A stretch of DNA of 64,000 nt from a virus. The notes under the pieces were generated by a model, which saw only the letters and a program-made list of their open reading frames with translations, had not been told where the DNA came from and ran no database searches. The position numbers and the translations under genes are program-made. Below, piece after piece: positions 1-64,000 of this stretch. The stretch lies in IMG/VR virus record IMGVR_UViG_3300009788_000088. One strand, given 5' to 3'. Position 1 is the first letter of the stretch. Each line of letters opens with the position of its first letter.

Positions 1-1678
1 AAAAACTTCTCCATCAAGACTTGGGTTAGATTAATAATCTGGTTCTGATACCCCGCCCTAATTCTTTGATTCTTGGTCATTTTGATTTTCTTTTTCCGTC
101 CCTGTTTTCCGGCCATGATGAACCTCCTTTTCAAAATTACATAAACACCCAATCACCAGTGGACCACTTTCTATATTGATAAGCTCCACATCGATCACAT
201 GTTCGACTACACCCACATTTTTCCACGTCCCACTTATGACGAATTATACAAAGAAATTTCATGTTGTTGATTCCTTCTTATATTGTTTTATAAGATTGTT
301 TATCTTCTTCCCCCAAACAGTATTTTTAAACGGTGAACACATTAGGGTTATTCGAATCATCTCCAAGAAAGTTTCTGCACGTTCCGCTCTTGAAAATTCC
401 TTTACATAATTAATAGATAGTTCATCTGGTTGAAACCAGTTATCATGAGACATTATTTCTCCCTCAAGGGCCAGACCTCATGGAATACTTCCCAGAAGAT
501 TTTAGCGTTATCAAGAAGGTGCCATATGGCCATATCTCTGCGCCCGGAATCAGTGATGTCCATTTGCCGGAAAGCTTTATGGAATTGGAAAGGATGTCCT
601 TGGTCCAATAACAGCAATACGTTCTCCCGTTCACTTTCCAATAAACACCATAATGCCAGTTCGTGGCTCTCCGGTGGAAGCAGATTTTTGGTAGCCTTTT
701 TTAAAAGGTCAAGAAATCGTTCGCCGTTTGTCATAAAAACCTCCCATTAACCCATTTTTCTTGGACAATATCAAGACCATCTATTTTGAAAAGGGTGGGG
801 TCATCATCTCCATCGAATAGAACAATAGCCCACTGTTGGTCGGTTACACAGATTCTTCCATAATATTGCCCCTCCCTACCTTCATCATAAAAGCCGGAAG
901 CTATACGACATTTTTTAGAAAAATCTCCTTCAAAATTATATTCGATTTTTTGTTTCATGGGCTATTCCCCCTTCTCGCTCTGGCCCTTATCATATCTTGT
1001 CTTTCAAAATCACACCCAGCTAAATGAAGAGGTGCTTGGGCCAGACACACCACACACCGAATAAACCTTTTCTTTTGAGTGAGATTTATCCATTCATACC
1101 GGATCACGACAAAAGATTTACAGGACACGGCCGTCTTCAACTCCCGGACCCGGCGCTTTAGTTGTCTTACCGCCATCATAAGTATAATAACAGCGAATGT
1201 CAATAGGATTGTGGCCGTTGTTACAGTGGCGAAGTAAGCAACTCCAATAGCGTCAATCATTTGTCCACCTCATCTCCGAAAGTCAATCCCATATAGTAAG
1301 CGTCATCTGGATTGAACTTAGCCGCCCAGTATGTCTTAAGTTCGGCTAGTTCGTTGGCGTCCACCATACTCTCTGTCTCCCATTGGTGGAAGCGCATATT
1401 CTGATGGAATTTCACCCCAAGGGTACACTTAACAGGTATCCTGATAGGACACTTTTTCTCCCGCAATTCATCAAGGCTAAGTGTTTCACTTATCCAAATT
1501 CTGTTTCTCATGACCTTGAAAGAGTTAGAGTCCCACGCTGGAACACACACTATGATGTAATCTTCTCCAACCTCTTCAATCCGGACAAGGCTCCGGTATA
1601 ATTTATTTTCTTTCTTTTCCTCTGGAGAAGCATCATCCGGATCACCTACTCCTCTTCTAAACCAATCGTGTTCTTTTG

Positions 1679-2137
1679 TCATAACAGACCCAGTGCCTCC
1701 TTGTCAGTGGTGGTGAGTTTGGCCAACGCCTGTTTTTGGAGTTTATTCTTGGCAAGCTCTTTCTCAGCTAAATCACCTCGTGTCAAGGTAACGCTCCCGT
1801 AATAGTTGCAATCCTTGACGATAACTTTATCAGCCATGTCTCCCAAAGCTTCTGTGAAGAACTTAATACGCTGGGGTCTGTTCATACCCCATGTACCCGA
1901 ATCGATATTAAACATGACGTTGACTTCTGTCTTAACCGGGTCATACACTTCCGGCCGCTCTATCTTTTCGAACTTGAGTTGATAGAACTGGCGGTCTGCC
2001 AGATGAAATGCAATATCCACCCAATGACCGTACCACGTGCCAAGGTGACGTTGGCTCCTGCCCTCACAGTCCCCGTCCGTGGTTACTTCCCAGTACCCAA
2101 CTGGATTGAGATATTTTTCTTCATCTTTGTCAGCCAT
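1679..2137 (-). CDS. hypothetical phage protein
   Basis: 152 aa ORF, AAAGGAGGT RBS, overlaps next gene. Confidence 0.7.
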   Translation of the reverse strand: MADKDEEKYLNPVGYWEVTTDGDCEGRSQRHLGTWYGHWVDIAFHLADRQFYQLKFEKIERPEVYDPVKTEVNVMFNIDSGTWGMNRPQRIKFFTEALGDMADKVIVKDCNYYGSVTLTRGDLAEKELAKNKLQKQALAKLTTTDKEALGLL

Positions 2138-2769
2138 GATGAACCTCCTTTACAAATTTACAATGGTTCCAAATTCTTTTCAAAGTACGTTCTGGTAACT
2201 AACCACTGGTCAGTGTGACAGTCCGGATCACGAGCAACCATATCACCTTCTCTGGGTGTGATTTCCGGACTTACGGATATTTTGCTCAAGTCTTCTCCGG
2301 GGATGTAAGGTCTCATTTCGCTTGGTTGTATGTTTGTTCTTCGATACTTTTTCCACGGCATGGTTTTTCTCCTTTGGAAGTTCAATTACAATTGTGTCAA
2401 GCGTCTTGCCGTGTTCTACAAGACAGTCAGCACACCAAACGGTTGCGCCAGTATATCCCCGGCCACACATGGGGTTATTTGATGGACAACAATTAGGGAG
2501 CAGGGGGTACTCCAAACAAAAAGAGGGCTCCCATTATTATAAAAAAGATAACAGCCAGCCATGCTACCCACGGTGTAGTTCTAAACCCGCTCATATCCCA
2601 CGCATCATACGGGCGTCTTTCCTCTAGTTTTCTTTTCATGATCATTAGGGTCCGAGTGGAAGACGTTCATTAATTATAGATTCTAATATCAGAACTCTTG
2701 ACAGAAGCTCGTCAATAATTCTTTGTAATATATGTGGGTCTTGTGTTGGATACATGTTTTTCTCCTTTT

Positions 2770-2798
2770 ATAATACCACAGTTATACAGGGTTGTTAT
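2770..2798 (-). promoter_or_regulatory. class 2 promoter (ATAACA-N17-TATTAT, extended -10 TG)
   Basis: Same architecture as sites at 25429, 26416, 57389, 58679; RBS and ATG (2755) follow. Confidence 0.5.
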
Positions 2799-3481
2799 GA
2801 ATTTTTTCCAGATTATGAGTGCTGGTATGAATCCATTCCCCAGTAGCCAAAAGAATATTACCTTTTTTGACTTCATCAACCATAGAAATCACTGGTATCA
2901 ACGACCCTTTAGCGTGGTAACTGATTTTCAAACCAACCAAGGGCTTTAAAGCCCTTGGCCATTTGATAAATGGTAGTGATGGTCTACTATACGTTAGTGC
3001 TCTCATGTCGCCTCCTCTTTCAATCTATGCTTATTTAGAAGCTGTTCTATGTTTTTCCATAAGTGCAACTTTCCTTGTCTTTCAAGGTGCTCTGCCCATT
3101 CAATATCACTGACACTACAGACAAAAGTTGCCACGACTTCCTCTTCATGCTCTGGAGTATCATAAGTATTTTTTATTGGATCGTACCATCCTAATGCTAG
3201 TGCATTTTCTACTGCATCTTCACACCCGCATTTTAGGCAGTATGCTCCGGGCCATCCAGACCATCTATGATTATTCATACCCATTCTCCACACTGTAAGT
3301 AGGGGTTCTCATTTCGGTTTCCCTATATGAGCGATCCACATAAATATCCACCCGAACGTCATTAGTACAAATGGGTAGGGATATGTGTCTGGACGGCCAA
3401 TGAAGATTAATCCGAGGATACCAAACAAACCACCAAAAGCCAAAAATATAATATTAAGTTCTTTCTCAATACTCTTCATTA

Positions 3482-4645
3482 TTACTCCTTTGATATTAAT
3501 TCTTCGGGCCAAGGTACATAATGCTCAGGGCTCAGGAAACAATTTTCACAGGCGAATTCCTTACCATCGATTCCGGCGGAATAAGATGCCCCAAACGGAA
3601 GTTCTTTTTTACAGTGTATACATGTTACTATTTTCAACACCCTCCCAAAATACTTTTTCAATTTAGCTTCTGAAGGAGTTTTCATTCTTGAACCATCTTC
3701 AAGAATCACCTTGTGGAAGGTCAAGGGGAAACTGTTGTAAGGTGTCCACCCTCTAACTGCATAAACTATTTTGTTTTCAACGATGAAGCTCACACCGCTT
3801 GTCCACTTGAAAAGAAGTGTTGATCTCCAAAGCTCACCGTGCGTTGTTACTTCGAAATCACCGGGGATATTATCCACAATACTCAGAAGCTTTCCGGTTA
3901 CCTTATAAATAAATCTTGCAACAGCCTCTTCACCATCTCTTTTAACAGCCGCTTTCAGAAGTGTTTTCCACTCAGGCTTCAGGGTGTAAACTTTGGGAGA
4001 AGCTATCTTGTTGCTGTACATCCCCATGTGAACACTATCAACCAGTCTTGCAAAAAGAGAATAGTAGTGGTTGTTCCTGTTCCACTTGGGAGAATAACTT
4101 TTGGTGTAAGGAATAACCAGAATGTCTTCAGCTATCCGGAATTCCCGGATAGCTCCGAAAACTCTCTTACGGTAGTCAGCTTCGATCCTTTTTCTCCAGA
4201 CCTCAGAAATGTCAGTCACTAATTTTTCAACCCTTGCCCTACCCGTGTCACTTACACTCAGTTCAAGCTCAACTCTTTCGATATCAGCCTTGGCTTTCTT
4301 TGACAGGGGTTTGGTAACGACTGCATCTTTGATCTCGTTTCTGAGAGCCTTGAGCTTCAGAATCCTCTCAACGGCTTCATTATAATCTTCATTGAGATTG
4401 AGGTTTTCAACCTTGAAGTTGTGAACATAATCGGGGAAGTCCCAGTAAAGATCATCGTAGTAATCAGCCTTTGTCGGCTCTGCCTCTCTCTTAACCAGAA
4501 AATCCTTCATGAGTTCACTTCGAACTGCATCGTATTCACGGCTGACCAACTCATTGGCTCTTTTCTTAGCCGCCATGGAAGTGAAGCCAGCATTTAAAAA
4601 CTCTCGTGCTTTCTCACTTCGTTTTGTGTTGGTTGTGGTTTTCAT
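3482..4645 (-). CDS. hypothetical early protein (387 aa, C-terminal CxxC...CxxC)
   Basis: Long ORF coupled to upstream gene. Confidence 0.75.
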   Translation of the reverse strand: MKTTTNTKRSEKAREFLNAGFTSMAAKKRANELVSREYDAVRSELMKDFLVKREAEPTKADYYDDLYWDFPDYVHNFKVENLNLNEDYNEAVERILKLKALRNEIKDAVVTKPLSKKAKADIERVELELSVSDTGRARVEKLVTDISEVWRKRIEADYRKRVFGAIREFRIAEDILVIPYTKSYSPKWNRNNHYYSLFARLVDSVHMGMYSNKIASPKVYTLKPEWKTLLKAAVKRDGEEAVARFIYKVTGKLLSIVDNIPGDFEVTTHGELWRSTLLFKWTSGVSFIVENKIVYAVRGWTPYNSFPLTFHKVILEDGSRMKTPSEAKLKKYFGRVLKIVTCIHCKKELPFGASYSAGIDGKEFACENCFLSPEHYVPWPEELISKE

Positions 4646-5130
4646 AACAGCCCTTTTTCATCAAGTTCTTTCTTGATTGCTTCTCTCTCATCCCGGCTCA
4701 TATTCATCACGGTGTTGATGACCCCGTAACAGTGTGGCCAAGCATCATGACAGATAGCGGCAACAACCATGAAGTAGGGAAGTTTGGTCCCCCAGTAGGC
4801 TCTGTCTTCCGGGTCCGAAAGAGTCACATCAACAGCCTCTTCGGTATCTGAATCAAAGTTCCATCCATGATGTATTGGTAAAGAAATATTGGGAATGTCA
4901 GTATACCCTTCACAATAAATATATCGTGGGGTTTCTTCTAAGCTATTATTGTAACACTTGTTGTTGAAAGTCTTTCCCCGGTCCTCATGTCTGACAACGG
5001 GATAGGCAACAGCTTTCTCAGTAGCCCAAGTAATAGGATTCCAACCGAAGTTATCTGGGATAGGTATCACGCTACTTGCAAAATTGACATACTCTTTGAA
5101 AGCTTCAATTCTTTTTGTCTTGTCTGTCAT
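4642..5130 (-). CDS. transglutaminase/papain-like fold protein (putative)
   Basis: KCYNNS...YCEGY...HHGWN...VDVT resembles a Cys-His-Asp triad; first gene after early promoter. Confidence 0.45.
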   Translation of the reverse strand: MTDKTKRIEAFKEYVNFASSVIPIPDNFGWNPITWATEKAVAYPVVRHEDRGKTFNNKCYNNSLEETPRYIYCEGYTDIPNISLPIHHGWNFDSDTEEAVDVTLSDPEDRAYWGTKLPYFMVVAAICHDAWPHCYGVINTVMNMSRDEREAIKKELDEKGLL

Positions 5131-5137
5131 TAACTCT

Positions 5138-5179
5138 TACCTCCACTTACAATATAACCTTTTTAGGCGGAGATGTCAA
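5138..5179 (-). promoter_or_regulatory. early sigma70-type promoter with 5' GGAGGT
   Basis: TTGACA-N17-TATATT-gtaagt-GGAGGTA. Confidence 0.85.
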
Positions 5180-5450
5180 TTAAAATACTACTCTTTTTTA
5201 AGAGAATGGTTGTGTCGTGGGATCATAGCATAACGAGAAGGAAGAGACGGAAGGGGGCGCATTTTTACAGGCTTATCACATCCCGGACAAGCGTAACGGT
5301 TAGTCTCTTTATCATAATCCCCCATGAAAGTTCCAACCTCCCCATAAATCATAGTAGTGCCGCTCCACGGACACTTCTTCCGGCGGCGCTCTATACTAAG
5401 TGCTAATAAATATCTTTCATGATCTGTTAAACCACATTTAACCATATAGT

Positions 5451-5750
5451 TCACCTTTCTTTAAAGTATTTACGGAAACCAAGTCCGAGCAAATTATGAC
5501 CATATCCGTCCTCGTAATCAAATAACGATGACCGGTGTTCAAAATATATATCTACGGTCCACTCGCCCAAATCAATTGTATAACCCGCACCAAAATCCAT
5601 TAAGGGATTGGTCCCACAATATTCTGGGCAATCCATTGGCATTGAATGAAAAGCGATTCCTCCCTGAATATAAAACCCATCATCAGCAACCGCATATACG
5701 GGAATGATTAGACAAATCAAAATTATAATTAGAATATTCTTAATCATCAT
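5451..5750 (-). CDS. secreted outer-membrane beta-strand protein (PagL-like H-x-S motif)
   Basis: Signal peptide ending AVA; alternating aromatic/Gly strands; EHRSS; near-terminal GFRKYF. Confidence 0.5.
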   Translation of the reverse strand: MMIKNILIIILICLIIPVYAVADDGFYIQGGIAFHSMPMDCPEYCGTNPLMDFGAGYTIDLGEWTVDIYFEHRSSLFDYEDGYGHNLLGLGFRKYFKER

Positions 5751-5889
5751 AACCCCCTTAATGTTTTCGGGAAGTAATCATACCCGCAGTCAAAGTAGTG
5801 ATCCAGACACTGTACCCACCAACCGTCTGGGTCCGGCGTTGCTAATGCCAGACCCCGACACGCTGGGCAAGTTGTGTAGATGAGTTTTA

Positions 5890-6303
5890 TTAATACTCAT
5901 CTGGGAAGAGAAGGGTGGCAACGAACTTGTCACCGTAGTCATCAATCTTCAACCACATCTTCTTGACCTTCATGATCTCAGTCAAGGTCGTGATGACTTT
6001 ATCCTCTTCCAGCGGACCTTCCACACCATCCTTATCCATGGTGTAACCAGCGGCACGGAATGTAAGTTTACCACCTTCGGCCCACTCAAGGACTATCATG
6101 TCCACGGGGAACTTCAGGAAAGCTTTAATAGCCTCTCCCAACCACATACCGCCTTCCACTGGGCCGTACTCAGCATCCACCCCGGCGGTCATGTATGCTT
6201 CTATGGGCTTACCGCCCGGTCCTTTGACTTTAGTGAACATAGCCACGGTCTCCTTTCTTTGGGAAATAAAAATCGTTGGGTTTGATTCTTTCAAGGTCTG
6301 CAT
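5890..6303 (-). CDS. hypothetical protein
   Basis: 137 aa ORF ending LLFPDEY; true start may be internal. Confidence 0.6.
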   Translation of the reverse strand: MQTLKESNPTIFISQRKETVAMFTKVKGPGGKPIEAYMTAGVDAEYGPVEGGMWLGEAIKAFLKFPVDMIVLEWAEGGKLTFRAAGYTMDKDGVEGPLEEDKVITTLTEIMKVKKMWLKIDDYGDKFVATLLFPDEY

Positions 6304-6564
6304 CCGTGGCCAGCCGTGCCGTCCATCGGAGATTTCGCCTTCTACCTTCCTCCATATGAGACCTTCTTAATTCCAATGCATACCGGAGATTACAACACCT
6401 GATTGAATCCCACAAGAGCCTGTCACCATAATAAGCATAAGCTCCATGAACATTAACCAGTTTAGTGTCAGGGGACAGAGCCTTCAGGAGCCGGGTATTA
6501 ACCACGAAGTACCCGTATTCTTTTTCAGTCTCGGTCAGATTCTTGGCATACTTGCTGAGGTCCA

Positions 6565-6759
6565 TCAGATGATCCCTTCCTTCTTGAGCTTCCGTAAACA
6601 CACTTTACAGGTCACTATGAGTCTTTCGTTGGTGAATTCGTGCTTTGCGAATCTGGCTCTTCGGCCGGTACAATAGAAATGCATGTTTGGGGCATAATGG
6701 GTGGGCTTTCGTTCTCTTGGTTCATCGCTTGCCCAGTTACCGAATACCATTCTTGCCAT
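6565..6759 (-). CDS. small H-C-CxxC zinc-finger protein
   Basis: HY...C...VTCKVC; ATG 6759 after GGAGG. Confidence 0.6.
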   Translation of the reverse strand: MARMVFGNWASDEPRERKPTHYAPNMHFYCTGRRARFAKHEFTNERLIVTCKVCLRKLKKEGII

Positions 6760-6765
6760 CGTTAT

Positions 6766-6807
6766 TACCTCCACCTATAATATAACCAATTAAGCGGTGA
6801 ATGTCAA
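6766..6807 (-). promoter_or_regulatory. early promoter
   Basis: TTGACA-N17-TATATT-ataggt-GGAGGTA. Confidence 0.85.
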
Positions 6808-7361
6808 GGAAAATACTATCAGATTATATCCACCTCTTAGCAAACCAAATTCCATATGGTTTCGACTCTACGAACTCTTCTTCCCAAACAGCAAACTCTA
6901 ACCAACGTCTTACACCATCAATGATTTTTGGGAACAAGAGATATTGTCCCACTGTACGGCGATCCCCATTTTTCGGCAATACTTTTTTCATCAGATAACA
7001 CCTTTCTTATGTGATTCCCTGATAAACGCTTTAGCGAAGTTCACACCCCAGAACGTTGCGAAGGGTTCAAACTTGTTACCCACTCTCCGAAAGATCGTCT
7101 TCCGGTTGTATTTGTCAGTGGTGATGACCGCCCTGAGTTTCTCGGCCTCATCGTAGAAGCCCCAGAAGGCACCGAATTTGATGTACCCAATACCCCATGA
7201 CCAACTCTTCTCCGGGCGTTTAATGACTAGGAATTTCATGAGGTCTCTGTTGTGCAGTTTTCACAGCCGGTACATTTAACAATCCACGGCCCGACAGCAT
7301 CGGAAGATATCTTATCCAAATCTATTTTCTTGTCTCCGTTACATTTTAAGTTTTTCATTAT

Positions 7362-7403
7362 TACCTCCACTTATAATATAACCAATTTAGAGGTATATGT
7401 CAA
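7362..7403 (-). promoter_or_regulatory. early promoter
   Basis: TTGACA-N17-TATATT-ataagt-GGAGGTA. Confidence 0.85.
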
Positions 7404-9360
7404 GAAAAATAGTTATATTGTTGAGTGATTTCCACGCTCCATAATGGTGGCGTATTCTTCTTCTGTCATGAGGCTGAGAAGTTCTACCATACAACGAAGC
7501 TCAGGACACCCATTCTTTTCGGTTGGTCCCAAGTTGGGAAGCGTAGCGCCGTACTTACAATCACAGAACGATGGAGGGGGAGTTATTGTTCCTTGAACAA
7601 CAATACCATAAGGATCATATCCACAGAAGCTCCGTTGAGTACGGTGTAAAAAACCCTTTAAATGATTTTTATCTTTAATAAACATGATACCTCCTTATAC
7701 GCACAGTCAGGTTAATCTGCGTATAACTATCCAATTATCACTTTGACGATTAAAACAATAGGAGTAAAAAAGGCGGCCACCAAACATCCCATAAATAAAA
7801 CTGTCCCCACAATAATCCCCAGTTTCAGGAACACATAAAGAAGTTGGCGTCCTATCATCTTGATTTTTTTAAACATCAGTTTAACCTCTCAATTCTCCAG
7901 CGCCGTCCTGACAGGATCAAACCAACGAAACGCCAGAACGACACTTGTTCGGGCTCACCTACCACCCCCATAAGATCACGGGCCTTACTGCCAGTAGATT
8001 TAAAACCATAATATTCAAACATCAGTTATCTCCACAGTGATACGGACCTTTTTGCTCCCGTCCAGTATCATATCGTGTAAAGGACTTAAGATTTCAGTTG
8101 TAAGTTCCTCTACGGTATCATTGATGTCGTTCACCTCCAGCACGTGGACCTTTATCTTATCCAACATGGCATTCTCCTTTATGACTGATTTTATCATATG
8201 CCATATAATATAAAGACACACATACATGCCTATGATACAACCAATCAATAATAACAAAATAAATATTCTTTCCATCATGACGCTTTCCTTCTGAAAATTT
8301 TTGGTTTTGGGTGGTGATTGTGATCCAAGTCATGATAAGCTGGCCGGGGCCTTGTAAATTCATACCAGTGCCACAACAACCAACCCACCACCCCATCCTT
8401 GAAAGGATAGACCTTCATGACGCTTTCCTCCTACTCAAATGCCACGTTCTGACCGAATTTATGGAATTACCGATACGCTGAATCTCTCCCCAGACGATAT
8501 CCCCCTCCTTCGCCTCGTTGGAATGATGAAGCTCCGGCCACTCACTCCGGGCTATTTCGGAATGAGGTTCCAGTACACAGAAACTCAGTTGACAGTACGG
8601 TCCAAGTTCTGGTTCTATTTGAGCCTCATGGAACATACATAAACTTTTATAACACTCAATCATTGTTTAGCTCCACAATTCCAACACGGATATTGGTTTA
8701 CCCCATAGCCGCATTTGTAACAAACAGCTTTCTTTATATGGTTAAATGCTGTTCTCTTTATAATTGAGTCTTCTTTCTCTTTTTCATTACGCCGTTGTTT
8801 TAACGTATACCAAGCCGCCGCCCCACCGCTCATTTTCACCCCTTATTTTATTGACAAGATAACATTTGTTGCATCCGCTGTGCTACTTTCTTTTGCTCTG
8901 TGGTTATCTGTTTCACACTTGTTCGTGCCTTGACAAGCTCATCATAATTGTGCCCACACACGGCCGAATAGGGGCAAGACCGGGAACTATTACTAGTATA
9001 CCAGAACTCTTCTGTGACCTTCCCTATACCACAAAAGATACGATCTTCCATAGGGTCTTTACTCTCCCCAGCAAAGAGAAAGTGATGACACCACGAACAA
9101 GCGCATTGGGTATAGATCGGGCGACAGAGATGGTATATAGCTTTACCCTGACAAGATGATATTCCCATGACAAGCTCCTTATAGATAGGTTATTGATTTA
9201 ATATCTTTTTCCTTAAGGATCATTTCTGAACCATCAAAGAAACAGATACGTTTGGCATCTTCTCGGTCCTTGTCGATAATATCCCGGACCACCCATACCT
9301 TTTGGTAAACCTTCCGGTTTCCGTTTTCCATTTGAACAATAACTTTACCGTACCGCATGG

Positions 9361-10332
9361 TTATTCTCCTTTTAAATTATCCATAAGTTCTTTGATACTA
9401 TCCCTTTCCTCTTCTTGCTGTTGTACAACTTCATCCCAGTAATCATCATCTATGTAAGATGTGATTTTGTCTTTGAGGATAGCGTTTAACGTTGGGGGAT
9501 TGATAGCATCAAGTTCCCATGACAGGGTGCCAAAAAGTTCAGCATATGTTTTGATGCGGCTATCCGTAAGTTTTGCGGGGTTCGGTGGTGGATTCATTTC
9601 ATGAACCTGATCCCGGTTAAGGGCTATCCGCTCAACAATGACACCCTCTTTCTCATATCGATGAAAAGTGGTTCTCAGCATTGCTTCATTACGATTGTAA
9701 TAATCGCTGATATTGCCCCACTCGTATAAACCTTCTCCGACAAATAGGTTCAACCGTTTCCAGATATCGAAGCTCATATCGATACCAGATGGGTCATGAT
9801 CACCCATATGAATCACCACTGGCTGTTTGTCCTCATTGATTGCTGTGAGCATCCTCTGACCCGCTCCCCATGCCTCTGATTGACTGGTATAACCACGGCA
9901 GGAGAAAAAGGGAACGTCAAGCTCTTTACATGTGTGTTCGATCACACCAAGAAGAGCATCTTTTTCAATCCAGACCTCTACGTAATAATCCTGTGTTGCC
10001 CACTTGTCACGGGCATAGGCGTGGTAAGCCGTTTTGATGATTGATTTGGGGTTAGTCCAATGAGAATTGGTCTGAACGTTCCGGGTCCGATCCTCAAGAG
10101 ATTTCCAGTTGATCATACCAGCCAACCGACCATCATTGATAATCGAACCCAGTCGCTTATATTCGGATTGCTTGTTGGCGATCAAATCACGGGCCACGAA
10201 TTGATAATAAAGCTGTCGAAGAGTGAGAGTATATCCCATCTCTTCATATTCGTTGATGATTTGGTTGGCAGTCTCTATGAGATGTAAAGACCCCGCTGAG
10301 AAACGTTTTGGTATATATTGTATAAAGCTCAT
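9361..10332 (-). CDS. TopoVI-A/Spo11-like wHTH-Toprim protein
   Basis: LTLRQLYY, VWIEKDAL, CRGYTS, GDHDPSG motifs. Confidence 0.75.
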   Translation of the reverse strand: MSFIQYIPKRFSAGSLHLIETANQIINEYEEMGYTLTLRQLYYQFVARDLIANKQSEYKRLGSIINDGRLAGMINWKSLEDRTRNVQTNSHWTNPKSIIKTAYHAYARDKWATQDYYVEVWIEKDALLGVIEHTCKELDVPFFSCRGYTSQSEAWGAGQRMLTAINEDKQPVVIHMGDHDPSGIDMSFDIWKRLNLFVGEGLYEWGNISDYYNRNEAMLRTTFHRYEKEGVIVERIALNRDQVHEMNPPPNPAKLTDSRIKTYAELFGTLSWELDAINPPTLNAILKDKITSYIDDDYWDEVVQQQEEERDSIKELMDNLKGE

Positions 10333-11773
10333 AATTTCTATCTCCTTAATCCATTATAGCATATTTCGCTTTGGAACGACAGCGCCATCGTTCATATGTC
10401 TGACGCTGTGAATCACCCTGCATGTGCTTCTTGATCTTCTTGATCTGTTTACTCTGTCTCTTCCGGATGGTCTGGGGCCGGGTAACGTGACCAAACCACT
10501 GATCAGAAATGTGGATCAGCTTCCCCCGGCGCATACGGTGGGGCTTACCATTTACCCAAATGATATGGTTATGGTCGGAGCTAGTATGGCTCACTTCATC
10601 TCCTTTTTAATTTTTGGTGGATACTCGTTGCTCCATTCCCCGCACAAGTGCCAAGGACTTTTTGTAATTGTTTTTGGATATCGAGAACAAGCAATGAATT
10701 TTCTTTCATCTGGCCCCGGCCTCAATATCCGCATTAACCCAAATATACAAGTTCCACATCTGACTTTCTCAGTTGCTTTCATCATCGTTCCCTCACTGCT
10801 TTAGACATTTCATGAAATGCTAAAGCCCTTGCCAGAATCTTTTCCTGTCTGGGTGTAGGAGACGTTACTAAAGAACGGTCATCGTTGATAAGATACCAAT
10901 TCTTCTCAGCGTTGGGGGTGAACATTCTGTATTGCTCATAGACAGAATCACCGTTTTTATCTATTTCAAATAACATGGACCCTTGGAAAGACTGATAGTT
11001 ATCCTGATACCAATCCAGTTCCCCCTCCAAGTATACAATCTTTTTGTAGACATCATTGACAACGGATGCCATACCTACCGCCAGTAGAACACAGATGATT
11101 AAAACAACGATAATGCCGATATTTTCCCAAATGCTTGAGATAAGTTTATTCATTAGAATCTTCCTCCTTACAATCTTCATCCAAGGTTCCTCCCGAATCT
11201 TCAAGAGCTTCTTCATAAGTTATGCCCAGCCGACGATAAGGATTTTCACCTTTATTGAGTTTTTCAAAGATGCCTCTCACATAAGCGGAAGCTTCTTCTT
11301 CAGCCTCTTTGACGAAGATTTTTTCAATTTCCTCCGCCGTGCAATCGTACCAGATGATTTCCCCGACGATGGAGGAATAGATACAATACAGTTCCACATT
11401 ACTATCAACCGAGGGTTGACGAATAATTTGTTTACTCACTTGATAACCTCCTTTTATATTTTGTACACGCTATCACAGGACCATATACTCCAACCCTGTC
11501 AGCATATTTCTCTGGTCTTTTACTTGTCTTGTCATCACAAATCTCTTCATAATAACAACTACTACAAATTTCTTTAGCCACCTGATAACCTCCTTACATA
11601 TTTCTCAGCGGCCGCCGCAAGGACGGCTCTGGAGGCGAACATCCTCAAGGGGTCAATACCTGTCCGGGAGACATAGATACCATATACCTTATACGCCATT
11701 GGTGTATCATCACCCGGACGTTCCTCCCTGAACATCCAGACACTTTTCTCTCCACAGAAGACGGGAACTCTTG

Positions 11774-12124
11774 TCATGCCGCCGCCCTTTCCCGACACCT
11801 CTCCCTCCATCTCATAGCACTCTCATTGTCAGTGGGGGTCAGGAGGTCCAGAATACGCTCAGGGCAGTCATAAGAGAATGGACCCATGGTCTCATCCATA
11901 TCCTTGTACCCGAACTCATACCCGTAATCTCTGGGCCTGTACGCCAGAAGGAAAATACAGGCGAAGACCTCATCTGGATTGTCAAGGTTCCGAGCGGCCA
12001 CGTAAGCGGTTGTTCGCTTGATCACGGCACATTCCAGAATTTCGAATTTGGGACCGAAGACACGTTCCGCAAGAAACTTCTTGATGGGTTCGCCTTTCGG
12101 TCTTGAAGTAAATGTCCAACCCAC
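11774..12124 (-). CDS. DUF6927-like protein
   Basis: MGW start; FGYKDMDETMGP..DCP..ILDLLTP. Confidence 0.55.
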   Translation of the reverse strand: MGWTFTSRPKGEPIKKFLAERVFGPKFEILECAVIKRTTAYVAARNLDNPDEVFACIFLLAYRPRDYGYEFGYKDMDETMGPFSYDCPERILDLLTPTDNESAMRWRERCRERAAA

Positions 12125-12134
12125 AATAAACCTC

Positions 12135-12596
12135 CTAGTCCATTCGGGAATTGGCGTAGGCCGTCATGCCAGTCTCGGTGAGAACTTTGGCAAAGGCATT
12201 AGCGAAAGCTTCTTTACGCTCCATGCTCTGGTCACCTTCCTTCACCCAGAAAGTATAACCACCATAATAGTGATCTTTCCGGAACCGGGTGTTAATGGTG
12301 GTGCCATCATGGGAATAATCATCACCCTTCTTGGCCAGACCAGCCTTGGCCAGAGAGTTGATGAACTTCAGTCCACCATTTCTGGACCTTACATTAACCC
12401 ATGCGAACCCGCACACGCCACCTTCCACGAAGTGAAGTTTGGCACCTTCTTTAAACTCATTGGAGAAGAGGTCTTTTGCTTCACCCACAACCATTGGTGT
12501 GGGTGTAGCCGCAATCAGCGCCGCTTCCCCGGCCGCCAGTGCCCTTTCGTAAAGAGCGACATCGGCCTTATTCTTTGCAGTCATTTTCGTTGCCAT
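12135..12596 (-). CDS. conserved hypothetical early protein
   Basis: GGVCGFAWV...QSMERKEAFA...SRMD; first gene after promoter. Confidence 0.7.
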   Translation of the reverse strand: MATKMTAKNKADVALYERALAAGEAALIAATPTPMVVGEAKDLFSNEFKEGAKLHFVEGGVCGFAWVNVRSRNGGLKFINSLAKAGLAKKGDDYSHDGTTINTRFRKDHYYGGYTFWVKEGDQSMERKEAFANAFAKVLTETGMTAYANSRMD

Positions 12597-12621
12597 AGTT
12601 TGTTACCTCCCTTTCACCTAC

Positions 12622-12650
12622 AATATAACTATTATTAACCCCCATGTCAA
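12622..12650 (-). promoter_or_regulatory. early promoter
   Basis: TTGACA-N17-TATATT. Confidence 0.85.
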
Positions 12651-12915
12651 GGAATAAATACCTAGCAATTACAACAGCCGTCATAACGCCTGTCTTCACG
12701 GTCCTCATCCAACACCGCTTCTTTGAAGGCGCAGACGATTTCCTCATCGATCCCCAATTCATGGACAAGTTTTTCTTTCATCTTACGGACCCTGTAGGAC
12801 TGTTGGTTGATGAAACATTTTATCCCACCCTCATACCCCTCTATTTCGAAGGTAAGCATCTTGGACTTATCCAAGTCCAATTCGTTGGTTGCTGATTTTA
12901 CGTTCATCATCCTTC

Positions 12916-13524
12916 TCATGACGTTATCCTTTCATCTACGAACCGCTTGGCGGCGGTATCGGCTTCATTGAAGGTATTCCATTTCTGTTCACCATCAATG
13001 ACCACATCCACAGCGCCTATCTTGGCATACCAGTGTTCACCACCCGGCCACTGTAAGACTCTAATTTCATCGGAGTCCGGAAATATCAGATGATCTCTGG
13101 ACCACTCTTCCTCTTCCCAGACATTCTCTTCATCCCACGTCATCCAACCTCCGGTATGCTGGATATAAATGACGCCTTTGGCCTCAAGACCTTTACACTG
13201 AGCTTCGAAAGACTTGGCTCCCATGTTACAAAGTTCTTTGATAACAGCCGTGCCTTTAAGTTCGGCAAATATCTGGGCTGTCTGTGCCCGATCATTGGCG
13301 AAATGTTTCTGCTTCTTAGAGACTACCGCTGAATAGTCAAGGAAAGCCTCCGCCGCATGTGACTGGCACATATGATAATTCATAAGTTCCAAAAGGGAGG
13401 AGACTTTCAGCACCCAACCATAATCAAGCTCCATTCCTCTGGTTGTGGCTGTCAGTTTAACAAACGTAAATTCAACATCTCCACGTGTGTTTATTGTGCT
13501 GAGTAGACTCATTCCAAACATCAC
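12916..13524 (-). CDS. hypothetical protein
   Basis: 202 aa ORF in coupled operon. Confidence 0.65.
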   Translation of the reverse strand: MMFGMSLLSTINTRGDVEFTFVKLTATTRGMELDYGWVLKVSSLLELMNYHMCQSHAAEAFLDYSAVVSKKQKHFANDRAQTAQIFAELKGTAVIKELCNMGAKSFEAQCKGLEAKGVIYIQHTGGWMTWDEENVWEEEEWSRDHLIFPDSDEIRVLQWPGGEHWYAKIGAVDVVIDGEQKWNTFNEADTAAKRFVDERITS

Positions 13525-14030
13525 TTCTCCTTCGAAGCCGCTATAACAACAGGCTTCAGTTTATAAACCTTCTTTATGGGTTTCGGGATGTCAACCATCT
13601 TGGCGAACCGGACCCTACGGGGTTTCTGAACGATTGCCATCTTCCGAGCCTTCACGTGATCGATCCCCAGATAACGCTTGTACATATCAAGGACAAGGGA
13701 AGCGAACTCCCGGCCATGAGCAGATAACGATTCCCTGATTCTCCGGTAGAGAATAATATGAGCCATCTCATGAATGATAGTCACTGGCCTCCGTGCCCAT
13801 CTGGGAAATCCTACGGCCCACCCACCATAAGCATAAGCGGTAGTAGTGCCCCTACCGTCTTTCACTTCTGGAGCTTTGATATCATAATCTTCGGCTATTT
13901 TCTTGACCAGCGCCCTACAGGATGGTAAAGACAGAAGTTCCTTGCGGTAATCATAAGGAACTAGTTCCCGACGAATAGTGGCTTCCCACCTGTACACTGC
14001 GGACCTTTGACTATCACGTGGTCTTGCCAT
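13521..14030 (-). CDS. SprT-like zinc metalloprotease
   Basis: TIIHEMAH...HGREF. Confidence 0.7.
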   Translation of the reverse strand: MARPRDSQRSAVYRWEATIRRELVPYDYRKELLSLPSCRALVKKIAEDYDIKAPEVKDGRGTTTAYAYGGWAVGFPRWARRPVTIIHEMAHIILYRRIRESLSAHGREFASLVLDMYKRYLGIDHVKARKMAIVQKPRRVRFAKMVDIPKPIKKVYKLKPVVIAASKEK

Positions 14031-14251
14031 TACTTCTCCTTCATGGTTGCGACGGCCAGCACCTTCTTAGCTTTCTTAAAAAGGTACTCCGCACATTTCT
14101 TACAAGTCACGTATTCCACGAAGCTGGTAGTTCTCTCATCAGAAGTTCTCAAACTCAACCCACAAGGAGTGTGGTGCTTGCTGAACGTTACCGTCCTCGT
14201 ATAATGAATGATGGTATCTTTAGTCCTTCTGACTTTTGTAACGTTTGTCAT
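14030..14251 (-). CDS. small H-C-CxxC zinc-finger protein
   Basis: IHY...PCG...VTCKKC. Confidence 0.6.
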   Translation of the reverse strand: MTNVTKVRRTKDTIIHYTRTVTFSKHHTPCGLSLRTSDERTTSFVEYVTCKKCAEYLFKKAKKVLAVATMKEK

Positions 14252-14277
14252 GATGTCCTCCTTTCGCTGATGTTTCT

Positions 14278-14318
14278 TACCTCCATCTATAATATAACCA
14301 TTTTGTTGGGTTTGTCAA
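14278..14318 (-). promoter_or_regulatory. early promoter
   Basis: TTGACA-N16-TATATT-atagat-GGAGGTA. Confidence 0.8.
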
Positions 14319-14375
14319 ATTAATAGGTTCTTAATGGAATCGTTGATCCTAAGAAATTCCCGCCTGAGCCTGAGT

Positions 14376-14858
14376 TCAACTCCTTTTTCTCATGGCCTCT
14401 ATCCTTGCTTTACCAGCGGCCAGTCTCATCTTATCATCAGCGGCCAGTCTCTTTTCCAGTTCCTTTAACTCCGTGTCCAGCTTCTCATAACATGCGGGAC
14501 ACGTGATGAGTTCCAGAGCGGAAGGATTTCGGAAAGGAACTTTAAGATCATCCAGAGGAACCGTTGCGCCGCACTCAGCACTCTTGACACCCGTTTTGGT
14601 TACGTCCAGAAGATGAACAACCTCTGGAGCTTCCTTAACCATCTTAACCAGCGCCGGGTCCATCTTCTTCTTATAGAAGGGAAGAAATATCAGTTTCGAC
14701 AGTCTGGTTGATTTCCATGCGGGAGATTTCCGACATCTCTTACAAGTGGTGGCGTCCAGACTCTCTGTCAGGAACTTGCCCCGGCCACAGGCACTATGAA
14801 CATCCCACGCTCCGTGTCGGAGGGTTTTCTTTAAATAGTGAAGTTTCGCTTCGGCCAT
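14376..14858 (-). CDS. tandem H-C-CxxC zinc-finger protein
   Basis: Two copies: LHY..ACG..TTCKRC and VHL..ECG..ITCPAC. Confidence 0.6.
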   Translation of the reverse strand: MAEAKLHYLKKTLRHGAWDVHSACGRGKFLTESLDATTCKRCRKSPAWKSTRLSKLIFLPFYKKKMDPALVKMVKEAPEVVHLLDVTKTGVKSAECGATVPLDDLKVPFRNPSALELITCPACYEKLDTELKELEKRLAADDKMRLAAGKARIEAMRKRS

Positions 14859-14867
14859 GACTACCTC

Positions 14868-15080
14868 CTATGCAGTCTTGAAAGTAAGAAGAGTGCCCGG
14901 ACCTTCTTCGACAGCCCCGAACCACTTCTCAAGAGCAGTCTCAGTCCCGGCAGTGACCGCTTCCGTTACACCATAGAAGCGCTCTTTAATGGCAGTAAGG
15001 GGGGCAACTCCAAACTTCTTGGCCGTCACTTTTGCCACCGCCACAGTTCCTTTAACTTCTACTTTAAATGCCTTGGACAT
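14868..15080 (-). CDS. hypothetical early protein
   Basis: 70 aa, AAGGAG RBS, first gene after promoter. Confidence 0.7.
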   Translation of the reverse strand: MSKAFKVEVKGTVAVAKVTAKKFGVAPLTAIKERFYGVTEAVTAGTETALEKWFGAVEEGPGTLLTFKTA

Positions 15081-15097
15081 TTCAATCTCCTTTCATC

Positions 15098-15139
15098 TAC
15101 CTCCACTTATAATATAACTATTTTTACCCCTTATGTCAA
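15098..15139 (-). promoter_or_regulatory. early promoter
   Basis: TTGACA-N17-TATATT-ataagt-GGAGGTA. Confidence 0.85.
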
Positions 15140-15242
15140 GTATTAAATGACTATATTTCAAAGATTTTGCCCTAAAAAGTTAGGGTTTATAGTGCTAATT
15201 ATTAGCGGTTAAACTACCAGACCCCATTTTCAGAAGAACTCA

Positions 15243-15253
15243 TATAAATACTT
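15243..15253 (+). promoter_or_regulatory. T4-type late promoter
   Basis: TATAAATACTT heading the only plus-strand operon; TATAAATA is the T4 gp55 consensus. Confidence 0.75.
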
Positions 15254-15288
15254 AAAAGAACTATACTAACCTTATAGGAGACATAGAT

Positions 15289-15459
15289 ATGAAAGCAAGC
15301 TACGAAGAACTGAGAGCCCTTGTTCAGTCTGCCATGGATGGTGATTGGGATAAGGATAAACTCAAGGAGAAGCGTGAAGAAAAACAGGCGAAAAAGAATG
15401 AGCGGAAGTCTGACCTTATTGCTGAAGCAACAGATTTTCTTAGTCGCCAGAAAGATTAA
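15289..15459 (+). CDS. small charged late protein (56 aa, absent from ORF track)
   Basis: AGGAG RBS; MKASYEELRA...LIAE...QKD*. Confidence 0.7.
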   Translation: MKASYEELRALVQSAMDGDWDKDKLKEKREEKQAKKNERKSDLIAEATDFLSRQKD

Positions 15460-15461
15460 TA

Positions 15462-15842
15462 ATGCCTCTACTTTCCGATACCGGTGAAGTTACCGCTTTA
15501 ACTGTATTATTCCGCAAATCTCCTACGGCTCCTGATCCACTGGAAAAACGTATGCCGGATGGGAGCACTGTTGTTCGTAAAAAGGCAATGGGTGGGTCAC
15601 AACAAGTTGCGCTCTATATTACAAACGCTGATCCGGCTGTTACAGTAGACCTTGATGACATCGAAGTCTACGTGTCAGCTACCCAGTCTTGGGTAAGTTT
15701 ACTTGCGGCCCCGGTTACTATTGACGCAGATATCTCAATTCGAAGATTGATCGAAACATATCCTACAGAGACACATGTCCGTATTACTATGGATGGGGCG
15801 TTGTTTGATCATAGAATAGAATTTGCCCCTGTCACCCCGTAA
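15462..15842 (+). CDS. putative virion protein, paralog of next gene
   Basis: SDTGEV..VLFRK..R.PDG..VRK.A.GG.Q shared with 15861..16640. Confidence 0.7.
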   Translation: MPLLSDTGEVTALTVLFRKSPTAPDPLEKRMPDGSTVVRKKAMGGSQQVALYITNADPAVTVDLDDIEVYVSATQSWVSLLAAPVTIDADISIRRLIETYPTETHVRITMDGALFDHRIEFAPVTP

Positions 15843-15860
15843 TATCTGGAGGAAGTAATA

Positions 15861-16640
15861 ATGGCTTTACAGTCTGACACTGGAGAAGTTAACAGAGCCA
15901 TAGTTCTGTTCCGTAAAGGTCAAACCAGACCTCTGGGTGTTGAGCGGCGTGTGCCTGATGGTGCTGGGATTGTTCGGAAAATTGCTCAAGGTGGTAAACA
16001 AGAAATGTTGTTGTATGTTTCAGCAGTTGGGGACGGGGCCATAAACGTTGATGATATTGAGGTTTACGTTGGTCTATTAAGTGGGTGGGTAAGTATACTT
16101 GCCGCCCCGGTTATTGTTGCTATCGATACAACAAAACGTATCCCTGTTGAAACTTATCCTCCTGAAACGTTTGTACGAGTTACTGTAACCAGCGAAATTG
16201 TAACACTTACGGTAGACAATGCCTCCGTTCATGCTGTATTAGATACCCTTACTGGATTAACATCAGGAGCTACAGGAGTTATTGATGCGATTGACGGGAA
16301 CGATATTACCGTTACTGTTACGTCAGGAGTGTTTGAAGACACTGTAACACTTGCGGTTGATGATGCTCTCGGTCATGCTGTATCAGATATCCTTACCGGA
16401 TTAACATCAGGAGCCACAGCAACTATTGATGCGATTAACGTAAATGATATTACCGTGACCGTATTAACCGGAAAGTTTGAAGATGGCGAAACTGTTCAAG
16501 ATGATGATGGTCTTGATACTTCTATCATTCAATCCATTGAAGGTGAGACTGTTCAAGATGATAACGGTCTTGATACTTCTATCATTCAATCCATTGATTT
16601 GGATGCTCACATTGTAGAGTGTGTAGCATATACACCGTAA
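15861..16640 (+). CDS. putative virion protein with nested internal repeats
   Basis: Paralog plus two LTGLTSGAT beta-rich repeats. Confidence 0.7.
   Translation: MALQSDTGEVNRAIVLFRKGQTRPLGVERRVPDGAGIVRKIAQGGKQEMLLYVSAVGDGAINVDDIEVYVGLLSGWVSILAAPVIVAIDTTKRIPVETYPPETFVRVTVTSEIVTLTVDNASVHAVLDTLTGLTSGATGVIDAIDGNDITVTVTSGVFEDTVTLAVDDALGHAVSDILTGLTSGATATIDAINVNDITVTVLTGKFEDGETVQDDDGLDTSIIQSIEGETVQDDNGLDTSIIQSIDLDAHIVECVAYTP
16199..16597 (+). repeat. in-frame tandem repeats: 2x144 bp followed by 2x57 bp
   Basis: tgtaacactt at 16199 and 16343; GETVQDDxGLDTSIIQSI at 16485 and 16542. Confidence 0.9.
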
Positions 16641-16957
16641 TGAGATTCGGGGACGTTCTGGAAGAAACTTGGCCTAAAGTATCCGTCAAATGGTCCACTG
16701 AAGCAAAGTCTGTTTTTCAGGATATGATAGCCGCACTTGATATGAAGGGTGGAGATGTGGTCCATCTCAAAAAAGTAATGAGCAACGCTCTACTCACATA
16801 TAATCCGGATAGGGATATCTTGTCCACGGCTGGGGGAAGTTTAAATAATTGGAGTATCACGAAGGCACGGGAATATATGAGAGGTCTTCTGGCAAACTTC
16901 AATCAAGTATCTGGAAGGGCCGATCTCCAGAAACGTCTTGAAAGGATTTTCGTATGA
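16640..16957 (+). CDS. putative internal head protein (CTS-like MRFGDVLEE)
   Basis: TAATG coupling at 16640; N-terminal tag. Confidence 0.65.
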   Translation: MRFGDVLEETWPKVSVKWSTEAKSVFQDMIAALDMKGGDVVHLKKVMSNALLTYNPDRDILSTAGGSLNNWSITKAREYMRGLLANFNQVSGRADLQKRLERIFV

Positions 16958-17226
16958 AGAGATTCCAAGAATATATAACAGAGGTTGTGGTTTCTGTTAA
17001 GATTTCCTCTTATTCCAAAGGTAAAGGTAAAGGCTCCATTATTCTGGACGGGAAACAATATAAGGGAGTATGGAAAAACGGGAAACTTATATCCATCCTG
17101 AGAGGAATGAAAAAATCTCCAGTAAAACAATCCGGTGATTATTATACAGCATTAACAGAAGATGGGGATGTAAAATTTGCTGTAAAAGAATTGGAAGATT
17201 CTATCAGTAAACTGATTAACAAATAA
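16954..17226 (+). CDS. putative internal head protein (CTS-like MKRFQEYITE)
   Basis: Close match to T4 IPII/IPIII MKTYQEFIAE; small and basic. Confidence 0.7.
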   Translation: MKRFQEYITEVVVSVKISSYSKGKGKGSIILDGKQYKGVWKNGKLISILRGMKKSPVKQSGDYYTALTEDGDVKFAVKELEDSISKLINK

Positions 17227-17237
17227 GGGAGACAGTT

Positions 17238-17531
17238 ATGCGGAGCGTAAAAGATATCCAAAATCTTATTACTGAGGCGAATGAAAAGGGTGCCAAGGAA
17301 AAGATTATCGAAGAAGCGGTTGATATAAAGGGCGTTATCAAAAGCCTCAGCGATACCGATTTCAAGGGTGACAATAAAGAGCAGATGAAAGGCGTACAAC
17401 TTCTCAAGGGGTTGGCCGCCAGTGATGATCCTCTGGCCACCAAATTCATGGACAAGCTTTCCGATGCTTTCACCTCTGTAGCCAATGCTGTTTCCGGCGG
17501 CGGTGATGATAAGGGTGATAACAAGGAGTAG
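17238..17531 (+). CDS. putative internal/core head protein
   Basis: MRSVKDIQNLITE; additional IEE site. Confidence 0.6.
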   Translation: MRSVKDIQNLITEANEKGAKEKIIEEAVDIKGVIKSLSDTDFKGDNKEQMKGVQLLKGLAASDDPLATKFMDKLSDAFTSVANAVSGGGDDKGDNKE

Positions 17532-17533
17532 CC

Positions 17534-17836
17534 ATGAAATTCGAAAAAGTCCTGAACGAAATCGTCAGCGGTCCATCCCTCTTGAAGAAAAAACTGGGGG
17601 AATATCTGTCATGGTATCTCAAGAACCGAGGGAATTATGATGCCTTTGATGCCATGAGGGATATCACAGATATTTTCCAAGATATTTTTGGAGCCCTTGT
17701 ATCCCCTAAACAACAGGAGGCCATTCTTGGCGCTCTGGAAGGACTGAACAACACTGCCTCATCCAAACAAGGACATTTAAAGATGTATTATGATGCTGTG
17801 TGGAACGCTTACAAGACGGGTCAAGTAAAACTATAA
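17534..17836 (+). CDS. putative internal head protein (MKFEKVLNE)
   Basis: N-terminal tag, AAGGAG RBS. Confidence 0.65.
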   Translation: MKFEKVLNEIVSGPSLLKKKLGEYLSWYLKNRGNYDAFDAMRDITDIFQDIFGALVSPKQQEAILGALEGLNNTASSKQGHLKMYYDAVWNAYKTGQVKL

Positions 17837-17839
17837 TTC

Positions 17840-17868
17840 TTGACAACCTCCTAATAAATGGTTATAGT
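17840..17868 (+). promoter_or_regulatory. early promoter inside late operon
   Basis: TTGACA-N17(..GGT)-TATAGT. Confidence 0.75.
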
Positions 17869-17898
17869 GAATTTGAGATGATAACCAAGGAGGTAGTC

Positions 17899-18231
17899 AT
17901 GAAGAATACATTGATTGAAAAGTCTGCTTATTTTAACAAAACAGTAAAGGAAATTGCAGAACTTACTGATATCAACCATCACACTGAAGCTCTTATAGAA
18001 GGAGCCCGGTTGATGAGAGTAACTACCCAATCCGGATGGATAGATGTTAGCTACAGACTATACACCAATTACGAGCGGATTTTCAAAAACATTGCTGACA
18101 TTGCTGACATTGAGGGGTATATGCCCCCAGAACTTAGCAAGTATTGTGCCATAGTACGGGAAACATTTTTTACCAAAGTAAAAGAAGACCTTGACCCGGT
18201 TCAGTATAAAAAATTTCACGGGGCATATTAA
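17899..18231 (+). CDS. hypothetical protein with own early promoter
   Basis: AAGGAGGT RBS then MKNTLIE. Confidence 0.7.
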   Translation: MKNTLIEKSAYFNKTVKEIAELTDINHHTEALIEGARLMRVTTQSGWIDVSYRLYTNYERIFKNIADIADIEGYMPPELSKYCAIVRETFFTKVKEDLDPVQYKKFHGAY

Positions 18232-18289
18232 TGGAATGGTTAACGGACCTCATGTACAAAATTCATCTATGGGCTTGCAGGAGACGCCA

Positions 18290-18574
18290 ATGAAATTCAA
18301 AAACACCCTAACAGAAAAATCATCTGGTTGGGAAATTATTGATAAGATAGCCCGTGCCGTGACTGGAAAGAAATTCATGGACGTTGGGGAGGCGTTGAAA
18401 TCTCTTGGGTTCAAAGAGAGTAAAGATTACTTTCTTAACACAGAACCCCCCGCACCCCCTGTCTGGTTACTCACTTATAAGGGCGGAAAGATTGCTATTG
18501 TCAACAAAAAGAACGCTGAGAAGCCGGAGAAGATTATTGGTGAGTTGGCCATTGGCTGGGTGGGAAGGCACTAA
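18290..18574 (+). CDS. putative internal head protein (MKFKNTLTE)
   Basis: AGGAG RBS, ATG 18290, N-terminal tag. Confidence 0.65.
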   Translation: MKFKNTLTEKSSGWEIIDKIARAVTGKKFMDVGEALKSLGFKESKDYFLNTEPPAPPVWLLTYKGGKIAIVNKKNAEKPEKIIGELAIGWVGRH

Positions 18575-19092
18575 TGAGTTTTGGAAAACTCTACACAGAA
18601 GCTACACGGTGGCATATGCCTTACGTTCCTCCCAAGCGTTTAGCACGGGTTCAGGACTGGGTGTATCAGGAAATACTGGACAAGGCCGCAGTCATACGGT
18701 ACGGTAAATCTTTACGAGAAATGTCCCCGTCTGACGCCACCAACGCCATCGAAACCATGACCCAAACCCCTATCAAAAGCGCCTTAAAGAAAAAGGGTAA
18801 CCGGGCACTGGAAAAGGCTCTGGAGCAAACATACTTCCCGAACGTTCCTATTAAAGAAATTATCAAAGCTCTTCATGGGGTGGGGCTGGTTATCCTACAG
18901 GAAGACAGCACAGAGTGGGAGGGATTCGTCACTGGCAAGAGTGGGAAAATGTTGGTTCCTCTGGCCCCGACAGAAACAGAGACTAACTATAAAGGCGTGA
19001 AATTCTTCACCCCATTCACCAATACTCAGTTCGTGATGACATGGCATAAGATGGACTCCGGAACATTTGAAGTCATTGCCTACGTATCATAG
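18574..19092 (+). CDS. putative internal head protein (MSFGKLYTE)
   Basis: TAATG coupling; tag variant. Confidence 0.6.
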   Translation: MSFGKLYTEATRWHMPYVPPKRLARVQDWVYQEILDKAAVIRYGKSLREMSPSDATNAIETMTQTPIKSALKKKGNRALEKALEQTYFPNVPIKEIIKALHGVGLVILQEDSTEWEGFVTGKSGKMLVPLAPTETETNYKGVKFFTPFTNTQFVMTWHKMDSGTFEVIAYVS

Positions 19093-19105
19093 AAGGGGGT
19101 TATAG

Positions 19106-19327
19106 ATGAAATTTGAAGATGTGTTACTCAACGAATTTACCGCAGGGTCTTACATTATTCTTAAAAAAGAAATCAATGGTGTAAAACCCGCACGTTATAA
19201 AATTACCGGCAAACAGGGAGCCAACACCGTTCTTAGTGGTGGTGGAAAAATACCGACCAGCGTATTGTCGAAAGCAATGAAAGACGGTGATGCTTATTTA
19301 AGTGGGTCTGGTTCCGGCGGAATGTAA
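19106..19327 (+). CDS. putative internal head protein (MKFEDVLLNE)
   Basis: N-terminal tag; small, basic. Confidence 0.65.
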   Translation: MKFEDVLLNEFTAGSYIILKKEINGVKPARYKITGKQGANTVLSGGGKIPTSVLSKAMKDGDAYLSGSGSGGM

Positions 19328-19792
19328 TAAAAACTGTTCGATTAAATTTGGTTAGGCCAAGGCTCCGGCTGGCCAGACATATCATCCTTGTAATAGGTCG
19401 GCCACCACGTTCTACAATGCATATCTGAATCAACTTCCACTTCATCCAAACGATGATCTTTCTTAGACAATCTCTTCTTCGTAACATACGTCATCGCCTT
19501 CTCAGAGGTAGAGAATATTTGTATTAGGAAGTCACCCTCATAGCCTTCGTAATATAAACAGAACACAGTATTCATTTTGGTGATCCTCTTAAAACAGGAG
19601 GAATTTTAACAACCTTTCCTGTCATCCCTGATATCCTATTGGGGTATGTAGAGGTAACCCAGTATTCCTCCAACCGTTTCACCTGAACATACGGACAGTT
19701 GGTACAGTGCCGTATCATCCGAGTAATGTAAAGGCGATTACCATAAAGCGGAATCCATTTCTTCCACTTATGTTTAAGAAAACATCTTTTAA

Positions 19793-20230
19793 TCATGCGT
19801 TGGCCGCCGCCCGTGGCCGTCCACCCCTCTTTTTCTTTTGTTGAGTTCCATCGAACCCAAGGCCCATAGCCACCCTGATATCAGCGATATTCGCTGTCCG
19901 GGGAGATATGAATATTTTCTTGCTGGACCGAAGCTCAACCCCTTCACCATTGGACTTAACCTCAAGGTATGCGTCTGTCTCTGGGTTAAGCAGGAAGCGG
20001 ATAGAGGTATCAGCCGGGATGGGAGTATTTTTTCCGGCGACTCCGAAGTTCATCAAAAACAAATGACTTTTAGAGGTTTTGCCGAGAACGGCCGCAAGGT
20101 CTTCCTCCATAGACTTTTTGTTCAGGATGAGACTACGAATAAGAACCTTGATATTCTTCGGAATACGTTCCCACGTTCCCATACTCTCTTTACGAATTCC
20201 TATATATTCCGCCATCTCTTTATCTGTCAT
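19793..20230 (-). CDS. putative DNA-binding protein
   Basis: HTH-like N-terminus (EMAEYIGIRKESMGTWE); C-terminal KKKRGGRPR. Confidence 0.4.
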   Translation of the reverse strand: MTDKEMAEYIGIRKESMGTWERIPKNIKVLIRSLILNKKSMEEDLAAVLGKTSKSHLFLMNFGVAGKNTPIPADTSIRFLLNPETDAYLEVKSNGEGVELRSSKKIFISPRTANIADIRVAMGLGFDGTQQKKKRGGRPRAAANA

Positions 20231-20526
20231 ACGAATACTCCTTCGATTATTTTACGCACAAAGTTATGCGCTTCCTTTTTGTCCCCCACTGAGACATCAT
20301 CGTACTCTTTATCGATAGTGCCTTTAATGAAGCCATGTCTGACTAGAGGGATATACAAATCATACTCCCACCCACTGTTTCCGAATGGGCGCTTACCAGA
20401 GAAACCTTCTCCTTCATCCCAAAGAGTCAAGAACAGTTCCCGGAGATAATCCCGGATTGTTTCTCCTTCAAATTGTCCTTCCATTGGTACATCAAGAACG
20501 TGAATTTTCTCTGTCATGATATCCCC

Positions 20527-22374
20527 CTATCGGTCCTTCACCTGATTGACCAATAACCAGTCTTCGAAGTCCTCATACAACATGATCTCCACGTCCTCTC
20601 TAGCCTTGGCCTTCTTCATCTTACCAGAGTTGCTGGTAGTGTCCGCCGTCAAGACGATCTTACATTCCTTTGTAACGCTGGACACCATCTTGTATCCATG
20701 TCCCTCTAGGAAACGGGAAAACTCCTTACGTCCCATAGTTGGATGAGGGCCGGTAACACAGACAGGAACAAGAGGCATGTCAATAACGACTTTAATGGAG
20801 ATGCCAGACAAAACCACTTGTATGGCCATCTCCATAATAATTCGCATATTATCCACCACTTGTTTGGAGAGGATGTCTCCGAAACCATCAATAATCTTAA
20901 GGCCGCCCATAGTGCGTACATCCCGCACTAGGTCTTCCAAAGACCCATAAGCATACATCAACTTTTCTGCCTGTTTCAAAGCAATACCTTTGATACCGGT
21001 GGCCGCAATTATCTGGGCCTCTGTCATAGACACACCCCGAAGAGAATTCAAGAACACCTCAGCGCTCTTTTCCCCCCACCCCTCTAACCGTGCAAGCTCA
21101 TATGGAAAGGCTTTAAAGATAAGCTCCAGTGTTTGAAACCCCTCACGGTATAAATTCTCAATGGTCTTGTCAGAAATGCCGTCAATGTCCAGCACCCGAA
21201 ACACTGTCTGGAGTTTAATAATTTCCTTCCCCTGACAATCATTATAAGGACATATCAAATCTATCCGACGATCATCAATTTCAGCCTGTCTTTTACACTC
21301 CGGACACACCACGATGTTTTCATGAACGCTTCTTTGGTAAACCTCAGCGATGTAGGGAATAATGTCCCCAGACTTAATCACTCCCACTTCAGCACCCGGC
21401 CACAATCCAGCCGCACACATGATTCCGTAGTTGCTGGCTGATATACGCTGGACAGATGTTCCATCAATGGTCACAGGAGTCTCTAGGACAAGCACAGGAG
21501 CTAATTTGTTATGCATCCCCAACGTCCACTCCACTTTATCAATTATTGCCCTTACAGGCGGTCTCTGGAACTTCACGGCGATCATATGAGCCGGATGTTT
21601 ACCTTCCTTCTCCAGATGGTTGCCATTTTCATCCAGAGCCTCCACCACAACCCCGTCAATAAAGTAAGGGAATGATGTATCCCAGCTTTTGAACCAACTC
21701 TCCACATTCTCATACATGGTTTTGGCATTACCTATAAGCATGTAAGGTTTTATCCAGTAGAAACCATGATCCTGTATTTCCTCTTGGTGAAGCATCCAAT
21801 TTGTGGGTTGATAAATTTTCTCATCATCCAACAGAGCGGAATCGAAGACCATGAACTTCAGGAGGTTGACCCCCTGAGAGACCTCCTTAGAATTCAAGAG
21901 GCCGGATGCAACGTTCCGGATATTCTTTTCAAAGTAGGCTTGATTCTCTTTGGGAATGACAGCCTCACACCGAACAGTCAAGTTGACAGGTTTGCGTAAA
22001 CGGTGAAGAATATTCCCGGATGCTTTCACCTTGTCTGTACAATCATTCCCATGGATGCCATCCCCACGTGTAACAGCCGTCTTCAGATGACCATCAATGT
22101 AGGTAACGGCGATTGAATTTCCGTCAATTTTGGGGGTGACGATAAACTTGGCGTCCGGGTATTTATGTACCCACGCTTTGAAATCTTCAAAGGTCTTGAT
22201 CTTGGACAGGGAGCCCATGGGGATGGTGTGTTTGACTTTCTTCCTGAACGTATGTCCTTCAGCACGTTCCAACCCGGACTCTGCCAGAAGATCAAATTCC
22301 TCATCCGTCAGGACAGGAGTATCATCCTCATAGTAGGCTTCGTTAGCTTGTTCAATTAACCGTTTCTTGCTCAT
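20527..22374 (-). CDS. ligA: NAD-dependent DNA ligase
   Basis: PMGSLSK, KIDG, TRGDG, SGDIIP, Cys4 Zn finger, HhH motifs, C-terminal BRCT. Confidence 0.95.
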   Translation of the reverse strand: MSKKRLIEQANEAYYEDDTPVLTDEEFDLLAESGLERAEGHTFRKKVKHTIPMGSLSKIKTFEDFKAWVHKYPDAKFIVTPKIDGNSIAVTYIDGHLKTAVTRGDGIHGNDCTDKVKASGNILHRLRKPVNLTVRCEAVIPKENQAYFEKNIRNVASGLLNSKEVSQGVNLLKFMVFDSALLDDEKIYQPTNWMLHQEEIQDHGFYWIKPYMLIGNAKTMYENVESWFKSWDTSFPYFIDGVVVEALDENGNHLEKEGKHPAHMIAVKFQRPPVRAIIDKVEWTLGMHNKLAPVLVLETPVTIDGTSVQRISASNYGIMCAAGLWPGAEVGVIKSGDIIPYIAEVYQRSVHENIVVCPECKRQAEIDDRRIDLICPYNDCQGKEIIKLQTVFRVLDIDGISDKTIENLYREGFQTLELIFKAFPYELARLEGWGEKSAEVFLNSLRGVSMTEAQIIAATGIKGIALKQAEKLMYAYGSLEDLVRDVRTMGGLKIIDGFGDILSKQVVDNMRIIMEMAIQVVLSGISIKVVIDMPLVPVCVTGPHPTMGRKEFSRFLEGHGYKMVSSVTKECKIVLTADTTSNSGKMKKAKAREDVEIMLYEDFEDWLLVNQVKDR

Positions 22375-22626
22375 TATAAATTCTCCATCTCTTCTTCCCT
22401 CATTTCCTGTATTCTAATGATATCGATCTTGTTTGTAAAGGGAAAAATATCCTCTTCATTCAAATCAACAAAAGAGATAACCGGGGGTGGATCACCTTCT
22501 TTAAGAACGGTCACAATATTCCGAGCGTTAGTGTAATTAACCATAAACTCAGAATGATCCCCATTAGAATATTCTATAAAGATGGTATACTCTTTTTCTA
22601 ATTCAGCCTTTAAATCGGTCATAAAC

Positions 22627-23346
22627 TTACTCCAACCTCTTTTGTAAAAGAACAGGTGCGTGTTGTGGACCACCATCTATTCTGTACTGTTCGAATTCAT
22701 CACCGAACCGTTTCCAATCTCTTTTAGATAACAATTCGCTGAAAAGAGTGGTTCTATTTAGTGGCATCACATACCAATGACCGTCATCATCACACCGCAA
22801 TGCCCCAGTTTCGAAACCACCCCTCATATCCCAACTCCACCCCGATTTGGATATGATGCATATAGGCCATACATCTTCTTTAGTTAAAGAAATGCCTTTT
22901 GAATCCGCTAGTAATAGAAAACACTCCAGACACAAAACCTTACCACAAAGTTCTGGTCCGGCTACCCGCTCCCAAATGTTATTTTCGGCGTAGAAATCCA
23001 ATCTCTGTTCCCGGCCACAGTATTTACAGATTTGAAACGTCCAACCGGGACTTGTAATCTTCCCGGTCATGGAATAAACATTCCACATGATGGGAGCATC
23101 AGACATATACTTCCGGATCAGATATGTGAAATGGTCAACGAAACTCCCTTCATGGTTGGGGACTTTTATATGAGCCATCTCATGAAGGAACATCGGGAGG
23201 TCATAACGGCAATCTTCCCCAAGCCATATCTCTTTCGTTTTATGGATACAGAGACCACCGTCACCAATCAATTTGATGGTCCAGTCTGTGTACCCCTCAT
23301 TGTTGAGAATGGTTCGGAAACGTTCAATGCTTTTTTCATCACTCAT
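22627..23346 (-). CDS. HExxH metallopeptidase-like multidomain protein
   Basis: FLHEMAH..NH...F followed by CxxC...CLEC. Confidence 0.5.
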   Translation of the reverse strand: MSDEKSIERFRTILNNEGYTDWTIKLIGDGGLCIHKTKEIWLGEDCRYDLPMFLHEMAHIKVPNHEGSFVDHFTYLIRKYMSDAPIMWNVYSMTGKITSPGWTFQICKYCGREQRLDFYAENNIWERVAGPELCGKVLCLECFLLLADSKGISLTKEDVWPICIISKSGWSWDMRGGFETGALRCDDDGHWYVMPLNRTTLFSELLSKRDWKRFGDEFEQYRIDGGPQHAPVLLQKRLE

Positions 23347-23854
23347 AAGGTATCCCTTTTTGATTAAGAATTCGTTCCAGATACTCTATCCGGTCCTCAG
23401 CGTAATATTGCACTCCCCGGATGAACATCAAGGAAGCGGCGTCCATATCAAGTTCTTTAGAGATGGTTATTTCCCACGTGTCAAGGTCAATTTTCAACCA
23501 GCTACCGTCTGTCTCACCTTGGAAATATAACTCCTTGGCATAACCATAAGTGGTTCCAAGGTTATAGAGTGATCCGGTAAAAGCTACAATGTTGGGATAT
23601 TCGTTGGTAACAACCCAATTCTTATTATTACCAAGAGTGTTTAAATATGCGACCTCATCTCCTTCATCAGAAGACCATTGATCTATAGTATCACTTACCA
23701 CTCCGCTCAGAGACGAATGGATTATCTCAGATTCAGCGGGTGCCGGGTTTTTGTTTTGCTCATTGGATTGAGTAGTTTCGGTGTACGCCACCCCTAATAA
23801 AACAACGATGATCACAACCACTAATAAATTAATCAATCCTACAATTAGTCTCAT
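23339..23854 (-). CDS. membrane-anchored hypothetical protein
   Basis: Hydrophobic N-terminal 24 aa. Confidence 0.6.
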   Translation of the reverse strand: MRLIVGLINLLVVVIIVVLLGVAYTETTQSNEQNKNPAPAESEIIHSSLSGVVSDTIDQWSSDEGDEVAYLNTLGNNKNWVVTNEYPNIVAFTGSLYNLGTTYGYAKELYFQGETDGSWLKIDLDTWEITISKELDMDAASLMFIRGVQYYAEDRIEYLERILNQKGIPYE

Positions 23855-24290
23855 GTCACCCCCACCTTTTCAATCAGGAGGTCTGCTATCTTAACAGACT
23901 TTTCCACCAAAGCTTCTAATTGTGACTGGGGAATAGATTTGGAAGCAAGTATCGTTTTCAGGATATCCAGAGAAATTTCCAACCTAATCCCCCGTCCATA
24001 ATTGATGGTATGCATGGGAGGTTTTAAAATAGATTCTCCATGCGGAGGAACTGGGTTCAATATATCCTCTCCTTCTGGTTGATATCCGGAGTTTTGTTTA
24101 CTCTTCATCTTTGTATCCTTTTTATAATCAGTTTTTGATATTAACCCTTCTCTCAAATAATCAGCGATATATTTACGCCTTAATGCATGATCCTGAGCAT
24201 CGTCAACATATAAATCTTTGGGTTCTGGGTCAGTAACGGCCGCACAGAAAGCTACCCATCTTCCTTTCAATAACCTTACTCTTATAGCCA

Positions 24291-25382
24291 TTAATTATCT
24301 TCATCCCCCAATACCTCTGTCTCCAGCGCCTCTTGTTCCATTTCAACAGCGGCTGAAGAGATTTCCTCTGACCCATAGGCGAAGAACTTGGTCACGACCG
24401 GCGCTATCTCTTTCAATAACTCTGGCGTGAAAACTTCTTCTCTATATAAGCTCTTCTCCCAGAAAGTTTTCTTGGCATCAATATGTGGAACAATGAATTT
24501 CTTATCCTTCTTAACAATAGCCCCGGCCTCAATCGCATAGGGTAGGAGCCCCACGTAAGGGTTGAACCCAGTGTCGAAGAATAACCGGGCGTTCATCTTC
24601 TGACGTTCTCTGGCCAGTCTATTCTTTGTGGTCTGCATTTTCATATTAGCGCCCACAATAAGAGTATCTTCTTTCTCTTGAGCCTTAGTCATAGAGATGG
24701 TGATGCTAGACAGATAGACAGTGCCGTGACCACCGGACTGCTTGTTGGCGGCGAACTTACCTTCACCAATGGCGGTGTATTCATGGTTGATGACGATCAT
24801 AACAACCTTGGCGGCCAATACTGGAGTAATAGAGGCCCGGAATATCTGTTTGATAGCCTGTGCCCTTCGGCCGGGATCAGCCTTAATTTCTCCACCCTCA
24901 ATCTGGGAAACTTCCAACATGGACATGAGGTTCCCAATGGAATCCACCACAACAAGCAATGGGGTATTATCACCCCCATCTCGCATTTTTTTGACTGCTC
25001 CTAACATGTTTCGAAGCTCAATAGTAACCTCTTCAGCCACATTACAAACCCCAACAAACATCCGTTCTGGATCAAGTTTGTCAGACATGAGACCTTCTTG
25101 GGTCATGGCACGTTCTGTGTCAATCCAAAAAACCTCACCACCTATAGCTTGACAGTTCTGTGCGGCATCCACGGCGATACGAGTCTTGCCGCAACCGGGT
25201 GGTCCTGATATTTGAGTAATGAGTGTGGCCGGGAATCCTTTATAAATATCGGCCGTGATAAGTGCGTTGAGACCGAGAATAGAAGAGGGAATGTAATATG
25301 GAATATCCAACCCTTCTGCGCCCATACCCCCAACGTCAAATGAAGAAATTTTAGCCAACTGGGAAGTGAGACTTTTTACCAT
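24291..25382 (-). CDS. uvsX: RecA-like recombinase (UvsX)
   Basis: GPPGCGKT, IDTE, VVDSIG, SGG, KNR motifs. Confidence 0.92.
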   Translation of the reverse strand: MVKSLTSQLAKISSFDVGGMGAEGLDIPYYIPSSILGLNALITADIYKGFPATLITQISGPPGCGKTRIAVDAAQNCQAIGGEVFWIDTERAMTQEGLMSDKLDPERMFVGVCNVAEEVTIELRNMLGAVKKMRDGGDNTPLLVVVDSIGNLMSMLEVSQIEGGEIKADPGRRAQAIKQIFRASITPVLAAKVVMIVINHEYTAIGEGKFAANKQSGGHGTVYLSSITISMTKAQEKEDTLIVGANMKMQTTKNRLARERQKMNARLFFDTGFNPYVGLLPYAIEAGAIVKKDKKFIVPHIDAKKTFWEKSLYREEVFTPELLKEIAPVVTKFFAYGSEEISSAAVEMEQEALETEVLGDEDN

Positions 25383-25428
25383 TATAAACGTTCCTCCACC
25401 AAACAAGCATTAAATAATCATTTTTCAT

Positions 25429-25457
25429 ACTATATCACAGTTTTTCATGAATGTTAT
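25429..25457 (-). promoter_or_regulatory. class 2 promoter upstream of uvsX
   Basis: ATAACA-N17(..TGA)-TATAGT. Confidence 0.55.
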
Positions 25458-26415
25458 ATAGAATTTTCTTTCATTTCCTTTTGACCCTGTTCATACTGAT
25501 ACTCTATGAATGTGTTTGTCATTAGGTTTTCGTCTCCGGCTAATTCACATGATGTAATATACCGAATGGGTATTTTGTGAAGTTTGCAATTCCACCATGT
25601 CCAGAATCCAGATTTTCCTGTATATCCAGAATGATCAGATGGAGCTAAAAGAAATGGACAATCTATGATTTTGGGAATTCTACAATTACCCATCATTTTC
25701 ATATCACGCCCTCTTTCAATTCAGCACTTACCGCTGTAACTGGACCAAAGCATTCCGAACACGTTGGCGCATCAAATGAAGGTTCCACTTTTTCTTTATG
25801 TCCACAAATAACACATTTAATTTCTATCAGCATTTGCTCATCATCCTTTCAGTGTTAAAGTTTTCCTTCACGTCTCATCTTTGCAACTTGACGTTTACTA
25901 ATACCAAGACGTTCTGCTATATCAGCATTTGTCTCTACTTTTTTGGTGGGATGTAATTTTGCAGTCGGGTGATTGATTAATGGCCATGCCTTACAAGTGC
26001 CCTTACAATTACAACCATTGCAAGGATTACCTACAGTTGCCGTATAAACTAATACAAACATCTCTAAAGAAGGATTGCACAACTCACACCCATTTAGTAG
26101 ATACCACTCAATTGATTTGCTACTCATCCTCATCCTCCTGTTTAATGGCCCCTATCTCGATAAGTGAATGCAATGCAAGTTCAAAACCGTGTTGTTCACC
26201 GTCTCCGAAAAATGTGCGCTTACCGTTCTCATCTTCTGCCCACATTTCTTCATTGGCGTAAATACGCAGTGCTTGGAGCATAACATGTATGGTGGTCCCA
26301 TATAAGATATTCATCTCACGAGACTCTTCATGCTTCTCTATAAGCTTGTTATGCTGGGTTTCCAGCGCTTCCAGCTTTACCTTTAATGTTTGAATTTCAG
26401 CTTCCATAAGCCCTC

Positions 26416-26444
26416 ATTATATCATGATATTGAAGTTTTGTTAC
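26416..26444 (-). promoter_or_regulatory. class 2 promoter
   Basis: GTAACA-N17(..TGA)-TATAAT. Confidence 0.55.
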
Positions 26445-27445
26445 TATTTATTTATCCAGAGCCTCGATTTTTGTACGCAAGCTCACCGATAATTGACAAC
26501 GCTCACAACTTTTAAAAAACTCTTTATCGTCATCGTGTTCACACGAAGCTCCTACATATTCTTGAAATAACTTCGCCGCATTTACCACAATCTCAAATTC
26601 TTCATTTTTAGAATTGAGACGATTAATTTCATCAACATGGCAATCTCTACAAAACACCATATCATTGTCACATGTACAAGTTACTCCTACCTCACCCATT
26701 TTGATATTCCTTATCGATTTTTTCTGCGACTGGCTTTGGCCATTTTATTCCGACTCTTCTTTTTGGCCCGGTTCTTATCCTTCGTTTTTGGCGCTGGACC
26801 TACCCCGGCCCAATGCCTATGGGAAGGCTGAGACAGGAAGTCGGCCATGCTCCCAAATAGTCCGGCCATCTGAGCTTTGGCCATAGCGTCACTCTTTTCC
26901 TTGGCCGTGGGTTCAGGACCAAACGTAGCGTTTGATGGTGAAGGTGTAGCGGCCATTATCTGGGTCTCCTTTTCTGTTTCCAGTCAGAATAATTAATTTT
27001 GTACTCATTGAGGAACTGGATGGCATCATCTGTGGTATATGGGGTTGATACTACACACTCACACTCAGGACATTTTCTCAGACTGTCTTTATACCAACGA
27101 GAACACAAAGGATTGTCACATTGCCTGATGAGTGTCATTACCGGCCACTCTTCTTGTAACGGCGATCAGGTTTGATACGGGTTGATCCCCGGCTATTCAT
27201 ACCTCTGTTCGGCCTCTTCTTTCTATAAGGTTCGAAATCGATATGATATTCATAAGGCTTAAACTCTGGTGTGAATTTAGTTGGAGATGGGGTTGCCGCC
27301 ATCGTATTCTCCTTTCAGAAATTCTACACGGTCCATGGTTTTCACACGGCGTCTAGCCTGACGGCGATACACCGGGCGATCTTTTGGTTTGGGATCACAG
27401 CAAGGACAGCGCCAACGGACGCCTTTCCCAGCATGTCTTTTATAC

Positions 27446-27655
27446 TCATCCTTTGACATGTCCTGTTCCTTTACACCATGAGCAAGGTTTGCCATCCAAT
27501 TTACCAGAGCCATAACACCATCGGCACATTCTTGTTTGAGCGGCCTTCCCTTGAACAGTATAACCCTTTTTCTGGATTACCTTCTTCGGCTTTGGTTCAG
27601 CCGGGTCTCTACTACTGACCCTGCGTCTTTTCGGTTTAGATACATGGGAAGCCAT
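27446..27655 (-). CDS. small basic protein with DnaJ-type CxxCxGxG repeats
   Basis: CRWCYGSG...CSWCKGTG. Confidence 0.55.
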   Translation of the reverse strand: MASHVSKPKRRRVSSRDPAEPKPKKVIQKKGYTVQGKAAQTRMCRWCYGSGKLDGKPCSWCKGTGHVKG

Positions 27656-28181
27656 AACTATCCATTACCTCCTTCAGTTTCGATGCCGCCTCACAGGTTG
27701 CCTCATTTCGGGGATCAATTTCACCATTCTCCCAGAGTTCAGCAAACACCTCAATAATGGGCTTCACTATATCCCTCATAAGACCTTGCTGAAGCGTCCT
27801 GTGCATATGAGGAATCTTCTCCTTTAACACCTCAGCGAAATCATTACCCATAATGTTGATACCACCTTCCAACGTATGGATAAGACCTTCAGTTTTATCC
27901 TTTGTGGTATAACCGGGAAGATCACGGAAATCGACGGGAACTTCCCCCTGCCATGACAGAGCGTACTTAACGATATCAGCAATCTCTCCGACAGTCATCA
28001 CGTCTTCTGAAACTCCACAATCTTCGGGCCAGTTCATGGATGATGATGACATAATATTGGTTATACCCAATCTTTGGAAATGCTCCTTAAGCCCTTCCTT
28101 GTCATGCAGTTCGAAAACCCGTCCTTCATATCCTTGTCTATGAAGTTCGAATTTACCATCTTTAATACCAATAATAAACAT
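27636..28181 (-). CDS. hypothetical early protein
   Basis: ATG 28181 after GGAGG and early promoter. Confidence 0.7.
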   Translation of the reverse strand: MFIIGIKDGKFELHRQGYEGRVFELHDKEGLKEHFQRLGITNIMSSSSMNWPEDCGVSEDVMTVGEIADIVKYALSWQGEVPVDFRDLPGYTTKDKTEGLIHTLEGGINIMGNDFAEVLKEKIPHMHRTLQQGLMRDIVKPIIEVFAELWENGEIDPRNEATCEAASKLKEVMDSYGFPCI

Positions 28182-28199
28182 GATTAACCTCCTACTCAA

Positions 28200-28228
28200 A
28201 ATGTAACCAATTATAATGATGATGTCAA
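28200..28228 (-). promoter_or_regulatory. early promoter
   Basis: TTGACA-N17-TACATT. Confidence 0.75.
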
Positions 28229-28237
28229 GATAATTTA

Positions 28238-28921
28238 TCACATGTCGTGAATGTAATGAAGTCCCAAAAAAGCAAAAGCCATTCTGGAGATGACGCCTTG
28301 TGGCTGGGTCACACCTTCAAAGACGAACGGAACCCCCGGCTTTTTACGAAGCTGGCTATACGCCTGAGCGATCTTTCCGAATGCGGCGGTGGAGGCAAAC
28401 TTTGTCAATCTTCCACTTCGTGTTAGGAAATACATATTCTCCCCATCTCCCAGAATGGCGGCGTCTTGTTTGTACTTCTTAACGAACTTGGTGATGGTCT
28501 CCACGAATTCTATATAAGTCATATCTGCCGGTATGGGTACGAAAAATGATTCCTCCGTAACATCCTGAACGATACCATCACTGACAGCCTTGGCCAGAGG
28601 TAAACGCTGACCGTCCGGTGTCACGATGACCAACGAATTCCCGGACCCCGTGACGGCGAAACCATCAGGTGCTTCTTGCCAGTGCCCAATAAGGAGGTGT
28701 GGACCCATACCCATACCATTTAAGGCGCTCAGAAGCTCTCTGTTACGCTTTTGGTTGGTCTTCAGGTCCAACTGCCCCCTGAACGCTGTAAGGATAGCAA
28801 ACGGCTTCTCCATGAGTCTCCAGACTCTTGATAAGCTGGACTCATCGATATATCCCAACCACGAACGGGATTCTTCAATGTCTTCTGATCCAAAGACTTT
28901 TCTTGCCTCTGCGAAATTCAT
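28238..28921 (-). CDS. late protein of the T4-like SSLSR / DUF3293-like family, candidate head cargo
   Basis: IDE-SSLSR, ILTAFR, RNRELL, EESFFV, YKQDA; late promoter directly upstream. Confidence 0.6.
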   Translation of the reverse strand: MNFAEARKVFGSEDIEESRSWLGYIDESSLSRVWRLMEKPFAILTAFRGQLDLKTNQKRNRELLSALNGMGMGPHLLIGHWQEAPDGFAVTGSGNSLVIVTPDGQRLPLAKAVSDGIVQDVTEESFFVPIPADMTYIEFVETITKFVKKYKQDAAILGDGENMYFLTRSGRLTKFASTAAFGKIAQAYSQLRKKPGVPFVFEGVTQPQGVISRMAFAFLGLHYIHDM

Positions 28922-28937
28922 AAATATCTCCTTGTCA

Positions 28938-28947
28938 AAGTATTTAT
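28938..28947 (-). promoter_or_regulatory. late promoter
   Basis: ATAAATACTT followed by AAGGAG and ATG. Confidence 0.65.
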
Positions 28948-29425
28948 GGTTTGATTTCGTTATTCATGAAATTTTGGCAATCATCGTTTTGCCATTTATA
29001 TGGCGTGTTCACAAAGTAACTTTGCCAGTAGGGATCGGCCGAAGCCGTATACCTGTAACAGTCACCACGAACAGGACATACCCTCTTTTCATCAAGTTCT
29101 CCTGTTTCACCTTTGCACATTGTTATATCTACCACGGCGCTGTCTCCTTTCGTGTTCTATCCAGATTTCGTCTGATAAGCATTCAATCTGATATTCCCCT
29201 ATTCTGTCATAAACCGCCCATCCCACTTGTGGAATCTGAAAGCCTATATTTACACACAAGGTCTCAGCGTCCTCACAGAATTCTAACACATTCGCCTGTT
29301 TAAGTCTAAGGCTTTTAGCTATGCGTTCAATAGTGGGACAATCCATCATCCCAGAGCGGAGTTGGAAACTCCGGACATATTTGGTCACCTTATCACGAAG
29401 GATAATATATTCAGATGTGGGTAGG

Positions 29426-29869
29426 TTATCCAGATTCATTATTCTCTTCTCCTATGATATCCACCAACCGCTCATCCAATTGTTTTTCAGTTTCAGGATT
29501 CATATGTAATACATTACAAATTTCCAAATACAGAGTATACCAAAAATCTCGAATGGCGGGGTCAGGATGTTTGTACCCGGCAATCTCTACCGCATGAGTA
29601 AAATGCAATAACCAATGCATGGGGTAATGGTCAAGATTCGATATGAACTTTGTAAGCTCTTCCACTCCCACAAAATCCGCCATAAACTTCCCGGTTAATT
29701 GTATCCCGCCAGCGTTCTTCAATAACACAGACCTGAGCTTCCGGGTAAAGGGCTTGCTGTAGTCCTCCTTATATTTCCCATCACACCCCCGTAATGCTGA
29801 CAGTAATACTGTCTGTTGTTTCAAGGTACATAAGGCAAGCCATTCTTGTACCACAGAAAGATTATTCAT
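29426..29869 (-). CDS. conserved hypothetical phage protein
   Basis: SVVQEW..QQTVLLSALRGCDG; ATGA coupling. Confidence 0.65.
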   Translation of the reverse strand: MNNLSVVQEWLALCTLKQQTVLLSALRGCDGKYKEDYSKPFTRKLRSVLLKNAGGIQLTGKFMADFVGVEELTKFISNLDHYPMHWLLHFTHAVEIAGYKHPDPAIRDFWYTLYLEICNVLHMNPETEKQLDERLVDIIGEENNESG

Positions 29870-30585
29870 GATTCTGTTTCTCCAGTTTCGCCCCGACCAA
29901 CGCACTCTCAATCACAGCCTTGGTCATACCTCTGGCATTCCTCATATCCTCATCAACTTTATCACCGATGAGTTCCCGGAGTTCTCCCGACAGTTTCAAC
30001 AAAGACTTGGAATGTTTATGAAATGTCTTAGATAGACGACTGAATCCCACGTGAGCTAAACTGGCCGATAAGTCCGCAGACTCTTCGTGCATTCGCCGCA
30101 GTTCACGGGAAAGCTCCGCACCCCTCTGAGTGAATCGGATATCCTTATTCATCCGTTTTGCCTCATTTCTGCTATCTCCATGTTATGAGGATCACTTGGG
30201 TCCGGAACCATTACAGGCAGTGCTCCGCCTATATTTTCAATATATTGTGCAAATCCCGGCGTTATATTCCATTTATGGCTACAATGAGCACACTTGATAT
30301 TCGTAGCCATGCCACCACGGGGGCCTTCAAAGAATTTCATATTTCCCCGGCAACAGGGCATGAGCCCCAGTTCATAAAAAAGTATTCTCCATGAATCCTT
30401 CTCTTCCATATCCGGCACCCACTTCCGTTTGGACTTGTATTTGTGGGTCTTCTCTTCCCTATCCTTAACAGGAAAGGTAAAGTAGGATAGTGTGGTTTGT
30501 ACAGTCCTCCGGAAATCGGGGAAGAAAGCATGGAGCGTAAGAATGACCGCAATGGTCACGAAAGCCATTATTAACCCATATAGTA

Positions 30586-31332
30586 TCATGATATTGCCTC
30601 CTTTGTTATCGGCACATAAATACCGATGCTAATACTCCACTGATAAGCGGCATCCATTATCAGGTAGACTATGCCAGTGTCCCTGACGGCCAGCCTGATA
30701 TCATTACTGAATCGAACCCACGAAGTACCCAATGTTCCACCCGGCTCCCATTCAGAGAATTCGTGGTTGGCTTCGAAGTTCAAATACTCTTTCCAGTAAT
30801 CAGACCCCACGGCTATTAAATGGGGACACCTTTCACCCAAAGCTTCAAGCCGACGTTCAGCGATATCATCCATAACCTCATCCAAATTATCCATTGTGAT
30901 AGCGTTTGTAGGCTCTTCAATAAATTCCTTGAAGGCACACTTAAGGCACTGAATGTAACCATCCCCCACACGGTAATAATTCTCCCACGTGTAGTTCATA
31001 ATCATGAGACGGTTACACGTATCACATTCGAAGTAAGAATCAGAATAAAGCTGATCCTCATAATGGTCCTCACAGAGATGTAGTTCACCCTTGGGATCAT
31101 CGGAGAAGATGTCAAACCACTCCAGAGTATGCTCAGCCGCTTCTTCGCAGTATTCACACTCTTCGTAGTTTTCATCATCCGGGTCCAGAGGAAGCTCAGG
31201 AAACTCCATGAATTCCCCGGTGAGCATATCACCCTGCTTCTCAGAACCGGGTCCGGCCAGAGCCTCCCTCTTGAGACGGGCTCTCTCTTCGGCCACTGCG
31301 TTAATCCGTTTGATATCGGGCAGACTCCACAT
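30586..31332 (-). CDS. hypothetical acidic Cys-rich protein
   Basis: 248 aa, several CxxC/CxxH, GGAGG RBS. Confidence 0.7.
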   Translation of the reverse strand: MWSLPDIKRINAVAEERARLKREALAGPGSEKQGDMLTGEFMEFPELPLDPDDENYEECEYCEEAAEHTLEWFDIFSDDPKGELHLCEDHYEDQLYSDSYFECDTCNRLMIMNYTWENYYRVGDGYIQCLKCAFKEFIEEPTNAITMDNLDEVMDDIAERRLEALGERCPHLIAVGSDYWKEYLNFEANHEFSEWEPGGTLGTSWVRFSNDIRLAVRDTGIVYLIMDAAYQWSISIGIYVPITKEAIS

Positions 31333-32425
31333 GGTTACCTCCTAATGTCCGTGATTCCAACCTACCAACCACATCTCTGTTTCAGAATCCTTGTCTCTGA
31401 ATGGGCCAGATGATATTACTACAATGTCCTGTTCTCCACAACAACCACCCTTAAACTGTTTGAAGTACGCATCTGTGGGTTCCTTGACTCTCAGTATCCG
31501 GATATTGTCTATGTACTCATCCCGGCTTTTATGGGCATGAGCCCCGGCACTATAGGCAATTTGCCTAACAACATCCCGGTGTAGATCGGGGTAGCGTTCC
31601 ATAACAGTATAAGCAACATTGCTGTATACATCAATACCTCCAGTCTCATCCCACTCCTTTGGTGGACATGGCCATTTGCGCTCAGACAACGTAACACCCG
31701 TCTTCCGGATAAATCTTGAGACAGTTATCCCCAAGATTGAAGATAACCCAAAGATGGAGACCATTCCTATCCGTGCCCATCCCGGTCTCAACGAAAACAA
31801 ACTCCCTTTTAATAAGAACATTCAAGCGGCGCATGAATTTAGAAGCGGTCAGGTCAATGTATTTGTTGAACCCCCTCATCGTGGGACTGAGTTCCATGAG
31901 TTTACTTTTAAACTCCCGTTCCTTAACCACTTCACCTTTTACCATGTGTTTGATTATCATGTTAACTCCCTAAAGTAAGTGGAAATGTAAACAGGTGCTC
32001 TGTTGATCTTAATTTTATTGAAATATCCACTACTCGTGGGTTATCATCATCATTATATGTTGATGTATCTATCAAAACATCTTCCACCAATTCTTTCAAT
32101 CTATTATCACCCCTGACAAACTGTTGAATTTCTGAGATAGACTTTTGTAATAAGGGGAATACTACACATTTTATTAGAGGACACCCGTAAAGATTTTTAT
32201 GTAGAATACTATTAATATTACTATTTAACCAGCTTTCATCAAACTCATCAAATACGGGAAGTCTTTGGTATTCGGTTGAGATAGCATTGTAAGGGTCTGT
32301 TATTGTCTCTTTACACATGGGACATTCAAAAGGAATACTGGAATGTATACAATCCCTTATATGATAAGAAGCTGAATAAGTCTTCTTACAATAAGGACAT
32401 TCCATAATTGGGTGTTTGTTTGGTT

Positions 32426-32854
32426 TCACAGCTTATTGACCTCTTTATAGATTTTCCTTATAACGTAATCCAAAAGAACGGCCTGTCCGGTGGTACAACG
32501 TCCCCACCACGTACCGTAGTTATTATCAAGGACGGGTTCCCCGGCGGCCCGGAGCTTCCCAGCAAACCACTTGGTCACCCTCCACCACTCGTAAATTTCT
32601 TTGGGCTCCGATTCGAAACAGTCTTCACAGACGTTCATGTCTTCATCCAAAGGAATCTCTTCCTCATCGCACTCAGAACAGGTGCCCTCTTCCCCCTCTT
32701 CAAACTCCGTGTAGGCATTCTCGATCTCATCATAAGAGAATCCCTCAAGAGGTGTTTCCAAAGCCCTGATGTCCTCAACCAGACTGGAATCACAGCACAG
32801 AAGTTCCCGATCCACGAATTCTCCTATAGCTCTATGAAGTTCAGATTCGGTCAT
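32426..32854 (-). CDS. conserved hypothetical early protein
   Basis: EWWRVT.WFA.KL...GEPVL...WWGRCTTGQA. Confidence 0.7.
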   Translation of the reverse strand: MTESELHRAIGEFVDRELLCCDSSLVEDIRALETPLEGFSYDEIENAYTEFEEGEEGTCSECDEEEIPLDEDMNVCEDCFESEPKEIYEWWRVTKWFAGKLRAAGEPVLDNNYGTWWGRCTTGQAVLLDYVIRKIYKEVNKL

Positions 32855-33161
32855 AATAAACCTCCTAACAATCGATTAAACGTTCGTGAATGGGAGTAAA
32901 ACCCTCCAGCATACCGACACAATCAGTGCTAAAGAAAATCTCTTCCCCGATATGCCCACCATTTTCGTTATCCACCGTATGACCGGGGCCGATGACATTA
33001 CCGAAGCAAGCCTCCAGCGCCCGGACAGTAGAAGCGTTTTCACAGGGGATGGTGAGACCTTTGCCGTTGGATTCAACCAGCAAGTAACCAATTCCCGAAC
33101 CCCACGAGCCGCCAAAACTTTTGATAATTCCTCTCTCCATGATAGCCTCCTTTTCAATTAC

Positions 33162-33190
33162 AATATAACTATTAATTATGTTCGTGTCAA
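33162..33190 (-). promoter_or_regulatory. early promoter
   Basis: TTGACA-N17-TATATT. Confidence 0.85.
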
Positions 33191-34074
33191 GTGTTATTCC
33201 TTATAATTGGAATTTCCTCTATATCCTCCAGATCAGTCCCACACATCGGACAGACACGTGGGCCGGTGCAAGGGATAGTACCAGTATACGGAAATCCTAG
33301 AGTGTGTTCACACTCCAGTTCCCTCATTTCAGGAATCATGTGGTGTCTCATCAAAGCCATTTTATTTTACACCAATTTGCTGATATTGGAATAGGCATTG
33401 AAAACTACTGCATTGAGCATCTTCAAAGCCTCACTCTTCATGTCATCGAAATACCCACCGGGCTCACAGAAATCTTTTTCATCCTTATAGGAACAAGCTC
33501 CCAGATTGTCATGACCCTTAAACCCTTTCCATGAAGCGGTCACGATTATATCACACCATACCCACTTGTTCCCTGCAAGCAGTTCCTTGACGATAAACTC
33601 TGCCATTGCCTTGTCCGTCTCTTCATCGATAGCCGAACAGTTACCAATAATCGGAATATCAGAGACACCGGCATCAACCTTGAATAACACTTCATCTGCT
33701 TTCAGTTCCCTTATCATGATATATCCCCTTCCTTTAAGATGCCAACCTTCTTTAAATTCGAAACGGCGTGTGGACCCAATTTACCATCCTTCGCCAGCTT
33801 CCTTAAATGAGCCGCTTCAGCCGCATTCACCTTCCTATGGAGTATTCTCCCCGTTGCGGCCCATCCAGCTAAAACGGCCCACCTACCTTTTTTCACTTGA
33901 TCTCCTTTACTTTATATCCATCATCAACGTACATATTAAGATGGTCTTCACACAACCACCCCCTACCTTCCAGACTTCCAGTATCAGGATCACGAACATC
34001 AGCTTTAACTAGTTTACCATCTTTAGCGGTGAACTCAATTTCTCCACGCTTACAACTAAAACATGATATGGCCA

Positions 34075-35442
34075 TTACTTGATCTCCTTCACTGTACATC
34101 TATTAAGCAGGGTCTCTTTGGCATCCCTGTAGACATTGTGAGCCTTGACCGTACCGTCTATCACAACCGTCTCATCCTTGCTCAACCCGGTCTCACCGTC
34201 CGGCCTCTTGACATTACCTGTTGAGAACCAAGTGAAGAGGTTGTCATCGGTATCGGCAAACTTGTAAATATCGGTCCAACCAAACCCACCTTCAAAACCA
34301 TGCTTGCTCAAAACCGTAACTTCTAACCCTCTTAAACGTTCTTTAATTTCACCGACATACTCAGAGGTCTCGGAGTAGTTAACCCTTGTGGCCTCAAGCT
34401 CAGGAAGCGTGAACCGTCTCCAGTACCATGAAGCCAGTGAAGCGGCCAGACCCTTTGCCCTCTTATTAAGAGCATCGCCAGCGGTTACCGTTATCAGGTT
34501 CCACTCATAATCGTTGAGAGCCTCAGACTCTTCATCGGTCAGATTCTCCGCATACTCCCTGATAGCCTCTATCCACTCAGTAGCGGTCTCAACATCTTCC
34601 ACCGTGGGGAGCATTTCGGTTCTTTTCTCAACTGACCAATCTTTGGAAGCTTTAGAGTTGACATCTTCAATATCCCACGAAGCCTTATCAACAGTAGGGG
34701 TCTCAACTATGTCACCCCATTCATCCCGGCACTTACTGATGGACATAAACTTACCATCCAACCTGACGTTCTTGGCCACGTAGTTCATGAAAGCGGCCAA
34801 TGAGATGTAATTCTCACCCTTGTATTCACCGTCACCCCAAAACTCATTACCACAATCATTTTCGAAGGTCCACCAAAACGTTGCCCAGTTAGCAACAGAA
34901 GAAGCGGTCATGTTACCGATGAAATCTTTAAGGCATGTGCTACCAACCTTTTTGAAATTCCCGTCCTCATCGACAAGAACAAAGGTGTTTTTTCTGAAAC
35001 GCTTGTGGCCACAATGATCACAGGAATCATCCGCTGTCCTGTACTCAAGAGGAAGAGTGATATCACTGGATGATACTACTAAGTTCTTGCCGTCCTCAGT
35101 GGCGGTATGAAGAATAGAAGCAACAAAGGTCCAACCCTCAATGATAGGCTTGGGTCCGGCCACCGTGATAGCGAGAGCGCTAACCCATTCCCGCTTGATG
35201 TGATACGTTACAGGGCAGTAGTCAACTTCCACTTCGATACGGGTCTTGAAGTGAACAGTGAAAGTGGGTTCCTCAACACCAACCTTCTTGGCCTTCTTAA
35301 CCACCTTGGCAAACCGGGCGTTGAAAGCTGGAAGGTTTCGTTCAGGAACAAGAAAGACCCTCTTCCCATCAAGATGGGGGAGGCCGCTTTCCTCATCGTA
35401 GGTTATTTTACTTTTAAAATTCTCAACGAATTCCACAGTCAT
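34075..35442 (-). CDS. early protein with Zn site and C-terminal OB-fold-like domain
   Basis: CDHC...VGSTC; C-terminal YVGEIKER...GTVKAH..Y...ETLLNR. Confidence 0.65.
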   Translation of the reverse strand: MTVEFVENFKSKITYDEESGLPHLDGKRVFLVPERNLPAFNARFAKVVKKAKKVGVEEPTFTVHFKTRIEVEVDYCPVTYHIKREWVSALAITVAGPKPIIEGWTFVASILHTATEDGKNLVVSSSDITLPLEYRTADDSCDHCGHKRFRKNTFVLVDEDGNFKKVGSTCLKDFIGNMTASSVANWATFWWTFENDCGNEFWGDGEYKGENYISLAAFMNYVAKNVRLDGKFMSISKCRDEWGDIVETPTVDKASWDIEDVNSKASKDWSVEKRTEMLPTVEDVETATEWIEAIREYAENLTDEESEALNDYEWNLITVTAGDALNKRAKGLAASLASWYWRRFTLPELEATRVNYSETSEYVGEIKERLRGLEVTVLSKHGFEGGFGWTDIYKFADTDDNLFTWFSTGNVKRPDGETGLSKDETVVIDGTVKAHNVYRDAKETLLNRCTVKEIK

Positions 35443-35447
35443 CTCTC

Positions 35448-35618
35448 CTATTTTGAGTTACAAGTCACGCAATAAAAAGAATCACGGTAATTATCATAAT
35501 CACCATCTTCTCGTGGAATTAATGCATGACAAGGAAAGTATTTACCGCAGTAATCACACTTGGCAAGAGCCATACAATCCGTTTTAACATAATCAAGTTC
35601 GTGAATGTGTTTACGCAT
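35448..35618 (-). CDS. 56 aa zinc-finger protein (absent from ORF track)
   Basis: MRKHIHE...CDYC...CVTC; AAGGAG RBS. Confidence 0.65.
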   Translation of the reverse strand: MRKHIHELDYVKTDCMALAKCDYCGKYFPCHALIPREDGDYDNYRDSFYCVTCNSK

Positions 35619-35635
35619 TTCAATCTCCTTTCATC

Positions 35636-35677
35636 TACCTCCATCTATAATATAACCAATTTAAGCAGTGATGTCAA
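35636..35677 (-). promoter_or_regulatory. early promoter
   Basis: TTGACA-N17-TATATT-atagat-GGAGGTA. Confidence 0.85.
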
Positions 35678-35704
35678 GTAAAATACCTACATTTATTTTA
35701 GGTC

Positions 35705-35740
35705 AAAAAATGCCCCCGATAGGCCATTCCTATCGGGGGC
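35705..35740 (-). terminator. intrinsic terminator
   Basis: 12 bp stem GCCCCCGATAGG/CCTATCGGGGGC followed by T6 on minus strand. Confidence 0.85.
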
Positions 35741-35800
35741 TAGGAGGTTCGGGACAGGGAGAAACGGTAAAGAAAAACCCCACCCCTTTCCTATGGCTAC

Positions 35801-36736
35801 TCAAATGATATTTTTACCCGGCATGAACGTTACCAAGTCAAAGAATTCCTCATGACTCAACTCAAATCCGGCGGCGTGAACATGGCCGCCGCCACCAAAG
35901 TATTCCGCAAGTTCCTTAGCCGTTACGTAACACCCTTCGGCTGACCTGACAGAAAACTTCACATGATTGGAAGTGAAGCTGTAACAGACTGCTACTCGGT
36001 CAATAAACGCCTTTTCAGCTATCAAAGCATCAGCGGCGTCGCTGTATAGGGTTGGGCTGTTGCATGTCCAAACAGGGTATTTCCCTATCCATGCATAACA
36101 GGCTGTGTTAGAGACGATCTCATTGACAATGGACATCCGGGTCTCAAGGATGATCTTCCCCTTCTCTACGACCCCTTGGAAATCGTTCTCCAGTTCCGCA
36201 GATAGAGCATCCCAACGTTCGAAGGTTTTTTTTGCGGTCATAATGTATGCGGATATCTCCCGGCTATAAGGAAGAGCCCAGTTGTACAAATCACGATCAC
36301 TTACATACTTGATAAGTGTGGGCATATCTGAATCCCAACCCTTGACCACCCCCAAGGTATTCGTAAAGAACTGCCACGCTATAACAGCGCCGGAGACATC
36401 AAATTTGATATGGGCGGTTAGATTATCCGGAAGTGATACCCCAGCTTCACGGTATTCTTCAAGAGCTTCTTCAGTCGTCTTATGATGATCCAACAAAAAA
36501 ACTTGTCCAGCTTCCATACACATATTATGAAGTACATCCACGGGATAACAGAAATCGATTAAGATGACTTCATCATACCCCACAACATCCGGAATTTTTT
36601 CTTCGCCGTAATGGGTGGGATAATACACCACCATCACGTCTTCTTCAGATTCCCTCAAAGCGTTGTGTGCTATCCATGCCCCGGTGAATCCATCTGAACA
36701 GTGCGGCCCGTGATAAATAATTATTCTACTTTTCAT
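35801..36736 (-). CDS. DHH/DHHA1 phosphoesterase
   Basis: YHGPHCSDG, IDF, LDHH, DRDL, SVRS, GGGGHVHAAGF. Confidence 0.9.
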   Translation of the reverse strand: MKSRIIIYHGPHCSDGFTGAWIAHNALRESEEDVMVVYYPTHYGEEKIPDVVGYDEVILIDFCYPVDVLHNMCMEAGQVFLLDHHKTTEEALEEYREAGVSLPDNLTAHIKFDVSGAVIAWQFFTNTLGVVKGWDSDMPTLIKYVSDRDLYNWALPYSREISAYIMTAKKTFERWDALSAELENDFQGVVEKGKIILETRMSIVNEIVSNTACYAWIGKYPVWTCNSPTLYSDAADALIAEKAFIDRVAVCYSFTSNHVKFSVRSAEGCYVTAKELAEYFGGGGHVHAAGFELSHEEFFDLVTFMPGKNII

Positions 36737-36846
36737 CGTTTATGTCCTCTACTTTGTCCGTTTAAATGTCCACACAATGTTTATACATTATAGATACTTG
36801 CGGTAATTCAGGCTCCTGAAATGTCCGCTTAAATGTCCTTTATACC

Positions 36847-37206
36847 CTATCGGGCATTTTTGATCTTGTCAATGTATAATTTTAGTCTGGTTTTGTCAGT
36901 TAAGGTCATAAAAAGAACCCGAATAAACCCGAACGGGTGTCGTTTCATTGCATACCAGTTTGCCCGGACCTCTGACCAGATGACAGCCATATGGTACTCA
37001 TCGGCCGTTTGATTGGTATGATACACTTCATGATCAAAGATAAACTCATAGGCGGCTGTGCCCTTTTTGAATCTATCGGAAATAAGGATGAGCGTGTAAT
37101 CTACGTACCACTCCGTTAAACCATAATAAGGATATAATTTCTTATCCGGCTCTATCATTAGATATTGCCGAAAGCCTACCTCTGTCCATAGGGCTGAATC
37201 ACTCAT
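36847..37206 (-). CDS. HExxH motif protein
   Basis: FDHEVYH...EVRAN. Confidence 0.45.
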   Translation of the reverse strand: MSDSALWTEVGFRQYLMIEPDKKLYPYYGLTEWYVDYTLILISDRFKKGTAAYEFIFDHEVYHTNQTADEYHMAVIWSEVRANWYAMKRHPFGFIRVLFMTLTDKTRLKLYIDKIKNAR

Positions 37207-38458
37207 ATTTTCCTCCCAGTCTTATTTCCATTGCCCCCTCTTTGAGAGTATGTCCCAACAAGAGTTTAATGATGTCCCGTAAAGTAAGCTCTATCTTATC
37301 AGAAAAATAGGCACTGTGTGTATATTTCATTATTCTTCTCCAAATTCCTGAAATCGTCCCCAGACGTTAAAAGATTCCCACAAAAACCTCGCTGTCTCTG
37401 GTTTCAGTGATCCAAATTTATTACACCACCGACACCAACAATCCACGTTACCACCACCATATCCCCACTCGGTTGCTGAAATTTCATGTCCTTTTAGTCC
37501 ACAAAACCACTGGTAAAATTTTCTAATGTATCGGGGATACTTAGAAACCTTAGCCCACGTTTGATGATAGGGTTTGTCATTTGTGGGACCGTTCCATTTC
37601 CAATTAGATGCGTCTACTCCTATTGGACATCTCATTAACATTCTCCGTGGGGACCGTACATCCAGTCTGTCTCATCCCAGTCATCATTAATTCCACACTC
37701 TTTGACCATATCCCAGATGAGCATGGTCCCCCTATCCATCATATCACCTGTTTTCAGGTAATGACAATACCCATTCATTTGAGGCGGAGCATCTGGAATG
37801 TTAGCCCAAAAAGGACAAACCTGACTTGTTAAGCGCATACCCCCTGAACTTTCTCTCCGCCCAGTATGCCAGTAACAATAACACCCGTGGGGGATAACTG
37901 CTTCCGGGTCTTCATGTGATGATGGTGGAAATTTTACTTTCATATTACTCCATTCAAATCCCTCATCCAGCCGGGACACCAAAAGGGTTTTTTTAAAATC
38001 CGTGGTACGTACCACGGAAGAAAGTGGACATCCCACTTGTTGCAATACCAAACATTGCTACCATCAATATGCTCCCCAAACAATACTTTTACATATTTAC
38101 AAGTGGAGCATTGTTTGACAGGCTTACCCCATTTCATTTTTCTGTACTTCCTTCGATTTTCTTTTTTAAAAATCAGACATGCTCAATGGGGAGCATCCGC
38201 ACATATACGACCCGTGGGCTTGTAATCCAACCCCATACAGTCACATCCAAATCGGCCGCAATTATTCATGCCTATCCTTGTGGACAGTTCATCAATAAGT
38301 TCACGGGTGGTGGCATTGTCCAGCCATGCCTGACTCCAGATACTTTTTAACATTTCTTCCAGAGATGCTACAAGTTCTGGAGACGGATTGATGACATTAC
38401 CCTTGGCTATAGCGGCGGCCACCATGTCTTTTATGCGATCAATATACATAACTACCTC

Positions 38459-39154
38459 CTAAACGAATTCATCATCTTCCTTGACAACAATGTCCTCAAA
38501 GATAACGGGAATGATTTTCTTAAGTTGTTTCAAGAGCGGTTTCATAAGCTGACGCATCTGGGGGTGAGCCGTAGGAGCAGTCCTCTGATTAAACATGAGT
38601 CTCCACTGACGCATGTTGGCCGTCACCATGATTTCCGTCTTCAGACCGATAGGTAGAACGTTCCGGGCCTGTTCCGGTTTCCACCCCATTTCAACGAGAT
38701 TAAAGTAATGGCGTTCAGCGTCCATCATGGCCTGATTGAACTCATCATAAAGCTTTTCTCCCATGCCTTCCCCGTACCGCTCATCATCGTACCATGACGG
38801 TGGATTCTCGATAATTTGAATCTCTCCACCGTGGCGGTCATTGGTATAATTACAGTAACGAGTGGATTCTTGTGAGAAAGAACAAAGACGGTGACGAACC
38901 TCTTCATGAGATACGCCCCGGTTACAGATGAACCGAACTGTCAAACTGGCATGTTCTAAAACAGATTCATGACCACGAGCGATAATCATCCGAACAAACT
39001 TTTTGGTAGCTTCGGATGCAATAACATGCTCAGGGTTTATATTCATCTTATGCTCTGACTTGTAACAGGTCCGACCACACTTTTCAATGTGTTCAAGAAT
39101 ACGTTTCCCACTAACGGAACTTTCAATTACAAAACGGGGTTTAACTGGAATCAT
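38459..39154 (-). CDS. thyX: flavin-dependent thymidylate synthase
   Basis: GHESVLEH, RHR..SFSQESTRY, ARNVLP. Confidence 0.95.
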   Translation of the reverse strand: MIPVKPRFVIESSVSGKRILEHIEKCGRTCYKSEHKMNINPEHVIASEATKKFVRMIIARGHESVLEHASLTVRFICNRGVSHEEVRHRLCSFSQESTRYCNYTNDRHGGEIQIIENPPSWYDDERYGEGMGEKLYDEFNQAMMDAERHYFNLVEMGWKPEQARNVLPIGLKTEIMVTANMRQWRLMFNQRTAPTAHPQMRQLMKPLLKQLKKIIPVIFEDIVVKEDDEFV

Positions 39155-39374
39155 TGTTATCTTCCCTTTTAATACAATGGTTGGTACTCACTGTCACGGT
39201 TACGGCCTCAATGGACGTTCTCTCCTTGATTCCTATAAACGTCTTGCGACCGTTGTTAGGAATCAAAACCAGAGCGATGAAATCCATGGAGCCCATAAAA
39301 TCAGAGCCCAGTGTCTGGGTCAGCACTCTCTTCACTTGTCCCTGTTGCTCTTCAGATAGCTGGGTATACATAGA

Positions 39375-39863
39375 TTACCTCCTTCTTCTCATTACGTCTT
39401 GGGGGTCAAAAGGCATATCCCTGACCCCCTTTAAATCATCACGTATTTCCATGATAATCTTGCCAAGGTTATTCGCACCGATTCCCCCGCTCATCCCCCA
39501 GAAGATGTCTCCCCAGTGATTCCCCTCAATGATGACAACATGCTCATGGGTCTGTATGAGGCTGGAACGGAAAGGCTCCTGTTCAAATTTCTGGTGAACA
39601 AGGTCTTTCATAATGGATACCCGAACCTGTTCCCAATCATCCCGGAGCTTCACGGCGTTACCAGCTTTCTTGGCGTTGCCGGGAGACATACAGGAGATAG
39701 CTCTTCGAAGTTCATGATTGAACGTCTTGGCCGCTTGGTATGCCGCCTCCACCGTGATGAAAGGCATCCCGTCCAAATAGATGGAGTCTTCCAGTGTGGC
39801 GAAGTTGCTCAGGTAGCGCTCATCCCCATCGAATGAAATTATATTACCTTGTCGATTTCTCAT
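39375..39863 (-). CDS. NADAR family protein
   Basis: LSNF, TVEAAYQAAK, LRDDWE, KF.Q, EGNHWGDIFWG, GANNLGKIIM. Confidence 0.9.
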   Translation of the reverse strand: MRNRQGNIISFDGDERYLSNFATLEDSIYLDGMPFITVEAAYQAAKTFNHELRRAISCMSPGNAKKAGNAVKLRDDWEQVRVSIMKDLVHQKFEQEPFRSSLIQTHEHVVIIEGNHWGDIFWGMSGGIGANNLGKIIMEIRDDLKGVRDMPFDPQDVMRRRR

Positions 39864-40123
39864 AAGCACTCCAATTTGTATCCCATCAGGGAGTCTCTTT
39901 GAATCCCACATAAGACAAGAGAGCCGCCAGCGCCCATACCACTGTGAAGATGCCGATGTACTTTACATAATTCATGGGAGCTTTGTAGAGGAAAAGAGCG
40001 GCCAGAATAATGATATGGAAAATCACAATGTATGACCGCACAAAGAATTGTTTCTTGTGTTCCTGTTTACCGCCTTTGTCCCCATACCAACAGTTTGCCA
40101 TAACCAACCTCCATATTCGCTAT

Positions 40124-40516
40124 TCACGAATCAAGAATAACTGGTTCGATATTATCATTCCAGTATGTTAAGTTACCTCTGTTCATCGACTCCTTTATCA
40201 TATGGTGGGTGCCTGTGCTTACGCCATCCCAGACAGCTACCACTATATCAGCATCATCCGCCATTTCCGAATTACGAATGCGGCCAGCCCGGTAACGTCC
40301 GTACTTGGACCAGTTGGCTGGGTAAAGCTTGAAAGGGATACCACTCTCATCAGCAATCTGTTTGGCAATCGTATCAACTCCACGAGCACCTCCAGAAATA
40401 ATAAGGGTGATATCCCCCGGCTTCACACCAAGAGCATCCAGCCCGACCCGAACCGTTCTAGATACCAGAACTTTCTTCGTTATCGTTCTGCTCCCCACTA
40501 TCGCCAGCACCATCAC
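40124..40516 (-). CDS. SLOG family (DUF2493/YspA-like) protein
   Basis: IVGSR, ISGGARGVD, AG.IRN.EM, WDGVSTGT. Confidence 0.85.
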   Translation of the reverse strand: MMVLAIVGSRTITKKVLVSRTVRVGLDALGVKPGDITLIISGGARGVDTIAKQIADESGIPFKLYPANWSKYGRYRAGRIRNSEMADDADIVVAVWDGVSTGTHHMIKESMNRGNLTYWNDNIEPVILDS

Positions 40517-41108
40517 TCACCAGTTCTTTCAGAAGATCGAAAAGTGGTTTGATATCCTTGATGATTTTTGCTTTGAGTTCTGGATTGTCGGCCCCCATTT
40601 CCCGTAAATCTTTGACCATCTCACCGGCCGATGATAAGAGAGGAGAGTTGATCGACTCTTCTAGGCCGCCTTTGTTAAAAGCATATGCCCGAAGCACTTC
40701 CGCTTCCCGACAACTCAGAAACTGGTCAGCATCTTCTACCGGCATGGCGAAAGCCGTAACCAACCGGGGAATGCCCTGAATATTGGAGTAATGGCAACGA
40801 CAATAATTAACCTCCCTGAACGGGACGGTTGTTACTGCGGCGGCCACAGTATCAGGAGTGATTTCTTCATGGGTCCGATTCTTAATATCGTTCACCATTT
40901 TTTCAGGTAAACTGTCCCCATTAAAGATATCAACCATCTTCACGGCACGGCCTTGAGCAATCTTCCGACCCAACTTACGGTTGGGTTGATCGATTGGACT
41001 CCTGTAGGCACGGCCCACATAAATGATATTGATATTCTCATCCACAAGGATGTAAGAAGCTACATCAATATCCCCAGATTCTCGATTGTATACAGTAAAC
41101 TCTTTCAT
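40458..41108 (-). CDS. hypothetical protein
   Basis: GRAYRSPIDQPNRKLGRKIAQGRA motif typical of phage hypotheticals. Confidence 0.6.
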   Translation of the reverse strand: MKEFTVYNRESGDIDVASYILVDENINIIYVGRAYRSPIDQPNRKLGRKIAQGRAVKMVDIFNGDSLPEKMVNDIKNRTHEEITPDTVAAAVTTVPFREVNYCRCHYSNIQGIPRLVTAFAMPVEDADQFLSCREAEVLRAYAFNKGGLEESINSPLLSSAGEMVKDLREMGADNPELKAKIIKDIKPLFDLLKELVSDGAGDSGEQNDNEESSGI

Positions 41109-41402
41109 GCCATACGCTCCTTTGTGAAACCTTCTAAACATGATCCTTTACGCTCTACATAAGTGCCGTGTAATCGACACCTTGACGGTTTGTTCCTGTG
41201 ATGATCACAGTTCTGACAAATGGGGCGATCTTCTGGTTTAACGTACCCCGTACCAGCAATGATTTTGGGTTTAGTGGCCTTCTTTGATTTTTCCGTGGCC
41301 GCCTGTTTGCGGTTCTTTTTTTGTATGCGCTTCTCTTGTTTCATTCCACGCTCCTTTTGTTATGACATGTCGATTAGATGTACACGTCTATCATTGCTAT
41401 CT

Positions 41403-41430
41403 AATATAACCTATTTTTTCGACATGTCAA
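41403..41430 (-). promoter_or_regulatory. early promoter
   Basis: TTGACA-N16-TATATT. Confidence 0.7.
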
Positions 41431-41438
41431 GCTTTTTA

Positions 41439-44054
41439 TTAACATTTCGAATGACCACAATCTACACAGTTGATACACCCTTCAGCCATCCTCAGTTTAC
41501 CACCACACTCCGGGCAAGCGCCAAGGAACTCCTGTAGATTCTCATCTTGTACAAACCGCATGAGGAACTTCTTGATATGATAAACGAAAGACCCCACACC
41601 AACGTTCACCGTATCCAGTGCCTTGATAGTTTCAATGATCGGAACATTATGACGACATAAGAGTCCAACCATCCGGCATATCTTGTCCACGTTTGATTGA
41701 ACGGCCGCTTTCTCTTGTGTCTCTACAATCCGTTCCTCTGGAATTCCATGGGACCGGGCCAGCGTTTCCATGACTTCCACAGCCTCTTCTGCCCACACAT
41801 TCTTCTCACGTGAATTGGTAGAAGCGAAGATTGCAAAAGGCGCTGTCATTTGCTTATCCTTAAAACAGATATGGAGATACCATTTCCGTCCTTCTGACTT
41901 GATGATAAAACCACGGGCCGGATATTCATCTGGTAAAGAAACCTCTTTGAAAACCTCTCCGTTCTCATGACCATCAAAATTCTTAAGAAATTCCCGTATC
42001 TGCTTCTTGGCAGACTTGGTACGCTCTTCAGATTGGGCTTTAGTCTCCAACACAGCCGCTGTGGTGCCCTCTCTATATGTGGTAATACCACGGACACCTT
42101 CAACCCACAAACGTTCCCACAGGCCCTTGTAATCATCCAGAGGGTAATCCCTGTGAAGGTTTACCGTCTTGGACACAGAATTGTCTACATACTGAGAGAA
42201 AATAATAAATGGTGAGAGGTGTTCAGACACATCCAGTTCATGGGCAGACACGAAAATACCCCTCTCCTTCAATTCTTCGAAGTTGGGTAAGTTCTTCTTG
42301 GCCCATGCATACCCGTAGTCTTCACAGTAGATTCTCTCCCTGAATCCGTGATTGGGGTCCAGCATGAAGTTCCCATCCTCAGTCATCAGAACTTCCTCAT
42401 CCCCAAGCTTGACCTTCTTGAAACTCTTGGTCGGGCTGTAATCTCCGTTCACGAAGTCTGGGAAATCCAGTTTATACTTTTTTGCATACCATTTCCAGCG
42501 GTGTGTCTCAATGACCCAACGATAATATTCTTGTTCGAAGACAGGCTCCATACCCCCGGAGACCAGCCCCATGAAAACGCCAGTATTCCCAGTAGGCGCA
42601 CAAGTGGAGAGTTGGGCATTCCTAAGTCCATTTTTGAATATACCTTGACGTTTCCATTCTTCTATAAAGACATCATTGGCAAGAGGTCCGTTGGCTAGAT
42701 AACCTTCTTTCCATATCTTAGCCATATCACAAAGCGGAAAAGCTCCTTTTTCTGTAGCCAAACCCGCCGAAATTTTATATTCATTGCGGCTTTTGTAAGT
42801 AAGAAGCATTGTGGTAAATGTGTTTGCGTCCTGTGAACCGTACCTGAGTCCTAACATGTAGAGCATAGAACCATAACCCAAAACCCCTACCCCGATTTTC
42901 CGGCGGAGTAAGGCGGCGTTCTTTAACCCCTCTAAAGGATACCCGGAGATATCAATAAGGTTATCCAAAGCCCGGACCAAAATGGAGTTGTCCTGTCTGA
43001 ATAACTCCATATCAAATTTAGGGTAACCGCTTTCTTCGTCTACCGAAACATACTGAGTCATGTTGTGGTGACCAAGATTGCAAATGTCACCAATATGATC
43101 CAGCCCTTTGGCATGTCCGGCGTCACCAATCATCCCTATCTCCCCACAGGGATTTGTAGTGCTGACCTTGCCGTGATACCAGAGGTTGTTATATCGGTTG
43201 GCGGCATCCTTGAACCAGATACCGGGTTCATTCCTCTTGTACATGGACTCCATGAGAATGTCCCAAAGGTCACGGGCCGGGATGGTCTCATAGACCTTAC
43301 GGGGGAAGTCATTACTCTCCCATAAATCAAAATCACCGTTCCAGTGCTTGTCATAATCTTTCCAATTAATATCCGGAAACCAAAGCTCCCAGTCAGCATT
43401 TTTGGACAGGGCCTTCATAAACTTATCTGTCACGATGACAGACATGTTGAATTTGGTCAGAACATTCGGAATGTTTTTGGCTTTAATAAACCGAAGTATC
43501 TCCGGATGAGAAATATGTAGCATCCCCATCATGGCACCCTTGCGTACCCGGCGCTTCGGGTTCACATCTGAAGGAACCTGTGTGTACTCTCCGCCGGGAT
43601 GACCTTGAGTCATTATCTCAGATGACTTATCATACAGTTCCATGAATTTGGTTACGCCGGGGGTGCCCACTCCAATACCTTTAATGAAAGTTCCTTGTGG
43701 CCGGAGATGAGAAAAATCGAACCCAATTCCACCCTCCGTCTTCAGGATGTGAGCGGCATTGGTCAAATCTTGGTAGATATTCGCAATAGAGTCCACAGGC
43801 TTAATAGCACGTTGGGCTCCGTAACAATTAAAGTTAGAGGTGTTTTTATAATGGGTTCCTACATTAGCCACGATACGACCGCCAAAGGATATGCGGCGGT
43901 TGATAAGTGCAAGATAGAGTTGATCTCTATACACCCCATCTTCCCCGGCCATAATGGTATTGGCCAGACGTGCCATTGTATCTTCAATCGTTTCATTGCC
44001 GTACTGGTAGTTTTCCCGCCAGATTTGTTCAGAGAACGGGTTGTCAAAAAACAT
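41439..44054 (-). CDS. nrdJ: class II (adenosylcobalamin-dependent) ribonucleotide reductase
   Basis: FNC, GGIG.DFS.LRP, R.GA.M, TNPCGEI, CNLG, APTG, SVSKTVN, GITTYR, C-terminal CPEC...CVDCGHSKC; no adjacent beta subunit. Confidence 0.85.
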   Translation of the reverse strand: MFFDNPFSEQIWRENYQYGNETIEDTMARLANTIMAGEDGVYRDQLYLALINRRISFGGRIVANVGTHYKNTSNFNCYGAQRAIKPVDSIANIYQDLTNAAHILKTEGGIGFDFSHLRPQGTFIKGIGVGTPGVTKFMELYDKSSEIMTQGHPGGEYTQVPSDVNPKRRVRKGAMMGMLHISHPEILRFIKAKNIPNVLTKFNMSVIVTDKFMKALSKNADWELWFPDINWKDYDKHWNGDFDLWESNDFPRKVYETIPARDLWDILMESMYKRNEPGIWFKDAANRYNNLWYHGKVSTTNPCGEIGMIGDAGHAKGLDHIGDICNLGHHNMTQYVSVDEESGYPKFDMELFRQDNSILVRALDNLIDISGYPLEGLKNAALLRRKIGVGVLGYGSMLYMLGLRYGSQDANTFTTMLLTYKSRNEYKISAGLATEKGAFPLCDMAKIWKEGYLANGPLANDVFIEEWKRQGIFKNGLRNAQLSTCAPTGNTGVFMGLVSGGMEPVFEQEYYRWVIETHRWKWYAKKYKLDFPDFVNGDYSPTKSFKKVKLGDEEVLMTEDGNFMLDPNHGFRERIYCEDYGYAWAKKNLPNFEELKERGIFVSAHELDVSEHLSPFIIFSQYVDNSVSKTVNLHRDYPLDDYKGLWERLWVEGVRGITTYREGTTAAVLETKAQSEERTKSAKKQIREFLKNFDGHENGEVFKEVSLPDEYPARGFIIKSEGRKWYLHICFKDKQMTAPFAIFASTNSREKNVWAEEAVEVMETLARSHGIPEERIVETQEKAAVQSNVDKICRMVGLLCRHNVPIIETIKALDTVNVGVGSFVYHIKKFLMRFVQDENLQEFLGACPECGGKLRMAEGCINCVDCGHSKC

Positions 44055-44081
44055 TATGAGACTCCTGTTGGGATAAGAGGC

Positions 44082-44109
44082 GGGGAGGGAAACCGGAGTC
44101 TCCCTCCCC
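44082..44109 (-). other. extra-stable hairpin with cUCCGg tetraloop
   Basis: GGGGAGGGAGAC-UCCG-GUUUCCCUCCCC, no U tract. Confidence 0.7.
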
Positions 44110-44135
44110 TATGGGCGTGGCAGAGGGGCTATGGC

Positions 44136-45230
44136 TTATCCTTTAGAATCCTTCAATTTCTTGAAGAATTCCGCATCAGGATCATTTTCCTCCGAGGTTT
44201 CCGGAAGTGTTTCGGTGACACTGGCCTCTTGTTCAACCTTCATTTCTTCCCCGAAGGTTTGAATCTCTGCGGTCTGGACCGCAGGAGTTTCCGTCTCCGG
44301 TGGGGAATCGGGCGGTGTGTTTGACGGAGTTTCGGGAGGTGTATCCGGGGCCTTTCCCCCATCCTGTTCTTTGAGCCATGCGGCCAGACCGGAATTATCC
44401 CCAGCATCAACTTTACCGCCGTCTCCGGCTTCTTGTTCGGCACGGAGCATCTTGTCGAAGATGTCCGGCTCGTTGGCATCTCGCATAAACTTCTGGAGAC
44501 TTTCCAACAGAACCTCTCCGCTCTTGAACCGGGACTCTTCCCCAAATTCATCAAGATCATAGACCATACCCAGTACGGCCTGAATCTTCTTACCATCACC
44601 ACCAAGGAACGGAGCGGGGGTCATGAAGGAACAGTTGTCATAATTAGCACGTTTGTCCTTCGTAGCGACCTCAACAATAAAGTCAGCGCCTGTCAGGAGA
44701 TTAAAAGGATTGACACCTTCAATATTCAGTTCCGGGTCGTTCTCCAATTTGCTCATGAGTTTGTTAAAGACAGTGACACCGAACTTCCAGAGCTTCACCT
44801 TACCGGTGTTTTCCGGGTGAACAGAGTCCTTGATAACGAACACGTTGGCTACGTACTGCTTCTTGCGGTAGAACGTGTACGCAATCTGCTTTTCCGGAGA
44901 ACCATCCGGGGCTTTCCAATAAGGCTTGGTTGCGATACAAATATCACACTCCAGCCCGATAGTGGCGGGACATAGTTCCCAGAAAAAACGTCCGCCTCTT
45001 TCTATCCTATGATAGAAGTTGGGAACAAAAGGAACTTTTTTGTCCTCCAGAGGCATCTGGGGCAGGAACCGTACAAGGTGACGGCCCTTTCCATCAGACC
45101 CCCTGTCTGGATACCACGTCTTGTTATCATCAAACCCCGTGGGTGTGGCCTCATCCTTAGCATCCCGGACACTCTCATCCAATTTGCCCATCTGTTCAGC
45201 TAAATACTTATCAAAATCCGTTTCCATCAT
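44136..45230 (-). CDS. 32: single-stranded DNA-binding protein (T4 gp32-like)
   Basis: VRFLP, C..TIG.ECDIC, NVFVIKD..HPEN.GKV, F.L..GADF, NYD, acidic tail. Confidence 0.92.
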   Translation of the reverse strand: MMETDFDKYLAEQMGKLDESVRDAKDEATPTGFDDNKTWYPDRGSDGKGRHLVRFLPQMPLEDKKVPFVPNFYHRIERGGRFFWELCPATIGLECDICIATKPYWKAPDGSPEKQIAYTFYRKKQYVANVFVIKDSVHPENTGKVKLWKFGVTVFNKLMSKLENDPELNIEGVNPFNLLTGADFIVEVATKDKRANYDNCSFMTPAPFLGGDGKKIQAVLGMVYDLDEFGEESRFKSGEVLLESLQKFMRDANEPDIFDKMLRAEQEAGDGGKVDAGDNSGLAAWLKEQDGGKAPDTPPETPSNTPPDSPPETETPAVQTAEIQTFGEEMKVEQEASVTETLPETSEENDPDAEFFKKLKDSKG

Positions 45231-45876
45231 TTTCTCCTTTTCCATTACCGTTACCATTACCGTTACTGTTACCATTACCGTCGCCGTCTAATTTTAAATA
45301 ATTATCTGGCTCTTCTTTGAATCGTGTTTTTAGTATATCCCAAACTTCATTTTTTGTTATAAATATTTTTCCTCCTGATACCATTGCAAAATCGTTGATA
45401 ATAAGCCAACGATAAGCCTTTTGAATCATACCATTACGATAAAAGTCCCGTGGATTAGCTTCAAGATTAAGCCAACCAACACAAAAACAAAATGTTAAAG
45501 GATTGATAAATCCATTAGCCAATGCATAAAATAATGGAAATTCATCTTCCTCCATACGACGAAGGTCTTTCTTGATGTGATACTCTGGGGCTTCCAAGAG
45601 CATTGCCACTTCTTGGATGTTGGTGATATTGGATGTAACGTCCGGGACAGCTTTGACATTCGGGAAGAGATAAGCGACTGACAACCAAAGCTTGAGTTCC
45701 TTTTTAGAGGAAACGTTGGCCGCCAGCCATCTATAATGTTTTTGAAGAGGGGAATTCAATAATGTGGACACGGTGATATTCTTCATCCCATGAGCAAACC
45801 GTTGATACTTCACCTTCTTATAATAAGAACGTATCAACACATCATATTGATACGCTACCAATGGGTCTACTTTCAC
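45211..45876 (-). CDS. probable helicase loader (gp59-like, by synteny)
   Basis: Size and position between gp33 and gp32 as in T4; motif similarity is weak. Confidence 0.5.
   Translation of the reverse strand: MKVDPLVAYQYDVLIRSYYKKVKYQRFAHGMKNITVSTLLNSPLQKHYRWLAANVSSKKELKLWLSVAYLFPNVKAVPDVTSNITNIQEVAMLLEAPEYHIKKDLRRMEEDEFPLFYALANGFINPLTFCFCVGWLNLEANPRDFYRNGMIQKAYRWLIINDFAMVSGGKIFITKNEVWDILKTRFKEEPDNYLKLDGDGNGNSNGNGNGNGKGENDGNGF
45243..45288 (-). repeat. GGTAAY hexamer tandem repeat (GN dipeptides)
   Basis: gacggcgacggtaatggtaacagtaacggtaatggtaacggtaatg. Confidence 0.85.
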
Positions 45877-46073
45877 CGCTTCCTCTTCAACCCCCCAGAC
45901 GCAATAAGTTCTTCCTTGAGCTTCTTTTTGAGTCGGGGTGTTATCACGTCATCAGCAAAATCCTCTGGGTCTACTCCATTACGAACGCAGTATTCCACAA
46001 TGAGGTCTTTGAGGGGGACATCATGTTTAGCCGCTTCATATTCTATTTTGGCACAAACTTCTGGATTCGCCAT
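45873..46073 (-). CDS. 33: late transcription co-activator (gp33-like)
   Basis: IE......L.D.IVEYC..NG.DPE....I...LK.KLK.E pattern plus synteny. Confidence 0.75.
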   Translation of the reverse strand: MANPEVCAKIEYEAAKHDVPLKDLIVEYCVRNGVDPEDFADDVITPRLKKKLKEELIASGGLKRKR

Positions 46074-46432
46074 TATTTTTTAATAATCAACTCAGAATCT
46101 TTAGCCTGAGATTTGTTGACAGCGGCGATTTCAGTAGACGTAGCAAGCTGAATTCCCATATAGGATTGACCTACAGCTTTCTTGTATTCATCAAGAAGAC
46201 GCTGTGGAGCGGGAACCCTGAACCGAATTTCGTCTTCGGACACGTTGCAGGAGTAATCCCTCAAATCATCCGTGAACCAAATGATTGCGGTGGGATAAGG
46301 GCCAACACTGATTTGAAAACCATCTGAAGTCATTCCAGTCTTCAGCATAACCGGGTGTAAAACTTTTTCTCCATCCATTTGACCAGCAATAATAGTCCCA
46401 TTTTTAAGCCCGATAATTGACACGTCTTTCAT
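46073..46432 (-). CDS. Sm-like fold hypothetical protein
   Basis: GGAGG RBS at 46440; IIGLKNGTIIAG...VLHPV. Confidence 0.5.
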   Translation of the reverse strand: MKDVSIIGLKNGTIIAGQMDGEKVLHPVMLKTGMTSDGFQISVGPYPTAIIWFTDDLRDYSCNVSEDEIRFRVPAPQRLLDEYKKAVGQSYMGIQLATSTEIAAVNKSQAKDSELIIKK

Positions 46433-46583
46433 TCTGTAACCTCCTTTAGTTTCAATTGTTACACCAGTATATATCATTCGATCAGTTTTGTTATGATTTT
46501 TTTCCCAAAATTCTCCCTTACCATAAAAAGAACATCGGGGTTCGCAATTTACACAAGCTCGACATTGCCAAGGATGAAGGTCT

Positions 46584-46880
46584 CTACTCATCCTTCTTGG
46601 CTTCTTCATACTTCAGCCTAAAGTTTTTCAATTGATCATAAAAATAGGGCTTGAGTTGATAAGTCTCAAGATAAAATTGATCTGGACAAGCTTCACCTTC
46701 CGGAAGCAGAAACTCTGTAACTGATCCAAATCCCGAAGAAGCCGTAACAGAAACACATACCTTGTACACGGCTGTATCGAAATCAGACATGGCCGGAGCC
46801 TGAAGGTCCGGAAGTTCAGTCGGGGGAACGACCTGTGTCCCAACGAAAAAGGCTACTATAATGGCAAATAAAATGTTCAT
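46584..46880 (-). CDS. exported/membrane hypothetical protein
   Basis: Hydrophobic N-terminus, AAGGAG RBS. Confidence 0.55.
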   Translation of the reverse strand: MNILFAIIVAFFVGTQVVPPTELPDLQAPAMSDFDTAVYKVCVSVTASSGFGSVTEFLLPEGEACPDQFYLETYQLKPYFYDQLKNFRLKYEEAKKDE

Positions 46881-46911
46881 ATCATTACTCCTTTGTTATT
46901 AAAATGACAAA

Positions 46912-47325
46912 TTAATTCTTAAGAGACTTGACCACTTCTGGGTCTGTTATGTGATAAGCCGGAACATGTTTCCAACCTTTATAATCAGCCATGGCTATTC
47001 TGTGCCAGCCATCAATGACCATACTTCCACCTAAATCTGGATCATCTACTAAAATGACCGGGGCGGAAAATTTTGTTTTTTCCGCTTTTTCGGGGTCCAC
47101 TCCTATACTCATCAAATTACCCATTTTATCCCCAGTCTTCTTCCAATCTTTAATCCGTATGGATAACCATTTCACCAAATCTTTCGTGGGTATGTTTGTT
47201 ATCTTAACCTTATCACGATTAGCACGAATCCAACGTTTGGCTTTATCAACATCATACCGAATCAACCCGAACTTAAAAGTTTCGTATTCAAGAAGAATTT
47301 CTCTGAATTCAGCAAATTTTACCAT
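46912..47325 (-). CDS. ParB/Srx-like domain protein with CTS-like tag
   Basis: PVILV...VIDGWHR..A; MVKFAEFREILLE. Confidence 0.65.
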   Translation of the reverse strand: MVKFAEFREILLEYETFKFGLIRYDVDKAKRWIRANRDKVKITNIPTKDLVKWLSIRIKDWKKTGDKMGNLMSIGVDPEKAEKTKFSAPVILVDDPDLGGSMVIDGWHRIAMADYKGWKHVPAYHITDPEVVKSLKN

Positions 47326-47708
47326 TTGACTGTCAAAACTTTCCCGCCACCCTTAAAGTCTCGCTTCTTCATGATGGTCTTGACAATCATGTCCATGTCA
47401 CCTTCAAGAGCATCTTTCTTATAGGTAACCGGAAGATTCAATTTAGTCCGCACGTCCTTGATGACCGCTTCCCATTCCTTTTTGGTAAGCTTATCTTTAT
47501 ACCGGGCGATGAATCGCTTGAACACATCAAGGATTTCATCAGCCGTGACACCACCCTCACGTTGGCCTGTCAAAAGCCTGTCTTTAACAACATGCCGGGT
47601 GAACACAATATCAACCCCGAAGGGCTCAAACATCTTATCCAGCTTCTGTTCAAGACTCCGGACTTCCCCCATCGACATTTCATTTACGAAGGTGTTAAAA
47701 CGTTTCAT
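47319..47708 (-). CDS. RelE/BECR-like protein with CTS-like tag
   Basis: MKRFNTFVNE; IVFTRH..DR...VKTIM. Confidence 0.45.
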   Translation of the reverse strand: MKRFNTFVNEMSMGEVRSLEQKLDKMFEPFGVDIVFTRHVVKDRLLTGQREGGVTADEILDVFKRFIARYKDKLTKKEWEAVIKDVRTKLNLPVTYKKDALEGDMDMIVKTIMKKRDFKGGGKVLTVKW

Positions 47709-48619
47709 GGGGCGATACTCCATCTCTTATATATTTTTTCAATAAAATCTTCAACGTTTGTGGTTTTTAAATGTCTCATCGCCTTAACCAGAGAATCAGA
47801 ACCGCCACGGGCTTTATAATTATGTATATCATTCTCCAACCCTCTTTTAATATCTATCCGATCTCTCTCATAATTATAACCACGTTGTAGGGTGTCCAAC
47901 AATTCACGCCCATCTTTACTTAACCTTGTCACATTAGCAACCGGACTATGTGCTAATTCTATCCACGGATCGAACGGGTTTCTTCTTTTCCTTCCGGCAT
48001 ATATATTAATACTTAATGGTTCTGTTGACCCAAACAGTCCACTCTTTAGTGGATTGAACGTTTTTCTAATATTACGGGTTCTCCAGTTCCTATCATTATC
48101 ATAAAAATATATAGGAATTTTTTTCTGTTTTGCGATGGTCAAAATATTTCGTATTGATTTCAAGTCTTGTTGATGTATATATTTTTGATCTTCCAAATCA
48201 AAAAACACATGAATGGCTTTAATGTACGATATTGCGTTTGGGATTGTTGAACTTGTACTAAACAAACGATCCTCTGCTTCAGATGCTTGTCTCCCAAATT
48301 CCGGACCCCAATAATCCACAGTCTTTCCTGAATACCTTTGTCCTAACTTTTTTCCATCCAACTCAAAATATAAACCAGTGTAGCCGATACTCTCAAAATA
48401 ACGTGCGTTTGGTGTTCTCGCTGTTGAGAAATAATATATCTTATTTTTGCTTTTCCTTGATGTATCGTCTGATGGTGTTCCCAAACTTAGTGTCAACATA
48501 AATTTGTTCGATTTTAATATACTTTCCGCACTACCAGTGTTAGTTATATGGAATAGAGTATCAGACAGTCCTTCATCAATTAGTGTCTTGTCGTTTATGA
48601 AAGTATTGAATCGTTTCAT
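47705..48619 (-). CDS. ADP-ribosyltransferase-like protein with CTS-like tag
   Basis: MKRFNTFIND.TLIDE; LFHIT, YFSTAR, EAEDR. Confidence 0.55.
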   Translation of the reverse strand: MKRFNTFINDKTLIDEGLSDTLFHITNTGSAESILKSNKFMLTLSLGTPSDDTSRKSKNKIYYFSTARTPNARYFESIGYTGLYFELDGKKLGQRYSGKTVDYWGPEFGRQASEAEDRLFSTSSTIPNAISYIKAIHVFFDLEDQKYIHQQDLKSIRNILTIAKQKKIPIYFYDNDRNWRTRNIRKTFNPLKSGLFGSTEPLSINIYAGRKRRNPFDPWIELAHSPVANVTRLSKDGRELLDTLQRGYNYERDRIDIKRGLENDIHNYKARGGSDSLVKAMRHLKTTNVEDFIEKIYKRWSIAP

Positions 48620-48841
48620 TCCGTTTAGTCCACTCTTCCAATACGGAGAAAGGGAATACTTGTGATATCCCCTTCTCAATTAAGGTGACATTGTGTCCCA
48701 TTATTTTACCAAGTCTGATATAATCCCCAGTAGCCGGATTGTAACATCCAAGCGCATCCCCGTCTGGCTGGGTGTATCCTTTCCGGGCGGCCAACTTCGT
48801 GAAGACGGACCAAACCTGTTCCCACTTCAGGTATGTTACAC

Positions 48842-49246
48842 TCACTCTGTGTTTCTCCGCCTTTTCGTAAAGGTATACTTGGGAATTAATGACCACTCAT
48901 CCCTTTCCGCCGCTTTAAGAACGTAGACTTGTGTGGTCCGGTCCTCAATCCCGTCCTCGTTGGTTAGGATTTCGATGAGACCCCACTTCTCCAGAAGATA
49001 GGCCACGGCGTTCCGCCTCCACCTGTCACTATCTGAAAGGTTGGCGGTTTTTCCATCCAACAAAAACATCTCCTTAAAATGGACAATATAAAACTTGCCC
49101 CTCTTTTGGAGAATGTGGCAGGACTGATAAAGTTTTTTCTGTTTGGTATCCGCTATGCCAATTCTGGTGAGCGTTTCGGCAATAACAGAAAAATCGTTCA
49201 CAAGGGATACTTCAATGAACGACTCTAGGATTTGTTCGACATCCAT
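48842..49246 (-). CDS. regA: translational repressor RegA
   Basis: ETLTRIGIA, LYQSCHILQKRG.YIVHFKEM..LDG, RRN....L..WGL. Confidence 0.97.
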   Translation of the reverse strand: MDVEQILESFIEVSLVNDFSVIAETLTRIGIADTKQKKLYQSCHILQKRGKFYIVHFKEMFLLDGKTANLSDSDRWRRNAVAYLLEKWGLIEILTNEDGIEDRTTQVYVLKAAERDEWSLIPKYTFTKRRRNTE

Positions 49247-49287
49247 AGTAAACCCCCTTTCGCATAATAAATACTCATGGTATTTTA

Positions 49288-49296
49288 AGTATTTAT
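49288..49296 (-). promoter_or_regulatory. late promoter upstream of regA and cargo genes
   Basis: ATAAATACT(T); inverted copy at 49267-49275. Confidence 0.55.
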
Positions 49297-49324
49297 CATG
49301 GAAAGGGGGTATGGAGTGCTTTGA

Positions 49325-49576
49325 TCAGGCGGCGGCTTCCTTTTCCTTCGGCTGTGAGGCTTCTGGCGAAGCTTGTGGCTGTTGATCCACCGTGGCTTCG
49401 TTCAATTTGTGATCTCCACACCAATCGGTGTTGAAGAGAACAGGCCAGCCATTCATGGTCGGCGAACGGCGGCGACAGCGGCCCACAATACCCATTTTAC
49501 AAACCCAATACATGCACGTGGCACATCTCATGCCTTTTGGCCTGTCGGCCCAATTATCTTTCACTGGTGTTGACAT
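49325..49576 (-). CDS. small four-Cys metal-binding protein
   Basis: CATC..W...GRCRRRSP...WP....DWCG. Confidence 0.6.
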   Translation of the reverse strand: MSTPVKDNWADRPKGMRCATCMYWVCKMGIVGRCRRRSPTMNGWPVLFNTDWCGDHKLNEATVDQQPQASPEASQPKEKEAAA

Positions 49577-49577
49577 A

Positions 49578-50120
49578 TTAATCCTCCTTTATATCAATGT
49601 AATAAAACGGTCTTCTAACACCCGCCGAAAAATATTCAGCGGCTTCCAAAGCTTTTTTCATTCTTTCTTTCGGACTGCCTTCACTTTTAAAAAGCGACCC
49701 CTTTGCGTAAGGAGCACCACTACCATCAGCTTGGAAATCTAATCTATTTTGATATAACGAATAATCACTGTCAATAGTATAAATTTCACCATCAACCACG
49801 ACTAACAACCACGTTCCCACCATTTCTTCAACTTCATCTTTTTTCTTCTGAAATCCTGAATCGGTCATTACTTTTTTAAGCCACGGAATAAATTTTTGTA
49901 TCATATAATTATGTGTTACTTTTGTTTTTGGTTCGGGTGGATTATCGGCCCCTATTAATAATGATGATGAACGCAATCTTCCGGTTATACCTATTACATA
50001 CCTACCTTTTTTAAAAATTTTCTTTTGTTTAAGAACATCACATTCATATCCTATTGTCATCAACGAATCAGCCCCAACCAAAATTCCATTATCATGTTTA
50101 AGCGCAATAATACATGTCAT
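49578..50120 (-). CDS. HslV/proteasome-beta-like Ntn protease
   Basis: N-terminal Thr (MTCIIA), GADS, KKIF, GSG.PYA.G.L. Confidence 0.85.
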   Translation of the reverse strand: MTCIIALKHDNGILVGADSLMTIGYECDVLKQKKIFKKGRYVIGITGRLRSSSLLIGADNPPEPKTKVTHNYMIQKFIPWLKKVMTDSGFQKKKDEVEEMVGTWLLVVVDGEIYTIDSDYSLYQNRLDFQADGSGAPYAKGSLFKSEGSPKERMKKALEAAEYFSAGVRRPFYYIDIKED

Positions 50121-50127
50121 TAGTTAA

Positions 50128-50511
50128 TTAACCTTCTTTATAAAACTTCTTTTGTGATATTATAATTTGAATTTGTTCCACTGTCAGAAGCGCCGTATAA
50201 CTTTCACCTACAGCCTCATCCACCCCATAAATATACATAACAGCCTCTAGCGCCTTGTCTGCCCCCTTCTTATAATACTTAATGAACCGCTTCTTATGGG
50301 GTAAAAGATACCAATAAAAGAGGAAATGTATACGCTTTGGCACGTTGAGACCTGTGGCCACTGTTGCAAGTTGTGCCTCTTTCGATCCTCCAAGGGAGAT
50401 GATACGATTAACCATCCACGGAACATACTCCTTCTCATCGAAGGCGTTAATATCTAATTTTTCACTGAGGTTCTTGACATAATCATATGGAGACCGACCC
50501 TTTTTACTCAC
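50128..50511 (-). CDS. 62: clamp loader small subunit (gp62-like)
   Basis: Y.PWMVNR..S, .KKRF.K; follows gp44. Confidence 0.8.
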   Translation of the reverse strand: MSKKGRSPYDYVKNLSEKLDINAFDEKEYVPWMVNRIISLGGSKEAQLATVATGLNVPKRIHFLFYWYLLPHKKRFIKYYKKGADKALEAVMYIYGVDEAVGESYTALLTVEQIQIIISQKKFYKEG

Positions 50512-51488
50512 TTGACACTCTCAATCATCCTCATGCACATGGCCGTAAAAGGAATCTCCTTATCAGCCGCAAGAGAATCTTGAAACTGGTAATTGGACAT
50601 CATGACAATAATATCAGGAATAGCTTTCTCTGGGACATACTGTTCCAGCATAGCGAATATCTGACCATACAGATAGGTTGCATTCTGACCAACCCGCTCA
50701 GCGATGAACTGACGGACGGGCTTCCAACGTCCTTCCAGAATCAAGGTAAACAGTTCAGCTACGAGAGTAGCATCTTCCATAGCAATGGTACTCATAATAT
50801 TATCCCGACAAGCACCTTGGATAATATTCAAACACTTCCGCATATCCGGGTAATACTTGTTAATGATTTTAGCAAGGACTTCCTCCGAGTAATCAGTGAT
50901 ACCCTCATTCCCGAAAATAGCCTTGACCCTCTTAAAGAATGCTACCTTAAGGGCTTCTTCGTTATGCTGAAAGTCCTCAGAGAAATCCACCACCACACAC
51001 CGGGACTGAATGGGGTTAATGACCTTATGGAGATAATTCGTGGTCAGTATAAACCGACAGGTCTTGGCGGCCTCTTCCATGACAGCCCTGAGCGCAGACT
51101 GGGCATCCTGAGCGCCCATACGTTCGAACTCATCAAGGATAACAATCTTAAGCCCGTTCCCGGTAAGCGTCATTGTATTGGCGAAGTCCATCACATCATT
51201 CCTGATGACATCAATGGAGCTTTCGCTGGAAGCATTGATATAGAGGGTGTTATCTCTCCCAGCAATGGAATGTGCGAGAATGTAGGCAAGGGTTGTCTTC
51301 CCCAGCCCAGACTCCGGCGCATAAAACAGGAGATGTGGAATATTTTGAGTAACGATGAAAGATTTGAATTGTTGTCTGAGAGCTTCGGACATGACAGTCT
51401 CAGCAAGATTCATGGGCCTGTACTTCTCAGCCCAAAGAAAATGTTTTGGATTCTGGGTAAGGTCTCCTAATTTTGCCGCTGTCATCAC
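50508..51488 (-). CDS. 44: clamp loader AAA+ subunit (gp44-like)
   Basis: WAEKYRP, GLGKTT, INAS, ILDE, SRC, PDMRK. Confidence 0.95.
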   Translation of the reverse strand: MMTAAKLGDLTQNPKHFLWAEKYRPMNLAETVMSEALRQQFKSFIVTQNIPHLLFYAPESGLGKTTLAYILAHSIAGRDNTLYINASSESSIDVIRNDVMDFANTMTLTGNGLKIVILDEFERMGAQDAQSALRAVMEEAAKTCRFILTTNYLHKVINPIQSRCVVVDFSEDFQHNEEALKVAFFKRVKAIFGNEGITDYSEEVLAKIINKYYPDMRKCLNIIQGACRDNIMSTIAMEDATLVAELFTLILEGRWKPVRQFIAERVGQNATYLYGQIFAMLEQYVPEKAIPDIIVMMSNYQFQDSLAADKEIPFTAMCMRMIESVK

Positions 51489-51766
51489 ATCTCCAATCTT
51501 CTCGCATGAACCCCCATAACAGAATTCCCATCAGGTAAAGGGGGTAAATAATGTTGAAGGAATGGCCAAGTTTCCGCCTTATACAGACCCTCTGCATTTT
51601 CGGTAGTGAATATATCACCGGGGGTAAGTTCACTCATTCGAACCTGATTGAACTTTTGGCCATCCCAACGATGTATGATGGCCAGCCCGTTTCCTTTTGG
51701 TAAGACCCCCGCTGATATCATCCCGGCCAAAACAGCCGTAGCTTTCAGAAAGTCACGTCTATCCAT
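51485..51766 (-). CDS. small protein with twin-arginine signal peptide
   Basis: MDRRDFLK + hydrophobic stretch; ATG 51766 overlaps upstream TGA. Confidence 0.7.
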   Translation of the reverse strand: MDRRDFLKATAVLAGMISAGVLPKGNGLAIIHRWDGQKFNQVRMSELTPGDIFTTENAEGLYKAETWPFLQHYLPPLPDGNSVMGVHARRLEM

Positions 51767-51906
51767 CAATCCCACCCCGTGAAACGAGCGATCCAGTCCA
51801 ACAGAAATTTGGCGAACCGAATCCCAATCTGAACGAAAACTAAAAAAATGACCAGCCCAGCACCCACGAATGTCCACAACATCCAACTCGGTATCATGAG
51901 GTCCAT
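51766..51906 (-). CDS. 46 aa membrane protein (absent from ORF track)
   Basis: GGAGG RBS; MDLMIPSWMLWTFVGAGLVIFLVFVQIGIRFAKFLLDWIARFTGWD*. Confidence 0.65.
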   Translation of the reverse strand: MDLMIPSWMLWTFVGAGLVIFLVFVQIGIRFAKFLLDWIARFTGWD

Positions 51907-51915
51907 AATGCCTCC

Positions 51916-52584
51916 TTATTCGGCTTGGAACGCTACGATGTAAATAAGAGTGTCCAAATCTTTGGGTATCCAACGAGCGAATCCCTGATTAGTGAATTGA
52001 ACCCGATAAGCATTAGGAAGCATGGTGATATTCTCCACGCTCACAAAATGTTCTTGATCAAACTTCCCGGTATCTACCTCATAGGTCAGACTGAAATCGC
52101 TCTTAGTTTTGTTGTCCTTATCCAACGTGGACAGAATAACCTTACCATTCCTGATTTCAGCCTTGATATCCGGCGTGTTTAGGATAGTGGAAGCCCGAAG
52201 CAATTCCTTGATATCATTTTGTTCCATGGAGATAGTAACAACATCATCCGGCATTGTCAATTTTTCCGGGTCCGGTGCTTCCTTGATTCCATCAATCGGC
52301 ATGAACCGATAGGTAGACCGTTTACCATTCCTCTTCAAGACAGCGTGTGAATCCTTGATATTCACATCTACTTCTTGACCACCCATCACCTCTACAATGG
52401 AAAGGAATTGTTTTACATCATAAATTCCGAACATAAACTTTTCAGGCTTATTCCAGATGTAATAAGCTACCACAGAACTATTCCGTTTCATCACCCTTAT
52501 TACACTCTCTCTAAACACAATCGAAGGGTTAATAAGAGAAAGATTTTGAAGAATCTTCAGGTCATCAGCTTCAAATAATTTCAT
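51916..52584 (-). CDS. 45: sliding clamp (gp45-like)
   Basis: LQNLSLINPSI, FGIYDVKQFLS, ENITML...Y; synteny with gp44/62/regA. Confidence 0.92.
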   Translation of the reverse strand: MKLFEADDLKILQNLSLINPSIVFRESVIRVMKRNSSVVAYYIWNKPEKFMFGIYDVKQFLSIVEVMGGQEVDVNIKDSHAVLKRNGKRSTYRFMPIDGIKEAPDPEKLTMPDDVVTISMEQNDIKELLRASTILNTPDIKAEIRNGKVILSTLDKDNKTKSDFSLTYEVDTGKFDQEHFVSVENITMLPNAYRVQFTNQGFARWIPKDLDTLIYIVAFQAE

Positions 52585-53000
52585 TTTGAATCCTCTTTAA
52601 CCATTAATTGTAAGGCAGATATGGCAACACCCACATCACTGGGATGAACGTCCACAGACATTACCTCCGTTATATTTCCCCAACACTTCGGGCCGAATAT
52701 CCTATAACCGCCGCTATCCTCATAATACAGGTAGACAGCTTCCCCACCGTTAGACCCCCGACAAAAACTTATTCGTGGTTGCATATTCGGTATCCGTCGT
52801 CACATAATACATCGTTAACGTTCTTGACAAAGATTCTTAACCCCTCAAGGAACGTGGTCAGGGGAAGCTCCATATCAATATCAGCAATAGAGGTGGGATT
52901 ATTAAACTCTTTACAGAATGTGATTTTACCATCAGACCAAAAGGTCATATATATGGCGTTATACCGAAGCTTTAGTTCTTCGCCTTCAGCTTCGGTGAAT

Positions 53001-53543
53001 TCAAGAAGTTGTACCAGAAGTGGTTTGGCTGACATTGGATTTTCCCTTCCAAATTACCACGGGTTCATAATCAATTGCTTCTACAGATACACACACTCTA
53101 TCACAATCCCACTTTTTTGTTATAGCTTTTATTTCACGTCCACAACGTTGGTGATATTGGTGGGTGTGACCATGAATGTTAATCTTGCCATGGGGAATTT
53201 TTTTGAGGGGGTAGTGGGTAAAAATGAATTGATTCCAATCCAGTCTGTCGGCCACGAAAGTAAACTTGGATAGATAAAAACTCTTTGACCAACCATCGTG
53301 GTTGCCAAGGATAAGTCCCTTGACGCCGTTCAATTCAGCTAGAAGATCATCAAACTTTTCTTTTCCAGCCTTGGACCAGAAGAAGTCTCCCACGATAATA
53401 ACACGATCCTCCGACTGGACTACGGCATTCCATTTCTTAATCATGTGAGCGTTCATCTCATCATAATCCTGAAATGGTCTATTGCAATGTTTGATGATTT
53501 CTTTGTGGTAGAAGTGGTTATCCGCTATCGCCAGCAGTCTCAC
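53001..53543 (-). CDS. calcineurin-like metallophosphoesterase
   Basis: ADNHF.H, VGDF, GNHD, THYP, HGHTH. Confidence 0.9.
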   Translation of the reverse strand: MRLLAIADNHFYHKEIIKHCNRPFQDYDEMNAHMIKKWNAVVQSEDRVIIVGDFFWSKAGKEKFDDLLAELNGVKGLILGNHDGWSKSFYLSKFTFVADRLDWNQFIFTHYPLKKIPHGKINIHGHTHQYHQRCGREIKAITKKWDCDRVCVSVEAIDYEPVVIWKGKSNVSQTTSGTTS

Positions 53544-53779
53544 CCGGCACCTCTTTCGAAAGAGCTTCAATCAACATTTTTTGAAATTGGTTATTGATAG
53601 AATCGATATCATCTTGGGTTAGCCACCGGAAAAAGCCTTCTTCTTTTTCAAACTCAGGCCGAATCTCTGTTTCCGTTTCCGCAAGGAACGGGGCCGTCTC
53701 CAATATCAACCGCCCGTCTTCCGATCTCCTGTAATACCAATCTAAAAATTGAGGCATGTTGTGTGGATTAGGATTCCTC

Positions 53780-54268
53780 TCATTCGGGGAATGTGGTGAT
53801 TTTCGTACACCCCGTTTCCGTTGCATACTCTCCATTTTGCAACCTCCTGAAGACTTCTTGGGAATGCTTATACTTGTATCCCTTACCGAAACCATAACCC
53901 CAGTTATACCGGGTAGCATTCCAGTTGACAATCCTCGTGAGCCAATAACCAATTTCAGCCCTCCAGCCATATCCACCAAGCTGAACACCAAGGAACATGT
54001 AGACTCCGATAACTGGATATCCTTTCCGGGCCACCGCTTCCATCAGCTTGGCGTCCGCCCGGAGACGAGACATGCGATTGCCACCCAGCCAATAGGTCTT
54101 GTCATGCTCAACACAATCTTCATACCAAGGAAGACGTGAAGACCATTTACCGAAGTATCTAACGATAGTCGGAGATAAAGTATTCCTGATAGCGGCTATT
54201 CTGGACCATAACCACGACATATTTCCGGAGCATCCATCCGTACCAAAAGGCTTTAATTTGTAATTCAT
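53780..54268 (-). CDS. prokaryotic phospholipase A2-like fold protein
   Basis: TDGCS, CVEHD..YW.GG, R..AD..L, WGYG. Confidence 0.55.
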   Translation of the reverse strand: MNYKLKPFGTDGCSGNMSWLWSRIAAIRNTLSPTIVRYFGKWSSRLPWYEDCVEHDKTYWLGGNRMSRLRADAKLMEAVARKGYPVIGVYMFLGVQLGGYGWRAEIGYWLTRIVNWNATRYNWGYGFGKGYKYKHSQEVFRRLQNGEYATETGCTKITTFPE

Positions 54269-54715
54269 TACTTCTTCCCTGCTTTGTGACGACTTCCTTT
54301 AAGCCGTTTACGATGCTTGTGTTTACTCATCATTTTACGACGTTTTTTAATTACGCTTCCCATAACTACCTCCCTTGCCATGCATGGTTAAACGCCTCAG
54401 CGCTTCCTTTCGGGTTATTTTTTCATAATTTTTATGAAATAACTGCAACGGGAGCCACCCTCCACGACACGTTGCCGTATTTACCAAAAACACAAAAGCA
54501 TCATTTACTGCCATTACTAAAACCACCGAAGCTAATCCTTTAGTGCTATAATGTTTGGTTCCCACTTTCCTCGCCACGCCTAACAGCTTACGTGGATTGG
54601 GCCAATCATACAAATGATTAACCACTATCGGAAACATTTCTTCGATGGTTTCCTTCTCCACACTTTTCTTTGTTAACGCTTCTGGATACACTGATTCTCC
54701 TTTAGCTATTCTCCT

Positions 54716-54743
54716 ATTATACCCATTTTTTTGTAAATGTCAA
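54716..54743 (-). promoter_or_regulatory. early promoter
   Basis: TTGACA-N16-TATAAT. Confidence 0.7.
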
Positions 54744-54963
54744 GTTTAATTATCATCATCCAGAATCCTACGACGTTTCAATTTAATAAATTCACACCCC
54801 TCATCGAACTCTGGAATACAAGGAAGTGGTGAGCCAATTTTAGAATTCATTTGCTCACACTGAATGCGCTCATCGCAAACAGCACAACATTTATCTTGAA
54901 CACCCAAAACACAAACCGTTGGTCGGGTCTGAGCAAGACATAATTTATCTACCTGATATTTCA

Positions 54964-55260
54964 TTATCCGGTTTTTTCCATACCTTCAGCAATCCGGTCA
55001 TCGGTCCTTTTCGCCTGATCTGCGTGACGATCAACCTCTGACTGGAGAACATCATATCCATCCCGACCCTCCAAATCATTTTTCATGGGGTCTTGGTGAG
55101 CCCACCCAGAACCTTTCAAATGAAACGGTATTAACTGAATCTGAATTCGGGTATCTTTATCACACTTGGGACACCACTCTTCCCGATCAAATTCACTGAT
55201 CTTTTTATCCACTTCAAACACTCGACTGCAATGATTACATTTATATTGATATGTGGGCAT
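54964..55260 (-). CDS. FmdB-family zinc ribbon protein
   Basis: MPTYQYKC..C...FE...CPKC...LKGSGW. Confidence 0.88.
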   Translation of the reverse strand: MPTYQYKCNHCSRVFEVDKKISEFDREEWCPKCDKDTRIQIQLIPFHLKGSGWAHQDPMKNDLEGRDGYDVLQSEVDRHADQAKRTDDRIAEGMEKTG

Positions 55261-55628
55261 TAGAGAACCCTCCAGAGCCACTGTCCCCATTTGATAATAA
55301 GGATAAATAAACCAACCACGACGGCAATACCAATCGCTAACCCAATTACTTCAATAACAGTATCACGCCAGAATAATATCTGTCCTTTAATGGCCATAGG
55401 ATGGCGACGTTTCCGGGTGCCGGGAGCCGGGGGTTTGGGAATTTTCGGAGGTCTCGCCTCGTGTGGGGTGATAATAGAAGTTGACCGTGGCGTTCCCGGT
55501 TTCCTGACAGCCGTAGTCTTTTTAGGTTCATTCCCCAACATTTTAGAAAGGGTGCCAGAAAGCGTTTCTTTAGTAGCCTCCTCGACAACCTCTTTAATTT
55601 CTTTTTTGGTTTTTTTGTCCAGTTTCAC
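55260..55628 (-). CDS. basic Pro-rich membrane protein
   Basis: C-terminal transmembrane segment. Confidence 0.6.
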   Translation of the reverse strand: MKLDKKTKKEIKEVVEEATKETLSGTLSKMLGNEPKKTTAVRKPGTPRSTSIITPHEARPPKIPKPPAPGTRKRRHPMAIKGQILFWRDTVIEVIGLAIGIAVVVGLFILIIKWGQWLWRVL

Positions 55629-56175
55629 CGATCAATCCTTTCATCAATTCTTGAATGGCCAATGTTATCATATACGTGTCTGAAGAAATATTTATCTTCA
55701 CTAATTCAATAAGTGTGTGAACAGCGGCCTCTTTATCGTTGATAATATAATTAGTACACCCCCACACCCACCCCGGAATATCCTGTTTGTCGTACCCGTT
55801 GGCCCAGACCACAACCGGGAGTCCTATGGCCCTATGAAGGGTAATCTCCCCATGGGTGCCAGCACCCCTACGGACTCCCTCACAATATCGGACGAAAGAA
55901 CCGTGGCCGACACAAGTCATTATTATGTCCTTGTTTACGATTTCATAAATAGCGTCTTTATACTGAACAGAAGTCTTGTCGCCACTAGCGGCACTACACC
56001 GTTCTTCCAGTTCCTCCTGTCCTTTGGTGGGGTCTAATGTCTTGAAACCTTCGGCTTCAAATAACCCCGTAATATCATCCCACCAATCATGACCATCTTC
56101 GTTATGCTCAATGGACCCAGACAGATAAACACTCTTCGGAAAAATTTCATTCAAAATATCATCTTGTTCACTCAT
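55594..56175 (-). CDS. nucleoside 2-deoxyribosyltransferase-like protein
   Basis: VYLSGSI, LDP, D, GT.GE, PVVV. Confidence 0.7.
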   Translation of the reverse strand: MSEQDDILNEIFPKSVYLSGSIEHNEDGHDWWDDITGLFEAEGFKTLDPTKGQEELEERCSAASGDKTSVQYKDAIYEIVNKDIIMTCVGHGSFVRYCEGVRRGAGTHGEITLHRAIGLPVVVWANGYDKQDIPGWVWGCTNYIINDKEAAVHTLIELVKINISSDTYMITLAIQELMKGLIGETGQKNQKRN

Positions 56176-56177
56176 AA

Positions 56178-57188
56178 CTACCTCCCTAGTTTAATTCTCA
56201 CCACTGCTTCAACGCCCTTATAAGACCTGTAAGATGTTTTAAAATCTATATTCAGCCCCATTTGAATAGCCATATTGACATCTTTCGCCGGACAATCTGG
56301 GGGCCACACAAAAACCTTATATCCTAATTCAGCAAACTTGATTGATTTCTTTCGGCCGGTTTCATCGTTGTCGAAAACAAAACAAAAATTCCATGACTTG
56401 AGTGCCTTCTGATATTCAGCAGAAAAATCAGAACCGCACAATGCTATGGAATTAGATAAGAACATAGCATCAATGACACCTTCTGTCACATACACAACCT
56501 CAGTACCATCATGATTAACATTGAACATGTTCCAGATTTTGGGATGACCATCCAACACTTTGGTCAGATACTTTGGATACCCATCACCGTCTAACCTCCG
56601 AGCTTGGAATCCATAAATACGCTTCTCCGTCTTCCAAACAAAAGGAAGGATCATTCGTTGTTGGTAATCCCCTCTCTCAGCCATACAGAAGGAAACACCA
56701 TGATCTTTACACATCTCCATGGTGATAAGTCTATCGGTCAAATATACACGGACAGGGTGATCTTCTGGTAATTCCCAGACAGGTACGGTGCCTTTAGGTA
56801 ACTCAATCTCAAACTTCTTGACTTTTTCTTCAAACTCAATCTGCTCTTCTGGAATATGAACTTCAGGCGGCAATTGGGGACCATTCTTCTCTCGGTCCTC
56901 CAGCCACGCCGCTCCAATCTCTTGTTTGTATTGATGAAGCAAAGTGGGTTGTACTATTTCCATAAATTTCTCAAATGATATGCCCCTCTGATCACAATTG
57001 AAACATGAAAAAACTCTCATGTCCGGTTCAAACCAACCACGCTTCTTGTTGATATTACGCTTGGAATCCCCGCAAAGTGGACAACGGAAATTCCATTTTC
57101 CGGAGTGATGCCGCTTCAGTCCCTTGAGATTCATGTATCCGAGATACTTTTCCTGAATCTGCTTTACATCATATTCATACAGGCTCAA
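56178..57188 (-). CDS. 61: DNA primase (gp61-like)
   Basis: RCPLCGDS..CFNC, GFQAR, VTEGVIDAMFL, FDND, KDVN. Confidence 0.95.
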   Translation of the reverse strand: MSLYEYDVKQIQEKYLGYMNLKGLKRHHSGKWNFRCPLCGDSKRNINKKRGWFEPDMRVFSCFNCDQRGISFEKFMEIVQPTLLHQYKQEIGAAWLEDREKNGPQLPPEVHIPEEQIEFEEKVKKFEIELPKGTVPVWELPEDHPVRVYLTDRLITMEMCKDHGVSFCMAERGDYQQRMILPFVWKTEKRIYGFQARRLDGDGYPKYLTKVLDGHPKIWNMFNVNHDGTEVVYVTEGVIDAMFLSNSIALCGSDFSAEYQKALKSWNFCFVFDNDETGRKKSIKFAELGYKVFVWPPDCPAKDVNMAIQMGLNIDFKTSYRSYKGVEAVVRIKLGR

Positions 57189-57388
57189 ACGAACCTCCTT
57201 GGGGATTATGTCTTAATAATCTCCCCTATCTTTCGTGCGACTTTAAGTAGCACCCCGGAGATAAACGCTACGAATGCTGTGGCCGCACAAAAAATCATTG
57301 CGATGACTGACATCATTGTGAGAAATTCTAACATAATACGCCTCCTTGTGATAGGCTGTGAGATATTTCACAGCCTCCTTTTAAATTA

Positions 57389-57418
57389 TTTATATCACAG
57401 GTTGGCATTTTTTGTTAC
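57389..57418 (-). promoter_or_regulatory. class 2 promoter upstream of primase operon
   Basis: GTAACA-N18(..TGA)-TATAAA. Confidence 0.5.
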
Positions 57419-57433
57419 AACTTTTACGACTCT

Positions 57434-58612
57434 TTAATTCCATTCCATTTCCGCCATTGCCCTTAAAGTAAGTGCGGCCGTGTCCATGTCATCAATGACA
57501 GCTAATTTCTTCTGATTAGGATACATTATTGCTACAGGAATTTCAATACCCGTGTGATAGTATCCCAAAGATTCAGCATATGGGTCTTTCTCTTTGAAGG
57601 TAGCACTATTGATAGAGATACGCTTTTCATCATGCCTATGGAAGCTCTCTATGCTCCCTTCATGGAAATGTTCAAGAATACCAATGTCATAAGGCTCTTG
57701 TCCAAAATCATACATCCGCTTCCCGGCATTGTGCCTATTCAGTTTAGACATCCCCCAGAACTTATGACGGTGGTGAACCTTGTATCGAATTCCGTTGATG
57801 TCCAGTTTGACGATACCCCCGTCCTTGTAATACGGAAGATTCTTCCATGTGGCGAACTTTGCCATTTGGTCCACGAATGCATAGCGCTCTGTCCATGCCT
57901 CATGGTTACCACGAATCATCCACAGCACACGCCCTGCCAACATATCCAAAATATAAGCAACAAACTTGTATTGCATTTCAACCTTGAACTCACGTTGCTC
58001 CGTGGCAATGTTCAATTTCTGAATGATGAAGTTGTCGATAAGGTCTCCGCCAATAGCCACGAAAAGGTTGGGTGTGTCATTAATAAGTTCGACAACTTCT
58101 TTCAGATATTCATAATTAACTCCAGAACTCCCTAGATGAAGATCAGAAATTGCACAAAGCCCCACTGGATGAGTAGTCGTAATTTTGATAGGGGGTTTAT
58201 CTATATCAAAAATCCCCTCCTTCTTCTGCTTCGCAATGATTTCATTCAAAAGCTCTTCTGGACATTTTCCGGGGTCGTGTCCCTCTAATTTAATAGTGGT
58301 ATCCACGTTTAGGGGTTTCTTTTTATCCTTCCAATCTTTATCCACACTTTTCTTAGACCGTTGCTTCTTGGTTGATTTGTGTTTAGGATCGGGGCTACCC
58401 CCAGAAGCTTCATAACAAACATATCTTACAGTATTTTTACTGATTCGATAACCTTCACTTCTTAACTGAATAGCAATTTTATCATAAGACAATCCCTCAG
58501 TTCTAAGTTTCAATATTCTTTTGTGGAGTTGCTCCTTGCTAACCCGCTGTCCTTGATAAGATGGGTTACCATTTGTAACATTTCGTTTGTGAGGCTCTGG
58601 CGTTACAGTCAT
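57434..58612 (-). CDS. HTH-fused metallophosphoesterase
   Basis: GLSYDKIA..L....ISKNTV; SDLHLG, GGDLID, GNHE, HFH. Confidence 0.85.
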   Translation of the reverse strand: MTVTPEPHKRNVTNGNPSYQGQRVSKEQLHKRILKLRTEGLSYDKIAIQLRSEGYRISKNTVRYVCYEASGGSPDPKHKSTKKQRSKKSVDKDWKDKKKPLNVDTTIKLEGHDPGKCPEELLNEIIAKQKKEGIFDIDKPPIKITTTHPVGLCAISDLHLGSSGVNYEYLKEVVELINDTPNLFVAIGGDLIDNFIIQKLNIATEQREFKVEMQYKFVAYILDMLAGRVLWMIRGNHEAWTERYAFVDQMAKFATWKNLPYYKDGGIVKLDINGIRYKVHHRHKFWGMSKLNRHNAGKRMYDFGQEPYDIGILEHFHEGSIESFHRHDEKRISINSATFKEKDPYAESLGYYHTGIEIPVAIMYPNQKKLAVIDDMDTAALTLRAMAEMEWN

Positions 58613-58678
58613 GCACACCTCCTGTGTTTCATAAGGGACAGCCCCCTAATTTAGAGGGCTATGATATATACTCTCTTA

Positions 58679-58707
58679 AGTATATATGATTCAACAGGAA
58701 ATGTTAT
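58679..58707 (-). promoter_or_regulatory. class 2 promoter
   Basis: ATAACA-N17-TATACT. Confidence 0.5.
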
Positions 58708-58723
58708 TAAATAATTTTAAGCT

Positions 58724-58757
58724 GGGAGAGGGCCAAACAGAAGGCTAACCCTCTCCC
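58724..58757 (-). terminator. hairpin / possible terminator
   Basis: GGGAGAGGG...CCCTCTCCC stem; no clear U tract. Confidence 0.5.
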
Positions 58758-58772
58758 TGTTAGAGGCCGAAT

Positions 58773-59267
58773 TTACTGAAGTGTTTCGATAAGCATGTTA
58801 ATTTCAACAAGCGCACATCTGGCTTGATATCGAATTGGTTCACGTTCTGTTGTTGGATTAAGCTTTACTATCCGCTTCAATACGGGGCGCATTACAGCAA
58901 GCGCATCCATAAGGTTGGTGTGGGTTGATACCGTGAGACCCGCTGGAACTTTGATAGTCTTGGTCGGGCGTCCACGCTTCCGGGGTGGTTTCCTGAATTC
59001 TTTCGCACCTTTTTTGGTTACCTCATACACCCGGCGCTCAACCCGACGAATGAATTTGTTGGTAAGGAAGTTTTGAAAGATAAGTGTACGAGCACGGCCA
59101 AGATCAATGCCAGCCCTCATAAGGTCTTCGACGGTCACACCATCCAATATCAAAAAAACCAACTTGGCTTTACCAATGGCCGTCTTTTCGTGTACCAGTT
59201 CTTTATCCAACATCACCCAAAGCTCATCTACGTACTTTTGATATTCGGTGTCAGTCATATTAAACAC
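58773..59267 (-). CDS. putative DNA-binding protein (wHTH-like plus AT-hook)
   Basis: L..KFI.R...YEVTKKG; RKRGRP. Confidence 0.55.
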   Translation of the reverse strand: MFNMTDTEYQKYVDELWVMLDKELVHEKTAIGKAKLVFLILDGVTVEDLMRAGIDLGRARTLIFQNFLTNKFIRRVERRVYEVTKKGAKEFRKPPRKRGRPTKTIKVPAGLTVSTHTNLMDALAVMRPVLKRIVKLNPTTEREPIRYQARCALVEINMLIETLQ

Positions 59268-59281
59268 CTCCTTTGTATAGA

Positions 59282-59309
59282 AATATACCTCTTATTCAGA
59301 GAATGTCAA
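59282..59309 (-). promoter_or_regulatory. early promoter
   Basis: TTGACA-N16-TATATT. Confidence 0.7.
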
Positions 59310-59320
59310 GTAAAAACATG

Positions 59321-59356
59321 CAAAAAGGGAGCCTGTATGTACAGGCTCCCTTTTTG
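59321..59356. terminator. bidirectional intrinsic terminator
   Basis: Perfect 17 bp inverted repeat caaaaagggagcctgta/tacaggctccctttttg. Confidence 0.9.
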
Positions 59357-59474
59357 GTCTTTCATTTCTTTTTAGATTGTCTTATTTTTTTATATTAACA
59401 GGTTATTTTGTTTATCTCATATATAACCTCCTTTCACTTGACTCAAAATAAATTTGTTTCTCTCAACCACTTAC
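59321..59474 (-). ncRNA. candidate ~150 nt small RNA containing minigene ATG-AGA-TAA (59412-59420)
   Basis: Own promoter, AAAGGAGGT SD, two-codon ORF, A-rich tail, terminator. Confidence 0.55.
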
Positions 59475-59480
59475 AATTCA

Positions 59481-59508
59481 AGTATAATCATTTTTGAACT
59501 GTTGTCAA
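59481..59508 (-). promoter_or_regulatory. early promoter of the minigene unit
   Basis: TTGACA-N16-TATACT. Confidence 0.7.
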
Positions 59509-59517
59509 GTGAAAATT

Positions 59518-59841
59518 TTACACGGACACATAAACGGTTTTTACACCTTTGACGGCCGGGATGTGGGTGAAGAGTTTTCCGGGCACCACAAACATCTCCT
59601 TGCCTTTGATTTTCTTTGTGGGGCCAAGCCCCTCATAATCATCAAAAGCCGCCCAGTCGATCTGGTTGCCCAGATTCCCCAGCTTCTTGCCATCAGCATC
59701 ATGAACAATGGCATTCTTATTACCCTTATCCTCTTCAATGGTTTCTCTGGCCTCTTCCAATCGATTCATGGTTTCCTTCTCGGCCAATTCCTCTGCTTCG
59801 AAGCTTTCCAGCATAACCTCTTTTGGAGTTTTATTGCTCAT
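59518..59841 (-). CDS. late protein with acidic N-terminus rich in (L/I)xE sites
   Basis: AAGGAG RBS; MSNKTPKEVMLE..LAE..LEE..IEE. Confidence 0.6.
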   Translation of the reverse strand: MSNKTPKEVMLESFEAEELAEKETMNRLEEARETIEEDKGNKNAIVHDADGKKLGNLGNQIDWAAFDDYEGLGPTKKIKGKEMFVVPGKLFTHIPAVKGVKTVYVSV

Positions 59842-60361
59842 ATCGTATTTCTCCTTTATCCATCTTATTGATGTAATAATGTACAATCTTTTTAATTTTA
59901 TCAATAATGTCTTCAACATCCGTATTAAGTGCCAACGCCAGCCCCTGCACAACATCTAACGGATCAAGACCCCTTTTCATACTTCTCTGAAACACCTTCT
60001 CTAAAATTTTCTTTGTATAATTAATCAATGATGTCCGTTTTAAAGGAACGCCGTTGATAAATCCAACCACTGGATTATTATAATCCTTTTTACAAAATTG
60101 GGTTCCTTCTAGTGCTTTCCAAAAAGGTCTGGCAGTTTCAATATCGTAATAAGACATTAGATCATCTATCATATGATCAACTGTTTGCCACTCCCCTCCT
60201 GTAATCATTTCCACCATCATAATAGTCAACACGTTGGTTGGGGGTAGGTCAATTACCTCTCCCCCGTTTTCTATTTCCCGATAATCCCCTAATTCACACA
60301 GAAAATCTATACCCTGAACCAAGTGAACCATTTCTGATGATTGCATTCTCGCTCCCGCCAT
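59831..60361 (-). CDS. hypothetical late protein
   Basis: 176 aa ORF; likely start at 60346 after GGGAG. Confidence 0.65.
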   Translation of the reverse strand: MAGARMQSSEMVHLVQGIDFLCELGDYREIENGGEVIDLPPTNVLTIMMVEMITGGEWQTVDHMIDDLMSYYDIETARPFWKALEGTQFCKKDYNNPVVGFINGVPLKRTSLINYTKKILEKVFQRSMKRGLDPLDVVQGLALALNTDVEDIIDKIKKIVHYYINKMDKGEIRYEQ

Positions 60362-60364
60362 TTT

Positions 60365-60375
60365 AAGTATTTATA
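60365..60375 (-). promoter_or_regulatory. late promoter
   Basis: TATAAATACTT. Confidence 0.7.
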
Positions 60376-63207
60376 TCAATTATTTATCATATCCCAAATC
60401 GTGACAACTCTTTCCGTAGTCCATCCTATTGTATCAAGAATATCCTTTAATGGATTGATAAACGCTTTCTTCCACTGAAGACCATAATCCACTTGGATAA
60501 TATCCTTCCATTCATGTGGAAACTTCGTACTGATACCGATCACATTAGAACGTAAAACATTAGGCTCAATCATGTAGGCAAATTTAATTTTCTCTCCTTC
60601 AGCGATGAATGGATATTTATTTTCCAAACCATACTTCTTTACAGCTTGATTATAAACCATAGACGCTCGGACTTGAATAGGCAATCCTTTCAGTTCATCA
60701 TGCTCTTTGTCTGCCAACACTTTGACCATTTCTCCGTCCAGACCGGGAACGGTTATTATCTTAGTATCACGATATTTATCATACGTATTGACTCCTTTGG
60801 GGAATGCCACGGCCTCAAACGGTAACGTGAAAAACTCCTTCTTCTTTTCCCTGATAAAATCAATAAGTGTATCATTGTCTTCAAGGAATGCCATCCGCAG
60901 TGATTCCTTGAGCCAGTCCCGAATAACTTGTGGGCTATCTGACCGTACCACCTGAATTCCGGTCTGATCAATCTTGGGGTTCTTAGTGTAATCTTTACCC
61001 TCATCATCCAACACCATATAAGCATATTTCTTTTTAGCCAGCGCAATGACCCCACCACAAATTTTCTCTCGGCCCATAGACATGTAATTGACACTGGAGT
61101 TCAACTTTACAGCACAATCATGGAATGCCTTTTCAATGACAGGTAATAATACTTGTTCACTAAGTCTATTTAAGAATCGGACGATTTCTTCTTGTGAGCC
61201 CCCATCAGGGAACCGCTGAGTCACCACAGTCCCCAGACGGACGTACACGCTGTCTGTATCAATCATTTTGATATAAGGGTGTACCACGGGCACCCCCTCA
61301 GCAGTAAACGTCTCCAGAGGCCCAAATGCGAGTGTCAGGTACTCACTAATAGCCTTCTCCACTGATTTGATATAAAATTGGGATGTCAGTGTGATGGATG
61401 AAGCCAGCGCCACGTCATAATAGGGGAAGAACTTGTTAGCATAGGCTCCGTACAGGGAGTTCAGGAGAATCTTGAGAGCATACTGTATCTGGTCCTTAGC
61501 GGCTATTTCATCCTCCAAATAACGATATTCATCAATATGCCCCCCACCAGTCATCTCATCATCAAGTTGCTGTTCAAGTGTTCTCATCTCTTTTTGAGTG
61601 GTTTTTCTTTGTTCAAAGATATCCTTGACCACTTCGGGAATGAATCCAAGAGTTCCGCCGTCCCGGTAGTAAAATTGACCATACTCTCGGCCGCCAGCTT
61701 CTACAGTTTGATCCTCCTGCCACGCCACACATAGATTATAATCCGGGTACTCCTCAAGGATAGAGGTATCTACCAACCCGTTGACTAACCCATCCACGGT
61801 TACATTATCTGACAATGCCTGTAAAGCTTCCGGGAGTTCATTTTCGTTTATTTTCCGTTCCGGGGAAATGTTGTTGCTGATAAGACATGTTGGATATTCC
61901 GATGCCACGTCAAAGCTGATAACCCATTCATCCAACCCCTTGATAGGTTCCTTCACGAACGCTCCGGGGTAAGGAGTCCACCGCTTAGTCTCACGGGTTG
62001 GTGTGGCAATCTTCCGTTCGTTCAGAATATTATATAGATAAGCTTCCCAGATACGCAAGGTGCCCAACACCTGTTCAAAATCCCCCAGTCCGGCCATGTA
62101 AGAAATGGTGGCTCCCAGTTGGATAAGCTGAAGTTTGTCATCCAACATCTTAACAAGATCGGCGTCATAAATGTTGTACTCAACGAACAATTGAAAATTC
62201 TGACGGTAAAGGGTGGCAAGGTCACCATACTTATCCCGGTAGTCAACTTTCTCTTTACCCAATTCGTACTTGGAAATGTAATCTAATGTAAAACTCTCCC
62301 GGCCCCCCGGTTGGAACTTCCTATACAATTCAATATAATCAAGGTGAGCCACGCCAGTAATAGTGTAACCTTCAACATCTTGATGCCTCAATCCTGAATC
62401 AGCAATAACCCGTTTTTCTCGGATAGTTCTGAAGGGAGATAGTTTGTACATTATTTTCTCTTCAATTTGACCGTACTTCGCCAGATATTTGATACGATTG
62501 ATGAAGTATGGGATATCAAACCCGAATGAGAACCACCCTGTTAAGACATCCGGATAGTCCTTACCACCTTCCCCAGAAAACACGTCGATGAATGATTTAA
62601 TAAGGAACGCTTCGTTCAGTTTTCCATCCGGCCCAGAACAGTTGAAGTACCGCACGTTGGGCTCATGTGGAACATAATCCGACTGACCATCTGGAGGTGC
62701 TGAGAAAACATACTTTTTATCTCTAGCAACATCGTAATAGGTCAAGGCTACGATAGGTTGGAAGGGGTTGTCGGGTTTCGCAAATCCACCCATGGTATCA
62801 ACCTCAATATCTAATACCCCCACTCGGATAAAAGGACATGTGAATGAACGCTCACTCCTTGGGAACACCTCAGCAATAAGCTGGGTAGGGATAGCAATAT
62901 CGTGGAGGGGTGACAACTTGTTGGGATTATGGATATCCCCATAAGGAGCCGCTTCATAATATTCGTTAATGGAATTGAATTCCTGAAGGTATACGGGAGT
63001 GCCGTTCAAAGACTTCCACTCAGACTCTCCGTGGAAAGCCCACCCTAATCGGGGTTTGAAATCTTCGGGGATTTTGTATTCTTTGTAACGCCGTTCACCG
63101 TTCTTAGTGTAATAAGAAACGATGAGTGAGCTTCTGCGGTTTCCTCTAAAAGACGAAGAAATATAAGTTCCGTCGATCTTCTCTACCACAAACCTATCCT
63201 TTCTCAT
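60376..63207 (-). CDS. 43: family B DNA polymerase (gp43-like)
   Basis: LDIEV, FDIPY, YNIYD, YPGAFVKEP, SFDVASEYP, KILLNSLYG, DTDS, KKKY. Confidence 0.97.
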   Translation of the reverse strand: MRKDRFVVEKIDGTYISSSFRGNRRSSLIVSYYTKNGERRYKEYKIPEDFKPRLGWAFHGESEWKSLNGTPVYLQEFNSINEYYEAAPYGDIHNPNKLSPLHDIAIPTQLIAEVFPRSERSFTCPFIRVGVLDIEVDTMGGFAKPDNPFQPIVALTYYDVARDKKYVFSAPPDGQSDYVPHEPNVRYFNCSGPDGKLNEAFLIKSFIDVFSGEGGKDYPDVLTGWFSFGFDIPYFINRIKYLAKYGQIEEKIMYKLSPFRTIREKRVIADSGLRHQDVEGYTITGVAHLDYIELYRKFQPGGRESFTLDYISKYELGKEKVDYRDKYGDLATLYRQNFQLFVEYNIYDADLVKMLDDKLQLIQLGATISYMAGLGDFEQVLGTLRIWEAYLYNILNERKIATPTRETKRWTPYPGAFVKEPIKGLDEWVISFDVASEYPTCLISNNISPERKINENELPEALQALSDNVTVDGLVNGLVDTSILEEYPDYNLCVAWQEDQTVEAGGREYGQFYYRDGGTLGFIPEVVKDIFEQRKTTQKEMRTLEQQLDDEMTGGGHIDEYRYLEDEIAAKDQIQYALKILLNSLYGAYANKFFPYYDVALASSITLTSQFYIKSVEKAISEYLTLAFGPLETFTAEGVPVVHPYIKMIDTDSVYVRLGTVVTQRFPDGGSQEEIVRFLNRLSEQVLLPVIEKAFHDCAVKLNSSVNYMSMGREKICGGVIALAKKKYAYMVLDDEGKDYTKNPKIDQTGIQVVRSDSPQVIRDWLKESLRMAFLEDNDTLIDFIREKKKEFFTLPFEAVAFPKGVNTYDKYRDTKIITVPGLDGEMVKVLADKEHDELKGLPIQVRASMVYNQAVKKYGLENKYPFIAEGEKIKFAYMIEPNVLRSNVIGISTKFPHEWKDIIQVDYGLQWKKAFINPLKDILDTIGWTTERVVTIWDMINN

Positions 63208-63249
63208 TTGAAGCGTATTTGAATAATGTACCAGAACGTTGGAGTAATG

Positions 63250-63633
63250 TCAATCCCAGATCGCAAGTATCCAAAAGCCCAGCAATCTGAGGGCTTCATC
63301 AATCTGTTCATACTCTTCCACGTTCAGGCCATAACGGGGTTGGCCAAACTCATCTGGAGGAAGGGTTCCATCCCTGTCCGCCGCCAGCAATTCAATGGCC
63401 GCAATGAGTTTATCAACGTATGCTTCCCATTGATTAGAGGTAAGAGGCATTGGATGGCCCATTAAATTTTTACGATACGCCTTGAGCCGAGGAAGCATCC
63501 AGTACAAAGTGGAATACCCCAAGTCCCAAACCTCATCATCAGAATAACCCCGAAATTTTCTTTGGAGTCGTATCTTGATATTGAATTTAAAATCTCTAAT
63601 CCGTGACCGCATTCTTCGAAAAAAGCGTTTCAT
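63250..63633 (-). CDS. hypothetical phage protein
   Basis: RGYSD.EVWDL...LPRL..Y...WD. Confidence 0.65.
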   Translation of the reverse strand: MKRFFRRMRSRIRDFKFNIKIRLQRKFRGYSDDEVWDLGYSTLYWMLPRLKAYRKNLMGHPMPLTSNQWEAYVDKLIAAIELLAADRDGTLPPDEFGQPRYGLNVEEYEQIDEALRLLGFWILAIWD

Positions 63634-63883
63634 GAAATGTGTCTCCCATTGTCATTAAAAGGTCTTGGTCAATTCGTTCACCAAATTCCGTTGTTAGAAT
63701 TTTTCTCAAATGAAATTCCATATCTATACTATCAATTCCGTAATGCCAATCACTGATAAAAACGAATGGTCCCGAATTTGGTTTCGGGAGCATAGCCAAC
63801 AATTTGGTAGGACTGACAGCCATTAACGCAAAACCAGCGCCCAAAGTCTTTAGAAAGCTACGTCTTTCTATTTTTAATGTCAC
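63596..63883 (-). CDS. small protein with twin-arginine signal peptide
   Basis: ERRSFLK + hydrophobic stretch; AGGAG RBS, GTG start. Confidence 0.65.
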   Translation of the reverse strand: MTLKIERRSFLKTLGAGFALMAVSPTKLLAMLPKPNSGPFVFISDWHYGIDSIDMEFHLRKILTTEFGERIDQDLLMTMGDTFHETLFSKNAVTD

Positions 63884-64000
63884 GGTAACACTCCTGTATA
63901 GTCATTGAAACGTGGCAACTTTTACAACCACATTCCCCAGCACAAGCGTAACTACAATCATCATTACAGGTACACTCAAAACAACAGCACATCGTTGTAT

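Follow-up and report, generated by a model that had tools for sequence, protein, structure and literature searches.

The 64,000-nucleotide stretch of DNA analyzed here (the window; IMG/VR record IMGVR_UViG_3300009788_000088) belongs to an uncultured phage from a subsurface metagenome, and its DNA polymerase is at most ∼34% identical to that of any cultured T4-like phage. Positions 15243–19327 form the sole plus-strand block in the window (Table 1). JGI gene calls across this island give products of 56, 126, 259, 105, 90, 97, 100, 110, 94, 172, and 73 aa. From position 16640 on, seven of eight consecutive small genes clearly carry an N-terminal tag resembling the capsid-targeting sequence (CTS) of T4, and the eighth (17899) is borderline. 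A T4-like CTS is present on at least 10 otherwise unrelated small proteins in the window, and on ∼20 genome-wide. The island was compared with L002, a 75%-identical relative and the only informative one for this purpose.

Table 1. Features of the plus-strand island and the minus-strand cluster, in window coordinates
Coordinates	Strand	Feature	N-terminal tag	Remarks
15243..15257	+	Late promoter TATAAATACTTAAAA		Exact match, 46 nt 5′ of first island gene; conserved in L002
15289..15459	+	56-aa untagged protein		Ribosome-binding site; conserved in L002; no tag-profile score
15462..15842	+	126-aa untagged protein, predicted all-beta		Paralog of 259-aa gene product
15861..16640	+	259-aa untagged paralog of 126-aa protein		∼135-aa repeat insertion, missing in L002
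16640..16957	+	105-aa putative cargo	MRFGDVLEE	Mature pI 9.8; L002 ortholog begins MKFGTVLEE
16954..17226	+	90-aa putative cargo	MKRFQEYITE	Closest match to T4 IPII/III tag
17238..17531	+	97-aa protein	MRSVKDIQNLITE (13 residues)	Acidic body, mature pI 4.8, low-complexity tail
17534..17836	+	100-aa putative cargo	MKFEKVLNE	L002 ortholog begins MKFHKVLTE
17899..18231	+	110-aa cassette	MKNTLIE (borderline)	Missing from L002
18290..18574	+	94-aa putative cargo	MKFKNTLTE	Body missing from L002
18574..19092	+	172-aa putative cargo	MSFGKLYTE	Relatives known only within this lineage
19106..19327	+	73-aa putative cargo	MKFEDVLLNE	Different gene in L002, beginning MLRFQQYNEA
46912..47325	-	137-aa putative cargo	MVKFAEFREILLE	DGWHR motif
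47319..47708	-	129-aa putative cargo	MKRFNTFVNE	ATGA overlap couples gene to upstream one
47705..48619	-	304-aa tagged protein	MKRFNTFINDKTLIDE	Predicted ADP-ribosyltransferase fold and helical C-terminal domain
49281..49297	-	One-base variant of late promoter, GATAAATACTTAAAAT		Within inverted repeat, upstream of regA

Unlike the internal proteins (IPs) of T4, the tagged proteins of this phage use two tag lengths side by side. The short form, M-K/R-(x)-F-x-x-[F/Y/V/L]-[I/L/V]-x-E, spans 9–10 residues, and a longer form of 13–16 residues terminates in L-I-x-E or the like. The last three residues of every core tag fit [L/I/V/Y]-x-E, a putative gp21 cleavage motif (L/I-x-E). In T4, IPII and IPIII begin MKTYQEFIAE and IPI begins MKTFKEF...ITE (Mullaney and Black 1996, reviewed in PMC9026906 and PMC3012670, on T4 IPs and their CTS). 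Mutagenesis has shown that residues 4 and 7 act in targeting, whereas residues 8 and 10 act in processing (PMC9026906). These are the positions conserved here, and the tag matches the CTS as mapped in T4. The likeness to T4 IPs extends to a 10–19 residue propeptide, an aromatic position 4, a hydrophobic position 7, and an I/L-x-E end. Deviations at the mapped positions are a Thr at the residue-7 equivalent (18290), a Tyr at the residue-8 equivalent (18574), and an extra residue (19106). In the tag at 48619, position 10 is an Asp and LIDE comes later, at residue 16, an arrangement that resembles T4 IPI, which is cut at ITE-19.

A motif defined a priori from the T4 mutagenesis (aromatic-x-x-hydrophobic-aliphatic-x-Glu, beginning at residue 3 or 4) was observed five times versus 0.31 expected (P = 1.7e-5). 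When 182 N-termini were ranked by similarity to the IPII/III tag, gene 16954 was first and five island genes were among the top 15 (P = 7e-4). Leave-one-out scoring with a tag profile, using the 99.9th percentile of internal 9-mers as the threshold, identified 20 of 268 N-termini in 144 kb of the phage (0.8 expected) and recovered all 11 of 11 seeds. A profile trained solely on the phage's tags was also run on T4, where IPIII and IPII ranked second and third among 221 candidate starts. The shared tag on unrelated proteins that was the core of the original prediction is therefore real. Its tagged starts in the island (16640, 16954, 17238, 17534, 18290, 18574, and 19106) and on the minus strand (47325, 47708, and 48619) all lie at the coordinates claimed for them, and the re-picked starts are identical to the independent JGI calls on a copy of the locus. 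Of the weaker cases put forward, 15289, 28921, and 59841 do not score with the profile, and 17899 retains only borderline standing.

The tags occur at six or more separate loci, and the hits are physically clustered. One locus is the head and neck module, in which the tag MRTFNDLHELITE lies between gp21 and gp22. Two other proteins share the 13-residue tag type of 17238: one of 91 aa, encoded between gp21 and gp22, and an acidic one of 240 aa, encoded after gp23, that has seven internal L/I/V-x-E sites. Further tags are located between gp15 and terminase (MKSFIEYIEE, MKRFLQYIAE, and MKRFGEFIVE) and adjoining the portal gene (KRFKQFIIE). The 147-kb contig with the tagged genes also carries a Peptidase_S77 gp21, a T4_CASP gp22, and Gp23. 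The gp23 propeptide junction FLAE/S aligns with FLTE/A of T4, the gp21 N-terminus aligns at LITE-9 with LIE-9 of T4, and the gp21 motifs GELxHP and S(S/T)RG are conserved.

The 15-mer TATAAATACTTAAAA at the head of the island also precedes the phage's gp5, gp21, and gp22 genes, and the one-base variant TATAAATACTTTAAAA precedes gp23. The minus-strand cluster runs in the early gene direction, and regA sits between it and the promoter variant at 49288. Of the late promoters proposed in front of the tagged genes, the one at 15243 is a perfect match, and the one at 49288 has an altered base and an intervening regA. Good promoter matches are also present at 28938 and 60365, but the genes that follow carry no convincing tag. 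A sigma-70-like promoter is present at 17840–17868, just 5′ of the 17899 cassette.

Alignment with L002 indicates that cassettes are gained, lost, or replaced between relatives, with turnover at the tag boundary. In gene 16954, DNA homology stops with the last tag codon (16983), and L002 has another body there. A deletion in L002 fuses the upstream region of 18290 with the body of 18574 at the start codon and tag, and the last island gene (19106) is exchanged for a different one. In T-even phages, the IP loci are hypervariable in a similar way (Repoila et al. 1994; Comeau et al. 2007; as presented in PMC2839356 and PMC3012670): the genes are swappable and keep only the tag, and close relatives differ by replacement, insertion, or deletion of cassettes, with breakpoints at the tag or beside it. 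The present island differs in lineage and gene content, and its breakpoints coincide with the tag or start codon. A non-systematic look found no flanking early-promoter stem–loop elements of the T-even type here.

Beyond the tag, pairwise BLASTP of the mature parts reveals no similarity at E<0.05. Most payloads are basic (pI 9–10) and have 0–3 internal L/I/V-x-E sites, as do T4 internal proteins. Mature parts with pI>9 account for 15 of 21, compared with 29% of the proteome (P = 3.5e-5). The tagged set of the window shows no depletion of internal sites (15 observed versus 14.5 by composition shuffle); a ‘basic’ subset chosen post hoc is the only one in which depletion is seen (P = 0.017). The island payloads have no Pfam or PHROG match and no recognizable fold or family, and ‘effector’ is therefore a guess for them. 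For the 172-aa protein, just three homologs were found among 5.8 billion proteins, with no match in Pfam, PHROG, or Atlas. In a further difference from T4, the mature parts have no sequence homology to IPI, IPII, or IPIII. Such homology is not required for membership in this class because the known IPs have nothing but the tag in common (PMC3012670). Among the untagged products, the AF2 model of the 126-aa protein is a low-confidence beta sandwich (pLDDT 61), for which CBM35-like matches (Z ∼8) provide a lead only, and the repeats of the 259-aa protein give a weak PHROG ‘structural protein’ match.

Structure prediction, which had been suggested for the mature parts, gives an ADP-ribosyltransferase (ART) fold for the 304-aa minus-strand protein. 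In the AF2 model (mean pLDDT 90), residues 1–12 are disordered, such that the tag is an extension outside the fold. The model matches the ART domain of yeast Tpt1 with Z 10.6 (rmsd 2.5 Å over 112 residues) and DarT with Z 8.2–9.2, and nearly all of the 50 structural matches listed belong to the ART superfamily (Tpt1/KptA, DarT, bacterial ART toxins, and PARPs). The protein is nearest to the Tpt1/KptA and DarT branch, unlike the cholera-toxin-like R-S-E enzymes. Residues H24, S65, E114, E116, and R118 vary little or not at all across 81 homologs, and the conserved H, S, and ExE(D)R are candidate catalytic motifs. The family has 1579 representatives and is Pfam-less. T4 Alt, an ADP-ribosyltransferase that is packaged in the head and enters the host with the DNA, is roughly twice the size of the 304-aa protein. 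Like Alt, the 304-aa protein would be an NAD-dependent enzyme that is made in advance and accompanies the genome, given its predicted ART fold behind a putatively cleavable N-terminal leader. Of its neighbors, the 129-aa protein (47708) matches PHROGs of unknown function, and the 137-aa protein has no Pfam match; its likeness to ParB_N, seen in Atlas features only, is a lead.

The best explanation for these observations is that the tag is the equivalent of the T4 CTS, as judged from sequence, and that the products of the tagged genes are probably T4-type internal head proteins. The proposed CTS/gp21 system is supported at the sequence level: the tag matches the mapped CTS, the profile retrieves T4 internal proteins, and the phage, like T4, encodes gp21, gp22, and gp23 with an L-x-E junction. 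The late promoter, the small, mutually unrelated, and mostly basic mature parts, and the exchange at the tag boundary agree with this assignment. Docking, cleavage, head retention, injection, and any anti-defense role are what we infer. The tagged genes would be transcribed late from the phage's TATAAATACTT promoters, and every product would bear an N-terminal propeptide (9–10 or 13–16 residues) that docks it onto the scaffolding core of gp22 as the prohead assembles. A gp21-type serine protease would then cleave after the tag Glu, and the small, mostly basic mature parts would remain associated with the packaged DNA and accompany it into the next host cell. The payloads would thus be pre-made factors acting ahead of phage gene expression, and one would be an ART-fold enzyme functionally comparable to T4 Alt. 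As a qualification, some tagged proteins that combine the 13-residue tag with an acidic body, such as 17238, resemble prohead-core proteins more than effectors.

An alternative that we regard as unlikely is that the tagged proteins do enter the prohead but serve there as scaffold or as core accessories, as T4 gp67 and gp68 do. The protease would then degrade them and they would be expelled, so that none would reach the host as an effector. Consistent with this alternative, the 17238 tag recurs on the 91-aa and 240-aa head-module proteins, the 17238 mature part is itself acidic with a low-complexity tail, and internal cleavage motifs are not depleted. Against it, most payloads have the high pI and few internal sites of T4 internal proteins, a well-folded ART-type enzyme would be purposeless as scaffold, and cassette turnover between close relatives is better suited to accessory host-interaction genes than to assembly parts.

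It is more improbable still that the shared N-termini have no role in protein targeting and are either left over from duplication of the 5′ ends of genes or act as a signal in the mRNA, for instance a translation-initiation region or an operator of the RegA type. Some neighboring leaders are nearly identical (MKRFNTF at 48619 and 47708; KNTLxEKS at 17899 and 18290), and regA lies just upstream of the minus-strand cluster. Against this, conserved residues use differing codons (AGA, CGA, or CGT for Arg; TTC or TTT for Phe), the tags share only 56% nucleotide identity, and upstream and ribosome-binding regions are unrelated among tagged genes. These data indicate conservation at the protein level. 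Moreover, the match to T4 is residue by residue at positions that act at the protein level (PMC9026906), and the motif recurs at at least six loci, including the head module. Finally, ‘MK’ is a common N-terminal dipeptide and relaxed patterns also catch obvious false positives (primase and gp5), but chance resemblance combined with selective start-codon picking is excluded by the tag statistics given above, by the agreement of independent gene calls on the starts, by the clustering of hits, and by the retrieval of T4 internal proteins.

Internal head proteins bearing a portable tag are not new. The original prediction overstated its novelty because the use of one tag for diverse payloads is established for T-even phages, where more than 30 IP variants have been reported (PMC2839356, PMC3012670). 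Knowledge of the principle in these phages goes back to the 1990s, and it is the set that is unusually large here: T4 has three IPs and Alt, whereas this phage has ∼10 tagged genes in the window and ∼20 in 144 kb. The giant phages phiKZ and SPN3US also have head-internal proteins cut after Glu by a T4-related prohead protease, as is predicted here, and paralogs among them share identical N-termini on divergent bodies. However, their ejection proteins carry propeptides usually >100 residues long with an A/S-x-E motif (PMC5694885). The tags described here are T4-sized (9–16 residues) and end in L/I/V-x-E.

In T4, IPI blocks GmrSD, and infection of E. coli strain ECOR17 needs IPIII (PMC9391042). 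Proteins that are injected act ahead of phage gene expression and are therefore prime candidates for first-line counter-defense; the island payloads, the ART-fold enzyme, and the HExxH proteins are concrete candidate effectors. The T4 address tag is recognizable despite the remoteness of this lineage, a profile trained here transfers back to T4, and a single genome can carry ∼20 tagged genes, which makes the tag useful in practice for finding injected effectors of uncultured T4-like phages. A broader possibility, to which we give only tentative credence, is that the T4 CTS is a conserved portable address marking injected proteomes across the whole T4 superfamily, including lineages this remote. 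If this is true, then scoring its sequence with a simple tag profile could suffice to list the injected proteome of any such phage, and would mark ∼20 cargo proteins in this one. The cargo would include a Tpt1/DarT-like ART-fold family of >1500 sequence clusters that is also embedded in polyvalent proteins, and most of its stand-alone members, which bear an L-x-E leader, would be delivered with the genome.

The block at 15243–19327 is the only plus-strand island in the window, whose minus strand carries nearly all genes. Its promoter, TATAAATACTTAAAA at 15243, precedes a ribosome-binding site and the ATG at 15289; three untagged genes (56, 126 and 259 aa) come first, and then eight tightly packed small genes. 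For these eight, the start codons proposed in the original prediction were recovered both by codon and ribosome-binding-site scoring and in the independent gene calls of the JGI copy. Their N-termini, together with those of three translationally coupled minus-strand genes downstream of regA and of proteins encoded elsewhere in the genome, are listed in the table.

N-terminal tags of the phage, resembling the T4 capsid-targeting sequence (CTS)
Gene start or location	Strand	Tag	Remark
16640	+	MRFGDVLEE	
16954	+	MKRFQEYITE	
17238	+	MRSVKDIQNLITE	13-mer class ending L-I-x-E
17534	+	MKFEKVLNE	
17899	+	MKNTLIE	borderline
18290	+	MKFKNTLTE	
18574	+	MSFGKLYTE	
19106	+	MKFEDVLLNE	
48619	minus	MKRFNTFINDKTLIDE	304 aa
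47708	minus	MKRFNTFVNE	129 aa
47325	minus	MVKFAEFREILLE	137 aa
between gp21 and gp22		MRTFNDLHELITE	91-aa protein
after gp23		MRTLKDINKLIQE	240-aa acidic protein
between gp15 and terminase		MKSFIEYIEE, MKRFLQYIAE, MKRFGEFIVE	
adjoining portal gene		KRFKQFIIE	

Mutagenesis in T4 has assigned targeting to residues 4 and 7 of the tag and processing to residues 8 and 10 (PMC9026906). A test motif derived from these published data, and not from the window (aromatic-x-x-hydrophobic-aliphatic-x-Glu, starting at residue 3 or 4), was observed five times among 182 predicted N-termini, whereas its frequency in the rest of the proteome predicts 0.31 (P=1.7e-5). In T4 itself (NC_000866), ipII and ipIII start with MKTYQEFIAE and ipI starts with MKTFKEF...ITE. 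A BLOSUM comparison of the 182 N-termini with the T4 tag ranks gene 16954 first and places five island genes within the top 15 (P=7e-4). We also built a nine-residue profile from 11 tags, scored by leave-one-out with a cut-off at the 99.9th percentile of internal 9-mers. The cut-off is exceeded by 20 of 268 N-termini, including all 11 seeds, versus 0.8 expected. The weaker cases at 15289, 28921 and 59841 were rejected as tagged genes because they give no score with this profile; among the weaker cases of the original prediction, only 17899 is retained, as borderline.

Applied to 76.5 kb of T4 (221 candidate starts), the same profile ranks IPIII second and IPII third. The top score, above both, belongs to gene 61.1 (NC_000866, start 19130, minus strand), which encodes the 54-aa hypothetical protein gp61.1 with the N-terminus MKTFKEFIKE. 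This may be an unrecognised CTS-bearing T4 protein.

The codons used within the tags vary (Arg AGA/CGA/CGT, Phe TTC/TTT, Glu GAA/GAG), pairwise nucleotide identity within tags is only 0.56, and the sequences upstream of the tagged starts are unrelated. BLASTP finds no similarity among the mature parts at E<0.05. Therefore, the shared element is a short protein module placed on unrelated bodies. The starts, the statistics and the independent gene calls thus all bear out the claim that proteins with unrelated bodies carry one common N-terminal tag. There are two tag classes: 9–10-mers like those of T4 IPII/III, and 13-mers ending L-I-x-E, which are common to island gene 17238 and core-region proteins.

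The window contains a T4-like replication region encoding family B DNA polymerase, gp32, UvsX, clamp loader, primase, NrdA, RegA and an NAD-dependent ligase. Because the polymerase is only ∼34% identical to its best GenBank phage matches, which are cyanomyophages, the lineage is deep-branching. An 83-kb IMG/VR contig matches the window with seven base differences, and a 147-kb ENA metagenome contig is identical to that contig across a 13-kb overlap; a subsurface metagenome is the only run listed with the island, and no RNA data set is among the listed holders. Two of the seven differences from the IMG/VR copy (64 kb compared), at 47313 and 47322, are inside the 13-codon tag of gene 47325. They give MVKFAEF versus MIKFTEF, altering residues 2 and 5 and leaving the Phe residues intact, and one of them cuts one codon off the gene upstream.

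Head genes were sought along the 147-kb contig by protein look-ups. The contig encodes a Peptidase_S77 gp21 homologue (L015:8195-8827), a T4_CASP gp22 scaffold and a Gp23 major capsid protein. In the alignment to T4, the GELxHP and S(S/T)RG motifs are retained in the gp21 homologue, which shares with T4 gp21 an L-I-x-E site at residue 9. The gp23 propeptide junction FLAE/SSLSGD aligns with T4 FLTE/AEIGGD, the established cleavage site in T4. The gp21, gp22 and gp23 genes lie ∼30 kb from the portal region, after gp6. Gene order near the portal (L010:3191-3682, minus, and L011, two loci of this genome) is unlike that of T4: gp2, two small genes, portal, a 59-aa gene and sheath, with KRFKQFIIE near the start of one of the two small genes. 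About 75 kb past the window's end (locus L015:16642-18179), two paralogous HExxH proteins are encoded between the gp15 and terminase genes, the second starting MKSFIEYIEE. The pair may be packaged metalloproteases.

The original prediction had placed all tagged genes downstream of the late promoter motif, NATAAATA. This holds for the island, as the 15-mer at 15243 is identical to the late promoter of the structural genes gp5, gp21 and gp22; the promoter before gp23 is TATAAATACTTTAAAA. There are 19 copies of ATAAATACTT in 144 kb, all of them intergenic or at a gene edge and usually 25–55 nt before a start codon. Beyond the window, a further tagged cluster (MKFNEAV..., MKFYNAVELNE and MRFSEFIKE, the last with a very basic body after the tag) lies directly behind another promoter copy. 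The claim is weaker for the minus-strand cluster, whose promoter, GATAAATACTTAAAAT at 49297, is a one-base variant with regA intervening, so that late expression of these genes would depend on this variant. The variant is within an inverted repeat (49266–49297; ATAAATACT...AGTATTTAT), so the motif is on both strands and a transcript hairpin is possible. The gene starting 25 nt behind the late-promoter-like CATAAATACTTT is not convincingly tagged. The product of this minus-strand gene (28238–28921; 227 aa) has an S-adenosylmethionine (SAM) lyase domain (Pfam PF23780, E=1.5e-8); enzymes of this type are known to counter restriction in T3.

Comparison of the island with relatives is confined to one contig, since megablast against GenBank phages finds no close DNA relatives of the island, and no relatives turn up in IMG/VR when the ligase, the 172-aa protein or an alignment of the 126- and 259-aa paralogues serves as query. 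This sole informative relative, L002, is a 12-kb Logan contig with ∼75% DNA identity. The promoter is conserved there, as are most genes together with their tags (e.g., MKFGTVLEE, MKFHKVLTE and MNFGKLYTE). At gene 16954, homology spans the start codon and ten tag codons and ends at 16983, and the body is replaced. The bodies of 17899 and 18290 are missing from L002, where the sequence preceding 18290 runs straight into the 18574 gene, with the junction at start codon and tag, and the last island gene is a different one, starting MLRFQQYNEA. The same cassette pattern is on record for variable IP loci in T-even phages (PMC2839356, PMC3012670). A near-consensus sigma-70-type promoter (17840–17868; TTGACA-17-TATAGT, 11/12) occupies the 62-nt gap immediately upstream of 17899, the cassette absent from L002. 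An early promoter of its own may have come along with the inserted gene.

Both ends are strongly conserved between the untagged 126- and 259-aa paralogues (15462–16640), with MPLLSDTGEV...LFRK at the N-terminus and ..YTP at the C-terminus. In the longer one there is a ∼135-aa insertion, made up of two tandem repeat pairs, that is missing in L002. The beta-sandwich model is of low confidence, with CBM35-like matches, and a CBM-like assignment of the 126-aa protein was rejected (pLDDT 61; Z ∼8 matches are within the range that the tool calls common).

A basic character has been described for internal proteins of the T4 type (PMC9026906). Here, the pI exceeds 9 in 15 of 21 mature parts, compared with 29% across the proteome (P=3.5e-5). 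Some proteins with the 13-mer tag are acidic, 17238 for example, and these may belong to the core and not to the cargo. Tagged proteins of the window do not show the avoidance of internal cleavage motifs that would be expected: L/I/V-x-E depletion is not significant in this or the whole tagged set and is marginal in a post hoc 'basic' subset, so it is not counted as support. Searches of Pfam, PHROG, PDB and Atlas give no match for the island payloads, the 172-aa protein having no usable Protein Atlas match; the sole Pfam/PHROG result on island proteins is a weak hit to 'structural protein' within the repeat region of the 259-aa paralogue. In the minus-strand cluster, the 137-aa protein (47325) has no Pfam match even at E=10 and no homologue besides itself. 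A ParB-like nuclease is suggested, as a lead only, by its DGWHR motif and by one Atlas cluster in which 63% of members have ParB_N.

The family of the 304-aa protein (48619) comprises 1579 representative clusters and is without a Pfam model. The AF2 model of the protein (81 sequences) has a mean pLDDT of 90 with tag residues 1–12 disordered, and residues 14–184 match the Tpt1 ADP-ribosyltransferase (ART) domain (Z 10.6) and DarT (Z 8–9); almost all of the 50 structure matches listed are of the ADP-ribosyltransferase superfamily. H24, S65, E114, E116 and R118 are conserved across 81 homologues. The ART-fold domain also occurs inside giant polyvalent proteins (P0010, P0011, P0038 and P0072; 1300–2600 aa), beside ART-PolyVal, NUDIX, GNAT and PcfJ domains. 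The first strand is immediately preceded by [LIVMF]-x-E in 76 of 97 stand-alone homologues, and a T4-form leader is present in 11. The homologue in a KVP40-like Vibrio phage starts MKKFNEFANELAE. By analogy, this tagged ART-fold protein would resemble T4 Alt in function.

Packaging, cleavage directly behind the tag Glu and injection of the tagged cargo, the mechanism originally proposed, is the best-supported reading of these sequences and is probably correct. For T-even phages, it has been established since 1994–96 that diverse internal proteins encoded in hypervariable loci share a portable capsid-targeting tag, with >30 variants reported. Four features make this phage notable: how many tagged genes it has (∼10 within the window, ∼20 in 144 kb), the conservation of the tag over such an evolutionary distance, the presence of two tag classes, and the ART-fold cargo candidate.

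Follow-up and report, generated by a model that had tools for sequence, protein, structure and literature searches.

The 64,000-nucleotide stretch of viral DNA analysed here (hereafter the window) raises the question of why a phage would place a promoter, a strong ribosome-binding site and a terminator around a reading frame of only two codons. The unit lies on the minus strand at 59310-59508, as do the features described below unless otherwise stated. The window is contained in an 83,100-base virus record, G000, which is an IMG/VR contig with a CheckV completeness of 36%. Window and record differ at seven single bases in 64 kb (5882, 37631, 38722, 47313, 47322, 50150 and 61153), so this phage must exist in two or more near-identical assemblies or variants. 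All seven differences fall outside the unit, and the comparison is uninformative about its conservation.

Architecture and rarity of the two-codon unit

The unit opens with promoter P1 (59481-59508), in which TTGACA (59508-59503) and TATACT (59486-59481) flank a 16-nt spacer. P1 matches at 11 of 12 positions and is the joint best promoter match across 56000-64000. From a predicted transcript start at about 59474, an AT-rich leader of 39 nt (59436-59474) without a significant fold leads to the Shine-Dalgarno (SD) sequence GAAAGGAGGT (59426-59435). This SD matches the anti-SD over 10 nt and begins 40 nt from the predicted start, so that strong complementarity lies in the 5' part of the transcript. 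The SD/anti-SD duplex has a calculated energy of -16.8 kcal/mol with a generic 16S 3' end. The SD ranks in the top class of the genome, and the 5-nt spacer TATAT gives an ideal gap to the AUG. The minigene itself, ATG AGA TAA (Met-Arg-stop), occupies 59412-59420 and completes the layout of a bar-type minigene, in which an SD-like site precedes an AUG, a lone sense codon and a stop.

A second in-frame TAA follows at 59405-59403, and a weak hairpin (AGGTTAT / ATAACCT, 59400-59429, -5.1 kcal/mol, 16-nt loop) spans the frame. The 55-nt tail (59357-59411) is composed of 34 A, 10 T, 6 C and 5 G (62% A) and contains six TAA triplets at spacings of 5-10 nt, with stop codons in all three frames. The unit ends in an intrinsic terminator (59310-59356), bidirectional in form, whose hairpin (59356-59321) has a perfect 16-17-bp stem of -27.4 kcal/mol and is followed by the T-run TTTTTGCATGTTTTT. 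The first-pass annotation had listed a promoter, leader, SD, mini-ORF, A-rich tail and terminator at these places, and our reading of the sequence bears them out to the base. It had further argued that the frame is not the product of a single nonsense mutation in a lost gene. That argument is upheld for a recent mutation, which is made unlikely by stops in every frame of a tail that is 62% A.

Several other readings of the locus were discarded. Frameshifting cannot open a longer frame, since each of the three frames contains stops. An alternative genetic code is at odds with TAA being the main stop (64 of 129). Classical attenuation does not fit a stop 56 nt ahead of the terminator with no antiterminator pairing seen. 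Open reading frames on the plus strand (41, 32 and 100 aa, with TTG starts) lack an SD and were rejected as genes.

The elements of the unit exceed chance by far. On the main strand of G000, promoters matching at 11 or more of 12 positions number 16, against a mean of 1 in dinucleotide shuffles, and an SD of at least 9 nt followed by ATG occurs at 11 sites, against a mean of 0.9. We scanned all of G000 for ATGs preceded by an SD match of at least 6 nt and followed by no more than six codons. The longest SD among these short frames (10 nt) is that of the minigene; the few other short frames with long SDs begin at ATGs that lie next to a true gene start and out of frame with it, and at all remaining sites the SD is weaker. 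The unit is the sole stand-alone mini-ORF with a strong SD in the 83-kb record, and no second copy of it is present in G000. Strong intrinsic terminators are likewise scarce on this strand of G000 (just 3-5), and the hairpin of the unit is the second most stable. The strongest, at 35683-35740 of the window (G000 47145-47240), reads GCCCCCGATAGG ... CCTATCGGGGGC plus a T-run and has an early-family promoter directly after it, with no promoter or mini-ORF before.

Genomic setting and the early promoter family

In the order of the transcribed strand, the unit is preceded by polB (60376-63207), a 176-aa gene (59831-60361) and a 107-aa gene (59518-59841) that is the last of the polB operon and is coupled by ATGAGCAATAA. 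It is followed by promoter P2 (59282-59309; TTGACA-16-TATATT, 11 of 12), which comes directly after the terminator and drives a 161-aa gene (58773-59258) with its own SD, AAAGGAGGTG, at 59274-59265. The polB product is a family-B polymerase that matches PHROG 262 and is about 33% identical to polymerases of T4-like cyanophages. Further downstream lie genes for a metallophosphoesterase-type exonuclease (a gp47-like nuclease) and then a primase. Together, the polB match and the exonuclease and primase genes identify the surroundings as a replication module belonging to an uncultured T4-like phage. For the neighbouring proteins, Pfam, PHROG and PDB sequences provided no annotation, and RegA was not matched. 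The 161-aa early protein carries an invariant AIGKAKLVFLILDGVTVEDL block and an AT-hook-like KRGRP motif. Outside the window, G000 encodes 24 tRNA genes and a tmRNA, including a tRNA-Arg(UCU) at G000 7034-7109.

The stop codon of the 107-aa gene at 59518 lies 10 nt ahead of the P1 -35 hexamer, with no terminator between them. Read-through transcripts of the polB operon would therefore also cross the unit and end at the shared terminator, and the unit, judged from its sequence, doubles as the 3' untranslated end of that operon. The earlier description of a stand-alone transcription unit consequently holds for RNA started at P1 and fails for polB operon RNA.

Relatives of this phage are few. We compared the unit, the 161-aa gene, polB and P0006 with GenBank phages, IMG/VR and GTDB genomes, where the closest relative was a 31% identical polB on a contig of 28% GC (L003), which was uninformative. 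A metagenome scan with back-translated LILDGVTVED yielded nothing beyond a chance hit on an unrelated contig of high GC (L004). A set of 5.8 billion clustered proteins contains a single relative of the 161-aa protein (P0002, 68% identical) and a single close one of polB (P0005, 88% identical). Both are attributed to a Logan contig 22,942 nt long, presumably one and the same, and P0003 is a further near-identical copy on a 1,019-nt ENA contig.

P1 belongs to a promoter family that recurs in this genome. Across G000 we identified some 14 near-identical promoters whose conserved flanks, ATTTTnCTTGACAt and AAAtnGGTTATATT, stand about 11 nt apart, and most of which lead directly into GGAGGTA and a small gene; examples in the window are found at 54743, 41430, 35677, 33190, 28228, 15139, 14318, 12650, 7403, 6807 and 5179. 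The flanks of P1, ATTTTCACTTGACA ... AAAATGATTATACT, fit this early family. P1 departs from the family consensus at several non-core positions and lacks GGAGGTA right after the -10, and this divergence marks it as a diverged member and no fresh copy. In most members GGAGGTA lies about 6 nt past the -10, at the 5' end of the transcript, even where the gene has a separate SD; it may be a built-in 5' stabiliser of early transcripts.

The RNA body and the AGA codon

Does the RNA itself suggest a function? The 118-nt body without the terminator folds no better than its shuffles (z -0.08). The pairing of AGGUUAU with AUAACCU, which covers the 3' half of the SD and leaves the mini-ORF in the loop, is the only recurrent one and is not significant against shuffles. 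No Rfam family reached its gathering threshold, the best matches being sub-threshold and driven by the terminator. Comparison of the transcribed part with the other early cassettes yielded no paralogue (short matches only, z below 2.7), and complementarity to potential antisense targets within the phage extends to 11 nt at most, the number expected by chance. Composition is more distinctive: leader and tail together form the 100-nt window of G000 with the lowest GC content (21%, against 43.8 +/- 6.2%) and the highest A content (54%), and purines make up 69-73% of the RNA strand. Other intergenic windows that hold a promoter come down to 24-25% GC, which makes the low-GC extreme of the unit real but modest.

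Nested inverted repeats enclose P1 (59432-59514). The outer repeat is a perfect 11-12 bp (TTTCACTTGAC, 59514-59504, with GTCAAGTGAAA, 59442-59432), and the inner one of 9 bp (ACAGTTCAA with TTGAATTGT) lies on either side of the P1 -10. The two arms occur together solely in transcripts that read through from the polB operon, whereas P1-started RNA is without the 5' arms. The predicted read-through fold has an energy of -21.3 kcal/mol and a z of -2.76, with 1 of 200 shuffles as good, although this z is optimistic because the segment was picked after the repeat had been noticed. This fold pairs GAAA(G) at the 5' edge of the SD, whereas P1-started RNA would leave the SD freer. On this model, the repeats could serve to give the two transcripts unequal access to ribosomes; alternatively, they could be a palindrome that acts at the DNA level. 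They could also be due to chance, estimated at about 0.2-0.3 for the outer repeat taken by itself in this 1.8-kb region.

The single sense codon of the minigene is an ordinary one for this phage. The first-pass annotation had invoked the potency of rare codons such as AGA. In the long ORFs of the phage, AGA is the commonest arginine codon (284 uses, 12.8 per 1000, followed by CGG at 12.7 and CGT at 10.5), and it is the second codon of 6 of 129 phage genes, where it ranks joint second. The phage also has its own tRNA-Arg(UCU).

We then looked at comparable frames elsewhere. The pattern AAAGGAGGT-N3-7-ATGAGATAA has 10 exact matches in IMG/VR, which by a rough estimate is about the number expected by chance. 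Three of these lie within genes or at true starts, and in about six the match is non-coding and has a hairpin behind it (L005, L008, which is the same as L010, L009, L012 and L014). When the codon was left open, AGA occurred 5 times among the matches listed (at least 113 IMG/VR frames), against 3.5 expected from base composition (p 0.27). AGA is thus not enriched and is no preferred codon of such frames. Taken together, a common AGA, a phage-encoded tRNA-Arg(UCU), the presence of a single AGA and this lack of enrichment in IMG/VR weaken the rare-codon argument without refuting it.

The closest look-alike of the unit, at 1317-1470 of L009, comes from an unrelated IMG/VR contig of 30% GC. It consists of TTGATA-17-TATATT with an extended TG, AAAGGAGGTG and ATG AGA TAA, followed by an A-rich stretch and a GC-rich hairpin. 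A tRNA-like sequence follows the hairpin at the end of that locus, where ARAGORN called no tRNA. Two further motifs with such frames recur in phages, although they were selected by the search pattern itself and may not be conserved. In five loci (L041, L048, L063, L082 and L095) a terminator is followed by AAAGGAGGTGATAATGATGTAA, a promoter-like TATAAT region and a gene, with a two-codon frame; in three others (L081, L085 and L099) TGTATAAT ... AAAGGAGGTGAnnnCATGAAATAA comes with a two-codon frame about 60 nt ahead of a second SD.

Candidate functions and known systems

We tentatively favour the reading that the unit encodes a functional, non-coding, A-rich early small RNA of about 160 nt that engages ribosomes, a possibility that we hold with less than even confidence. 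Under this proposal, host RNA polymerase would fire P1 early in infection, a 30S subunit would bind the 10-nt SD and a 70S ribosome would form at the AUG. AGA would be read by tRNA-Arg(UCU), either the host's or the phage's own, and UAA would be met at once, leaving the ribosome parked or cycling at this 5'-proximal site. Its occupancy would block 5'-to-3' decay in the manner of known SD-type 5' stabilisers while the terminator hairpin would block decay from the 3' end, and the outcome would be a long-lived small RNA with an exposed A-rich stretch. The payload could be the consumption of ribosomes, initiator or tRNA, or it could be the A-rich tail as a binding site. The sequence elements, the place of P1 in its promoter family, the uniqueness of the unit in G000 and the lack of a fold or of targets are observed; that the unit is transcribed, that its RNA loads ribosomes and is stable, and that it affects the cell are inferred. 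The second idea of the first-pass annotation, an SD-protected small RNA with an A-rich tail, is compatible with everything seen here.

Several observations argue for such an RNA. The 11-of-12 promoter core and the family flanks are undecayed in an otherwise diverged cassette, the SD is of the top class with ideal spacing to the AUG, the frame is unique in 83 kb, and the unstructured body suits initiation. The 5' part of the SD can be paired in read-through RNA and not in P1-started RNA, and the phage has a habit of placing SD elements (GGAGGTA) at the 5' ends of early transcripts. The unit is, on the other side, a single copy with no Rfam match, no significant fold and no antisense target within the phage beyond chance; AGA is a common second codon; the polB operon needs the terminator regardless; and a decapitated early gene cassette would leave every one of these elements too.

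That last point describes the relic that we regard as a serious if somewhat unlikely alternative. The head of a lost early micro-gene (promoter, leader, ribosome-binding site, ATG and AGA) would have become fused to the 3' end of the polB operon, its body removed by deletion or by recombination between portable early promoter cassettes, leaving a minigene without selected function. About 14 similar cassettes do lead directly into small genes, AGA is among the commonest second codons, the upstream operon accounts for the terminator, no fold, target within the phage or paralogue was detected, and among the matches listed in IMG/VR, two-codon frames behind the SD of the minigene occur at about chance frequency with no preference for AGA. 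Against a relic, the promoter hexamers, SD and AUG are all undecayed despite cassette divergence elsewhere. The stops in all frames and the non-coding composition of the tail speak against a recent point mutation, and the transcribed part retains no residual similarity to the gene of any other cassette. The A-rich composition would also fit an origin of the T4 oriF/oriG type, in which a purine-rich transcript annealed as an R-loop would prime leading-strand synthesis and the SD and ATG would be incidental. T4 minimal origins are about 100 bp long and consist of a promoter and an AT-rich unwinding element, R-loop formation being sequence-independent, and T4 oriE depends on an early promoter (PMC3016281). 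The unit, in a T4-like phage, has a promoter and an A+T-rich element within about 100 bp, as this definition has it (PMC3016281); the 100 nt after P1 are the lowest-GC, highest-A window of G000, with a 69-73% purine RNA; and the segment is non-coding and lies between polB and the gp47-like nuclease and primase genes. An origin has no need, however, of a perfect 10-nt SD with an optimally spaced AUG, and the RNA would be set free by the very strong terminator that comes next. In AT content, other intergenic windows with a promoter nearly equal that of the unit (24-25% GC), and GC skew shows no inflection at the unit, although T4 oriA and oriC likewise lack one. On balance, we consider an origin improbable.

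The remaining alternatives give the translated frame itself a role. In a bar- or CreT-like sink for tRNA-Arg(UCU) or peptidyl-tRNA hydrolase (Pth), essentially the main idea of the first-pass annotation, fMet-Arg-tRNA made and dropped over and over on an abundant early RNA would starve AGA translation or overload Pth and so shut off the host. In its favour, SD, AUG, AGA, UAA and a downstream stem-loop are combined on a strong promoter of their own. AGA minigenes inhibit E. coli systems most when they are shortest (PMC2490762), CreT of Haloarcula hispanica works with an SD, an AUG and AGA codons (PMC8501985), and the tRNA-Arg(UCU) that the phage brings along could compensate. Against this, AGA is the most-used arginine codon of the phage, so that sequestration would hit phage translation too. 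There is one AGA here where CreT needs two, and AGA is not enriched in comparable IMG/VR frames among the matches listed. In E. coli, AGAAGA minigenes cause peptidyl-tRNA-Arg to accumulate in Pth-defective cells and not at all in pth+ cells (PMC2490762), and neither a Pth gene nor an obvious partner was found in the 83-kb record (36% of the genome). We find this sink very unlikely. The same low credence goes to its boldest form, in which the strongly promoted two-codon AGA minigene RNA would be an offensive translation weapon or timer that loads ribosomes and, early in infection, ties up tRNA-Arg(UCU), Pth or initiation capacity, a CreT counterpart to which the phage tRNA-Arg(UCU), one of a near-complete tRNA set, would be the antidote. 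Equally remote, in our estimate, is a leader for the downstream operon, whereby transcripts from P1 or from the polB operon would pass the terminator by leakage or antitermination, and their SD and mini-ORF would stabilise the 5' end of the message of the 161-aa, gp47-like nuclease and primase genes or couple to it. P1, terminator, P2 and gene are indeed arranged in series, three other phage contigs (L081, L085 and L099) have two-codon frames behind strong SDs before a second SD and a gene, and stabilisers that bind ribosomes at the 5' end are well established in Bacillus (PMC3997798, PMC5737220). The near-ideal terminator (-27.4 kcal/mol plus T-run) argues against passage, as does the absence of any alternative antiterminator pairing on reading the sequence, and P2 already supplies a strong promoter to a 161-aa gene that has its own SD.

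These readings differ in what they would mean. An R-loop origin would locate a start of replication in a T4-like lineage not yet in culture, whereas a relic would be ordinary and would record the turnover of portable early promoter and ribosome-binding-site cassettes. A functional ribosome-engaging RNA would give simple experimental access to the ways in which such phages remodel translation in their hosts.

Comparison with characterized systems places the unit among several precedents. The lambda bar minigenes (barI and barII) use AUA. Like the unit, lambda bar is phage-borne and has an SD-like site, an AUG, a single sense codon and an immediate stop in A/U-rich surroundings; among bar minigenes and engineered E. 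coli minigenes of two to eight codons (PMC2490762), the shortest frames are the most potent and AGA is a classic hungry codon. Transcription of such minigenes is toxic to Pth-defective cells, in which peptidyl-tRNA builds up, and extra Pth or cognate tRNA relieves it. In lambda, however, the bar frames lie hidden within other transcripts and take effect only where the host's Pth is defective, whereas the unit, with AGA as its codon, is supplied with a consensus promoter and a terminator, and AGA is not rare in the phage.

Also similar in form is CreT, a small RNA that combines a strong SD, an efficient AUG, AGA right after the start and a stop, and that acts through being translated and not via its product. 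For CreT to work, initiation must be efficient and backed by a strong SD, two AGA codons must follow in a row, and a stable stem-loop must lie downstream; AGA is rare in its host (PMC8501985). Both AGA codons are needed there, and the unit has one. Cascade represses CreT via the adjacent CreA, which has CRISPR-like repeats; near the unit, 58600-60400 contains only short chance-level repeats and the promoter-family repeat, with nothing CreA-like. The stable stem-loop of the unit lies 56 nt downstream of the mini-ORF and is the terminator, and the context is a lytic T4-like phage.

The protective role proposed for the SD has precedents of its own. The polypurine stabiliser of phage SP82 is an SD-type 5' stabiliser of phage early RNA. 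In Bacillus, an SD-bound ribosome near the 5' end blocks 5'-to-3' decay and so stabilises RNA in the cryIIIA STAB-SD, hbs and ermC leaders (PMC3997798, PMC5737220). As in the unit, a very strong SD lies near the 5' end and translation of a real protein is not required. These leaders protect a downstream coding message, whereas the frame of the unit has no more behind it than a 55-nt A-rich tail and the terminator. At the DNA level, T4 oriF (in uvsY) and oriG (in 34) resemble the unit in having a promoter directly before an A+T-rich stretch of about 100 bp amid replication and recombination genes (PMC3016281). They differ in relying on MotA-dependent middle promoters (oriE on an early one) and in having no terminator or ribosome-binding site.

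To our knowledge, no lytic T4-like phage with a full tRNA set has been described in which a two-codon AGA frame is given a consensus promoter and a terminator to itself. If functional, the unit would make this the first lytic phage known to us with a dedicated promoter and terminator for a two-codon minigene, and it would link the peptidyl-tRNA biology of lambda bar, translated RNA toxins of the CreT type and the unexplained large tRNA sets of big phages.
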